47,574 nucleotides of DNA from Escherichia phage RobRod40: sequence record OR896835.1; one strand, written 5' to 3'. The notes beneath the pieces are model-generated. The model was not told the origin of the DNA, ran no database searches, and saw only the letters and a program-made list of their open reading frames with translations. A program made the translations under genes and the position numbers. Positions within the stretch are counted from its first letter, which is position 1, and every line of letters begins with the position of its first letter. Shown piece by piece: positions 1 to 47,574 of the stretch.

Positions 1-1572
1 ATGAGTGATTTAATCGTCTGGGATGAACTGACATACGCAGAAAAGATGGCTATCAAGGCCATCTCTGAGCATAGTTTCGAGGGGTTCTTGCGGTGCTTCT
101 TCCAGATAACTCAGGGTGAGAGATTTAAAATGAATTGGCATGCGAAGTACCTTTGCCGCGTCATAGATGAGATTCTTGAGGGTAAGAGAAAGGACACCAT
201 CATAAACGTAGCTCCCGGATCAGCCAAAACAGAACTATTTAGCATTCACTTCCCTGTATATAGCATGATTAAGATTAAGAAGGTCAGGAATCTTAGCTTG
301 TCATTCTCTGACTCATTGGTTAAGCGTAACTCTAAGCGCGTTCGTGACCTGATTAAGTCAAAGGAATTCCAGGAACTATGGCCATGCTCCTTCGGAACGT
401 GCAGGGATGACGAGATTCAGGTACTGGATGAGAATGGTAAAGTTAGGTTTGAATCTATATCTAAGGCGATGGCTGGACAGGTGACGGGAAGTAGGGGTGG
501 ATACATGACTGACGATTATAGTGGCTGCATAATGCTGGATGACCCACTAAAACCTGATGACGCGCTAAGTAATGTAAGAAGAGAGGCTGTCAATATGCTT
601 CTCAAGAACACAATTCGTTCACGTCGAGCTAGCTCAGTAAAGGGAAAGGAAACGCCAATACTTGCCGTGCAGCAAAGACTTCATGTTCTGGACACTAGCA
701 ACTTCATGGAGTCAGGGAAAATGGGCATCAAGTTCGACGTAGTGAAAGTTCCAGCCATAGTCACAGAGGATTACGCCGACACGCTTCCTGAGTGGATCAG
801 GCAACAATTTATTGATGATGTTCTTTCATCACCATTTGTAGAGCGTGATGGTGTTAAGTATTACAGCTACTTTCCGGAAAAGGAGTCAATAGAAGACTTG
901 ATGGCCATGCGGGATGCTGACCCGTATACATTCCTAAGTCAGTACGCTCAAGAACCTGTAGCACTAGGTGGCAACCTAATCAACGTAGATTGGTTCCAGA
1001 GAATTAGCGATACGTTCAGGAACCCAGTTAAGTACGATTATAGATTCATAACTTGCGATACTGCGATGACTACAAAGAGTTATAGTGACTTCTCCGTGCT
1101 TCAGTTGTGGGGATATAAGGATGCTAAGATTTACCTGATAGACCAGCGCAGGGGCAAATGGGAGGCACCAGAGTTGGAAGCTGAACTACTCGATTTTGAG
1201 AAGAAATCAAGGGCAACCAGTCAGTCAGATGGCATCCTTCGAAAAATTATCATCGAGAAGAAAGCTTCTGGTATCGGCCTGATTCAATCGGCAGGTAGGG
1301 TAATGCGAACGCCGATAGAGCCATACGTTCCGGATAACGATAAGCTGACTCGCGTAATGAGCGCATTGCCACAAATTAAAGCTGGTAACGTAGTTCTTCC
1401 AGAATCAGCACCATGGCTAAGCGGATTACTTACGGAGATTGCGGCCTTTACGGCAGACGACTCACATAAGCATGATGACCAAATTGACTGTCTAACAATG
1501 GCGGTAAACCTTGTTCTCAATATAGCAGATGATCCAAAATCAAGAATGCTTCGCCTTGCCGGAATAAAATAG
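1..1572 (+). CDS. terminase large subunit
   Basis: 523-aa ORF starting at window base 1; P-loop-like segment VAPGSAKT near N-terminus; sits directly upstream of portal and (circularly) downstream of terS-like gene and HNH at window end. Confidence 0.8.
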   Translation: MSDLIVWDELTYAEKMAIKAISEHSFEGFLRCFFQITQGERFKMNWHAKYLCRVIDEILEGKRKDTIINVAPGSAKTELFSIHFPVYSMIKIKKVRNLSLSFSDSLVKRNSKRVRDLIKSKEFQELWPCSFGTCRDDEIQVLDENGKVRFESISKAMAGQVTGSRGGYMTDDYSGCIMLDDPLKPDDALSNVRREAVNMLLKNTIRSRRASSVKGKETPILAVQQRLHVLDTSNFMESGKMGIKFDVVKVPAIVTEDYADTLPEWIRQQFIDDVLSSPFVERDGVKYYSYFPEKESIEDLMAMRDADPYTFLSQYAQEPVALGGNLINVDWFQRISDTFRNPVKYDYRFITCDTAMTTKSYSDFSVLQLWGYKDAKIYLIDQRRGKWEAPELEAELLDFEKKSRATSQSDGILRKIIIEKKASGIGLIQSAGRVMRTPIEPYVPDNDKLTRVMSALPQIKAGNVVLPESAPWLSGLLTEIAAFTADDSHKHDDQIDCLTMAVNLVLNIADDPKSRMLRLAGIK

Positions 1573-1612
1573 CACTTTATGCAAAGAATAAAGCTCACGG
1601 ATGAGCTAACAT
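1569..1612 (+). promoter_or_regulatory. conserved promoter-like module (variant ATAGCAC-ttt-ATGCAAAG, 22 bp, TAACAT)
   Basis: terL stop TAG embedded in motif; spacer holds palindrome GCTCAcggaTGAGC; precedes HNH paralog 1. Confidence 0.5.
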
Positions 1613-1635
1613 AATCAAAAAAAAGAGGGTGTATT

Positions 1636-2112
1636 ATGAATTGGGCTGAATTTTTTAGATACGAAGATGGAAATCTGGTAAGGGTTATCACAACCTCAAG
1701 TAGAGCTATTGAGGGCATGGTTGCTGGAAGCTTGCCTGGCAATGGCTATCTGCACATAAGAATAGGCGACAGGCGTGTAAAAAACCATCGCATAATTTGG
1801 GAGATGCACAATGGAAGGATACCAGAAGGGATGGAGATATATCATATCAATCACATAAAGACAGATAACAGGATCGAGAATTTAAGGCTCGTAAGTCACA
1901 AACAGAACCTATCAAACGCATCGCTTAGGTCCGACTCGTCAACTGGTACGAGTGGCGTTAGTTGGAACAGAAACAGGCAGAAGTGGCACGCTTATATAAA
2001 GTCTAACTACAAGAGGATGCACATAGGATTTTTTGATTCCTTTGATAACGCCGTAGCAGCAAGAAAGAAAAAGGAGATTGAACTGGGATTTCATGAGAAT
2101 CACGGAAAATAG
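1636..2112 (+). CDS. HNH homing endonuclease (paralog 1)
   Basis: MNW..F.Y.DG N-terminus, WEMHNG and HINHIKTDNRIENLR motifs; RBS AAGAGGG upstream; shares these motifs with three other ORFs in window. Confidence 0.85.
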   Translation: MNWAEFFRYEDGNLVRVITTSSRAIEGMVAGSLPGNGYLHIRIGDRRVKNHRIIWEMHNGRIPEGMEIYHINHIKTDNRIENLRLVSHKQNLSNASLRSDSSTGTSGVSWNRNRQKWHAYIKSNYKRMHIGFFDSFDNAVAARKKKEIELGFHENHGK

Positions 2113-2152
2113 CACTAATTGCTAAACATCAACACCAAGTATGGAGTATAGT
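2109..2152 (+). promoter_or_regulatory. conserved promoter-like module (ATAGCAC-taa-TTGCTAAA, 22 bp, TATAGT)
   Basis: Stop TAG of HNH embedded; followed by TACCTCACGAAAACGAG leader and RBS. Confidence 0.6.
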
Positions 2153-2183
2153 TACCTCACGAAAACGAGAGGAGAAAAGACAA

Positions 2184-2570
2184 ATGAAAAGCATTTCAAA
2201 AGCTGTATATCTTGGCAACACTAATGGGGAGTATTATGGTTTTACTGTAGGTAATACATATAGTGTTAAATATTTTGAAGCTATAAGTGAAAACTGTTTT
2301 TGGTGTTCAGATGATGATGGTGTTTACCGATATGTCAAAAACGGACCATTGCACAAGTTTAAACTAAGTGATGAGGATGGCTATTTTGTAACTGAGGCTG
2401 AATGCGAAGTCATGCCCCCTATAGACGATAAAAAACCCGAGCTTAGATATTACATCAACGGACATGAGGTTGACGTGATTGAGTTCGGAAATGTTGGCCG
2501 TACTGTATATGAGCTTGATCGGGATGGCATAAAGTGCGACACAATCAAGTTCGAAGTAAAATTCGAGTAA
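2184..2570 (+). CDS. hypothetical protein (accessory gene between HNH and portal)
   Basis: 128-aa ORF with RBS GAGAGGAG; own upstream promoter-like module and downstream terminator. Confidence 0.6.
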   Translation: MKSISKAVYLGNTNGEYYGFTVGNTYSVKYFEAISENCFWCSDDDGVYRYVKNGPLHKFKLSDEDGYFVTEAECEVMPPIDDKKPELRYYINGHEVDVIEFGNVGRTVYELDRDGIKCDTIKFEVKFE

Positions 2571-2592
2571 CCATAAAAGCTATGATAAACTA

Positions 2593-2616
2593 AGCCCCTA
2601 TATGGGGCTTTTTTAT
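2593..2616 (+). terminator. rho-independent terminator
   Basis: GC hairpin AGCCCC-tata-GGGGCT followed by T-run. Confidence 0.7.
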
Positions 2617-2627
2617 TGGAGAAAAAC

Positions 2628-3881
2628 ATGGTCAAGACAGACAGCTACGCCAATATCTTTCTCGGCGGTAGTGATGGTAGTGAGATTTACGGAAGTTTAC
2701 AGAATCAGGCACCAACAATTCTGGCCTCGCTTTACGCGGATAATGCTCTAGTGCGTCGAATTATCGACACAATCCCAGAGACGGCATTGGCGGCAGGATT
2801 CCATATTGATGGTATTGATGATGAGCCTGCATTCTGGTCGCGCTGGGATGATTTAGAAATGACGCAGAATATTAACGATGCATGGTCATGGGCTAGGTTG
2901 TTCGGCGGGGCTGCTATTGTCGCTATCGTTAAGGACAATAGAGCGCTAACAAGTCCGGTAAGAGAAGGAGCGGAACTTGAAACTGTTCGCGTTTACGACC
3001 GTACACAAGTAAAGGTTCAAACTCGCGAGGAGAATCCACGCAATGCACGTTTTGGTAAGCCACTTACCTATCGCATCACCACTAACGAAAGCGATATGTT
3101 TTACGATGTGCATTACAGCCGCATTCACGTCATCGATGGCGAGAGAATTCCTAACGTAATGCGTCGGCAAAATGATGGCTGGGGCCGCAGCGTTCTTTCC
3201 AGTGATATTCTTGACTCAATCAAGGATTACACCAATTGCGAACGACTCGCCACCCAGCTGCTGAGACGCAAGCAACAGGCGGTGTGGAAAGCCAAAGGTC
3301 TGGCTGAGCTGTGTGATGATAGCGAAGGATTTGGTGCCGCGCGCTTGCGACTTGCTCAGGTAGATAACAACAGTGGAGTTGGTCAGGCGATTGGTATTGA
3401 CGCGGAATCTGAAGAATATAGCGTTCTAAACTCTGATATTGGCGGGATTGATGCGTTTCTGGACAAGAAGCTCGATAGAATCGTTGCACTGAGCGGTATT
3501 CATGAAATAATCCTGAAGAACAAGAACGTTGGCGGTGTATCATCAAGCCAGAACACGGCTTTGGAGACATTCCACAAGCTAGTTGACCGCAAGCGTAATA
3601 GCGAGCTACTTCCTATTCTTGAGTTCTTAATCCCGTTCATTGTTAATGTGTCTGAATGGTCAGTGGAGTTTAACCCATTAGCTCAGGAGTCAAGCAAGGA
3701 TAAAGCGGAAATTCTGGAGAAGAACGTAAACAGCATCGCGGCACTAATTGCAGCTGGAGCTATGGATACTAACGAGGCTCGTGATACACTACGCACTATC
3801 GCGCCAGAGATTAAGATTGGTGATGGTGATATTGAGGCTCCGGAACAAGAACCCGCAGAGGAGGTTGTGATTAATGAGTAA
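2628..3881 (+). CDS. portal protein
   Basis: ~417-aa ORF after terL; ATG at 2628 preceded by GGAG (ORF-track start 2616 is TTG); size and position typical of siphovirus portal. Confidence 0.7.
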   Translation: MVKTDSYANIFLGGSDGSEIYGSLQNQAPTILASLYADNALVRRIIDTIPETALAAGFHIDGIDDEPAFWSRWDDLEMTQNINDAWSWARLFGGAAIVAIVKDNRALTSPVREGAELETVRVYDRTQVKVQTREENPRNARFGKPLTYRITTNESDMFYDVHYSRIHVIDGERIPNVMRRQNDGWGRSVLSSDILDSIKDYTNCERLATQLLRRKQQAVWKAKGLAELCDDSEGFGAARLRLAQVDNNSGVGQAIGIDAESEEYSVLNSDIGGIDAFLDKKLDRIVALSGIHEIILKNKNVGGVSSSQNTALETFHKLVDRKRNSELLPILEFLIPFIVNVSEWSVEFNPLAQESSKDKAEILEKNVNSIAALIAAGAMDTNEARDTLRTIAPEIKIGDGDIEAPEQEPAEEVVINE

Positions 3882-4962
3882 AATCCGCTATGACAGCGCA
3901 AAGTTTAAAGCAACAATCGACGAGAATGGATTCTTAGTCGACACACCAGTAGTTGCACGTCTCGGCGTGCAAGTCTACTACATGGAAGACGGGCGCACTG
4001 TTCGAGAGTTTCGCCCAGCAGAGGAGGTTTTCAAGGAGGAATCACTCGCAAGTTACCAGGGCAAGCCAATGACTATGGACCATGTTTTCGTTAACTCTGA
4101 GAACGCTAAAGAAGTAGTGGTGGGTTCCGTTAGTGGCAAAGCTGAGCCATTAGGTAGCTCCGTGGTTGCTCCTATCGTTGTTTACGACAATACAGCCATT
4201 CAGGAAGCTATGGCAGGTAACGCTAAGGAGTTATCGGTTGGATACTCTGCGATTCTTGACGAAACTCCAGGTTGGGGCGACCCTGTTACTGGTGAATACG
4301 TCCTTAAATCTGATGGTGATCAATTCGATGCGCCAGAAGGATGGCAGGAGTTCGACGCAATTCAGCGTGATATTAAAGTTAACCATCTCGCAATGGTGTA
4401 TCGCGGTCGCGCAGGTATTGCCAAATTGAATATGGACGGTGAGCAGGAAAACCCGTATACTACTGACGTTGATATCAATAAAGAGGATAAACAGGAAATG
4501 ACAATTAAGATTAAACTCGACGGCGCACAGGAATTTGAAGTTGCCCCGGAAATCGCTTCTCACATCGAAGCACTGAACGCAAAGGCCGATACCGCAATCG
4601 CTGAGCGTGATGCACTGAAAGCTAAAGTAGATGCTATGCCAGAGGAAATCGAAGCCGCTGTAGCCAAAGCAAAAGCTGATGCTGATGCTCTCGCCGCTCT
4701 GGTTGCTGTTGCTGCTGAGGCTGGCGTTAAGGCTGATGGTATGGATTCTAAAGGAATCAAAGTAGCTTACGTTAAAGAAGTCTCCGGTCTTGATGTTGCT
4801 GAGAAATCTGACGCGTACATCGACGCAGCGTTCGACATTGCCAAAGAATCTGATAAAATGGCTGAAGTACGTAAAGCGACTACCGCTTCCGACAAATCTG
4901 ACAGCGCCAATGAGCCTAAGAAATTAGACCCGCGTGCTCGTTTAGCTAAAATTAAGAAATAA
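3874..4962 (+). CDS. putative head morphogenesis / scaffolding protein (possible prohead protease domain)
   Basis: 362 aa; globular N-terminal half then Ala/Glu/Lys-rich predicted coiled coil (AKADTAIAERDALKAKVDAMPEEIEAAVAKAKADADALAALVAVAAEAG); start overlaps portal stop. Confidence 0.5.
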   Translation: MSKIRYDSAKFKATIDENGFLVDTPVVARLGVQVYYMEDGRTVREFRPAEEVFKEESLASYQGKPMTMDHVFVNSENAKEVVVGSVSGKAEPLGSSVVAPIVVYDNTAIQEAMAGNAKELSVGYSAILDETPGWGDPVTGEYVLKSDGDQFDAPEGWQEFDAIQRDIKVNHLAMVYRGRAGIAKLNMDGEQENPYTTDVDINKEDKQEMTIKIKLDGAQEFEVAPEIASHIEALNAKADTAIAERDALKAKVDAMPEEIEAAVAKAKADADALAALVAVAAEAGVKADGMDSKGIKVAYVKEVSGLDVAEKSDAYIDAAFDIAKESDKMAEVRKATTASDKSDSANEPKKLDPRARLAKIKK

Positions 4963-4974
4963 GGAGTTATAAAC

Positions 4975-5496
4975 ATGGCAATTCGTTCCGTAGCACTGGC
5001 TGGTATGGTTTCTGATACCTCTCTCTATAACATCGACGGCGCTTGTGTTGTTGGTGGCGCAGCAGCAATTCCTGTTGGCACTGTCGTTGGTGTTACATCC
5101 GCTCAGCCTGTAGATGGTCACAAGGTTGTTGGCCTTCCCGCCGTAACTGGTACGCCAGTCAAACCTTATGGTGTTGTTGTTAAATCTCATTACGAGACCC
5201 CAGATGGTACGGCTCGCGTAAATGAAGCAGTTAACGTAATGACTCATGGTCGCATCTGGGTACGCACCACTCTAGCAGCTGCGCCAGTTTTTGGTAGCAA
5301 GGTTTTCGTAAACGCAAGTGGTGTTGTTGTTGCTGAAGCGGCTGGCACTACTTGGGAGACTGGTTTTACATTTGCTGGTGGTTATGCGTCTGCTTATGCT
5401 GGCGGCGCTAACCCAATCAAGCAAGGTGAAAGCTACGATGGTGCAATCGTTGAGGTTCAGCTGATTCAATCCGCTGACTCAGCTGTCGCAGCTTAA
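4975..5496 (+). CDS. putative capsid decoration / structural protein
   Basis: 173 aa, Gly/Val/Ala-rich; strong RBS TAAGGAG; followed by rho-independent terminator; position between scaffold and capsid. Confidence 0.45.
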   Translation: MAIRSVALAGMVSDTSLYNIDGACVVGGAAAIPVGTVVGVTSAQPVDGHKVVGLPAVTGTPVKPYGVVVKSHYETPDGTARVNEAVNVMTHGRIWVRTTLAAAPVFGSKVFVNASGVVVAEAAGTTWETGFTFAGGYASAYAGGANPIKQGESYDGAIVEVQLIQSADSAVAA

Positions 5497-5502
5497 TTAC
5501 AC

Positions 5503-5523
5503 GGCCCTTCGGGGCCTTTTTTA
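5503..5523 (+). terminator. rho-independent terminator
   Basis: GGCCC-ttcg-GGGCC hairpin then TTTTTT. Confidence 0.75.
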
Positions 5524-5534
5524 ATGGAGGCTTT

Positions 5535-6080
5535 ATGATAAAAGTATTTTCTGGTGACTTCGAGTTCGCGCATGAGGCTGATGCATTTCTTAATGATGCA
5601 ATTTCCTCAGGATTCAAATATCTAGTTAGATCTCTGAGCACATCACAAATGATTCAGGCCTATAGTCGCAGCGACACAACGCCAGGGAAAGGGGTTATAA
5701 GAAAGGACGGGGTGAGAGTTTTGGGTGTAGCCCTGTCTGACGACCCTAGATGCGGAGAATTGGTTGATGAATTTTCGGTTTTTAAGTCAGCGGAGTATGA
5801 GGAGTATACCCATGAGATTGATGGTGTATGGGTTAACTATATCCACAATGACTTCTTAGATAAATTAAATGATGGCTGGAGGACGGTTACAGACAACAGC
5901 GTATCTCCTTTAAGCTACTACTATCAGGTGTTGACGTGGTCATGGGAGTACAGCTACTATTACACAAGATCATCATCAACTTATGGTATTTGCTTTTTGG
6001 CTAGATTTGCAAATCATGATTCAACTAAAAAGTCTGGTTGGGCTTTAGTCAAGTACGAAGAAGTTGACTCTCCAGAGTAA
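5535..6080 (+). CDS. hypothetical protein (terminator-flanked, moron-like)
   Basis: 181-aa ORF, RBS GGAGG; flanked on both sides by strong terminators; Tyr/Ser-rich C-terminus. Confidence 0.55.
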   Translation: MIKVFSGDFEFAHEADAFLNDAISSGFKYLVRSLSTSQMIQAYSRSDTTPGKGVIRKDGVRVLGVALSDDPRCGELVDEFSVFKSAEYEEYTHEIDGVWVNYIHNDFLDKLNDGWRTVTDNSVSPLSYYYQVLTWSWEYSYYYTRSSSTYGICFLARFANHDSTKKSGWALVKYEEVDSPE

Positions 6081-6085
6081 ATTAA

Positions 6086-6109
6086 AGCCTCCTTCGGGAG
6101 GTTTTTTTA
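6086..6109 (+). terminator. rho-independent terminator
   Basis: CCTCC-ttcg-GGAGG hairpin then TTTTTTT. Confidence 0.75.
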
Positions 6110-6161
6110 TGCCTGTAATCTGTTAGACTTATTAAGTATATTAACCAATCAGGAGATTAAG

Positions 6162-7595
6162 ATGGCTAGTGAATTAAGAGCAGTGACTGCTGGTACTGCC
6201 CATGCCCTAAAGCAAAAAATCACCGAATACATAGCTGAAGGTTGGCAGCCTTATGGCAGGATCCTTAATGCTGGGGCGACAAGTGTTGGCATTATAATGG
6301 CGAAAGGTACTGAGGCAAACATTACTGATGTTGATGTTATTACCGCAGATTCAAGGGCTTCCTTAGTTTCTAAGATTAACTCATCCATAGAAAATGGATT
6401 TGAGATGTTCGGCGAGCAGGAAGTGAACGCAAGTAGATTTATCGCATTCATGACTAAAGGGTCTCAAGGTTCATCTGGTGGCGGTGGTGAACCTGGACCA
6501 ATTGGACCAAAGGGTGATAAGGGAGATAAGGGTGACAAGGGAGACGTTGGTGAGCGCGGACCCGCTGGCGTAGCTGGTTCTGCTGGCGCTACAGGCCCGA
6601 CAGGCCCTCAGGGTTTAACTGGACCTGCTGGCGAAAAAGGTGATACTGGAGAGCAAGGCCCAATTGGCCCTACTGGTCCCACTGGCCCAAAGGGTGATAC
6701 TGGCGCAACTGGCCCCGCCGGACCGCAAGGCCCAAGAGGATTGCAAGGTGAACAGGGGGTTCCGGGCGAGGTTGGACCGGCTGGCTTGACATTCCAGGGC
6801 GCATGGGATTCTGCCTCCACATATGTGAAGGATGACACTGTAGTTTATGATGGATCTACTTGGTTTGCTCCAGATGCTGTAGCCTCAGGTTTGGTTCCAG
6901 GTGTTGCTCCTGAGTGGATCCTTTTAGCTGCACAAGGCGCAAGGGGAGAGGATGGTCCGCAGGGTCCGGTTGGCCCTCAGGGTTTACAGGGTGCCACTGG
7001 CCCGGCAGGTCCTACTGGCGCTACTGGCGCTACAGGTCCGCAAGGTCCCAGAGGTATACAAGGTCAAACCGGCCCGGCAGGTCCAGCAGGTCCTCAGGGT
7101 GAGGCTGGTCCTCAGGGTATTCAGGGACCACAGGGTATCGCTGGACCTCAGGGATTAACTGGCCCTCAGGGTCCAAAGGGTGATAAAGGTGATGCTCCTT
7201 ACACATTGTTTAACTCGCAGAACGTTACATCAACATACATTGAAATCCCCATTCCGCAAGTAACCAACACTGTACTTAGGGTTAGGCTTTCAGGTGCCAA
7301 CTTTGAATATAGCGTTTTAAGTAAAGGTGGCGCTAATAGATATGTTGACTTTTACACATTCATCCCGTCATTAACCAGCTCAACGGGTAACATCTATACC
7401 GGAGGAACCACCTTAACACCAACTGGTAGTCTTTTTTTGGGTAATTCCCCTGTGGCTCTCGGGTTAAGGGAGTTGACAATAACACTTAAGGAATGGGGTG
7501 ACAGGACACTAACTACAATAAAGGCGATACATCACGGCAGATCAGGTGACACAACAAGACCCTTGCAGATAACTATGTTTAGTAATAAGTATTAA
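6162..7595 (+). CDS. collagen-like repeat fibre protein
   Basis: Two long Gly-X-Y repeat tracts interrupted by a [13 protein letters not shown] tail-fibre-like segment; non-collagenous N- and C-terminal domains. Confidence 0.8.
6513..6548 (+). repeat. tandem 9-bp coding repeats (GGTGATAAG-like x4) in collagen-like gene
   Basis: ggtgataag ggagataag ggtgacaag ggagacgtt encoding [11 protein letters not shown]. Confidence 0.7.
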
Positions 7596-7609
7596 CAAAA
7601 AGCCCACCA

Positions 7610-7637
7610 TTGCGTGGGCTAAAAACTCGTGTATAAT
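7610..7637 (+). promoter_or_regulatory. candidate promoter for major capsid gene (TTGCGT-16-TGTATAAT)
   Basis: Perfect TATAAT at 7632-7637 with upstream TG; -35 region overlaps hairpin 7601-7620. Confidence 0.4.
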
Positions 7638-7675
7638 AAACCCGTAGACACCTAACTGAAAAGGAACAATAAAGA

Positions 7676-8620
7676 ATGGCCATTAAATTTGATGCAGAAC
7701 AAGCAAAAATCACCGCTCACCTCGAGCAAATGGGCGTAGATAAAGCTGATGCCGCCGGTATCTGGACCGTTAAGCAGCTGACCGCCACCCTGAATCGTGC
7801 TTACGAAAAAGAATATGCAGACAACTCCGTTGTTAACATCTTCCCTGTAACCAATGAAATCCCTGGTCACGCTAAGTATTTCGAATATCCAGAATTTGAT
7901 GGCGTTGGTATTGCTCAGATTATCGCGGATTACTCTGACGACCTGCCGCTGGTTGATGCTTTCATGACAGAGAAGCAAGGTAAAGTTTTCCGTTTCGGTA
8001 ACGCATTCCTGATTTCTACTGATGAAATTAAAGCAGGCGCTGCTACTGGTCAGTCTCTGTCAACTCGCAAACAGGCACTGGCTTTCGAAGCGCACGACAA
8101 CCTGCTGGATAAACTGGTTTGGTCTGGATCCACTCCGCACGGTATCGTGAGCGTATTCGACCAGCCGAACATCAACAACGTTGTTGCAACACCAGACTGG
8201 AGCGAGCCGCTGAACGCAATTAATGACGTTACTGCAATGATTGATGCGGTTGAGACTTCAACTCAGGGCTTCCATCACGTGACTGATATTCTACTTCCGG
8301 CATCTGCTCGCCGAGTAATGCAGGTTCTTGTTCCGAGTACTACCCTGAGCTACGGTGAGCTGTTCACCCGTAATAATCCGGGCCTGACTATTCGTTACAT
8401 GCAGTTCCTGGATAACTACGATGGCGCAGGTGGTAAGGCTGCTCTGGCGTTTGAAAAGAACCCGTTGAATATGTCTATCGAGATTCCAGAAGCTACAAAC
8501 GTACTTCCTGGTCAGCCGAAAGACTTGCACTTCAAGTACCCAGTAACTTCTAAAGCGACCGGTCTGATTGTTTATCGCCCTCTGACGATGGCAGTAATCA
8601 AAGGTATTACCTTCGCGTAA
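7676..8620 (+). CDS. major capsid protein
   Basis: 314 aa; own promoter with perfect TATAAT; strong terminator downstream; position in head module. Confidence 0.75.
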   Translation: MAIKFDAEQAKITAHLEQMGVDKADAAGIWTVKQLTATLNRAYEKEYADNSVVNIFPVTNEIPGHAKYFEYPEFDGVGIAQIIADYSDDLPLVDAFMTEKQGKVFRFGNAFLISTDEIKAGAATGQSLSTRKQALAFEAHDNLLDKLVWSGSTPHGIVSVFDQPNINNVVATPDWSEPLNAINDVTAMIDAVETSTQGFHHVTDILLPASARRVMQVLVPSTTLSYGELFTRNNPGLTIRYMQFLDNYDGAGGKAALAFEKNPLNMSIEIPEATNVLPGQPKDLHFKYPVTSKATGLIVYRPLTMAVIKGITFA

Positions 8621-8626
8621 TAAATC

Positions 8627-8649
8627 GCCCTCTTCGGAGGGCTTTTTTA
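8627..8649 (+). terminator. rho-independent terminator after major capsid gene
   Basis: GCCCTC-ttcg-GAGGGC hairpin then TTTTTT. Confidence 0.8.
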
Positions 8650-8653
8650 CGTC

Positions 8654-8682
8654 TGTACCAAATGGATTTGTTCGGTTATAAT
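8654..8682 (+). promoter_or_regulatory. candidate promoter with perfect -10 TATAAT (weak -35)
   Basis: TATAAT at 8677-8682 then AACAAAGGAG RBS; shares downstream layout with 46465-46494. Confidence 0.3.
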
Positions 8683-8712
8683 CACTCAATCAGATAAACA
8701 AAGGAGACAAAA

Positions 8713-8958
8713 ATGATTCGTTTAGAACACACTGGCGCTTGCCTTATCGTTTACAAGGGTGAGAAATATTTACCAGGCGACACTTTCGAGGTTGATGTAA
8801 TTTGCGACGGACTCAAGCGCTTAATCGCAGAGGGTAAGCTCACCATTGAGGGTGACACCAAAGCAACCAAGCAGATCGCGCAGGAAATTGTTAGCAAGAA
8901 GAAGCGCAAAGAACCGAAAACCATCTCCGAAGCTGAGACTGGTAACGAGTACAAATAA
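8713..8958 (+). CDS. hypothetical protein (Lys-rich C-terminus)
   Basis: 81-aa ORF, RBS AAGGAG; TATAAT promoter upstream; terminator-like hairpin downstream. Confidence 0.55.
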   Translation: MIRLEHTGACLIVYKGEKYLPGDTFEVDVICDGLKRLIAEGKLTIEGDTKATKQIAQEIVSKKKRKEPKTISEAETGNEYK

Positions 8959-8964
8959 CAAACA

Positions 8965-8986
8965 GGGCGCTTCAGCGTCCTTTATT
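8965..8986 (+). terminator. possible weak terminator
   Basis: GGGCGC-ttca-GCGTCC (one G-U) then TTTATT. Confidence 0.4.
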
Positions 8987-8999
8987 GTATGGAGCTAAT

Positions 9000-9401
9000 A
9001 TGAATGATGAAATTTTGGCGTTTATGCGATCTCTTGTTCCTGCGCTCAAGGAAGTGGATGATGAATCAATTAATGTGTGGGTCGATTTGGCACGCCTCTA
9101 CGTATGTGAGGATAAGTTTGGTAATGATGCAGATCGCGCTGTGGGCCTTTATGCACTACACCTGATGCTTTCTGATGGAGCGTTTAAGGGTGAGAATGAA
9201 GGCTTGGAAACATACAGCCGTAGAATGGCGAGTTATGCACTGAGCGGTGAATTCTCTATCACTTATGATAACCAGTCAGCAATTCAGGGCGACTTATCAT
9301 CTTCCTCCTGGGGCCGTATGTACAAAGCACTTCTCCGCAAGAAAGGTGGCGGCTTTGGATTGATTACTTCCGCTCGTGTCGGTGGGTGCGGTTGCCGATG
9401 A
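9000..9401 (+). CDS. putative head-tail connector/adaptor protein
   Basis: ATG at 9000 preceded by GGAG (track start 8985 is TTG); gene order between capsid and tail genes. Confidence 0.45.
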   Translation: MNDEILAFMRSLVPALKEVDDESINVWVDLARLYVCEDKFGNDADRAVGLYALHLMLSDGAFKGENEGLETYSRRMASYALSGEFSITYDNQSAIQGDLSSSSWGRMYKALLRKKGGGFGLITSARVGGCGCR

Positions 9402-9769
9402 ACTACAAAGAAATCGAATCAATCACTCGCGCTGGAATTAACTTCTTTAGTGATTCTAATGGCGTTTACGAGATGAGCACTGGCGCTGGATATGTTAAGA
9501 TCGTTAATGGTGTTGAAGTAGAAGTGCCAGCACAAACATTCCAGTTAAAGGGTTTGGTGCGGGAAATCAAGACGCGCGATATCGATGGTGAGTTTATCCA
9601 GTTTGGAGATAAACGCGGAATCTTCACGGCTCAGGTGGAAATCAAGCAGGGTTATCAGATTGAAGTTGATGGTGAAACTTTTGTTGTTGTTGACCCTCGA
9701 CCAGTTAAACCAACCGGCACAGTTGTTGGGTATAGACCGATTCTTCGCAGGGTGGCTACATATGGCTAG
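9398..9769 (+). CDS. putative head-tail joining protein
   Basis: ATGA start/stop overlap with upstream gene; position in head-tail connector block. Confidence 0.45.
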   Translation: MNYKEIESITRAGINFFSDSNGVYEMSTGAGYVKIVNGVEVEVPAQTFQLKGLVREIKTRDIDGEFIQFGDKRGIFTAQVEIKQGYQIEVDGETFVVVDPRPVKPTGTVVGYRPILRRVATYG

Positions 9770-10211
9770 TTTTATACCGAAGGCTAATGGTGGGGTTATT
9801 GAATTTAGCCGCTCCATTTCTGAATGGATAGATAAGGTTGAGTCTGGAGTTGAGGAAGTTGTTGCAGGAACCATTATCAACACAGCTAAGGGGCTGGTAG
9901 ATCAGTCACCAGTTGACACCGGAAGGTTCAAGGCCAACTGGCAAATAACAGCAAACTCCCCGGCTCAACAGTCAGTAATTGACTATGATAAGCTTGGGAC
10001 TGAGACAAAAAGAGCGCTCGCAAGACAGGCCAGGGCAGTAGCTAGATCGAAGGGAACAAAAGTTATTTACATAACAAACAGGCTTGATTACTCAATTCAC
10101 CTTGAGTATGGCGGCTCAGGCCAGGCTCCAAACGGCATCATTAGGATTGTTCAAATGAGGCTTGGTAGATACTTCCAGGAAGCTATAGAGGAGGCTAAGC
10201 GTGCACTATGA
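9762..10211 (+). CDS. putative neck / tail completion protein
   Basis: ATG at 9762 overlapping upstream stop; track ORF 9585..10211 has implausible N-terminal extension; position-based call. Confidence 0.4.
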   Translation: MASFIPKANGGVIEFSRSISEWIDKVESGVEEVVAGTIINTAKGLVDQSPVDTGRFKANWQITANSPAQQSVIDYDKLGTETKRALARQARAVARSKGTKVIYITNRLDYSIHLEYGGSGQAPNGIIRIVQMRLGRYFQEAIEEAKRAL

Positions 10212-10602
10212 ATTATCTATAGCAGCCAGAAAATATGTTAATGATTTGCTGGTGAGCAACTTCCCTGTCAGATATCCAGTATCCTGGGAAAATGTTTCTT
10301 TCACTCCTCCAGCAGATGGCTCTATCTGGCTAAAGTATGACTATATCGAGGTTGATACCGTAACCTACGGACTTAGCAGGAAGTGCAAATACTATGTAGG
10401 AATGGTGCAGGTTTCTGTTTTCTTTAGCCCTGGTACTGGCATTGACAAGCCGAGACAAATCGCTAATCAATTGGCAGAATCTATCGTTGATGGTACAATG
10501 CTTGACAGCGGGACCATTTATGAGTCTGGAGTTGTTAACCCGGTTATCAAATCCAAATCTGGGTGGTTTATCCCGGTTCATTTTTATGTTCGTCTAGACT
10601 AG
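10201..10602 (+). CDS. putative tail terminator-like protein
   Basis: GTG start preceded by GGAGG; overlaps upstream stop; position before major tail gene. Confidence 0.4.
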   Translation: MHYELSIAARKYVNDLLVSNFPVRYPVSWENVSFTPPADGSIWLKYDYIEVDTVTYGLSRKCKYYVGMVQVSVFFSPGTGIDKPRQIANQLAESIVDGTMLDSGTIYESGVVNPVIKSKSGWFIPVHFYVRLD

Positions 10603-10610
10603 GAACTAGC

Positions 10611-11096
10611 ATGAAAGATTTCTTAAATTCTCTTTACGATTATCGCGATGGAAAGATTTACAAGAAGGGCGGTGATAAACCATGTGGTTACGGTAAGACA
10701 AATGGCTACGTTCAAACATACGTTTCAAAGACTGGTAAGCGATATGTTCATAGATTGATCTGGGAAATGCATAATGGTGAAATTGCATATGGAATGCAGA
10801 TAGATCACATTAATGGTGTTAGGGATGATAATCGAATTGAGAATTTAAGATGCGTGACCGTAACTGATAACAGAAGAAATGCTGGAACCAGGTATCGCTC
10901 ACGTAGATTTCCTGGAGTTAATGGAGTAAACTACAACAAGCGCGATGATCTTTGGCATGCAATTATTTCTGACAAAGGAAGAGCAAGGAGTCTTGGTCAT
11001 TATAAGAGTTTTGTCTCAGCTTGCGAAGCAAGGATTGTCGCTGAAGTATTATTGGGATATCACGCTGGTCACGCAATGCGGGATAGCGTTTATTAA
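10611..11096 (+). CDS. HNH homing endonuclease (paralog 2)
   Basis: ATG at 10611 after AGGA; HRLIWEMHNG and IDHINGVRDDNRIENLR motifs; inserted between tail-completion and major tail genes. Confidence 0.85.
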   Translation: MKDFLNSLYDYRDGKIYKKGGDKPCGYGKTNGYVQTYVSKTGKRYVHRLIWEMHNGEIAYGMQIDHINGVRDDNRIENLRCVTVTDNRRNAGTRYRSRRFPGVNGVNYNKRDDLWHAIISDKGRARSLGHYKSFVSACEARIVAEVLLGYHAGHAMRDSVY

Positions 11097-11105
11097 TCTA
11101 ACTTA

Positions 11106-11780
11106 TTGAATTGGAGGTGTATTATTGCCCATCTCAGCAATGGCACGCAGGTCTTCGTAGAAGGCTCTCGCGGAGCTGCAATTGACGTAACTGCAATTTC
11201 TAACTCAGTTACCCCTGTTTTAACTGTATCTGACGCATCTGGATTGGTTGTTGGTGATTACCTTCTTTTCACCTCTTCTGCCTCCACGCTTCTGGCTGAT
11301 AAGCAAGTTCGCGTAACTGCAATCACTGGTACGTCAGTAACTGTTGAAGGTATTGATACCTCTAGCACTACAAAGTTCCCAGCCGGTTTAACTGGTGAGG
11401 TTGTTAAAATCACCTCTTGGTTCGAAGTTCCGTGTGTTCAGGACGTATCTACTGATGGCGGCGAACAGCAGTTCGTTAACTTCCAGTGTTTGTCCGATGA
11501 CCGTGAACAGCAGATTCCGACTTATAAATCTGCCGTAACGAATACCTTCACCTTTGCTCACGAGTACACCAACCCGGTCTATCCGGTCCTGCGTAACTAC
11601 GATGAGTCAGGTCAGGTTGTCGCGATTCGCCTGTTCGTACCTCGAGCTAGCGAAATGCGTTTGCAGTCCGGCACTATCGCTTTCAATGACACCCCCACCA
11701 TTGGTGTTAACGAAATCGAAACGGTATCCATCGCAGTATCCATTCGTGGCCGCCTGTCCTCTGTGGCAGCTGAAGTTTAA
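11106..11780 (+). CDS. major tail (tube) protein
   Basis: ~220 aa; strong terminator immediately downstream; position before chaperone and tape measure; start uncertain (no in-frame ATG/GTG near GGAGG at 11113-11117). Confidence 0.6.
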   Translation: MNWRCIIAHLSNGTQVFVEGSRGAAIDVTAISNSVTPVLTVSDASGLVVGDYLLFTSSASTLLADKQVRVTAITGTSVTVEGIDTSSTTKFPAGLTGEVVKITSWFEVPCVQDVSTDGGEQQFVNFQCLSDDREQQIPTYKSAVTNTFTFAHEYTNPVYPVLRNYDESGQVVAIRLFVPRASEMRLQSGTIAFNDTPTIGVNEIETVSIAVSIRGRLSSVAAEV

Positions 11781-11787
11781 AACATAA

Positions 11788-11809
11788 ACCCTCTTCGGAG
11801 GGTTTTTTA
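11788..11809 (+). terminator. rho-independent terminator after major tail gene
   Basis: ACCCTC-ttcg-GAGGGT hairpin then TTTTTT. Confidence 0.8.
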
Positions 11810-11813
11810 TTGC

Positions 11814-11857
11814 ATAGCACTTTTTGCTAAAGCACTTATTCAACTTTGATGTATAGT
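11814..11857 (+). promoter_or_regulatory. conserved promoter-like module (ATAGCAC-ttt-TTGCTAAA, 22 bp, TATAGT)
   Basis: Directly after major-tail terminator; followed by TACTTCATCGAAACGA leader; precedes lipoprotein gene. Confidence 0.6.
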
Positions 11858-11890
11858 TACTTCATCGAAACGAAATGAGAGATTAAAGAA

Positions 11891-12277
11891 ATGAAAGCAA
11901 TCATCGCAATTATGGCAACACTGCTACTTGCTGGCTGTAACAGCGATAAGGTTAAGACACTTAATGTTGATCTGGCTTCAAATGAATGCAAGAACATCGT
12001 ATACAACGCGACGGTTAACAATGAGGCATTTACTAGGCTTTCATTCAAATACCCAGAACTTAAAGATTCCGTTATGTACGTGGCCCACATTGAGTGCACT
12101 AAATCTGTTAACAATTTTACCCGTGGTGTTGTAATTGAACACACCACAACATTGGCAAAGGTATCAAAGCCTAGTGACGCTTCAATCGCGATGGTTTATA
12201 CTAAGATCTATAGTTTAGAGGCTCTCGCTAGTATGGTTGGCGAGAAACTAGCTTACTCACGCGTTGTTATGAAATAA
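11891..12277 (+). CDS. predicted lipoprotein inserted in tail module
   Basis: N-terminal signal peptide with lipobox LLAGC; own promoter-like module upstream. Confidence 0.65.
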   Translation: MKAIIAIMATLLLAGCNSDKVKTLNVDLASNECKNIVYNATVNNEAFTRLSFKYPELKDSVMYVAHIECTKSVNNFTRGVVIEHTTTLAKVSKPSDASIAMVYTKIYSLEALASMVGEKLAYSRVVMK

Positions 12278-12295
12278 AATAGAGGATAAAACGAG

Positions 12296-12610
12296 ATGGC
12301 AAAGTTCAAACTTTCACTGGCGGCACTGCCAGACTTCAAGCTCCCAGTAAAATTTAAGCTGGCTAACGACCAGGATGTAGAGGTTGTTTTTACAGTTAAG
12401 CACAAGAAGACCTCTGAGCTTCAGGAGCTACTACAGAAAGAAGACCTGAGCACTAAAGAATTGATTATGGCAATCGCCTCTGATTGGGATCTGGAAGAAG
12501 AATTTAATGAAGAAAACGTCATTGAGTTTGCTGATTTATTCCCGTCATCCACAGTTGCGCTAACAACTGCTTACATGCAAGCATTGGCTGGGCAGCGAGT
12601 AAAAAACTAA
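12296..12610 (+). CDS. tail assembly chaperone (gpG-like)
   Basis: 104-aa acidic protein immediately upstream of tape measure; ends with slippery A_AAA_AAC before stop. Confidence 0.7.
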   Translation: MAKFKLSLAALPDFKLPVKFKLANDQDVEVVFTVKHKKTSELQELLQKEDLSTKELIMAIASDWDLEEEFNEENVIEFADLFPSSTVALTTAYMQALAGQRVKN

Positions 12611-12930
12611 AACGAGCGGTGTATCTACAGTACCAGTCAGAGCCAACAGATGCCGAACTGGAAGCTATTGGGATGCGCCGCTCTGATTACGAAGACGAAG
12701 AACCTGAGGTTTTACACTTCGACGAAAACATGATGAAAGCGTGGGACATTTATTGTTCAATGGCTACACAATGGAGGGTTGGAGCTAACGGAGCTACGGG
12801 TCTCGATTACAACGTGCTAAATTTCCTCTTTAGAGTGTATAATGTCTCAGAAGAAGAATTGGTGCTCAGCGATTTACGCATCCTTGAAGCTAAGGCTCTA
12901 GAGATGATGGATAACCTGAGAAAAAAATAA
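12296..12930 (+). CDS. tail assembly chaperone frameshift fusion (gpGT-like), predicted -1 shift at 12601-12607
   Basis: Downstream ORF (track 12619..12930) is in the -1 frame relative to G-like ORF and remains open upstream through the slippery site; conserved lambda-like G/GT arrangement. Confidence 0.6.
12601..12607 (+). other. predicted -1 programmed ribosomal frameshift slippery heptamer A_AAA_AAC
   Basis: XXXYYYZ heptamer just before G-like stop; -1 frame continues into T-like ORF. Confidence 0.6.
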
Positions 12931-12953
12931 CCCGCTTCGGCGGGTTTTCTATT
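12931..12953 (+). terminator. terminator/attenuator between chaperone and tape measure
   Basis: CCCGC-ttcg-GCGGG hairpin then TTTTCTATT. Confidence 0.6.
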
Positions 12954-12965
12954 ATGGAGGCTTAG

Positions 12966-15737
12966 ATGGCAACAAATGAATTAGCCGGAATCACACTAGC
13001 CGTAGACGTATCGCAGGTAGATAGGGGAACGCAATCCCTACAGAAGTTTAGGCAGGCTAACCAACAGGCCGCTTCCGGTATTAGTGAATTCGTCAACGCT
13101 GAGCAGGTCGCTAAAAACCAGGCTAGAGACACCGCGCGAGCACTTGCTGAGCAACAGGCTTCACTAGCTAAGCTGCAAACAGCTATTGATCCAACTGCGG
13201 CAAAGTTCCGCAAGCTGCAAGAGGCTGCGGTAGGTCTCGATAAGGCATTCGCGGCTGGAGTGGTGCCTGATGAGGAATTTTTCCGATTAGGTGAGGCTCT
13301 TGAAACTCAAAACGCAAAACTTGCTCGTTCACGTGCTGCGCTAACTGAAGAGGGGAGGGCTGCGGCTCAGGCTGCAAAGGATAAGGCAAAGGCAAAGGCT
13401 GAAGCGGATAGATTTATTGCGTCACTGCAACGACAGGCTCAAGCGGCAACATTGACGCGTGAAGAGTACTTGAAGTTGCAGGCGGCCCAGCTTGGCGTAT
13501 CCGCACAGGCGACCCCATTAATCAACCAGATTGGAGCAGCAACCCAAAGGACTGTTGAAAATCTTGGCAAGCAAGCCGCAGCATTCCAGAGGTCAGGTTT
13601 AAGTGCGGGACAATACAAGAATGCGATTTCTCAGTTACCAGCACAGATTACTGATATTGGTACATCATTAGCTGGCGGCATTCCTATTTGGCTTATTGCA
13701 ATCCAGCAGGGTGGGCAGATTAAGGATTCATTTGGCGGCATTGCTAATACTGCGAGATTCCTTCTTTCTTATCTCAACCCTCTCACAGTAGCCGCTGGCG
13801 TTCTTGGTGCTGGCTTTGCTTACGCCGCGGTAAGTATTTACAAGAGCGAGGCAGCCATTAAGGCAGCAAGAAAGGCGGTTGAGGAAACTCTGGGTGTCAC
13901 AGATGAGGCGGCTCGACAGTTAAGCATTAGCATCGCCAAGATTTCAGAGGCATCAGGGAAGACCGCTGAAGATATCGCGAAGTCATTCGTATCAACACGT
14001 GACGGAGCGCAAGAAGCAATTCTGAAGCTGATTGATGTTGGTGTAAGTTATGATGATGCAAGGGAGCTAGTTGAGCGATATAAGGATGCCTCCAACTTTA
14101 CCCAAGTTAACGCGCAAATCGAGCAACACAGACTTGAAGCTGCAAAGATTCAGGATAGCTGGTTCGAGAACGCAAAGGCCGTTAGCTACTATAACGATGT
14201 TGCAGTCCAGGGCCTAGTTAACTCACCACTAACAAACGTGGCGGCAAGAAACAGCGCGGCAATTCAGGAGTTCGCAAGCCTTCTGGAAAAGGACGTTAAC
14301 CAAGCTCTTATAGATGGAAATAGACATGTAGCCGAGCAAGTTGATTTAATCGGTAAAGAATACTTGGCACTTGACCGCGTGGCTGGTGCGGAGAAATCCC
14401 TGGCAGACGCTAGAAAGCAAGCAGCGGCAATCGCCAGAAGCGGTAACGCTGAAGCTATCGCCCAGGCCAATAGAGTCATTCAGTTGCGTCAGCGAGAGGT
14501 TGATGAAGCCAAGAAGGCCGAAGCGGAGAGAAATAAGCCAGCAAAAACGAAAGCACCAAAGGAAGCCAGAGACCTTACCATCAATTATGAGTCAGGAGTC
14601 CTTGCTCTTGAGGCGCAGTTAAGGCTTCTTCAGGACGTAGGGAGTCAGACAAAGGCAATCAGCACTGAGCGGAGAAAGCTTCTTGAGGAAGAAGCTAAGT
14701 TTGCAATCCTTGAGGAGCGTCAAGCAGCTGGTACAATAGGAAGAGAACAGGCCAGGCTTCTTCTTGAAAAGGATAAAGTTCTTGAACTAGCAAGACAGAA
14801 GGCTGAACTAGGTGATCAGATTGTTTTGCAGGAGCGCGCTAATAAGCTGGCTGAGGATAACCGCAAAAAGATTCTTCAGATAAACAACGAAGCAAATAAC
14901 ATCGATTTGGGCGCTGGGTTATCATCTCGGGATCAACAAAGGTCAAGAGAGATTCAGGCTCTTCAGTCCAATCAGGAAAACGCTGGTGGTTCTCTTGATG
15001 ACTTAGATTTCCAGCAATTACTGGAAGCAAGAAGGCAGTACTACAAGGATGAGGATAATCTCAGAGCAAACTGGAAAGCAGGTGTGACCTCCACTCTCTC
15101 TGACTTGAGTGATGAGTATACCAACTTCAACAAAATCGCCGGGGATTTAACCGCTGCGGCATTCAATGGAATTACCGATCAGATTACAAACCTTGTAACC
15201 ACTGGTGAGACCAACTTCCGGGAGTTCACCGCAAACATCCTCAAAATGATTGCTAAGATTGCAACTCAATTACTTTTGGTTAAGGCTATTGAATCTACAA
15301 TCAAGAGCTTTGGTGGTAACACTGGCGCGGGTAGTGCCTTCGAGTCAATAAGGTCAGCAATTGGTTTCGCTGGTGGTGGTTACACTGGTGATGGTGGAAA
15401 GTACCAGCCAGCGGGTACGGTACACCGAGGTGAATTCGTATTCACAAAAGAAGCAACAAGCCGAATTGGTGTTAAGAACCTTTACGCACTGATGAAAGGT
15501 TACGCAAATGGCGGTGCTGTAGGTGGCCCATCTGGTTATGCTAATGGCGGTTTGGTTTCTGGTGGGTCAGATGTTAATGTTAGTGGTATCACCGTTAACG
15601 TTAATGGTGGCGTTGGTAGCGACCCAGAACAGGCCAAAGCATTGCAGAGTGGCGTTAAGGCAATCGTAGCTGAAGAGATTGCTCAGTCTTTCCAGCAGGG
15701 AGGCAAAGCGTATGCCTATTTGAGAGGTTTTAACTAA
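12966..15737 (+). CDS. tail tape measure protein
   Basis: 923 aa, Ala/Gln/Glu-rich coiled-coil-like with Gly-rich C-terminal region; RBS GGAGG; follows G/GT chaperone. Confidence 0.85.
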   Translation: MATNELAGITLAVDVSQVDRGTQSLQKFRQANQQAASGISEFVNAEQVAKNQARDTARALAEQQASLAKLQTAIDPTAAKFRKLQEAAVGLDKAFAAGVVPDEEFFRLGEALETQNAKLARSRAALTEEGRAAAQAAKDKAKAKAEADRFIASLQRQAQAATLTREEYLKLQAAQLGVSAQATPLINQIGAATQRTVENLGKQAAAFQRSGLSAGQYKNAISQLPAQITDIGTSLAGGIPIWLIAIQQGGQIKDSFGGIANTARFLLSYLNPLTVAAGVLGAGFAYAAVSIYKSEAAIKAARKAVEETLGVTDEAARQLSISIAKISEASGKTAEDIAKSFVSTRDGAQEAILKLIDVGVSYDDARELVERYKDASNFTQVNAQIEQHRLEAAKIQDSWFENAKAVSYYNDVAVQGLVNSPLTNVAARNSAAIQEFASLLEKDVNQALIDGNRHVAEQVDLIGKEYLALDRVAGAEKSLADARKQAAAIARSGNAEAIAQANRVIQLRQREVDEAKKAEAERNKPAKTKAPKEARDLTINYESGVLALEAQLRLLQDVGSQTKAISTERRKLLEEEAKFAILEERQAAGTIGREQARLLLEKDKVLELARQKAELGDQIVLQERANKLAEDNRKKILQINNEANNIDLGAGLSSRDQQRSREIQALQSNQENAGGSLDDLDFQQLLEARRQYYKDEDNLRANWKAGVTSTLSDLSDEYTNFNKIAGDLTAAAFNGITDQITNLVTTGETNFREFTANILKMIAKIATQLLLVKAIESTIKSFGGNTGAGSAFESIRSAIGFAGGGYTGDGGKYQPAGTVHRGEFVFTKEATSRIGVKNLYALMKGYANGGAVGGPSGYANGGLVSGGSDVNVSGITVNVNGGVGSDPEQAKALQSGVKAIVAEEIAQSFQQGGKAYAYLRGFN

Positions 15738-15767
15738 TTAATGGGGCTTCGGCCCCTAAGGATTTTT

Positions 15768-16118
15768 ATGGCTATTGATACATTTACCTGGTGCACTCAG
15801 ATACAGGGCGGCTCAGCATCTTTCAGTAACACGAACAACGTGCGAATTGTTAGCTTCGGCAATGGTTATTCCCAACGCGGAACAGGTGGTTATCGTAGTA
15901 ATACTCGAAGCTACCAGATGACCTACACCAACAAAGACTGGCGCGAGGTGATGGATTTTTGCTTCAATCACATCATTACCCCGTTCCTTTGGACTACGCC
16001 ACAAGGTGATACATCGATGTTTGTGATTCAGCAGGACAGCATTAGCGTTACACCACTCAGTAAGGAGATTCAGACTGTAAGCATGCAATTCGTGGAAGTA
16101 TTTAGCTCAATGCGTTAA
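15768..16118 (+). CDS. minor tail protein (gpM-like)
   Basis: ATG at 15768 after AAGGA; follows tape measure; strong terminator downstream. Confidence 0.6.
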   Translation: MAIDTFTWCTQIQGGSASFSNTNNVRIVSFGNGYSQRGTGGYRSNTRSYQMTYTNKDWREVMDFCFNHIITPFLWTTPQGDTSMFVIQQDSISVTPLSKEIQTVSMQFVEVFSSMR

Positions 16119-16122
16119 ACTA

Positions 16123-16147
16123 AGCCCCATTAGGGGCTTTTTTTTAT
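16123..16147 (+). terminator. rho-independent terminator
   Basis: AGCCCC-atta-GGGGCT then TTTTTTTT. Confidence 0.75.
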
Positions 16148-16158
16148 TGGAGAAAATC

Positions 16159-16914
16159 ATGTTAAGTCCAAAGTTTGAAAATCAGTTGCAAGGCCTTTTC
16201 CCAGGCGAGATTGTAACTTTAATCCAGGTTGATGGGACCTCGTTTGGCTCTAACGTTTATTCGTTCCATAATGAGAACATTTCATACACGCCGGAAGAAA
16301 TCATGCTGGCCCAAATGAATGGCGAGCCACTACCAGAGAAGACAATCAAATTTCGCGGTGAAGAGTATGGACCTCGCCCATTCGGAATCTCTGGCATCAA
16401 CATGACCTCTGACGGTAAGGCCAACAAGGTTACGTTAACAGTATCAAACGTAGACCAGCGCATTAGTGCCTTGATTCGCACATATAATGGACTTGTTAAA
16501 GCAAAAGTAACTATCTGGATTACTACTCGGGATAACATCAATGAAGACGGAACCATTGCTGACGGGGACTATCGCCGATTCATTTACTTCATTGAACGAC
16601 CAAAGCAGGTTGATTATAAAACTGCATCATTTGAGCTAAGTAGCCCAATGGATATGGATGGCATTTATATCCCGGCGCGACTTGTTCAGTCTGTTTGTTA
16701 CTGGGCATCTCGTGGCTGGTATCGTAGCGGAAATGGATGCGACTACGCTGGCAATCGTTATTTTGACAAAGACGACAACCCGGCCAGTGACCCTTCTCTA
16801 GATTTCTGTGCGGGTACTGTTAACAGTTGCAAGATTAGATTCGGCGAGAATAATCAGCTTTCATTTGGTGGATGCGCAGCAGCAAGCCTTCAGGCCAAAG
16901 CAAATCAGAGCTAA
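16159..16914 (+). CDS. minor tail protein (gpL-like)
   Basis: ATG at 16159 after GGAG; Cys-rich C-terminus; gene order M-L-K-I-J. Confidence 0.65.
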   Translation: MLSPKFENQLQGLFPGEIVTLIQVDGTSFGSNVYSFHNENISYTPEEIMLAQMNGEPLPEKTIKFRGEEYGPRPFGISGINMTSDGKANKVTLTVSNVDQRISALIRTYNGLVKAKVTIWITTRDNINEDGTIADGDYRRFIYFIERPKQVDYKTASFELSSPMDMDGIYIPARLVQSVCYWASRGWYRSGNGCDYAGNRYFDKDDNPASDPSLDFCAGTVNSCKIRFGENNQLSFGGCAAASLQAKANQS

Positions 16915-16923
16915 GGGGGATAT

Positions 16924-17682
16924 ATGTTAACAAAAAGATGCAAATTAGAAATATTCCAGCACGCAAAAGAAGTTTACCCGCAAGAATGTTGCGGAGTTGT
17001 CACGCAGAAGGGCAGGGCGCAGAAATACCACAGAATCACCAACGCCAGCAAAGACCCAGAAAATGAGTTTATCCTTGATTCAAATGAGTATGCAGATGTT
17101 CTCTTTGAATTGGCTCACAATGAATCTATTGTTTACGTAGTTCACTCCCACACAGGCGATGGAGCGACAACCAGACCTAGTCCGGCTGATATTTGTAGCT
17201 GCAATGAATGCGAGATCCCTTACGTTATTGTAAGTATCCCAGAGGGAGATATGAGAATACTTGAACCATCAAACATGCCACTGATTGGTCGACCATGGGG
17301 TCTTGGTGGCTTTGATTGCTGGGGGTTAGTGATGAGTTTCCACAAGAAATTCGGCGTCAAACTGAATGACTACCGAGTTAATTACCCGTGGTGGGAGAAA
17401 CGGTACAATGAAAATATCTATGACGACAACTGGATTAAGGAAGGATTTGAGCTGGTAAAAACTTCGGATATTCCCATTGGCTCAATGATTATGATGCAGG
17501 TGCAAAGTGAGGTGACAAACCACGCTGGAATCTACATTGGCAATAACAGGTTCATTCACCATCTCTATGGTAAAATGAGCTTAATTGATATCTATTCCGA
17601 TTACTGGCGAGAGCGCACTGTGCGAATTGTTCGCCACAAGGATTTACCAGAGGATTTAATTTATGACCCAGAAACTGATTGA
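16924..17682 (+). CDS. tail assembly protein (gpK-like; JAMM/MPN + NlpC/P60-like)
   Basis: JAMM motif HSHTGDGATTRPSPAD, then Cys/His-containing C-terminal domain; RBS AAGGGGGA. Confidence 0.8.
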   Translation: MLTKRCKLEIFQHAKEVYPQECCGVVTQKGRAQKYHRITNASKDPENEFILDSNEYADVLFELAHNESIVYVVHSHTGDGATTRPSPADICSCNECEIPYVIVSIPEGDMRILEPSNMPLIGRPWGLGGFDCWGLVMSFHKKFGVKLNDYRVNYPWWEKRYNENIYDDNWIKEGFELVKTSDIPIGSMIMMQVQSEVTNHAGIYIGNNRFIHHLYGKMSLIDIYSDYWRERTVRIVRHKDLPEDLIYDPETD

Positions 17683-18244
17683 TATTAAGTTGGGCCTATC
17701 TCTAGGTCGCAAGTTTGGCAAGATTCACCAAATGGCTGTAAATAGCGTGCCCGAGGCCATGAGGGCTCTTTGCTCACAGATTCCAGCATTCAAAGAATTT
17801 ATGAATAGCCATGTGGGGCAAAACACCAGGTATGCAGTTTTCGTTGACGGCAAAAATGTGAACGAGCATCGAATTACCGATTTTAACGCCGTTCAGGAGA
17901 TACGCATTTTACCAATTCCTCAGGGTCGCAAGTCTGGAGGGTTGTTTCAAACCCTACTTGGGGCAGCTTTAATTGGCGCTAGCTTCTTCCTCACTGGCGG
18001 CATTGCAACTGCCGTTTTGGGTGCTGGCATCTCGCTAGCTGCTGGCGGCGTTGCTCAACTACTATCGCCGCAAACAACTGGATTGAAGGCTCAAGACAAT
18101 AAGACAAGCAACCGAGCATCATACGCATTCGGCTCGGCAGTGAACACGGTGGCCGCAGGTTATCCGGTCTGTCTGCCTTATGGCTACCGAACGGTTGGCG
18201 GCTCGGTATTTAGTGCCGGCAGCTACGCCGAAGACAACGCTTAA
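17663..18244 (+). CDS. tail assembly protein (gpI-like)
   Basis: 193 aa with Gly/Ala-rich hydrophobic stretch; overlaps K-like gene end; terminator downstream. Confidence 0.6.
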   Translation: MTQKLIDIKLGLSLGRKFGKIHQMAVNSVPEAMRALCSQIPAFKEFMNSHVGQNTRYAVFVDGKNVNEHRITDFNAVQEIRILPIPQGRKSGGLFQTLLGAALIGASFFLTGGIATAVLGAGISLAAGGVAQLLSPQTTGLKAQDNKTSNRASYAFGSAVNTVAAGYPVCLPYGYRTVGGSVFSAGSYAEDNA

Positions 18245-18252
18245 ATATCATA

Positions 18253-18274
18253 CCCGCCTAGTGCGGGTTTTTTA
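18253..18274 (+). terminator. rho-independent terminator
   Basis: CCCGC-ctagt-GCGGG then TTTTTT. Confidence 0.7.
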
Positions 18275-18324
18275 TTTAGTGTAGAATGGCACAAATGATC
18301 AAAACAAACATGAGGCTTTGTGAT

Positions 18325-21300
18325 ATGGCTGAAGAGATTAAGATTTATGGTGCTAAAGGCGGTAGCCAGAAGCAGCATCAACCAGTTGAGCAGGAAGATA
18401 ACCTAATTTCGGTTAACAAGGTTAAGGTATTGCTTGCTGTTGCTGATGGTGAGGTTGACTCTAATTTCTCCATGAAGGATTTATACCTTGCTGATGTGCC
18501 TGTTCAGAACCAGGATAACAGCTATAACTATGAGGGTGTTAGAGCAGAATTTCGCGCTGGGACTCAGTATCAGGATTACATTGCTGGACTTGATGGTGCT
18601 AACTCAGAGATTCAGGCATCTCGTGAAATCACGAATGACACGCCTTACATTATTGCGGTTAATAACAGTCAGCTTTCGGCAATTCGGGTTAAACTTTTTT
18701 GGCCTAGATTGGTTAAGCAAGAAAGCAACGGCGACCTGAATGGTACAACTTGCGAGTACGCAATTGACTTGTCCGTTAATGGCGGAGTATATCAGGAATA
18801 CACTCGCGGAGTTGCAAACGGTAAGACAACTACTGGTTACGACCGCAGCATTCGTGTAAACCTTCCGGCTGAATTTGATAGTGCACTGGTTCGGATCCGA
18901 AAGATTACAGCGGATTCAACGAGTAGCACACTGGTTAATGGAATGCAGATTACAACCTATCAGGAAGTAATCGACGCTAAATTCCGATATCCGCTTACAG
19001 CACTTGTTTATGTTGAGTTCGGCTCTGACCTTTTCCCTAACGGGATCCCGACAATATCAATCAAGAAGAGATGGAAGCTGATTCAAGTTCCAACGAACTA
19101 TAATCCGGAGACAAGAACCTACAGCGGAACATGGAATGGCCTGTTCAAGATGGCATGGTCAAACAACCCTGCCTGGGTTCTTTATGACTTAGTCACAAAC
19201 CGACGTTATGGTCTTGACCAGCGAGAGCTAGGTGTAGAGATTGATAAGTGGGGATTGTATGAAGCCGCGCAATTCTGTGACCAGATGGTTCCAGATGGCA
19301 AGGGTGGCTTAGAGCCGAGATACCTTTGCGATATGGTTGTGCAAAACAAGGTTGAAGCTTACACGCTAATTCGCGATATCTGCTCAATCTTCCGCGGACT
19401 GACTTTCTATGATGGCGAAAAGATTGGTATCGTGGTTGATAAGCCTCGCAATCCATCATACATCTTTACGAATGATAACGTTGTAAATGGGTTATTTAGC
19501 CGCACATTTGCCAGTGATAAGAGTCTTTACACTACCGCAAACGTCCAGTTTGATGATGTAGAGAACAACTATCAACAAGATGTAGAGCCGGTATTTGAAT
19601 TAGAGGCAACTCGTCGTTTTGGATTTAACCCTGTAGATTTGACTGCGATTGGCTGCACTCGCAGAAGTGAAGCAAACAGGCGCGGCAGGTGGCTCCTAAA
19701 AACCAACCTGAGAAGCGAAACTATCAGCTTCACTACCGGGCTGGAAGGCATGATTCCGATGATTGGCGAGGTCATTGCAGTTAATGACGCGGCATGGTCT
19801 AGCAACTATCAGTTAAACCTTTCCGGTCGTATTGAATCAGTTCAGGGATTGCAGGTTTTTACCCCGTTTAAAGTTGACGCAGCGCCGGGTGACAGAATTC
19901 TTCTGAACAAGCCAGACGGAAGTCCAGAGGCAAGAACTATTGCCAGCGTTTCGGAAGATGGTAGAACAATCAACCTTAACACCGCTTTCAGTTTTGTTGC
20001 TCAGCCTGATACTGTGTTCGCAATCGATAAGGACAATCTGGCGCTTCAGCAATATGTTGTGACCGGGATTCAAAAAGCGGATTCAGACGGCTCGGACTCG
20101 TTCCAGTATACGATTACAGCAGTAGAGTATGACCCGAACAAGTATGACGAGATTGACTACGGCGTTAACATTGTTGATCGTCCGACTTCAATTGTAGAGC
20201 CTGATAGATTGTCGCCACCAGAAAACCTTACCGTATCAAGTTACAGTAAAATTGTTCAGGGCTTGTCAGTTGAGACGATGGTCATTGGATGGGATAAGGC
20301 TCCATACGCTAAAACCTACAATGTTCAGTGGAGAAAAGAGAATGGCAACTGGATTAACGTACCCAGAACAGCTAGCACAGAAGTTGATATTGAGGGTATT
20401 TACGCAGGAATCTATGACGTTAGGGTTCGCAGCGTATCAGATACTGAAAACGTTTCTGCATGGTCTGACATTGTAACAGTATCGCTAACTGGCAAGATTG
20501 GTCGCCCATCGGCACCTACGGTTATCACGGCATCAACAGATGAGGTATTTGGCATCCGTGTTAAGTGGGGTTTCCCTGAAGGCTCTGGTGACACTGCTTA
20601 CACTGAACTTCAACAGGTTCCTGATAATGGTGATGGTACTTACAATCCTGATAACGCAAGTTTGCTTACATTACTTCCGTATCCGGCTTATGAATACTGG
20701 CACACGCCGATTCAGCCGGGTAAGGTTATCTGGTATCGCGCAAGGATTATAGATAGGATTGGCAATACATCTGATTGGACGGATTTCGTCAGAGGAATGA
20801 GTACTGATGATGCTCAGAAGATCGCTGAATATATCAAGGTTGATATCGAGCAGTCTGAAGGCTTTAAATACCTACAGCAGAATGCAATTGAGAAAAACCA
20901 GGACATTCAGAATCAAGCTGAGGCAATTATCGAGAACGCATTGGCGAATGACTCAGATGTAAGGCTTCAGTCTGTTAAGAATGGGAAATTTACAGCTTCA
21001 ATAACCGAAAGTCTTCAGTTGATTGCCGATGAGCAGCAAGCCAGGGTAACTCAGATATCTCAGCTTGAAGCGGATTTTGACGGAAGGGTTAATTCTTTAA
21101 ACACTGAACTAAGAGAGGTAATAACAACTGGTGATAGCGCTCTATCAAGATCAATTGATGATTTAAGGGTTGAGATTGACGAGAACATATCATCACAAAT
21201 AACAAACATAAACACAGCTTTAGTAACAGAAGCAGAAGCAAGAGCAACGGCTGACACGGCTTTGTCTGCAAGGCTTGGTCAGAACGAGGCAGCGCTAAAC

Positions 21301-21780
21301 CAGAAGCTGGATGCTTTCTCTAATGCCACATCAACTGGCGTGCAGTACGGAATTAGTCTTGGCCTAAAATACAATGGACAGACTTATTCATCTGGTATGA
21401 GCATGGAGTTAGTTGGCACTGGTGGCAATGTTCGCAGTCAATTCATTTTTGATGCAAACAGATTCGCGATCAGTAACGGTATCGGCTCTGGTTCCGGTCA
21501 GTGGCAACTCCCCTTCGTTGTCGAGAACGGTAACGTAATCATCCAGAGTGCAGTAATCGGAGATGGCTCAATCAGCAACGCGAAGATTGGTAACTTTATT
21601 CAGTCGAATAACTATGTAGCAAACACTACCGGCTGGAGACTTGATAAAGGTGGCACATTCGAGAATAACGGGTTTACGCCTGGTGAAGGCAGAATGAAGC
21701 AGACCAACCAAACAATTTCGGTTGCTGATGGAAATGGCAGGCTTCGCGTTCAGATTGGTCGTTTAACTGGAGTTTACTAA
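18325..21780 (+). CDS. tail tip / host specificity protein (gpJ-like)
   Basis: ~1150 aa; N-terminus MAEEIKIYGAKGGSQK resembles the J-family start; start 18325 chosen for GAGG RBS (in-frame alternatives 18286, 18310). Confidence 0.8.
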   Translation: MAEEIKIYGAKGGSQKQHQPVEQEDNLISVNKVKVLLAVADGEVDSNFSMKDLYLADVPVQNQDNSYNYEGVRAEFRAGTQYQDYIAGLDGANSEIQASREITNDTPYIIAVNNSQLSAIRVKLFWPRLVKQESNGDLNGTTCEYAIDLSVNGGVYQEYTRGVANGKTTTGYDRSIRVNLPAEFDSALVRIRKITADSTSSTLVNGMQITTYQEVIDAKFRYPLTALVYVEFGSDLFPNGIPTISIKKRWKLIQVPTNYNPETRTYSGTWNGLFKMAWSNNPAWVLYDLVTNRRYGLDQRELGVEIDKWGLYEAAQFCDQMVPDGKGGLEPRYLCDMVVQNKVEAYTLIRDICSIFRGLTFYDGEKIGIVVDKPRNPSYIFTNDNVVNGLFSRTFASDKSLYTTANVQFDDVENNYQQDVEPVFELEATRRFGFNPVDLTAIGCTRRSEANRRGRWLLKTNLRSETISFTTGLEGMIPMIGEVIAVNDAAWSSNYQLNLSGRIESVQGLQVFTPFKVDAAPGDRILLNKPDGSPEARTIASVSEDGRTINLNTAFSFVAQPDTVFAIDKDNLALQQYVVTGIQKADSDGSDSFQYTITAVEYDPNKYDEIDYGVNIVDRPTSIVEPDRLSPPENLTVSSYSKIVQGLSVETMVIGWDKAPYAKTYNVQWRKENGNWINVPRTASTEVDIEGIYAGIYDVRVRSVSDTENVSAWSDIVTVSLTGKIGRPSAPTVITASTDEVFGIRVKWGFPEGSGDTAYTELQQVPDNGDGTYNPDNASLLTLLPYPAYEYWHTPIQPGKVIWYRARIIDRIGNTSDWTDFVRGMSTDDAQKIAEYIKVDIEQSEGFKYLQQNAIEKNQDIQNQAEAIIENALANDSDVRLQSVKNGKFTASITESLQLIADEQQARVTQISQLEADFDGRVNSLNTELREVITTGDSALSRSIDDLRVEIDENISSQITNINTALVTEAEARATADTALSARLGQNEAALNQKLDAFSNATSTGVQYGISLGLKYNGQTYSSGMSMELVGTGGNVRSQFIFDANRFAISNGIGSGSGQWQLPFVVENGNVIIQSAVIGDGSISNAKIGNFIQSNNYVANTTGWRLDKGGTFENNGFTPGEGRMKQTNQTISVADGNGRLRVQIGRLTGVY

Positions 21781-21827
21781 GTGATAGAATTGGCAAATGG
21801 ATTTGCCTATTTCAATTGGAGATAATT

Positions 21828-22136
21828 ATGGCTGAGTATGGAATTGCAACATATGATGCAAATGGTAATTACAATAACTATGGGATTAAACCTGTGACGG
21901 TTGTTGGCTGGAATTTTCTAGCGGCCGGACAGAACTCGGCCTCATTCAGTTATCAGGTTCCAGCAGGAATGCACGTTAACTATGTTGTAAGCCTTGATGA
22001 CGGGTCTGTAGGTGGTCCAGGAAGGGCCATAATAGCTAGCGGAAACACCATAACAGTAACGCCAACAAACTCTCCAGGGCCAAATGTGTACCCTTCATCT
22101 AACTGCTATATAATCGCATACCTGGAGAATAACTAA
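21828..22136 (+). CDS. hypothetical tail-associated protein
   Basis: ATG 21828 after GGAG; immediately downstream of J-like gene. Confidence 0.5.
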   Translation: MAEYGIATYDANGNYNNYGIKPVTVVGWNFLAAGQNSASFSYQVPAGMHVNYVVSLDDGSVGGPGRAIIASGNTITVTPTNSPGPNVYPSSNCYIIAYLENN

Positions 22137-22825
22137 TGTCATATGGTGCTTTTATAGATGTGAATGGGAATCCATTCATAACTCCACTATCAACTCCATT
22201 TGCATTGTATGCGAAGGGGACCATTCAATCTGTGAACGTCAGTAGTTCACAAGTTGCTGAAAGGTACGTCAATATCCCTACTGGCGTTCCAGTTATAGCT
22301 TTTTGCAAAACAACAAACACAGCACAGGGTACGGCTCTTTCGGCCTTCACATTTAGAGAGGGAGCTAACGTTGGAACTGTTTACATTAGGGGTACAAACC
22401 CAGCAAACCAATCATACACATTAACTTATTATATATTTGCTATCTTTGAGCAGAGTTTACCGGATTGGGGGATGGCGATTTGGGATGATTCCGGCAAGTT
22501 GATATTAACCAATGAAACAAAGGTTTTAAGTGACCTAGTGACCGTTGGAACCCCTGGTTATGCAGGTGGCGGTTTAAATATTGACTCAACGCTTAGCGGT
22601 AGTTACGCGGTTGTTCCTACGATACTTGGAAACTACCAGATACAAATCGGAACGCTGCCAACTGGGCAACCAATAATTGGCAACTCAACAGCGGGAACAT
22701 CATGCAGGTATAACGGATCTACAACAAGAATAAACGCAGCCGCGACAACTCAGGCGGGTCAGGTATTCAATACAACAAATAATGGTAATGTGATCACAGC
22801 AATTAACACAGCAGCATACGACTAA
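22136..22825 (+). CDS. hypothetical tail-associated protein
   Basis: 229-aa ORF, start overlaps upstream stop; terminator downstream. Confidence 0.5.
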   Translation: MSYGAFIDVNGNPFITPLSTPFALYAKGTIQSVNVSSSQVAERYVNIPTGVPVIAFCKTTNTAQGTALSAFTFREGANVGTVYIRGTNPANQSYTLTYYIFAIFEQSLPDWGMAIWDDSGKLILTNETKVLSDLVTVGTPGYAGGGLNIDSTLSGSYAVVPTILGNYQIQIGTLPTGQPIIGNSTAGTSCRYNGSTTRINAAATTQAGQVFNTTNNGNVITAINTAAYD

Positions 22826-22847
22826 GCCCCTTTCGGGGCTTTTATTT
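22825..22847 (+). terminator. rho-independent terminator (between convergent genes)
   Basis: AGCCCC-tttc-GGGGCT then TTTTATTTT. Confidence 0.7.
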
Positions 22848-23068
22848 TACATTGAGCAGTCGTGAGACTTGAAGTTCTTATCTGATACATAGTGGAATGA
22901 GAAGGGGTATCCAGCACGCAATAGCATCTCATTACCGCGCATCTGAGAGCCAAAAACATAAACCGAGTACTCTGCTCCGCCTGATTCATAAATCGCCGTA
23001 CATGTGCGCTCTGGCATCGTAGAGCAACCAATCAGGAGCAATGCCGCAATTGCTATAATCTTTTTCAT
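22847..23068 (-). CDS. small lipoprotein (candidate superinfection-exclusion protein)
   Basis: MKKIIAIAALLLIGC signal peptide with lipobox; GGAGG RBS 8 nt upstream of ATG at 23068; ~73 aa, adjacent to tail fibre genes. Confidence 0.5.
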   Translation of the reverse strand: MKKIIAIAALLLIGCSTMPERTCTAIYESGGAEYSVYVFGSQMRGNEMLLRAGYPFSFHYVSDKNFKSHDCSM

Positions 23069-23069
23069 A

Positions 23070-23174
23070 TTAGAATCCTCCAAAGTTACTAGCCAGCAGA
23101 AGAACCCAAACGAAGAAGCCAGTTACGGCAGTGCCAGCGACCAGGGCAATTGAGTTGTTGATTAAGTTAGTCAT
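23070..23174 (-). CDS. small predicted membrane peptide
   Basis: 34-aa ORF with hydrophobic segment ALVAGTAVTGFFVWVLLLA; AAGGAA RBS; alternative longer start at 23300 lacks RBS. Confidence 0.3.
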   Translation of the reverse strand: MTNLINNSIALVAGTAVTGFFVWVLLLASNFGGF

Positions 23175-23310
23175 CTTGCATTCCTTGTTAAGTTGCTTAG
23201 TTTCGATGTGGTAATAATACAGCCGTCTCTGCGGAATGTCTTTAGCTATTCGTGCTATTGCATACGCGTAACCGATGTAACTCGATGTATACAATCTCAT
23301 CCGCGGAAAA

Positions 23311-23340
23311 TGATATACGCCAAGTTACGCAAATTTACGC
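23311..23340. repeat. iteron-like direct repeats (3 x TACGC at 10-bp period)
   Basis: gatataCGC / aagtTACGC / atttTACGC spaced one helical turn apart in AT-rich intergenic region. Confidence 0.5.
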
Positions 23341-23344
23341 ATTG

Positions 23345-23405
23345 GTTACATTAAAATATCTATATATATCAACCTTTTACTATTATTATTATTATTATAT
23401 ATATT
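23345..23405. repeat. AT-rich module GTTACATTAAAA...(TAT)6(AT)n, copy 1
   Basis: Homologous to 41661-41728; contains (TAT)6 microsatellite at 23381-23398. Confidence 0.6.
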
Positions 23406-23520
23406 ACTGTGTATATCATGTAACTACTTCTATAGAGTGTTCCGGTTATAATTTTAATATCATGTGGATTTATACAGTATCCAACAACCAGCATACCAAT
23501 GCACCCTCAGCAATAAATGA

Positions 23521-23552
23521 TATACACGATATACACGCTAGTTACATTGAGA
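23521..23552. repeat. second iteron cluster (2 x GATATACACG + CTAGTTACATT)
   Basis: tatacacgatatacacgctagttacattgag repeats the core of the first module. Confidence 0.45.
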
Positions 23553-23653
23553 TATGGCTGGTCTGGAGTGCCAAAAAACGTAACTAGCGCCAATGTATAC
23601 ACGTAATTACAAAGATTAACGCGTAAACTTGATTCAACGATTGGCAAAACCAA

Positions 23654-23681
23654 TTGGACTGGCTACGGTTCCGAGTATAAA
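23654..23681 (+). promoter_or_regulatory. candidate sigma70-type promoter (TTGGAC-16-TATAAA)
   Basis: Upstream of 23721 early operon; followed by CCTCATCGAAAGCAAAC leader; overlapped by inverted repeat ATTGGcaaaaCCAAT. Confidence 0.4.
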
Positions 23682-23720
23682 GTTACCTCATCGAAAGCAA
23701 ACAACCAGAGAGATGCACAA

Positions 23721-23915
23721 ATGACCTACTACATTATCAAAGAGAAAAACAATGCACTGTTCGGTGACTGCTATTTTGGTGGCCCTGCCGGATACACCAC
23801 GGATAAGAACGAAGCAGACAGATTCGAGACCAAAGGAGAAGCCCGTGATGTACTGACCGGTTACTTCACTGAGGAAGATTTGAATTCTGTTAAAGTAGTT
23901 AAGGTCAAGGGGTGA
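23721..23915 (+). CDS. hypothetical protein (first gene of early operon)
   Basis: 64-aa ORF downstream of AT-rich intergenic region and sigma70-like promoter. Confidence 0.5.
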   Translation: MTYYIIKEKNNALFGDCYFGGPAGYTTDKNEADRFETKGEARDVLTGYFTEEDLNSVKVVKVKG

Positions 23916-23918
23916 GTT

Positions 23919-24884
23919 ATGAGCTTTAAAGTTTTTACGCGAGAGGAGCTAAGCAACGAGGCTTACCACGCTGAAACCGACCACATCTCAGGCTCCTCAC
24001 TTGTCGAGATTATCCAGGGATCCCCAGCTAAGTGGAAGTTTAAACAGCGCAACAATGATAGCAAGGCTCTGAAGTTTGGAACGCTGAGTCACACGTACAT
24101 CCTCGAAGGTGACATGTTTGACAAAGAATACCTTAGAGCGACAGACCTTGACTCTATTGAAGGGTTAATTACAAGCCAAGCTGGATTATCGGCAGCGCTT
24201 AAAAAAGTTGGTGTGGCTGACACGTCAGGGAAGGGCTATAGCGAGCTTGTAGAGATGATGTATCGCTCTGGTGAGGATTGGGATGTTAAATGGCTAATTG
24301 AGCAGCAGGAGAGCGCCCAAGCGCTTGTAGAGGGCAAGGAGCTAGTTAGCGCATCAGACTACGACAAGGTGGTGGCGATGCGTGAAGTTCTCTGCAACAT
24401 TCCGGCGTATAATGCAATCGTGAATAGCGAAACAGCACAAAAGGAGTTATCAATCTTTGGTGAGATTCTTGGTGTCGGCGTGAAGATTCGAATTGACCAC
24501 GTTGATGTTGTTGATGGTGTAGTTCGGGTGACAGATTACAAAACGACCGCAGACGCAAGCCCGGAAGGATTCGGTAAATCGGCATTCTCGCACGGATACC
24601 TTGCAAAAATGGCCCTTCAGAGAGATCTGTTTGTGAAGGCATTTAACGAGAAGCGCAAGGTTGTCGTGGGATTGCTAGCGCAGGAGAAGGTAGAGCCATA
24701 TCTCCCAATGCTTTACACCCTAACCGACGAGCAGCTAAGAATTGGCCGACTTCAGTATCTTGAAGCGCTGGCTACGTACAAGAAGTGCAAGGAGCTAGAT
24801 ATCTGGCCGGGGTACTCTAATGGCATCACAGAGCAAGAGCTATTAGTTCCTGAGTGGGCGTTGAAACAGTATAAAGAAATCTAA
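23919..24884 (+). CDS. putative PD-(D/E)XK recombination exonuclease
   Basis: Motifs IRIDHVD and VTDYKTT (D...D/E.K) and C-terminal Q..Y; sits immediately upstream of Erf-like gene. Confidence 0.55.
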   Translation: MSFKVFTREELSNEAYHAETDHISGSSLVEIIQGSPAKWKFKQRNNDSKALKFGTLSHTYILEGDMFDKEYLRATDLDSIEGLITSQAGLSAALKKVGVADTSGKGYSELVEMMYRSGEDWDVKWLIEQQESAQALVEGKELVSASDYDKVVAMREVLCNIPAYNAIVNSETAQKELSIFGEILGVGVKIRIDHVDVVDGVVRVTDYKTTADASPEGFGKSAFSHGYLAKMALQRDLFVKAFNEKRKVVVGLLAQEKVEPYLPMLYTLTDEQLRIGRLQYLEALATYKKCKELDIWPGYSNGITEQELLVPEWALKQYKEI

Positions 24885-24928
24885 ATAGCACGAATTGCTA
24901 AAGACAAGATCAAAAGGTGGGGTATGAT
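24885..24928 (+). promoter_or_regulatory. conserved promoter-like module (ATAGCAC-gaa-TTGCTAAA, 22 bp, TATGAT)
   Basis: Palindrome GGGGTAtgatTACCCC spans the -10-like hexamer; precedes erf. Confidence 0.6.
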
Positions 24929-24957
24929 TACCCCATCAACAACGAACGAGGTTAAAG

Positions 24958-25608
24958 ATGCAAATTTCAGAATCATGCAAATCAATTTTAAACGCGCTGC
25001 ACACTGCCAAATCGCTATTTGCGAAAGCTGAAAAGTCTAAGCATAACTCGCACCTTAAGAATAAATACGCCACCCTAGAAGACGTTTTGGCAGCTGTTGA
25101 GCCAGGACTTGATGAGTGCGGGCTGGTAATGTTCCAGAGCGTACTTGATGATGAACAAACTAACCGTATCAAGGTTGAGACAAAGCTGTTCCACGCGGAG
25201 TCAGGCGAGTGGGTCAGCTTCTTAATGATTGTCCCAATCAGCAAGCAAGACGCTCAAGGTTACGGATCCGCACTTACATACGCTCGACGTTATGGAATCA
25301 CGGCGGCATTAGGACTTAGTCAGGCAGATGATGATGGAAATCTGGCAGCGAAAGGCGTTAAAGATTTCAAACGAGAGCTTGAGAAGTGCAACACATTAGA
25401 TGAGCTTCGTAACGTTTGGAAGGATGCTAAGCAGTCACTGGATGCGGCGGGTTGGAAGGTTTTCGAACCACACATCATCGAGCGAAAAGCAGAAATAGAA
25501 GCAAACGCAGCAACTGGCTTTAACCCAGCAACACCAAAGAAAGTTGCAGAAAAAAGTAGTAATGACGAAAAGCCTGAAGTAGAATCACAACAAATCGACA
25601 CATTCTAA
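24958..25608 (+). CDS. erf: Erf-family single-strand annealing protein
   Basis: GSALTYARRYGITAALG motif; located between exonuclease and SSB. Confidence 0.65.
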   Translation: MQISESCKSILNALHTAKSLFAKAEKSKHNSHLKNKYATLEDVLAAVEPGLDECGLVMFQSVLDDEQTNRIKVETKLFHAESGEWVSFLMIVPISKQDAQGYGSALTYARRYGITAALGLSQADDDGNLAAKGVKDFKRELEKCNTLDELRNVWKDAKQSLDAAGWKVFEPHIIERKAEIEANAATGFNPATPKKVAEKSSNDEKPEVESQQIDTF

Positions 25609-25650
25609 ATTTAACGGGGCTGCGACCCCAACAAGCAGAGAGATAAAAAC

Positions 25651-26076
25651 ATGCACGTAATTACTGGTCAGATTCGCCGCGCCCCATTCACCAAAGAAGG
25701 TCAGAACGCAAATGGCAACTGGAAAATGTTCGCGGTTGATTTGAGTGAGCGGTATAAGGATAAGGATGGTCAGTCTCAATACACTAACTACCGCGCAGTT
25801 TTCTTTGCTAAGGAGTCCATGCTAGATTGGTATAACGAAGCATTTCAGGAAGGCAAGGTTGTTAGTGTTAGCGCTGAAAGTCTGTCTGTAGATGTTCGGG
25901 ATAAAGATGGCAAGACTTACGTAACAATCAACATGAATAACCCTCGGCTTGAGTTTAGTCAGCGTGGTGAAGGTACGCAACAGCAGCAAAAAACACAGCA
26001 TCAGCAGCAACTGCAACAAAGACAGCAGCAGCAACCACAACAGCAAAGTCAATTCAACGACGATATCCCCTTCTGA
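25651..26076 (+). CDS. ssb: single-stranded DNA-binding protein
   Basis: OB-fold-like N-terminal region, Gln-rich linker and C-terminal acidic tail ending DDIPF. Confidence 0.85.
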   Translation: MHVITGQIRRAPFTKEGQNANGNWKMFAVDLSERYKDKDGQSQYTNYRAVFFAKESMLDWYNEAFQEGKVVSVSAESLSVDVRDKDGKTYVTINMNNPRLEFSQRGEGTQQQQKTQHQQQLQQRQQQQPQQQSQFNDDIPF

Positions 26077-26085
26077 TAAAAGATA

Positions 26086-26109
26086 AAGCCCCTTTCGGGG
26101 CTTTTTTAT
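26086..26109. terminator. bidirectional terminator between ssb and minus-strand tailspike
   Basis: AAGCCCC-tttc-GGGGCTT flanked by A-run upstream and T-run downstream. Confidence 0.7.
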
Positions 26110-28442
26110 TAACCTATTTTAGTGTAAGTCCATCTGTAAGTAGCTGTACCCAGTGCAGTTATAAAAACAATCCTTGAGCTAACATCAATTGTTGTAAAGG
26201 ATGCCGTCTTAGTGACTATAATTGATGACGCGGTTCCATCAAAGAGAACATCAGCTATGACGCTATAGTTTGTTCCAGCATTCTGCACCCAGCAACAAAC
26301 CTTATAAAGACCTGCTGAGTTAGGAAGTTCAAAAAGACCAGCTTGAACGTTTGCCTGCGCCACCGTTGAACCTTTAGCCGTATAAACACCATCAGTCTTC
26401 AATCCTTCTGATGAGTAGGTCTGCTTATAACCACCAACAATAGAACCACCCATAGGTTCAGTAAACCAGTTCACATTACCCTGACTAACAACAGATATTA
26501 CAGGAGCGCCACCTTTGGCTGACTGGAACCTGCCGCTTAAAATGTCAATTCTAGATGCTGAGTCCTGGGCGTAGATAGTTACAGGGTATCCACCAGTTCC
26601 AGTGTAAACCAAGCCGTCATTATCAAGAGAATCTTCCGAAGAGTCAATAATGACGTGAGAAGTTCCAGAAGCCTTGATATATGAAACCACACCACTAGAA
26701 CCTGCGCCAGTTGTTCTAACTTCGTTCTTCCATCCTGTCAGGCCTGAAATTCTTCCATTTGAGTTATTAAACCTAATCAGGCAACAATCCTGAGAACCGT
26801 TGGTGTCAATAATGTTACCTTCAACGTCCATCCCTAGTATGTTTACACTATGACTGTTGATGAAGTTAATTCCAGCCCCACCATAAGAGCCAGATGTTGA
26901 TGATATATTGCTTCCATCCATTGCGCAGTTAATCATCGTAACGCTCATTACTGCACCAAATTCATAAGGTGAAATGCAACCTGATGCGTAACAAGTCTCA
27001 AGCAACATTGTCGTCCCAGTCGCCTTGATGAATCCCGTTCTGCAATTCCTGGCCCAAACATTCTGTAACTTAGTTTGGTATGTTCCAGTGGTATCCGTGT
27101 AACAACCCCACGCTCCATGTACCGTGCAATCTTTGATACATGAATTTTCCAGACCAGTTGCAGAACCAACATTAGAAACGAAGTTAAATGCTATCTTTTG
27201 ATCATTCCCTGATGCTACGGTAGGTGTGGTTCCTGGATTATAAAAAATGTAAAGACCTTCAATAAATATTTGATACATTCTTATGTTTTGTGCATCACCC
27301 TGAACCAAGGCAAACAGGTTGATGTTACCATCAACTGAGATAAATGTTTGCGCCCTGTTAATTTGGTCTGTTCCCTCGCCAATAATTCTTGTGCTGTTGC
27401 CAATCCTTACAGTCCTGTTAATAAACATAAATCCTTTTGGTATGTATACCGTTTTGCCAGTATTAACCGCCGCCTGAAGCGCAACTGCGTCAAGTGACTC
27501 GTTAAGGTTTGATGCAAACGGATAAACAACCCGTGCAGCCTCAATTGTAGAGAATTTAGATGATAGCGGAACTAAACTACCGTTGTTTGTGGCGCCGAAA
27601 TCCATAACGTTAACAAAATCACCAAGTTTTGATTCCACGCTTCTAACTACTGATGATACATTATTCAGCTTGAAGTTAATCATTGATGAGCCATTATCAT
27701 TCTCAAGATTTTTAAGAACCCTTCCGTTTGAAAGGAGTCTCCATCCAGTAGCATCATCTATACCACCAGTTCCTTCTGGAGTTGATCCTTGCGGGACAAC
27801 CTTAGGGAATGCTCCAGACCACACATAAACAGAAGAGTTTTCAATGTCTATGATTTGCTGAGAATCACCCTCGAGAGTAACTCCACCCTGGAAGCTGCCA
27901 ACTAAAGCACCTGAAACTGATGCCGCCGCACTCTGGGCGACGCTTGCAGAGTTGATTGCAGATAATGCGGAATTAGAAGCAGAATCTTTGTCACTTGAAA
28001 CCTGAGCGGCATCGTTTGAAACCTGCGCACCAATTGAAACCACTTCATTATGCTGCGTGTCAACCTGAGCAACCTTAGCACTAAATTCATTTGCATCAAA
28101 GTTGTTGAAAGCATCAACAGCATCTGCAACCTCAGTTTCACGTGACTGATAGTAACGAAGAGTTTCTGCAACATCCTGCGCCAGTCCCTGAACGCTAATT
28201 CCATCATGGGCAAGGATTGCGTAACCAGTACCAGCAGGAACAGTTTCACCATTAGGATTGTATACAGCTAATGATGTGTCGCTAGTGATTTCAGAGATAG
28301 TGTAAATCTGTACTGGCTCTGTTTTAAAAACCAATGTAGCACCAACGCGAATAAGCGTTAGCGGCATAGTCCATTGAGTACCAACACCAGTAACTTGCCC
28401 GTTAGCGGCTAAACTGGCAGTGCCAGTATCATAAATTGCCAT
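26109..28442 (-). CDS. tail fibre / tailspike with beta-helix-like central domain
   Basis: N-terminus MAIYDTGTASLAANGQVTGVGTQW typical of tail-fibre anchor; Gly/Asn/Thr-rich central domain; ATG at 28442 with GGAG RBS (track start 28472 is GTG). Confidence 0.65.
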   Translation of the reverse strand: MAIYDTGTASLAANGQVTGVGTQWTMPLTLIRVGATLVFKTEPVQIYTISEITSDTSLAVYNPNGETVPAGTGYAILAHDGISVQGLAQDVAETLRYYQSRETEVADAVDAFNNFDANEFSAKVAQVDTQHNEVVSIGAQVSNDAAQVSSDKDSASNSALSAINSASVAQSAAASVSGALVGSFQGGVTLEGDSQQIIDIENSSVYVWSGAFPKVVPQGSTPEGTGGIDDATGWRLLSNGRVLKNLENDNGSSMINFKLNNVSSVVRSVESKLGDFVNVMDFGATNNGSLVPLSSKFSTIEAARVVYPFASNLNESLDAVALQAAVNTGKTVYIPKGFMFINRTVRIGNSTRIIGEGTDQINRAQTFISVDGNINLFALVQGDAQNIRMYQIFIEGLYIFYNPGTTPTVASGNDQKIAFNFVSNVGSATGLENSCIKDCTVHGAWGCYTDTTGTYQTKLQNVWARNCRTGFIKATGTTMLLETCYASGCISPYEFGAVMSVTMINCAMDGSNISSTSGSYGGAGINFINSHSVNILGMDVEGNIIDTNGSQDCCLIRFNNSNGRISGLTGWKNEVRTTGAGSSGVVSYIKASGTSHVIIDSSEDSLDNDGLVYTGTGGYPVTIYAQDSASRIDILSGRFQSAKGGAPVISVVSQGNVNWFTEPMGGSIVGGYKQTYSSEGLKTDGVYTAKGSTVAQANVQAGLFELPNSAGLYKVCCWVQNAGTNYSVIADVLFDGTASSIIVTKTASFTTIDVSSRIVFITALGTATYRWTYTKIG

Positions 28443-28465
28443 TGTGTAAATTCTCCATTTGTAAA

Positions 28466-28483
28466 ATAGCACGAATTGCTAAA
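28466..28483 (+). promoter_or_regulatory. motif copy ATAGCAC-gaa-TTGCTAAA without canonical downstream hexamer
   Basis: Lies in leader/upstream region of minus-strand tailspike gene; an extended -10 TGcTACAAT is present on the minus strand at 28488-28496. Confidence 0.4.
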
Positions 28484-28507
28484 GTGGATTGTAGCATCTT
28501 TCGGGTA

Positions 28508-28530
28508 TAAAAAAACCTCCCGAAGGAGGT
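28508..28530 (-). terminator. rho-independent terminator (minus strand, after primase-like gene)
   Basis: CCTCC-cgaa-GGAGG hairpin with A-run on + strand (T-run on minus). Confidence 0.7.
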
Positions 28531-29453
28531 TAGTCTAGTAATTCACTTGCCTTGTATATTCGCTTTCTTATGCCTGACTTGAAAAAATTATCATCATTTG
28601 GTATTACAACATCAAGATTACGATCGTCAGCAACGGCAAGTAAATCAAAAGCGTGGCGAGTACAAGCGATGCGTAACTTGTAGTTTCTAAGCGCGTAAGC
28701 AACCATTTCCATGTTGTAGCAGGAGTGGCAAACAAGTACGCAGCGGTTGCCAGTAGCAAGATGAGCGCGAATACCATCAATCCAATTATCGACCAGATAA
28801 GCGTACTCATCATCCTTAAATGAACCAATAACAGAAACAGATTGGCGAGTATAATCTTTTGCAGCATAACTAACATTCCCCTCTTCATTGATAAACATTA
28901 CATTGCACATTTCTTCTGATATACCGTCACTATAAGCCATAAAGCACGGTACTGCGTGGATTAGTTCTCCTGACTTTGCCCTGCCAACATCAAAACCGAA
29001 CTCACTATAAATACCCTCGTATGTACTGAGCGGCGTTGATTCTACTCTTTCCGTCCTTTCCATTATCTCTAAGCATCTTTCGTGGTCAATCTGAGCGCCC
29101 ATTTTGTAGATCTGAGTTCTTGATGCTTGCTTGTTTGCTTTAACTATAACCTCAATTGGTGTTAAGTTCAGCCAGTCACCAAGCAAATTTACTGAATCGG
29201 CGAAGGACGATCCAGTGCACTTCATGACCCATCCTATACCGGAGTCACTTCCGCATTTCGAACAAACTGCCGCGCCATTTCCTTTTTCACTGCCTATTTC
29301 GTCGGTAAATCTGAATCTGTCAGTGCCAAAGCAGTATGGGCATGGTCCGTGCTTCTTACTTAGGTGCCTATCATTCCAACCAAGCTCCTTTGCATAAAAT
29401 GATTTCCACAATCCGGCCATCTTAGGTATAACTTCATTCTTATCGTAACTCAT
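28530..29453 (-). CDS. putative DNA primase (zinc-finger containing)
   Basis: CPYCFG...CSKCG zinc-binding motif near N-terminus; position in replication block. Confidence 0.5.
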   Translation of the reverse strand: MSYDKNEVIPKMAGLWKSFYAKELGWNDRHLSKKHGPCPYCFGTDRFRFTDEIGSEKGNGAAVCSKCGSDSGIGWVMKCTGSSFADSVNLLGDWLNLTPIEVIVKANKQASRTQIYKMGAQIDHERCLEIMERTERVESTPLSTYEGIYSEFGFDVGRAKSGELIHAVPCFMAYSDGISEEMCNVMFINEEGNVSYAAKDYTRQSVSVIGSFKDDEYAYLVDNWIDGIRAHLATGNRCVLVCHSCYNMEMVAYALRNYKLRIACTRHAFDLLAVADDRNLDVVIPNDDNFFKSGIRKRIYKASELLD

Positions 29454-29929
29454 TTGCTTAACCCGTGATTTTCGTGAAAGTTGTATTTTCTCTCTGCTTC
29501 AATTCTTACTTTATACGCCTGCTCTGGAGTATCGAAGTTCCCAAGGTGTAGCTGCTTACCGTCAACCTTGATGTGAGCCTTAAATTTTCCGTGATTTAGC
29601 TTTGCCACTCCACAATAACCAGTTGTTGATAAAACGCTAAGCTTGCAATTTCTTGAGTTACCTTGATTTGTTGTTACTCTTAGGTTTTCTATTCTGTTAT
29701 CTAATTTGTTATGGTTTATATGATCAATGTAGTCGCCATTTTGAAGTTCTCCATTAAACATCTCCCACACAACTCTATGTACATAAGTCCTAAAGCCATT
29801 AATAGACACTTTGTAATAGCCAGATGTAGATAGTGAGTTGCACTCATCGCCAACCTTAACACGTCTTGCAGTGCTAATCTTCCAATGCAATTTGCCATCT
29901 ACATAGTAAAAATAATCATGCCAGTTCAT
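29450..29929 (-). CDS. HNH homing endonuclease (paralog 3)
   Basis: MNWHDYFYYVDGKL, HRVVWEMFNG, IDHINHNKLDNRIENLR motifs; GGAGAG RBS. Confidence 0.85.
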   Translation of the reverse strand: MNWHDYFYYVDGKLHWKISTARRVKVGDECNSLSTSGYYKVSINGFRTYVHRVVWEMFNGELQNGDYIDHINHNKLDNRIENLRVTTNQGNSRNCKLSVLSTTGYCGVAKLNHGKFKAHIKVDGKQLHLGNFDTPEQAYKVRIEAERKYNFHENHGLSK

Positions 29930-29960
29930 TTTCTTCTCTCCAATAAAAAAGGATGTACCG

Positions 29961-30004
29961 ATTATGGCACATCCAATTACTTACTCTTTAGCTTTTCGTG
30001 CTGC
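29961..30004 (-). promoter_or_regulatory. conserved promoter-like module, variant (CAGCAC-gaa-AAGCTAAA, 22 bp, CATAAT) on minus strand
   Basis: Overlaps 3' end of regulator gene; palindrome GGATGTgccataatcgGTACATCC spans -10; precedes HNH paralog 3. Confidence 0.5.
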
Positions 30005-30454
30005 TTCGTTAGCGGCCTTAATCTTTCGCCATGATCGACACTCTGGCTTGGTGGCTAGTTCAGCTTCAGTAACCACACGCAGCATGTGACGCTTTTTGCA
30101 CCGAAGTGTCAGCGGTTTTCCGTTACCATCGAATTGCAGGTCTGGTCGGCAGAATGTTGCGCGAAAGCCTTCTCCATTTCGCTTGTAGTAGTTGTGCGAT
30201 AGCTGGGCACCACGCGCAGAAATCATACCGCGCTTAAACCATTCTTCTACAGCCTGCGGTGTTACCTTTAGCTGCTTTGCGATATTCGCCTTTGTGCCGA
30301 AGAAATCAAGAACTATCTCTAGTCGAGCACGTAATCCAGCCCTTACCTCATCTTTCAAAACGTAGTAGCCTGAAGGTCGTTTGCGTTGCTTCTTATCTTG
30401 TGTGCGGACCGTTCCGTTATTACCGTTAGTCGTTCGCTTGTCAACTGAATTCAT
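29981..30454 (-). CDS. putative HTH DNA-binding regulator
   Basis: Candidate helix-turn-helix TKANIAKQLKVTPQAVEEWFKRG; basic N- and C-termini; GAGGTG RBS; divergent from helicase operon. Confidence 0.5.
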   Translation of the reverse strand: MNSVDKRTTNGNNGTVRTQDKKQRKRPSGYYVLKDEVRAGLRARLEIVLDFFGTKANIAKQLKVTPQAVEEWFKRGMISARGAQLSHNYYKRNGEGFRATFCRPDLQFDGNGKPLTLRCKKRHMLRVVTEAELATKPECRSWRKIKAANEAARKAKE

Positions 30455-30466
30455 TTAATCACCTCA

Positions 30467-30510
30467 ATAGCATTTTTTGTTAAAAGTCATTCTGATTTGA
30501 TGTTAGTATT
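30467..30510 (+). promoter_or_regulatory. promoter-like module variant (ATAGCAT-ttt-TTGTTAAA) in divergent region
   Basis: Between minus-strand regulator and + strand helicase; -10-like TAGTAT offset by 1 bp from canonical 22-bp spacing. Confidence 0.4.
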
Positions 30511-30555
30511 GTACTCAATTAAACGCTACAAGACAATTTTTATAGGAATTTAGAT

Positions 30556-32550
30556 ATGTTGCCTATCGAGAAGCTGGTTGCCAACTTTGATAAAGAAAGA
30601 ATTAAACAGATTCAGAAAGATTACCAGTTTGGCGAGATAACCCCTTACGAGTTCCAGTGCGTTACATTTGATGCAATTGGAAAGGCTATTGGCAAGTATG
30701 AGGCACCATTTATCGCAGACCTTTCCGTATCGGCTGGTAAGACAATCATTCTCGCCATGATTGGAAAGCGCATGGAGCAATTAGGATTGCCTTATATGGT
30801 TCTTTCTCGCCAGTCAGAGATAATAAGCCAGAACTCAGAAGAACTTCGAAACTTCGGAATCCGCAACAGCGTCTATTGCGCTGGCCTTAACGTTAAATCA
30901 GTTTATTACCCAACCATAGTTGCCAGTGAGGGCACGGCAGCTAACGGCTTGTTTAAGGGGCTTGGTGACTATGTCCCTGCCGTTATCGCTATCGATGAAT
31001 GTCACATGCTTGATGCTATGGATATCGTGGAAGCCGAAGAGAATGAAGAAACATTTGAGCAAATGAGCACAAAAAAAGGAGAGGTGGTCTTTAAAGATGG
31101 CGTTAATACCGGACTTCTTGGCACGGGCCGCGCACAGTACACGCTGATAATTACCGAGATGAAACGCCGTTGTCGTGAGAAGTATGGTCGTGAGCTTCGT
31201 ATATTCGGCCTTACTGGTAGCCCTTATCGAAACAATGACCATATTGTCGTTAGCAATCCAAACATCCGTGGATTCTGGCGCAAAACAGTTATTCAGGTGC
31301 CAACAAATTACCTTGTTGATTTGGGGTTCGTGGTACCAACAGTTTACGGCGAGGTTGGTGATTTAGGTTATGACCTTAGTGAATTTGCGCCAGACGGTAG
31401 CGATGGTGTGAAAGACTTCAGTAAGAAAGAAATGGATGCGATGCAGGAAAAGATTCATCAAAACCAGTCCATGACGCAAAAGATTATGCAGTTCGCAGCA
31501 AAGTTTATGGAGTCTCGCAACGCTGCACTTGTGACATGCTCTGGAAAGCGCCACTGCGAGGAAGCGGCGGCAGCGCTTCCTGAGGGTGCAACCTGGGCTA
31601 TAGTAACTGACTCAACTGGTGAGAAAAAGCGTCGTGAGATTCTTTCTGACGCAGCTGAGGGTAAGTATAAATTCATATTTCAGATTGGCTGCCTAACAAC
31701 CGGAGTTAACGTCCCGCCGTGGGATACGTCAATAATTCTTCGCAAGGTTGGTAGCATCACGTTACTGATTCAGCTTTTGGGGCGAGGAATGCGAATCCTT
31801 AAGAAGAAGCATAAGGAAATGGGAATGGTTAAGGATGATCACGTGGTGCTGGACTTCGCTGGTACTCTTGATGACATGGCGGAATTGTACTTTGACCCAA
31901 TCATAGAGGAAGTGCAGGACCAGAAATTTAAGTCTTCACGCAAAGGCGGCGATGAGCCAAGAATATGTCCAGCCTGTAGTTACGAGAACTCTCCTTTTGC
32001 TCGTCGTTGCAATAACGTAATTGATGGGAAGCGTTGTGAGCATTTTTTTACATTTCGCTTATGTGAAGATATAGAGGACCCGCAGACAAAAGTTACTATT
32101 AAGAAAGGTTGTGGTGAGAAGAATGATATTGCCGCTAAAAACTGCCGGTGCTGCGGAGAAATGCTTATTGACCCTAACGCAAAGTTGTCTGGAAAGATGT
32201 ATAGACAAGGGGATTGGTTGAGAGTTTACGGATTCAGTATTGGGTTAACTAAAAACCAAACCGGAATCGTTGCTCGCTATGAAATCATGGCTCACAGCGG
32301 AGACAGGTTTGTTGCTTACGAAACTTTCTTTCCAGAGAGTGACCATCGAGTTTGCTCTGTGAAGTGGAAGGCGTTTTGCCAAACTCATATCGCTAACAAA
32401 ACAGAAGCATTTCGCATCGGAAGACTTCGAAACGCTAAGATGATTATGACCAATGCAAGCCAATTCCGCGAGCCTATGCGAGTGACGCACAGAAAAAACC
32501 AGAAAGGTCAGGATATTATCGCAAATAAATCTTTTACTATGGAGGATTGA
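30556..32550 (+). CDS. putative SF2 DNA helicase (DExH-type)
   Basis: Walker A-like SVSAGKT and Walker B DECH; C-terminal Cys clusters suggesting zinc ribbons. Confidence 0.65.
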   Translation: MLPIEKLVANFDKERIKQIQKDYQFGEITPYEFQCVTFDAIGKAIGKYEAPFIADLSVSAGKTIILAMIGKRMEQLGLPYMVLSRQSEIISQNSEELRNFGIRNSVYCAGLNVKSVYYPTIVASEGTAANGLFKGLGDYVPAVIAIDECHMLDAMDIVEAEENEETFEQMSTKKGEVVFKDGVNTGLLGTGRAQYTLIITEMKRRCREKYGRELRIFGLTGSPYRNNDHIVVSNPNIRGFWRKTVIQVPTNYLVDLGFVVPTVYGEVGDLGYDLSEFAPDGSDGVKDFSKKEMDAMQEKIHQNQSMTQKIMQFAAKFMESRNAALVTCSGKRHCEEAAAALPEGATWAIVTDSTGEKKRREILSDAAEGKYKFIFQIGCLTTGVNVPPWDTSIILRKVGSITLLIQLLGRGMRILKKKHKEMGMVKDDHVVLDFAGTLDDMAELYFDPIIEEVQDQKFKSSRKGGDEPRICPACSYENSPFARRCNNVIDGKRCEHFFTFRLCEDIEDPQTKVTIKKGCGEKNDIAAKNCRCCGEMLIDPNAKLSGKMYRQGDWLRVYGFSIGLTKNQTGIVARYEIMAHSGDRFVAYETFFPESDHRVCSVKWKAFCQTHIANKTEAFRIGRLRNAKMIMTNASQFREPMRVTHRKNQKGQDIIANKSFTMED

Positions 32551-32551
32551 T

Positions 32552-32971
32552 ATGAAAATTACAGATAAGGTTGATTACATTGAGTTTTACCCAGGTCCTG
32601 TTAAGTCATGCCCTAAAGAGGATGACGAACAAATCTTTTGCTCTGATTGGGTTAAGTATAACTACCCAGAGATGGTATTTTTCCACTGCGTGAATGAGGG
32701 TAAGAAAACCATTGGACAAGCAAGAAAGGACCAGGCTAAAGGATTGCTTAAAGGGGTTTCGGACTGCTTATTCCTGATACCTGAATCTCTACGAGGCAAA
32801 TACCCTTTTGGAGCCATAGAGCTAAAGAGGGCCGGGAAGACCCAAGCTAGCCCAGTCAGTGGCGAGCAGAAGTCCTTCCTTAAAAGCGTGAGAGAGTCAG
32901 GTGGTTTTGCCGCAGTGGCCTACGGTCGTGAAGGTTTTCTGGCAGCATTCAAAGAAATGATTTCAAAATAG
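32552..32971 (+). CDS. VRR-NUC domain nuclease
   Basis: FHCVNEG, GVSDCLFL, GAIELKRAGK and Q..FL...G pattern matching the VRR-NUC PD-(D/E)XK layout. Confidence 0.7.
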   Translation: MKITDKVDYIEFYPGPVKSCPKEDDEQIFCSDWVKYNYPEMVFFHCVNEGKKTIGQARKDQAKGLLKGVSDCLFLIPESLRGKYPFGAIELKRAGKTQASPVSGEQKSFLKSVRESGGFAAVAYGREGFLAAFKEMISK

Positions 32972-33011
32972 CACGAATTGCTAAATACGAATCGGTGAGG
33001 TGGTGTATTAT
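32968..33011 (+). promoter_or_regulatory. conserved promoter-like module (ATAGCAC-gaa-TTGCTAAA, 22 bp, TATTAT)
   Basis: Palindrome GAGGTGgtgtattatCACCTC spans -10; leader CATCGAAACGAAAC. Confidence 0.6.
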
Positions 33012-33047
33012 CACCTCATCGAAACGAAACACAGAGAGAGAAACAAA

Positions 33048-33251
33048 ATGGCTACTATCTACACCACTAAGAAATACATTTCACGTAAAACTGGTTACGA
33101 GTATAACCTTGTTCTTGATGACTCGCTCGGCATGCTTCTCGCTGACGCTGAAGATGCTGAATACTGCTTTGAAGTTAGCCCGACTTACAAAGATGATTTA
33201 GAAACTGTTAAAAACGAATTTGGCGAAAAATTTGATGAGGTATCAGAATAA
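33048..33251 (+). CDS. hypothetical protein
   Basis: ATG 33048 after RBS AGAGAGAG and promoter-like module; track ORF 33000 start lacks RBS. Confidence 0.5.
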   Translation: MATIYTTKKYISRKTGYEYNLVLDDSLGMLLADAEDAEYCFEVSPTYKDDLETVKNEFGEKFDEVSE

Positions 33252-33472
33252 TGGCAGTTTTTACATTTGAGCACCAATGGGAAGTATTTAAGTTAATGGC
33301 AGTTGAGGAGTTAAATAAAGCTGGGTATAACAAAAACCCGTGGGACTTAGCATTTTGCCTGGACATGAGTTTTGAGCAGGATTACCTGAACACAGATATC
33401 GAAACATGGCGCGACCGTATGGTTGCTGATATCGAAGAAATGAAGAAAGATTGCCCTGAGGATTTCTTATGA
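33251..33472 (+). CDS. hypothetical protein
   Basis: 73-aa ORF, TAATG stop/start overlap. Confidence 0.5.
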   Translation: MAVFTFEHQWEVFKLMAVEELNKAGYNKNPWDLAFCLDMSFEQDYLNTDIETWRDRMVADIEEMKKDCPEDFL

Positions 33473-33666
33473 TCAACGAAAGGCCTTTTGTTGTTACATT
33501 TAAGCCAAGAAACAAACCCAGAATGGATATTGACGAATACTTACTAAAAAACGGAAATAGCTATTTTGTTCTTGAGATTTCGGCCGACTCGGATAGGTAC
33601 ATTGTTCGCAACGATGCTGGCATGGTTGTTAGCGTTTCAAAATTGGATGTGGAGATTGTGAGATGA
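33469..33666 (+). CDS. hypothetical protein
   Basis: 65-aa ORF, ATGA overlap with upstream gene. Confidence 0.5.
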   Translation: MINERPFVVTFKPRNKPRMDIDEYLLKNGNSYFVLEISADSDRYIVRNDAGMVVSVSKLDVEIVR

Positions 33667-33863
33667 TTACAGCAACCTGTGTAAAAACAAATGGCTCATT
33701 CACGCTGTTCAATGAGTACGAATTCAAACTTGATCCGATTAATGACCAGGTTGAAATAGTTAGCGATGACGGATTTGCATGGAAGTTACATAATGAATTT
33801 GATGGGTACTACGGGTGTAATGATGCGAAAGGCAAACATGTTAGCTTTCTGGTTTATGAATAG
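33663..33863 (+). CDS. hypothetical protein
   Basis: 66-aa ORF, ATGA overlap; stop followed by promoter-like module. Confidence 0.5.
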   Translation: MITATCVKTNGSFTLFNEYEFKLDPINDQVEIVSDDGFAWKLHNEFDGYYGCNDAKGKHVSFLVYE

Positions 33864-33907
33864 ATAGCACTTTTTGTTAAAACTAAAATCCACGGATGGA
33901 TTATATT
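33864..33907 (+). promoter_or_regulatory. conserved promoter-like module (ATAGCAC-ttt-TTGTTAAA, 22 bp, TATATT)
   Basis: Spacer palindrome ATCCAcggATGGAT; leader CATCAACAACG. Confidence 0.6.
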
Positions 33908-33937
33908 AAACACATCAACAACGCAGAGGGTTAAAAA

Positions 33938-34135
33938 ATGAAGGCAATTGTCGTTTACAACGCGAAAGGTCGCAATTACTTTACTGTTGGGAATATTTAC
34001 GATGTTTCACCAGCTTACCCTAAAGATGAAGAACAGTTATTATTTGATGTTACTGACGATGAAGGCGATCGTGTCTCAATAATAATTAGCGAATCTGCTG
34101 ATTGCGCTCATGGTTTCGTTTGGGAGCTTTTATAA
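33938..34135 (+). CDS. hypothetical protein
   Basis: 65-aa ORF, RBS AGAGGG. Confidence 0.5.
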   Translation: MKAIVVYNAKGRNYFTVGNIYDVSPAYPKDEEQLLFDVTDDEGDRVSIIISESADCAHGFVWELL

Positions 34136-34260
34136 TGAAAATTGTAGACAAAGAGATTTTTGAAATTGCACAGGCTTACGCAAAACAGGCTGTTAGGGAT
34201 AGTGACAATTATTGCTGGATGTGCGCTAAAGAATACCTGAAAATGGCTTACGGCTTATGA
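34135..34260 (+). CDS. small hypothetical protein (41 aa, CWMC motif)
   Basis: Below track cutoff; TAATG overlap upstream and ATGA overlap downstream suggest translational coupling. Confidence 0.35.
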   Translation: MKIVDKEIFEIAQAYAKQAVRDSDNYCWMCAKEYLKMAYGL

Positions 34261-34505
34261 TAGTTGAAACCGGACGCGCCGCAGTATGGGCGCATTGTGG
34301 AGAGGCGGGATTGCAGGAAGATATTAAGCAGATTTCTCGCTTCTTTGATATAAAAGATATCAGCGTTGTGTTCAATGGTAAGTTCTCTTACATGGGTGAG
34401 AGACCAAGAAAATACGTAAGAGTTAAGCCTGGTGTCAGTATTGATGTTAACGAGTTCCTTAAATCTGAGGGATTCAAGTTTAAGATAACGAAGCCTAAGG
34501 ATTGA
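34257..34505 (+). CDS. hypothetical protein
   Basis: 82-aa ORF in tightly packed early operon. Confidence 0.5.
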   Translation: MIVETGRAAVWAHCGEAGLQEDIKQISRFFDIKDISVVFNGKFSYMGERPRKYVRVKPGVSIDVNEFLKSEGFKFKITKPKD

Positions 34506-34507
34506 GC

Positions 34508-34759
34508 ATGTTGGGTTTAGATTTTCAGCAAGAGCATTACGATTTAGTACATGGACAAAGTGGAGCTAAGTTTAGAGCGATACCTATTGCTGACTGGCTC
34601 CCTCCTGACTATGTGGATGTGAACGCAAAAACTAAAGACGGGAAGTGGGTGCAGATTTACTATTCCCCAGCGTGTGGAAACCTTTGCATGACTGACCTTG
34701 AGAGAAAATTAGCAATTAGTGCGGAAGTGATCGACTACTGGTTGAAAGAAGTTGAATGA
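34508..34759 (+). CDS. hypothetical protein
   Basis: ATG 34508 after AAGGA (track start 34502 is TTG). Confidence 0.5.
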   Translation: MLGLDFQQEHYDLVHGQSGAKFRAIPIADWLPPDYVDVNAKTKDGKWVQIYYSPACGNLCMTDLERKLAISAEVIDYWLKEVE

Positions 34760-34842
34760 CGAGCCTAATACTAGTAGCATCGTTACCACTGTTCAGCTTT
34801 ACTATCTTATATTTTATCGCAATGAATTAAGGAACTTATATA

Positions 34843-35973
34843 ATGGCAACTGCAAAAATCACCAACGAACAATTGCGCGAAGAGCTTGCAAATGGGATGA
34901 CCAACAAAGCAATCGCAGAGAAGTATGGAATGAACATTCGCAACGTTGAATTACGTCGTAGTAAATTGGCTAAGAGTGGAGAATTGCACGGAAACCCTGG
35001 CATCAAGAAGTTAGTTCCAGATGGGTATATGGTTAAGGGAACTTCAACAATGATTGATGCGGATGGTAACGAAAAGATTCGCTGGGTCAAAACTTCTATA
35101 GATAATGAGCGCCTTGAGATTTTGATGGATCAGGCTCGTGAGGCATTCTGTTCTGATTTACCAAAAGCAGATGCGGTAATCCACTCAGGCAATGAGATTA
35201 ACTCTGAATTAATGACTCTTTACCCGATTTTCGATATCCATATTGGTATGATGGCTCATCGTCATGAATCTGGTGAGAATTATGACACGAACGCGGCAGA
35301 GAAATTAATGGGATCATATTTTGACCATGCAATTTCTGTATCACCTGCGTCAGAGAAAGCCGTGGTTTTAGTTGGTGGTGACTTCCTTCACTCTGACGGA
35401 TTGGAGGCTGTAACCCCAGCGAGCGGGCACTGCCTTGATCAGGATAGTCGGTATGCTAAGTTAGTTTATGTTGCGATTCGCTCAATTCGTGGTGCAGTAG
35501 AGAAGATGCTTAAGAAGCATAAGAATGTAGAGATTCAGATTATAGAGGGAAATCATGACCAAAGTGGTATGATTTGGCTTCGCGCGGCAATGGCTGCATT
35601 TTATGAAAATGAGAGTCGGGTGTTTGTTGATACCAGTCCGGCAATCATGCACAAAACACGATTTGGCTCAACACTACTTGGTTACACGCACGGTCACACG
35701 ATGAAGAAGGCTGAGGGTCGACTCGCAGCAATGGCGACAGACTACCGCAAAGACTTTGGTGAATGTGAGTTTGTTTACTGCCATTCCGGGCATTTTCACC
35801 ACGCAACTGTCACGGAGTGCACGCTTGGCATTGATGAAGTTCACCCAGCGCTGGCTAGTAAGGATGCGTATGCGGCCCGTGGAGGTTGGCGCTCATATCG
35901 TCAAGCGGCTGCAATAATCTATCACAAGGAGTTTGGCGAGGTTGGTCGCCACATTTATCGCCCAGGTATGTAA
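34843..35973 (+). CDS. HTH domain + metallophosphoesterase fusion protein
   Basis: N-terminal HTH-like MTNKAIAEKYGMNIRNVELRRSKL; calcineurin-like motifs GDFLHSD, GNHD, GHTHGH. Confidence 0.6.
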   Translation: MATAKITNEQLREELANGMTNKAIAEKYGMNIRNVELRRSKLAKSGELHGNPGIKKLVPDGYMVKGTSTMIDADGNEKIRWVKTSIDNERLEILMDQAREAFCSDLPKADAVIHSGNEINSELMTLYPIFDIHIGMMAHRHESGENYDTNAAEKLMGSYFDHAISVSPASEKAVVLVGGDFLHSDGLEAVTPASGHCLDQDSRYAKLVYVAIRSIRGAVEKMLKKHKNVEIQIIEGNHDQSGMIWLRAAMAAFYENESRVFVDTSPAIMHKTRFGSTLLGYTHGHTMKKAEGRLAAMATDYRKDFGECEFVYCHSGHFHHATVTECTLGIDEVHPALASKDAYAARGGWRSYRQAAAIIYHKEFGEVGRHIYRPGM

Positions 35974-36017
35974 ATAGCACTTTTTGCCTAACCCATGCCG
36001 TAGAAATGCGGCATAAT
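35974..36017 (+). promoter_or_regulatory. conserved promoter-like module (ATAGCAC-ttt-TTGCCTAA, 22 bp, CATAAT)
   Basis: Spacer palindrome TGCCGtagaaatGCGGCA; leader CATCGAAACGAG. Confidence 0.6.
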
Positions 36018-36058
36018 CACCACATCGAAACGAGATAAACTAAACGAGGAAACACAAA

Positions 36059-36235
36059 ATGACTAAAATGATTTATTGCACCAAGAACAATTCAAAGACG
36101 CTGCCATTTACAGTTAACCAGCCGTACAACGCAGAGTACCAGGGCGACGGATATTACAAAATTTATGGCGACGATATGACGCACATCTTAGCGCCGATTG
36201 ATGGTTCGTTAGTTGAATTTATTATCGCCGAGTAG
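36059..36235 (+). CDS. small hypothetical protein (58 aa)
   Basis: Below track cutoff; preceded by promoter-like module and RBS AACGAGGA; followed by strong terminator. Confidence 0.4.
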   Translation: MTKMIYCTKNNSKTLPFTVNQPYNAEYQGDGYYKIYGDDMTHILAPIDGSLVEFIIAE

Positions 36236-36261
36236 AGTAACAAAAACATAGCTTTACAACC

Positions 36262-36288
36262 GGGGGGCCTTTTGGCTCCCCTTTTTTA
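36262..36288 (+). terminator. rho-independent terminator upstream of lysis cassette
   Basis: 8-bp stem GGGGGGCC/GGCTCCCC with tttt loop then TTTTTT. Confidence 0.75.
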
Positions 36289-36365
36289 TGCTTCTTTTCC
36301 AAGCAGGGCTAATGTATCATTCTTTTACTAACTTAAACATTGACAAATAGATAAAGGTGGGTCAC

Positions 36366-36581
36366 ATGAGGGAAGTAATCAACGCCGCTACGGCGTCAAC
36401 TGGCGGCGCTGCGGTAACTGGCGCGGCAACTGGTCAAATGACTATAGCAATAATCAGCCTTATCGCTCTAATCATTTTTGGAGCTTGGGGTGCTTACTGG
36501 AAGTATAAGGATAGCCAGGCAATTCGACGAGCGCTTGAATCAGGGGATTTAAAGACGGCAATCAAGATAAGGAGCAAGTAA
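36366..36581 (+). CDS. putative holin (pinholin-like)
   Basis: 71 aa with hydrophobic TMD MTIAIISLIALIIFGAWGAYW and charged C-terminus; immediately upstream of endolysin; RBS AGGTGG. Confidence 0.55.
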   Translation: MREVINAATASTGGAAVTGAATGQMTIAIISLIALIIFGAWGAYWKYKDSQAIRRALESGDLKTAIKIRSK

Positions 36582-37067
36582 ATGAAGCAGAAGCTAGTGG
36601 TTGGTGCTGCGACCGCTGCGGCAATATACATCGCAGCGCCGCTTATTGAGCTTGTTGAAGGCGTAGAGAATAAGCCATACATGGATATTGCTGGAATCCC
36701 TACAGTTTGCGCCGGCGTTACTGGCCCTGACGTGGTTTGGGGCAAGAATTACAGCAATAGAGAGTGCCGAAAACTTCTAGAGAAGCACATTCAGATTCAT
36801 GGCAAGTATGTTGAGGATGCAGTTACCTACCCAATAGAACCAGAGACAAGGGCGGCGTTAATCAGCTTTAGCTACAATGTTGGCGGCTCAGCGATGAGGA
36901 AATCTACTGCTGTTAAGTTAATTAACCAGGGTAAGATTGAGCAAGGCTGTAAGGCTTTGGGTCTCTGGAATAAAGCTACCATTAACGGCAAGAAGGTTGT
37001 GGTTAAGGGGTTGGTGAATCGCAGGAATGAGGAGATTAAGTTATGCTTAAGTGGATTGCAGCGTTAG
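36582..37067 (+). CDS. SAR-endolysin (GH24 lysozyme with N-terminal signal-anchor-release domain)
   Basis: Weakly hydrophobic Gly/Ala-rich N-terminal helix VVGAATAAAIYIAAPLI followed by catalytic E-x8-D-x5-T triad (EGVENKPYMDIAGIPT). Confidence 0.8.
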   Translation: MKQKLVVGAATAAAIYIAAPLIELVEGVENKPYMDIAGIPTVCAGVTGPDVVWGKNYSNRECRKLLEKHIQIHGKYVEDAVTYPIEPETRAALISFSYNVGGSAMRKSTAVKLINQGKIEQGCKALGLWNKATINGKKVVVKGLVNRRNEEIKLCLSGLQR

Positions 37068-37432
37068 TAATGTGCGTAGCTTTATCTGGATGCTCAGCAA
37101 CATCTGCTCTGACCGGATTAATTGGCAGTAAGCCAGAGATTAGCGCTCAAGCTGGTGCAGAAAACAATAAGGTTGGTGTTGGGTTAACGAACAAGGTTGA
37201 CTCAAGTAACTCAAGTGAAACCGCGGTTAAAGATTCTAATGTTGGGTCACTGGATAGCTCGAGCGGGAAAAAGACTGCTGAAAACTCGATTAAGGCCTCA
37301 ACAATCACTGCCGAAAAGATTGAGATTACCAACAACGACTCATCCGCACTTCCGTGGATTGGAACAGGAGCTATGGGGTTACTTGTTTTTATCCTCCTGA
37401 CTGCAATATTAAGACGTAAAAAAGCCTCCTGA
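37043..37432 (+). CDS. unimolecular spanin (lipoprotein with C-terminal TMD)
   Basis: Lipobox ALSGC at N-terminus and C-terminal TMD GAMGLLVFILLTAIL followed by RRKK; overlaps endolysin end. Confidence 0.7.
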   Translation: MLKWIAALVMCVALSGCSATSALTGLIGSKPEISAQAGAENNKVGVGLTNKVDSSNSSETAVKDSNVGSLDSSSGKKTAENSIKASTITAEKIEITNNDSSALPWIGTGAMGLLVFILLTAILRRKKAS

Positions 37433-37449
37433 TGGAGGCTATATTTTTA
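37417..37449. terminator. bidirectional terminator between spanin and convergent minus-strand operon
   Basis: AGCCTCC-tgat-GGAGGCT flanked by A-run and T-run. Confidence 0.7.
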
Positions 37450-37782
37450 GCTAAATAACTCGTCGTCAGCCATTGTTCCTACATTCATCATCTCTTTTAT
37501 GTACTTGCTCTCATACCCGCTAAATGCCTCGAAGTTGAAATAAAATGGCCTTTTCAAACTCCCCTTGCTAACAAACTCACCACACTTACCATCAATGTAC
37601 CCAGCAGTTAACATCTTTGCGCAGAACTCCTTTGAAGCAGCGCTGCAAAACTCCCTATGCGATAAACCCGATGCCTTGCTGAACCTCTCAGAGTCCTTAT
37701 GTTGGTATATGAACCGCGCCAAATGCTGGCGCGTAAAGTATGAATACGACTCACAGAAGCGGTATAAATCCAAAATGAACAC
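37447..37782 (-). CDS. hypothetical Cys-rich protein
   Basis: 111-aa ORF last in minus-strand operon; convergent bidirectional terminator. Confidence 0.45.
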   Translation of the reverse strand: MFILDLYRFCESYSYFTRQHLARFIYQHKDSERFSKASGLSHREFCSAASKEFCAKMLTAGYIDGKCGEFVSKGSLKRPFYFNFEAFSGYESKYIKEMMNVGTMADDELFS

Positions 37783-37785
37783 TTA

Positions 37786-39369
37786 TCACCCCAACAGTCG
37801 TGGATTAATGTAAACTTTATCACCAATCAGGCACGTATAGTTTTTCTCATCAAGCATTGGCAGTAAGTGATCTTTAATCTTTGTCATTACACCAGCCTGA
37901 GCCTCAAACGGCTTAACCTTTCGAGCCGCCTCATACAATGAACGAATACCAACTACACCTTTCCCGTTCTTGCCTTGCTTGATCAGTATATCAACCAGCT
38001 TGCTCATCTCAGCATGGTCGCCAGCGTGACCAGCAGCGTTAGCTGATGACAGATAAGTCTTACTCAGTTCCTGGAACATAATTACAGCCTCTTGCATGGT
38101 GTCGAGCTCGATCTCTCTGGACTTCTGTGGACTACCGCCATTTGGGCTGAACCAGTTGCGCACAGTGTGAAGAACAGCTGCAATCCTGATGGCCTGCTTA
38201 TCGAACTTACCCAACGCGCCACGTAACATTGTGTGTGAATACTTCCCGCCATCTGCAAGGTGAGGCTCCATCTCCTGACGCGCACGGTTTAGGTATTTCA
38301 TCGCTGAGTTGCTCACTGTCAGCTTAACATCTTGCTCATTCATTATTTCATGAACTAAAAGGAAGTAATCTGCCTTCAGCCCGCTATTAATTGGTTCGTA
38401 TGTTGAGTTGCCATTCTCATCAACGAATACGCGCTCACCAAGGAATGATTTTTCACGAACCAAAAGGAAGCGTTCAGATACACCGATACCGCGCGCACCA
38501 GCATTCATGATGGCGTTGATTGTTTCATCCTGCGCAATTACAGAGATGCAACCCATAGCAACGAAACTCATGTTATTTTCTGCGTTGGCACGCGCAATGG
38601 ATACGCTACCAGCGTCCCACGCTTTCAGTACAAGTTCGCTGTTCGTTTTCTTCGAGCCATCACCGTAAGTCATGCCAAGAAGTGAGTTGACGCTCGTTGC
38701 CTCATCCGAAATTACCGCAAAGTTGCCCTGGCGGTTGTTTATTCGCGCAAGACCTTCAGGCGTGGTATCTGATACTGGAAATACGATATCACACAGCTTC
38801 TCGAGTTTCTCCTCTAACTCCTCTTTCTCCTCAAAAAGAGAAGCCATCTCAGAGGGTGACTTTTCCTGCTTCATCTCTTTGGACAATGCAGATAGTTTGG
38901 CCATGATCTTTTTGCGCTCACGCTTTCGCACCTCATTCAGTCGCTCATTCTCAGAAATCATCGGAGCAAGGGCTAGTGAGTTGATGGCCGATTTACCCGT
39001 AGATGGTGGCTGACTGGTTACGACATATAGCGACGTTGGCTGCTGTGTGCCGTGATACTCGACAGTAAAGCGCCCAAGCATGGCAGCGGAAATACACCCC
39101 AGGAAGTGCATATAAGCTGAAGATTCGGGAAATTGAACAGAGCGAGCAATGTTAGCTGACAGTTTGCCAACAACATCAACATCATTACCGAGTGAGATTA
39201 CGGGATACTTGTCATTAGCAGCATCAATCTCTACTGGCGCTTTCCAGAATGATTGAGACTGTCGATAGCCATTGGCATTAATAGCCACTCGCAGAGGTGG
39301 AAGGTTGTCTGCGGCAGCAATTGCCATAACCTGCTCAACAGATAGTTTATCTTCGTTGAAATCAAACAT
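37786..39369 (-). CDS. P-loop containing protein (long paralog of 42539..43063)
   Basis: 527 aa; Walker A-like QPPSTGKS; N-terminal ~40 aa and C-terminal ~65 aa align with the 174-aa + strand protein; extended -10 promoter and GGAGAG RBS. Confidence 0.6.
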   Translation of the reverse strand: MFDFNEDKLSVEQVMAIAAADNLPPLRVAINANGYRQSQSFWKAPVEIDAANDKYPVISLGNDVDVVGKLSANIARSVQFPESSAYMHFLGCISAAMLGRFTVEYHGTQQPTSLYVVTSQPPSTGKSAINSLALAPMISENERLNEVRKRERKKIMAKLSALSKEMKQEKSPSEMASLFEEKEELEEKLEKLCDIVFPVSDTTPEGLARINNRQGNFAVISDEATSVNSLLGMTYGDGSKKTNSELVLKAWDAGSVSIARANAENNMSFVAMGCISVIAQDETINAIMNAGARGIGVSERFLLVREKSFLGERVFVDENGNSTYEPINSGLKADYFLLVHEIMNEQDVKLTVSNSAMKYLNRARQEMEPHLADGGKYSHTMLRGALGKFDKQAIRIAAVLHTVRNWFSPNGGSPQKSREIELDTMQEAVIMFQELSKTYLSSANAAGHAGDHAEMSKLVDILIKQGKNGKGVVGIRSLYEAARKVKPFEAQAGVMTKIKDHLLPMLDEKNYTCLIGDKVYINPRLLG

Positions 39370-39399
39370 TATTTCTCTCCGTGTTGTTTCTGAGCGGAC

Positions 39400-39443
39400 A
39401 TTATATCAACGACCGCTTTTAATTCATTATCAATTTGTGCTAT
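39400..39443 (-). promoter_or_regulatory. conserved promoter-like module on minus strand (ATAGCAC-aaa-TTGATAAT, 22 bp, TGaTATAAT)
   Basis: Extended -10 TGnTATAAT; precedes 527-aa P-loop gene. Confidence 0.6.
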
Positions 39444-39794
39444 TTAAATGTATTGCACCTCGAAATGGTAAGTCTGGCAAAGAGTGTAAAATCCAACATC
39501 CTCGCTACGGTAAAGCTGCCAAGCGTTGCCATCTTCATCGTAAATGTAACCCGCAGATTGACCAAGACCAGCATGAAGATTAACTTGATATCGCTTTCCT
39601 TCTTTGAAGTCTTTTTTAACTCCTGACTTGTGGTTAACCTTCGTACAGTAAATCGTCTTCGTCTTGATGTACCTACCGCGTTCTTCCAGGTTAACCCATT
39701 TACCATCTTTCTTGATTTGCTCTACACCGTCTTTAACACGAGCTTTGTATAATACGTTTTCGTTGCTAATGAAGTTTTTAGTTGTTGCTGTCAT
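39444..39794 (-). CDS. hypothetical protein
   Basis: 116-aa ORF with its own promoter-like module. Confidence 0.5.
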   Translation of the reverse strand: MTATTKNFISNENVLYKARVKDGVEQIKKDGKWVNLEERGRYIKTKTIYCTKVNHKSGVKKDFKEGKRYQVNLHAGLGQSAGYIYDEDGNAWQLYRSEDVGFYTLCQTYHFEVQYI

Positions 39795-39830
39795 TTTGAT
39801 TTCCTTTGCGTGCTTCGTTTCGATGAGATG

Positions 39831-39874
39831 AATATACAGGAAAAGCCCCGAAGGGCTTTAGCAATTAGTGCTAT
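39831..39874 (-). promoter_or_regulatory. conserved promoter-like module on minus strand (ATAGCAC-taa-TTGCTAAA, 22 bp, TATATT)
   Basis: Terminator hairpin sits inside the 22-bp spacer; leader CATCTCATCGAAACGAAG. Confidence 0.6.
39840..39858 (-). terminator. terminator-like hairpin embedded in a promoter-module spacer (minus strand)
   Basis: Minus-strand AGCCC-ttcg-GGGCT then TTTT, lying between the TTGCTAAA motif and the -10-like hexamer. Confidence 0.5.
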
Positions 39875-39875
39875 T

Positions 39876-40550
39876 TTAGCTGTTGGCGAGGTATACAGCA
39901 CGGGCGAACCCGCGCGGGGTTAGAGAGCGCAACTGCTTAGTCTTAGCAGACTTCCCGCCGAGGTACTTCCATCCCCAAAAGAAACCGATGTTAATCGGCC
40001 CGTGATTCTTCACTGGCTCAACGAATCCGTTGCCATGCCAGATGCAAGTTTTCTTGGTGTAGCCGTCGTATTTTGGCATTTTTTCGTGGTATGGCAGATC
40101 ATGAGCATTCATTAGCCCGCCGTACTCATACGGGTTGAAATAGAAATCAGGCTTACGCCACATGCTTGACAGCTTGCCTACCGGGTTTTCAACCATCCAT
40201 GGAGCCTGGAAGTAATTACCAACCTCTTCGACGAGCTTAGCATTATCCAGTGCATACGCCAGTTCATCTTCCCCGCGCTCATGCTGTGATCCTGACTGAG
40301 AGAACAGTGTGCAATCAGGAAATCCGATAACCATTTGCGCCGGAGGCAGGCCAAGTAATTCACACTTAGTGATGAAATCTTTGTCTATCCACATGTTGAT
40401 GTAGTGAATATTCTCATGCTGCATCTTGATTTGATATTCGCCATGATTACCAGAATCCGCGTTGAAACAGTAGACGGTGTGACCATTCTCAGCCCATGGC
40501 AGGCCAGCGATACCTGAACCATCAAACAGACAGTAAATTACCTTTTTCAT
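39876..40550 (-). CDS. putative compact DNA (cytosine-5) methyltransferase-like protein
   Basis: Motif I-like LFDGSGIAG, motif IV-like GFPDCTLFSQSG, motif VI-like ENPVG, C-terminal RSLTPRGFARA; unusually short at 224 aa. Confidence 0.4.
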   Translation of the reverse strand: MKKVIYCLFDGSGIAGLPWAENGHTVYCFNADSGNHGEYQIKMQHENIHYINMWIDKDFITKCELLGLPPAQMVIGFPDCTLFSQSGSQHERGEDELAYALDNAKLVEEVGNYFQAPWMVENPVGKLSSMWRKPDFYFNPYEYGGLMNAHDLPYHEKMPKYDGYTKKTCIWHGNGFVEPVKNHGPINIGFFWGWKYLGGKSAKTKQLRSLTPRGFARAVYLANS

Positions 40551-40699
40551 TTCTTCTTTGCCTTCTCAATTGCTTTTTGGATGATATTGAAGCTCTCAAT
40601 CAAATCTTCTTTAAAGTAGTCACCAACAGGCCAACCTTTGCAGCTGTATTTGGCTATGGTTTCTAGATCGTAATAGTTCAAGTCAGATGGTTTAAGCAT
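40547..40699 (-). CDS. small hypothetical protein (50 aa)
   Basis: Below track cutoff; TAATG and ATGA overlaps with neighbours. Confidence 0.35.
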   Translation of the reverse strand: MLKPSDLNYYDLETIAKYSCKGWPVGDYFKEDLIESFNIIQKAIEKAKKK

Positions 40700-40938
40700 T
40701 ACTTCACCTCGTCAAAAGTTGCGATGCCAGGGATAAACATACCAACCTTCCAACCAGCGATAGCAACCCACCCAGAATCGTGCTTGTGCGGTCGCTCGGC
40801 GCCATTAATCAACCACTCGTTCGGGATTACCTTCCCGTTAATAATTAGCGACTCAGCGTCGTATAAGGAGCCTTTTACGAATGGAGTAAGAGCCTTCTTG
40901 TCGGTGCTGGTGATGCAATTAGTGCAGCGAATTTTCAT
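40699..40938 (-). CDS. hypothetical protein
   Basis: 79-aa ORF in minus-strand operon. Confidence 0.5.
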   Translation of the reverse strand: MKIRCTNCITSTDKKALTPFVKGSLYDAESLIINGKVIPNEWLINGAERPHKHDSGWVAIAGWKVGMFIPGIATFDEVK

Positions 40939-40948
40939 ATCTCAATTC

Positions 40949-41128
40949 TCAAATAAATGGTAAACATTCGACGCAGCCAAGACCATCGCAGCACAGGAAT
41001 TCATCCTCTGACTGGAATTGCTTAGCCAAATCAATATCCAACCTTCCGCGCACTACAAGTTCGGTGTAATCTTCGTTAAGCCCAATCAGTGCGCATTCGT
41101 GACGTAACTCATCTTTGCTGTTCATCAT
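40949..41128 (-). CDS. small Cys-rich hypothetical protein (59 aa)
   Basis: C-terminal CCDGLGCVEC cluster; ATGA overlap with upstream small ORF. Confidence 0.35.
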   Translation of the reverse strand: MMNSKDELRHECALIGLNEDYTELVVRGRLDIDLAKQFQSEDEFLCCDGLGCVECLPFI

Positions 41129-41304
41129 TTTTGCAACTCCGCTTCGTAGTATTCGTATGAATTGAACTTATCGATTTCGTTCATCTTCTCGCAAACCTGC
41201 TCTGCCATCTGCTCACTTAGGCATACGCAGTGGACGGCTGTGTCGTAATCCGGATCACGCGGTTCAGAAATCACGACGTAGCAATACATTTTTACAGTGC
41301 TCAT
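41125..41304 (-). CDS. small hypothetical protein (59 aa)
   Basis: First ORF of minus-strand operon; RBS GGAGAAAA; ~40 bp downstream of promoter-like module. Confidence 0.35.
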   Translation of the reverse strand: MSTVKMYCYVVISEPRDPDYDTAVHCVCLSEQMAEQVCEKMNEIDKFNSYEYYEAELQK

Positions 41305-41345
41305 TTATTTTCTCCAGTTCTCTTCACTCATTTCGATGAGCTAAC

Positions 41346-41389
41346 TATATCCTCCCCGACTGATAATGTCTTTAACAAAAAGTGCTATT
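41346..41389 (-). promoter_or_regulatory. promoter-like module on minus strand (ATAGCAC-ttt-TTGTTAAA, ~22-23 bp, TATAGT-like)
   Basis: Leader TAGCTCATCGAAATGAG; adjacent to inverted-repeat operator array; precedes minus-strand operon. Confidence 0.5.
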
Positions 41390-41407
41390 CGTTGGATTTA
41401 CGTATTG

Positions 41408-41470
41408 TTGCAGATATTGCAATGATTCACATGATTATTGCACATAAAGCAATATTGCTTCAGATGCAAT
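41408..41470. promoter_or_regulatory. inverted-repeat operator-like array
   Basis: TTGCA-N5-TGCAA (41408-41422) and two abutting ATTGC-N7-GCAAT sites (41437-41453, 41454-41470) just upstream of minus-strand promoter module. Confidence 0.4.
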
Positions 41471-41630
41471 GATGTTTTTGATTGTTGCGAAAATTGAAAT
41501 GAAGTGGTGAGTGAGTGAATGAAAGATGGATGGACTACCATACAAGTTGATTTTTATTCTGGCTGAGCCATTTTCATGCTTACGCGTAAACGAAATAACT
41601 AGCTGTATGCCATTTGCGTCCGCGGGAAAT

Positions 41631-41660
41631 CGTATACGCATGATACGCAGCGATACGCAC
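41631..41660. repeat. iteron-like direct repeats (3 x ATACGC at ~10-bp period)
   Basis: cgtATACGCa / tgATACGCag / cgATACGCac. Confidence 0.5.
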
Positions 41661-41728
41661 TAGTTACATTAAAACATCCTTATATAACAACCATTTATCT
41701 ATATTATTATTATTATTATATATATATG
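41661..41728. repeat. AT-rich module CTAGTTACATTAAAAC...(TAT)6(AT)n, copy 2
   Basis: Homologous to 23345-23405; (TAT)6 at 41702-41719. Confidence 0.6.
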
Positions 41729-41947
41729 TATGCTATGTAAGCCATGTCATATGGTGAAGTTGATATATTTCTATGATTTATTCCTACACATGTAGGAATG
41801 AGACTACTTTGTAGGAATGAAAAGGCATATATAGGCATGAATCTCCAAAAAGTTGGCATACATGGCACACGCAGCCATTTACACCAGTCATGTCGAGCAC
41901 TATTCCCAAATAAACGTAGGCAATCGCCATTGATACACAAATTAACG

Positions 41948-41976
41948 TTGACTTACAGGTTAACCATCAATATAAT
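41948..41976 (+). promoter_or_regulatory. near-consensus sigma70-type promoter (TTGACT-17-TATAAT)
   Basis: Canonical hexamers and spacing upstream of 42015 operon; followed by ATCATCGAAACAACAAACGA leader. Confidence 0.6.
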
Positions 41977-42014
41977 GACAATCATCGAAACAACAAACGA
42001 AAAGAGGATATACA

Positions 42015-42539
42015 ATGAGCGTTAAAACATTGGGTGCAGTTATTCGATATATGATTGACCAGGCGATTGAGTCTGAAGATAAGTCATTCACAGTACGGCT
42101 TCGTGATATCGCAAGAGCGACAACGGGAATAAACCCAAAATCATTAAGTGATGATGAGATAGTTGAGTTCGAAAAGGTCAAGGGCCTTAAAAGTTCATAC
42201 ATTTATAATACAGCCTCCAGGGTTCAGCGATTGCAGGAACTAAACCTCAGGGCAAAATATGAGATGGTATTCGTCAATGAAGATGGCGAAATACAAAGTG
42301 GCTCTTCTGTTGTCGACGGGCTTGGTTACAGAGCAATGCGAATCTTCCTTGTTGAGGGTGCTGTGAAGCCAGTTTGCCGAGCAAGGGCCGACTCAGAGAA
42401 CGAGGCTATGGCGGTTGAAAGATTCAAGTCCAGGCTTCTTAAGCTTTCACCAAGCGTTGCCGGCCTGGAAGGTGATGAACTTAAGGGCGCTGTGGCAATG
42501 ATTAACGCCTATCAGGAAATGATTAAGGAGACCAAATAA
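42015..42539 (+). CDS. hypothetical protein (first gene of + operon beside iteron region)
   Basis: 174-aa ORF immediately downstream of near-consensus sigma70 promoter and AT-rich iteron module. Confidence 0.55.
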   Translation: MSVKTLGAVIRYMIDQAIESEDKSFTVRLRDIARATTGINPKSLSDDEIVEFEKVKGLKSSYIYNTASRVQRLQELNLRAKYEMVFVNEDGEIQSGSSVVDGLGYRAMRIFLVEGAVKPVCRARADSENEAMAVERFKSRLLKLSPSVAGLEGDELKGAVAMINAYQEMIKETK

Positions 42540-43063
42540 TGTTTGATTTTACCGAAGAGAGGCTGACAGATGAGCAGATTATGGGTATTGCGAAGCAGGA
42601 TGGGATTCCCCCGATACGGGTTGCAATCAATGCTAACGGGTATCGGCATGTTCAGCACCTCTGGGGTCAGCCTGATTCATCTGAAGTATACATAGATGAA
42701 GATCTTGGCGTTCTGATTAAGTTGCTCAGGAAAATGGCAAGGAACGGAAAGGGAGTATTGGGGGTGAGGTCTTTATACGAAACCGCGCGCAAGGTTAAGC
42801 CATTTGAGGGTCGCAATGGAATCATGGCGTGCATTAAGGATGAACTAATCCCCGCTCTAGAGGAAATGAATCTCGCTTGCCTCATTGGAGATAAGATTTA
42901 TGTCCACCCGGCTATCATTGATGAGTATTGGCAGCCTAACTTCAAAACTTACGAAGCTGAGCACGTTAGTAGACTACCATACCACTTACGGTACAGTGAG
43001 GAGGAGGTGGAGAGAACGATGGAGTTCTACCGGAAAGCTAAATCACTTCTGAACGGTGAATAG
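42539..43063 (+). CDS. short paralog of the 527-aa P-loop protein (lacks central domain)
   Basis: MFDFTEERLTDEQIMGIAKQDGIPPIRVAINANGYR and NGKGVLGVRSLYETARKVKPFEG segments match N- and C-terminal segments of 37786..39369. Confidence 0.6.
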   Translation: MFDFTEERLTDEQIMGIAKQDGIPPIRVAINANGYRHVQHLWGQPDSSEVYIDEDLGVLIKLLRKMARNGKGVLGVRSLYETARKVKPFEGRNGIMACIKDELIPALEEMNLACLIGDKIYVHPAIIDEYWQPNFKTYEAEHVSRLPYHLRYSEEEVERTMEFYRKAKSLLNGE

Positions 43064-43103
43064 CACGAATTGCCAAACCTTCCGCAAGGCCATTTGATAT
43101 AGT
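43060..43103 (+). promoter_or_regulatory. conserved promoter-like module (ATAGCAC-gaa-TTGCCAAA, 22 bp, TATAGT)
   Basis: Stop TAG embedded; spacer palindrome CCTTccgcAAGG. Confidence 0.55.
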
Positions 43104-43142
43104 ATCTCTTGTCGAGTGAACGCAAACAAATGAGGATTTAAC

Positions 43143-43886
43143 ATGAACAGATATGAGCCACGCATCTATCAGACACTATCAGGCTATTTTTCAGCCGCAA
43201 TGAGACGCCACTACAATGGAACGTACATCACCTACGAATCGCATAAGCAGGAAATTGAGTATCTACAGGCGCGTTTAAAGGCGTTAGAATCGAAGCAAAA
43301 AGACTCGATTTCAATCTCTTCAATTATTGCCGAGCACGTAGATGATGCGATTCGTAAATCCATTGGCGAGGCTGTTCACCAGGCAATTGATGAGATGTTC
43401 AAGGCTGAGTACAAATACAATGGCGATCCGTGCCATAGCGCAGTTGACTCAATCCTGGATGAGCTGGCTGTCGCCCCTGGTAAAACAGTTAAGGATGACA
43501 CCTATAGCGTCGCCGATGGATTGACGAAGAACGGTAAATTCACTTTCGGTAGTAATTTCGGTGAAGGAAAGGAGTTTACAATGCCAGTAGGCGAAACCGA
43601 ATCAGAGCATGGTCGCAAGGTGGCTGTTTGTTACTACGTTGCAGGCAATGCAAACGCATTCATCAAAGGCTGTGAGTATGAGTATGAAGTTGATGAATGT
43701 GAACCTGGGTGTGAGCCTCGAATCATTCATATCGTTCAAGATGCCTTCGTTTCTGATTTAAAATGTGAGCAACGATGGGATGCAAGAAAAGTCGGTGAAT
43801 TCAGGGATGCAAACGGCAAACTTGGTGACGCATACGTCATCGTTAAGCCTGGCGGCGGAGTTGTAGCTCAATTTTATATCAAATAG
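43143..43886 (+). CDS. hypothetical protein
   Basis: 247-aa ORF with promoter-like module upstream; Cys pairs near C-terminus. Confidence 0.55.
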   Translation: MNRYEPRIYQTLSGYFSAAMRRHYNGTYITYESHKQEIEYLQARLKALESKQKDSISISSIIAEHVDDAIRKSIGEAVHQAIDEMFKAEYKYNGDPCHSAVDSILDELAVAPGKTVKDDTYSVADGLTKNGKFTFGSNFGEGKEFTMPVGETESEHGRKVAVCYYVAGNANAFIKGCEYEYEVDECEPGCEPRIIHIVQDAFVSDLKCEQRWDARKVGEFRDANGKLGDAYVIVKPGGGVVAQFYIK

Positions 43887-43926
43887 CACGTTTTGTTAAA
43901 AGGGGATTCATCCTGACCGGTATAAT
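43883..43926 (+). promoter_or_regulatory. conserved promoter-like module (ATAGCAC-gtt-TTGTTAAA, 22 bp, TATAAT)
   Basis: Palindrome GGGGATT...AATCCCC spans -10; stop TAG embedded. Confidence 0.6.
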
Positions 43927-43998
43927 CCCCGCATCAACCACACTAATGGAAGTCAAGTGACGATATACGAACATAAATTTAGTAGCAGGGGTATTGAT

Positions 43999-44082
43999 AT
44001 GCTCCTGCATTATGTAGACGAAAAATACGCAAAGCTCATGCTTAAGACGCATGGCGGCACAATAACGAGGATTGAGATATGA
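43999..44082 (+). CDS. very small ORF (27 aa), speculative
   Basis: RBS AGGGG; ATGA overlap with next gene start. Confidence 0.2.
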   Translation: MLLHYVDEKYAKLMLKTHGGTITRIEI

Positions 44083-44327
44083 GCAAATACGACCGCAAGA
44101 TTATTGGCATTGATGGAACGGTAACAACAGTAGATGTTTATCGTGTTCTTGATGCGTTTGGCGTATCTGACCCAGCAACGCAGCACGCGATAAAAAAGAT
44201 GCTTTTTACTGGTCAGCGTGGTCACAAAGATTACCTTACTGATCTTAATGACTCGATTGATTCATTGCAGAAGGCTAAAGAGCTTTACGGGCAGAAGATT
44301 ATTTATGAGTCTGGCAACCAACTATAG
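44079..44327 (+). CDS. hypothetical protein
   Basis: 82-aa ORF. Confidence 0.5.
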   Translation: MSKYDRKIIGIDGTVTTVDVYRVLDAFGVSDPATQHAIKKMLFTGQRGHKDYLTDLNDSIDSLQKAKELYGQKIIYESGNQL

Positions 44328-44334
44328 ATGGTAA

Positions 44335-44378
44335 ACAGCACGAATTGCTAAACACGCTACGGCTGGTTTTTTTATAGT
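44335..44378 (+). promoter_or_regulatory. conserved promoter-like module (ACAGCAC-gaa-TTGCTAAA, 22 bp, TATAGT)
   Basis: Leader TAGTTCATACCAAACGAGAGG. Confidence 0.55.
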
Positions 44379-44407
44379 TAGTTCATACCAAACGAGAGGA
44401 AAGCAAG

Positions 44408-44638
44408 ATGATTACTATCAACCTGTCAGATAAGCAAGCCGCCATACTGAAACAACTACTAGCCAGCCAGACTATGCAGTGCTCTGCCGATGAGTACTAC
44501 GAGATGGTCAAAGAAGTTGGCACACAGATCAACAACCAGCAGTTTGACGTCAGTGACTTTGAGTTATCGCGTCAATATGAGGCGCTTAGCGTAAATGCTG
44601 CGTACATGGAGGGCTGGGATAAGGCGACTAAGAAATGA
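44408..44638 (+). CDS. hypothetical protein
   Basis: 76-aa ORF, RBS GAGAGGAAAG, promoter-like module upstream. Confidence 0.5.
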   Translation: MITINLSDKQAAILKQLLASQTMQCSADEYYEMVKEVGTQINNQQFDVSDFELSRQYEALSVNAAYMEGWDKATKK

Positions 44639-44781
44639 TTTACATCCACACGTACTACACTGGTAAGTTTAACAGCGTTAAGCATGTTCGTGTTTATGAA
44701 TCCATAATTGATGCACTCAAGCAGCAGGCAGTTCTTGGTGGTACAATTAAGTACTGTGAAGTAATCCAAGAATACAAATAG
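44635..44781 (+). CDS. small hypothetical protein (48 aa)
   Basis: ATGA overlap with upstream gene; stop TAG embedded in next promoter-like module. Confidence 0.35.
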   Translation: MIYIHTYYTGKFNSVKHVRVYESIIDALKQQAVLGGTIKYCEVIQEYK

Positions 44782-44821
44782 CACTAATTGTTAAAATAGC
44801 ATTGGGGTAATTTGTTATAGT
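44778..44821 (+). promoter_or_regulatory. conserved promoter-like module (ATAGCAC-taa-TTGTTAAA, 22 bp, TATAGT)
   Basis: Palindrome GGGGTAatttgttatagtTACCCC spans -10; leader CATCGAAGCGA. Confidence 0.6.
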
Positions 44822-44851
44822 TACCCCATCGAAGCGAATGAGGACAAACAG

Positions 44852-47574: not shown

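Follow-up and report, generated by a model that had tools for sequence, protein, structure and literature searches.

An array of four conserved dyads in a T1-like coliphage as a candidate recognition region for headful packaging

The intergenic region and its dyads

The window, by which we mean the whole stretch of DNA analysed here (47,574 nucleotides of Escherichia phage RobRod40, OR896835.1), is the complete genome of a T1-like siphovirus (Drexlerviridae, Braunvirinae), written from the large terminase gene onward. The closest record is that of Escherichia phage JeanPiccard, at approximately 88% identity. The dyad array that is the subject of this report lies within 710 bp of non-coding DNA (41305-42014). 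This DNA is bordered on the left by a leftward operon holding small genes, a methylase and a DUF3987 helicase. To the right, a rightward operon passes through some 4.5 kb with small early genes to the small terminase gene terS and continues past the end of the window into terL and the structural genes. The terminase pair encoded by the phage is of the headful (pac) type, with a gp3-like small subunit and a T1/TLS-like large subunit. The features used below are the following.

46495-47001, plus strand: small terminase TerS (Pfam GP3_package, 2.3e-13; PHROG 606, small terminase; PDB 3P9A, P22 gp3, E = 3.6e-16)
1-1572, plus strand: large terminase TerL, 54% identical to the annotated large terminase of T1 and 56% to that of TLS
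41344-41388, minus strand: leftward promoter, with the 21-nt element ATAGCACTTTTTGTTAAA (41388-41371), 21 nt, and the -10 hexamer TATAGT (41349-41344)
41389-41407, plus strand: conserved linker from the leftward 21-nt motif to P1, invariant in 11 of 19 columns and carrying GGATTTAC
41404-41500, no strand: whole dyad array of four TTGC-N7-GCAA sites, defined by the repeats P1-P4 and the alignment of relatives
41408-41422, no strand: site P1, TTGC-agatatt-GCAA, listed as TTGCA-N5-TGCAA in the earlier note on this DNA
41438-41452, no strand: site P2, TTGC-acataaa-GCAA, an inverted repeat
41455-41469, no strand: site P3, TTGC-ttcagat-GCAA, equivalent of T1 site S1
41485-41499, no strand: site P4, TTGC-gaaaatt-GAAA, equivalent of T1 site S2
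41500-41575, plus strand: zone to the right of the array in which termini of relatives map, including the G-rich, strand-biased block GTGAGTGAGTGAATGAAAGATGGATGGACTA

Three inverted repeats had been reported at this locus in the earlier note, and all of them are present at the coordinates it gave: TTGCA-gatat-TGCAA at 41408-41422, containing ATTGCAAT at 41416-41423; ATTGC-acataaa-GCAAT at 41437-41453; and ATTGC-ttcagat-GCAAT at 41454-41470. Four TTGC-N7-GCAA sites, P1 to P4, are a more economical description than three inverted repeats. The extended half-sites of the array approximate GATTRTTGC and GCAAYRATY. With centres at 41415 (P1), 41445 (P2), 41462 (P3) and 41492 (P4), the sites are spaced by 30, 17 and 30 bp, so that the array is symmetric about the junction of 41453 and 41454. 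In this phage P4 has a degenerate right half (GAAA), which reads GCAA in JeanPiccard, Rtp, Sd1 and ESCO41. GATC is not present in the array. The linker heptamer that abuts P1 is GATTTAC here and GATTTAT, preceded by A or G, in most relatives, and the zone to the right of the array has a GC skew of +0.5 to +0.57.

The clustering of the dyads is beyond chance. Five TTGC-N7-GCAA sites occur in the window against 1.6 expected, three of them inside 62 bp. None of 1000 first-order Markov genomes contained at least three sites within 65 bp, and five of the 1000 had at least two within that distance. The pentamers ATTGC and GCAAT likewise reach a density of six per 70 bp in the array, compared with four in the next densest spot of the genome. 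There is one array per genome; the other two TTGC-N7-GCAA sites of the window (15250 and 43639) are isolated and match the chance expectation.

Conservation of the array and its distant equivalents

The block is found once per genome in 129 phage records, at 80-96% identity. The array itself is 83-95% identical across Braunvirinae, Rogunavirinae and Nouzillyvirus, with zero indels among the full-length relatives aligned. Its intergenic flanks are only about 66% identical among relatives, and the product of the first gene to the right, DUF7174 (42015-42539), is 33-49% identical among the phages that share the array. So conserved a block beside so variable a protein is, judging from the alignments, what one would expect of a cis-acting site used by conserved machinery. 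A search of 5,426 complete E. coli genomes returned no similar block, and so no host, prophage or satellite copies among them.

We compared the eight core and seven spacer positions of each site. The minor-allele fraction is 0.040 in the core half-sites and 0.151 in the N7 spacers (permutation p = 0.0007). Changes of core bases are one-sided, with 8 pair-breaking, 3 wobble and 0 compensatory changes in an alignment counted by eye. Folding of the array single strand shows no excess over shuffled sequence (DNA fold z = 0.08), and the best match in Rfam, OrzO-P at 28.5 bits, lies below the gathering score of 60. A structured RNA or a cruciform was ruled out on these three grounds: no excess folding, no compensatory changes and a sub-threshold Rfam match. 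Because the cores are steadier than the spacers, the changes one-sided and the fold unremarkable, the array looks like a set of protein-binding sites rather than an RNA or a cruciform. The fixed spacing of the half-sites is in line with this. The earlier note had proposed such binding and had made its proposal depend on the palindromes being kept in related phages, where we find them strongly conserved. The part of its interpretation that assigns the dyads to a DNA-binding protein is supported, whereas the part that makes them operators of the divergent promoters is not, as described below.

Outside the three groups named above, the right-hand half of the array is the more widely kept. T1 belongs to the Tunavirinae; its TerS is 55% identical to that of the window, and its sequence is unalignable over most of the intergenic region. 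The T1 record begins G/TTGCatggtgtGCAA...TTGCttagaatGCAA, also quoted as G/TTGCatggtgtGCAA...GATTGTTGCttagaatGCAATGATTG, and so with two dyads 30 bp apart. Since a G-run and CGCCTGGTAG come next, just as in CJ19, we regard these dyads as the equivalents of P3 and P4. The sequence GATTGTTGC-N7-GCAATGA is conserved in T1, in IME347 and in an uncultivated lineage of ~52-kb contigs, and a P3-like site always precedes it by 30-31 bp. In IME347 the P4 is perfect and the P3-like site before it degenerate, while the uncultivated lineage, with a TerS 46-47% identical to that of the window, has the P3-P4 pair at a spacing of 31 bp. T1 and the uncultivated lineage retain only this right-hand pair. Across the lineages that keep it, TerS is only 46-55% identical to the protein of the window. 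Klebsiella weberviruses have a degenerate P4 (TTTC-N7-GCAA). TLS has no dyads; GATT repeats stand in their place, and the inverted repeat AGACC-N4-GGTCT occurs twice next to the leftward promoter element.

The searches for related loci differed in reach. DUF7174 as query gave 5 known isolates only, with an alignment too divergent to use, and TerS as query gave 9 loci. In IMG/VR, the matches listed for a degenerate two-site pattern looked mostly like chance, and a tighter P4 pattern was useful.

Genome termini and the start of packaging

T1 is a classical coliphage, a notorious laboratory contaminant and a generalised transducer. The packaging-start sequence of its family is not defined in the accessible literature: the authors of the TLS study assigned 'AGATTT' by analogy with P22 (PMC11447400), and those of the SU57 study wrote that the pac site 'was not identified' (PMC7718038). 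T1, TLS, SU57 and MSK are all described as pac or headful phages (PMC11447400, PMC7718038, PMC8421802), and the pac site at which T1-like phages begin headful packaging lies at the left end of the T1 map (PMC11447400, PMC7718038). That left end corresponds to the intergenic region of the window.

In several relatives, genome termini fall within the array or beside it. In the T1 record, positions 1 to 2800 are annotated as a repeat region representing the terminal repeat, and position 1 is one base before the TTGC of S1, equivalent to 41454 of the window. For the Rtp-like phage MSK, PhageTerm gave a forward-strand terminus at 36,862 (p = 1.6e-9; PMC8421802). In the deposited sequence this terminus reads ...GATGGATGGACTA/CCATACAAG, equivalent to the junction of 41537 and 41538, which puts it 45 nt rightward of the centre of P4. 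The record of IME347 ends 45 nt from its own P4 centre, an offset equal to that of MSK. The end of SU57 was picked from PhageTerm together with an abrupt step in read depth (PMC7718038) and is equivalent to ~41555, about 63 nt to the right of P4. The pac site of TLS was placed by restriction analysis in the homologous untranslated region (PMC11447400). Further record ends, given as window-equivalent positions, are these.

41379: end of the FP record
41408: start of the ESCO41 record, exactly the first T of P1
41444: end of the IMM-001 record, in P2
41447/41448: cut of the Rtp record, inside the P2 spacer
41453: end of the Rogue1 record
41529: end of the Rao1 record
41573: end of the CEB_EC3a record

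The termini of relatives are thus scattered from 41379 to 41573. Being confined to about 200 bp, or 0.4% of the genome, they are clustered far from randomly. Several record ends follow convention, not experiment, in the case of Sanco explicitly so. The record ends of weberviruses cluster 47-57 nt to the right of the degenerate P4, and we left them out as independent evidence because Sanco at least was opened by convention.

Since the array sits where T1-like phages begin to cut and package their DNA, it is likelier to be a pac signal than a gene-control operator. We put at about 0.5 the probability that it forms the recognition core of the pac site of this T1-like phage, from which headful packaging of concatemers would start. 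The small terminase, a gp3-type ring protein, would bind the four dyads, possibly together with another factor; we infer its role as the reader of the dyads, and its binding, from these relationships. Bound there, it would recruit the large terminase, the nuclease and motor, and the first cut would be imprecise, falling within the array or just to its right, from about 41444 to 41575. The stretch 41500-41575, where termini of relatives map, would be the zone of series-initiation cuts. Packaging would then proceed rightwards, a direction taken from MSK and the terminal repeat of T1, through the early-right genes, terS and terL and the structural genes, ending when the head is full. The chromosomes so produced would be terminally redundant and partly permuted, as is typical of T1.

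Several points count against this assignment, among them the scatter of the termini and the record ends set by convention. A ring-shaped terminase accounts for dyad symmetry less well than a dimeric regulator would. The TerS sequences, moreover, do not separate the lineages that bear the array from TLS, in which TerS is 49% identical to that of the window and so falls within the range of the dyad-keeping lineages; no co-variation of TerS with the array is visible. The dimer-like symmetry and the failure of TerS to set TLS apart are among the reasons why we put the probability no higher than given above. T1 and this phage also differ in the putative HTH segment of TerS. The authors of the Rtp study, as far as their work is reported in PMC8421802, predicted five ATATA repeats in T1 in connection with pac; these repeats lie ~250 bp to the right, which also counts against the array as the pac site. 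In Drexler's work, T1 reportedly begins packaging on lambda DNA between genes P and Q. Weighing neither for nor against the assignment, a search of lambda for sequence like the T1 array gave one TTGC-N7-GCAA site (6051) and no convincing match from 40.3 to 43.9 kb.

Among known systems, P22 is the closest by terminase. To our knowledge, it provides the one defined pac site of a gp3-type terminase. First cuts in P22 spread over ~120 bp (about 100-200 bp) around pac, and the scattered termini of the relatives here would fit such spread first cuts; both phages package headfuls from a unique site, with homologous small terminases. The GATTTAT heptamer beside P1 in most relatives resembles the core of P22 pac, AGATTTAT (P22 pac sequence as quoted in PMC11447400), and gives weak support to a packaging role, weak because an 8-mer match easily arises by chance. 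The P22 site differs in being a single asymmetric 22-bp sequence inside terS, whereas here four dyad-symmetric 15-bp sites lie in non-coding DNA ~5 kb upstream of terS.

The pac site of P1, pacL-pacC-pacR of SPP1 and cosB of lambda consist of several short repeated elements that bind the terminase on one or both sides of the cut, and in lambda the small subunit binds its inverted R elements as a dimer. The 30/17/30 symmetry of the array about 41453/41454, together with the ends of T1, Rogue1, Rtp and IMM-001 there, resembles such an arrangement of two clusters flanking a cut. These systems differ from the array in belonging to unrelated terminase families and in the sequences of their repeats, and P1 pac uses hexamers with Dam-methylatable GATC, which the array lacks. 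The array is best filed as a pac recognition region, not as a new kind of system: in function it resembles multi-site terminase recognition regions, and by its terminase it falls in the P22 gp3 group.

As a concrete and conserved candidate, with four dyads and a P3-P4 core common to at least three lineages, the array makes the question of the T1 packaging start directly testable. It would help to place the genome ends in the many Drexlerviridae records that were opened arbitrarily, and it could guide the engineering of T1-like phages or transducing particles for therapy.

Alternative readers of the dyads

In architecture the array resembles the lambda operators OR and OL, with tandem dyads of 15-17 bp, some of them abutting, conserved half-sites and freer spacers. 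It differs from them in overlapping no promoter, in having no cognate repressor that we could identify, and in occupying a single place in the genome to which the genome ends of relatives map. The corresponding proposal is that a dimeric phage protein binds the four dyads cooperatively and controls the adjacent leftward promoter of the methylase and DUF3987 helicase operon, acting as an upstream activator or anti-activator or through looping. We consider this unlikely, although it accounts for several features of the locus. The sites are dyad-symmetric with conserved cores and variable spacers, two of them abut and two are phased at 30 bp. In Braunvirinae a constant 19 bp separates the array from the 21-nt promoter element. 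The different inverted repeats of TLS lie at the equivalent place, as expected if regulators were lineage-specific.

The position relative to the promoters argues against control by this route. The array is, as the earlier note had it, upstream of a minus-strand promoter module, made up of the 21-nt motif (41371-41388) and the -10 hexamer TATAGT (41344-41349). It lies 20-110 bp upstream of the 21-nt element, at approximately -70 to -155 from the start expected from the -10. The rightward promoter, a strong sigma-70 sequence TTGACT-17-TATAAT at 41948-41976, is ~480 bp away. The array overlaps no -35 or -10 element, and promoter prediction found none inside it. The 21-nt element, ATAGCAC-N3-TTGNTAAA, has 14 sites in the genome by the strict pattern and 20 when up to three mismatches are allowed, and none of the other 13 strict-pattern sites (0/13) carries a TTGC-N7-GCAA dyad. 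In T1 the arrangement differs, with a leftward element on either side of the dyads. The distance to the rightward promoter, the place upstream of the leftward one and the dyad-free sister motifs together speak against operators of divergent promoters. The further proposal that one protein reads both the dyads and the genome-wide motif ATAGCAC-N3-TTGCTAAA comes down to a shared 4-mer at variable position (TTGC/TTGT/TAGC). The leftward promoter is the context of the array and possibly a secondary target.

Nor does a candidate regulator follow the array in our comparisons, though an unrecognised small protein might. We looked for co-variation with DUF7174, the tail of the DUF3987 helicase, the Cro-like regulator and a 111-aa protein, and none of the first three tracks it. 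Three proteins had been named in the earlier note as HTH candidates. The first, 34843-35973, is a metallophosphoesterase-type repair exonuclease. The second, 42015-42539, is DUF7174, which has no detectable HTH, diverges strongly under a ~90% identical array and has a C-terminus that is TLS-like, not T1-like. The third, 29981-30454, is indeed Cro-like (below the Pfam cut-off), but its own promoter has no TTGC dyad. By its winged-helix-like tail, the helicase is closer to array-free TLS than to array-bearing T1. DUF7174 and the helicase are disfavoured as readers. In a proteome-wide comparison, no protein of the window that looks DNA-binding was common to T1 and missing from TLS.

It is improbable, in our judgement, that a dimeric factor other than the terminase, either an unrecognised small phage protein or a host protein such as CytR, gates both packaging and the leftward promoter. 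If this were so, the factor would license the terminase at the adjacent cut zone and control the promoter of the helicase operon, and the array would be a switch that couples replication and transcription to packaging in T1-like phages.

A further possibility, which we rate slightly lower again, is that the dyads are part of a replication origin, where an initiator such as the DUF3987 helicase or its truncated paralogue would bind them beside iteron-like repeats and AT-rich DNA for unwinding. The helicase gene and this paralogue, which is built of the helicase N- and C-terminal domains, flank the region, and T1-like phages are without an assigned origin (PMC11447400). Two other features of the intergenic region are kept across genera: the sequence GATACGCA, present as three direct repeats (41633-41660), and an AT-rich stretch at 41680-41759 with a G+C content of 21%. 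However, the dyads are inverted and at least 190 bp from the AT-rich stretch, and the direct repeats that adjoin it are better iteron candidates. The helicase C-terminal 'ARKVKPF' is common to the window and TLS, which has no dyads, whereas T1, which has them, reads 'CRNVTPF', and over its length the helicase is 73% identical to that of TLS against 56% to that of T1. An origin role would also leave the clustering of termini unexplained.

A host regulator, most plausibly the cytidine repressor CytR, tying phage expression or packaging to nucleoside levels, is very improbable. CytR has TGCAA/TTGCA half-sites (octamer GTTGCATT) with flexible spacing, and its consensus is TGCAA-N2-3-TTGCA, TTGCAA, or AYGTGCAAC-N10-13-GTTRCATT (PMC3454398). 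The pentamer half-sites of the array are of this kind: the P2/P3 junction reads aGCAA-ta-TTGCt, P1 contains TTGCAA, and T1 reads GTGTGCAAC-N13-GTTGCTTA. Natural CytR operators, however, are flanked by CRP sites (PMC3454398), and no CRP site (TGTGA-N6-TCACA, up to 2 mismatches) is present in or beside the array, so that a CRP/CytR sandwich was rejected. The fixed N7 spacing and the TTGC...GCAA orientation, opposite to that of CytR operators, also differ from the CytR optimum, TLS infects the same host without dyads, and the E. coli genomes searched hold no similar block. Fur, DnaA and IHF sites, for which consensus sequences were compared by eye, were set aside: relatives do not conserve the relevant bases, such as TCACA between P1 and P2.

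The 21-nt element itself has a consistent context across the genome. Most of its sites have a TATAGT/TATAAT-like hexamer ~20 nt downstream, often with a conserved CTCATCGAAACGA leader, and they are always co-oriented with the genes. These ATAGCAC sites are the '21-base repeats' that were described, without explanation, in TLS, T1, Rtp and Rogue1 (PMC11447400).

Predicted promoters of the intergenic region and genome-wide copies of the 21-nt element

The 21-nt element ATAGCAC-N3-TTGNTAAA, one copy of which lies beside the array of four TTGC-N7-GCAA dyads (P1-P4), has 14 strict sites across the window. In most copies a TATAGT/TATAAT-like hexamer stands about 20 nt downstream of it, often with a conserved leader, CTCATCGAAACGA, after the two, and in every copy its direction is that of the genes. 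The elements appear to mark a phage-specific class of promoters that carry an activator or UP-like element upstream. These 21-nt repeats are posed as an open question in the TLS paper (PMC11447400).

2109, 11814, 24885, 32968, 43883 and 45521, plus strand: example copies of the 21-nt element (strict pattern)
41388, 39874 and 39443, minus strand: example copies of the 21-nt element (strict pattern)
41948-41976, plus strand: near-consensus sigma-70 promoter TTGACT-17-TATAAT, with 11 of 12 consensus matches

The sigma-70 promoter, 39 bp downstream of which the first rightward gene starts, is probably the immediate-early promoter; a TTGAC-type -35 is found too in the aligned Braunvirinae relatives.

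Non-coding features from the array rightwards

Directly after the array comes a strongly G-skewed block, in whose place TLS has GAGTAGTGAGTGAGTAG and T1 a G-run. Its right edge corresponds to the terminus position given by PhageTerm for MSK.

41506-41540: G-skewed block GTGAGTGAGTGAATGAAAGATGGATGGACTA, GC skew +0.5 to +0.57
41633-41660: three direct repeats GATACGCA
41680-41759: AT-rich stretch (21% G+C) containing (TTA)n and (TA)n runs, adjoining the direct repeats
41780: ATTCCTACA, the inverted copy of TGTAGGAATGA
41791 and 41810: direct copies of TGTAGGAATGA

The direct repeats and the AT-rich stretch together make 41625-41760 a candidate replication origin. T1 and Rtp show the same order, first direct repeats and then an AT-rich run, with different repeat sequences. 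T1-like phages have so far had no replication origin assigned (PMC11447400). Within 41777-41840, the first two TGTAGGAATGA-type copies form an 11-bp hairpin that a scan flags as terminator-like; a conserved AAAAGGCATATATAGG comes after the TGTAGGAATGA and ATTCCTACA copies, and TGTAGGAAT in this region is kept across genera.

The array itself gave a match to the Rfam OrzO-P antitoxin sRNA at 41401-41478 (plus strand), in which the 5' hairpin aligns with P1 and the terminator with P3 plus GTTTTT. The score of 28.5 bits is below the gathering score of 60 and covariation support for the match is absent, so the resemblance is probably coincidental.

Rightward genes and a helicase paralogue

42015-42539, plus strand: DUF7174, the first rightward gene
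42539-43063, plus strand: 174-aa DUF3987 helicase paralogue, a little to the right of the intergenic region
37786-39369, minus strand: DUF3987 helicase gene, with whose product the paralogue was compared

The C-terminal ~40 residues of DUF7174 (ERFKSRLLKLSPSVAGLEGDELKGAVAMINAYQEMIKETK) are nearly invariant among Braunvirinae, whereas its first ~130 residues are much more divergent and whole-protein identity is 33-49%. Mosaic recombination, with its boundary between the two parts, could explain this pattern, as could a conserved domain used for interaction. The 174-aa protein has no ATPase core: it joins the first ~45 residues of the helicase to its last ~85, which may form a winged-helix-like tail. 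It could compete with the helicase or regulate it. Many Braunvirinae have the 174-aa protein; no counterpart was found in T1.

Repeats in related phages

In TLS (AY308796), the place of the RobRod40 TTGC dyads is occupied by an AGACC-GATT-GGTCT inverted repeat in two tandem copies 16 bp apart (~49790-49822). The copies lie 8 nt from the leftward 21-nt element of TLS, a short distance left of record position 1. Two sequences from a distant T1-like lineage (L148 and L149) each carry two TTGC-N7-GCAA sites 31 bp apart (11094-11139 in both). The pair lies ~3.6 kb downstream of the small terminase gene terS, inside a 254-aa ORF (10449-11213) that by gene order is probably a head-morphogenesis gene, and may be due to chance or represent a second site.
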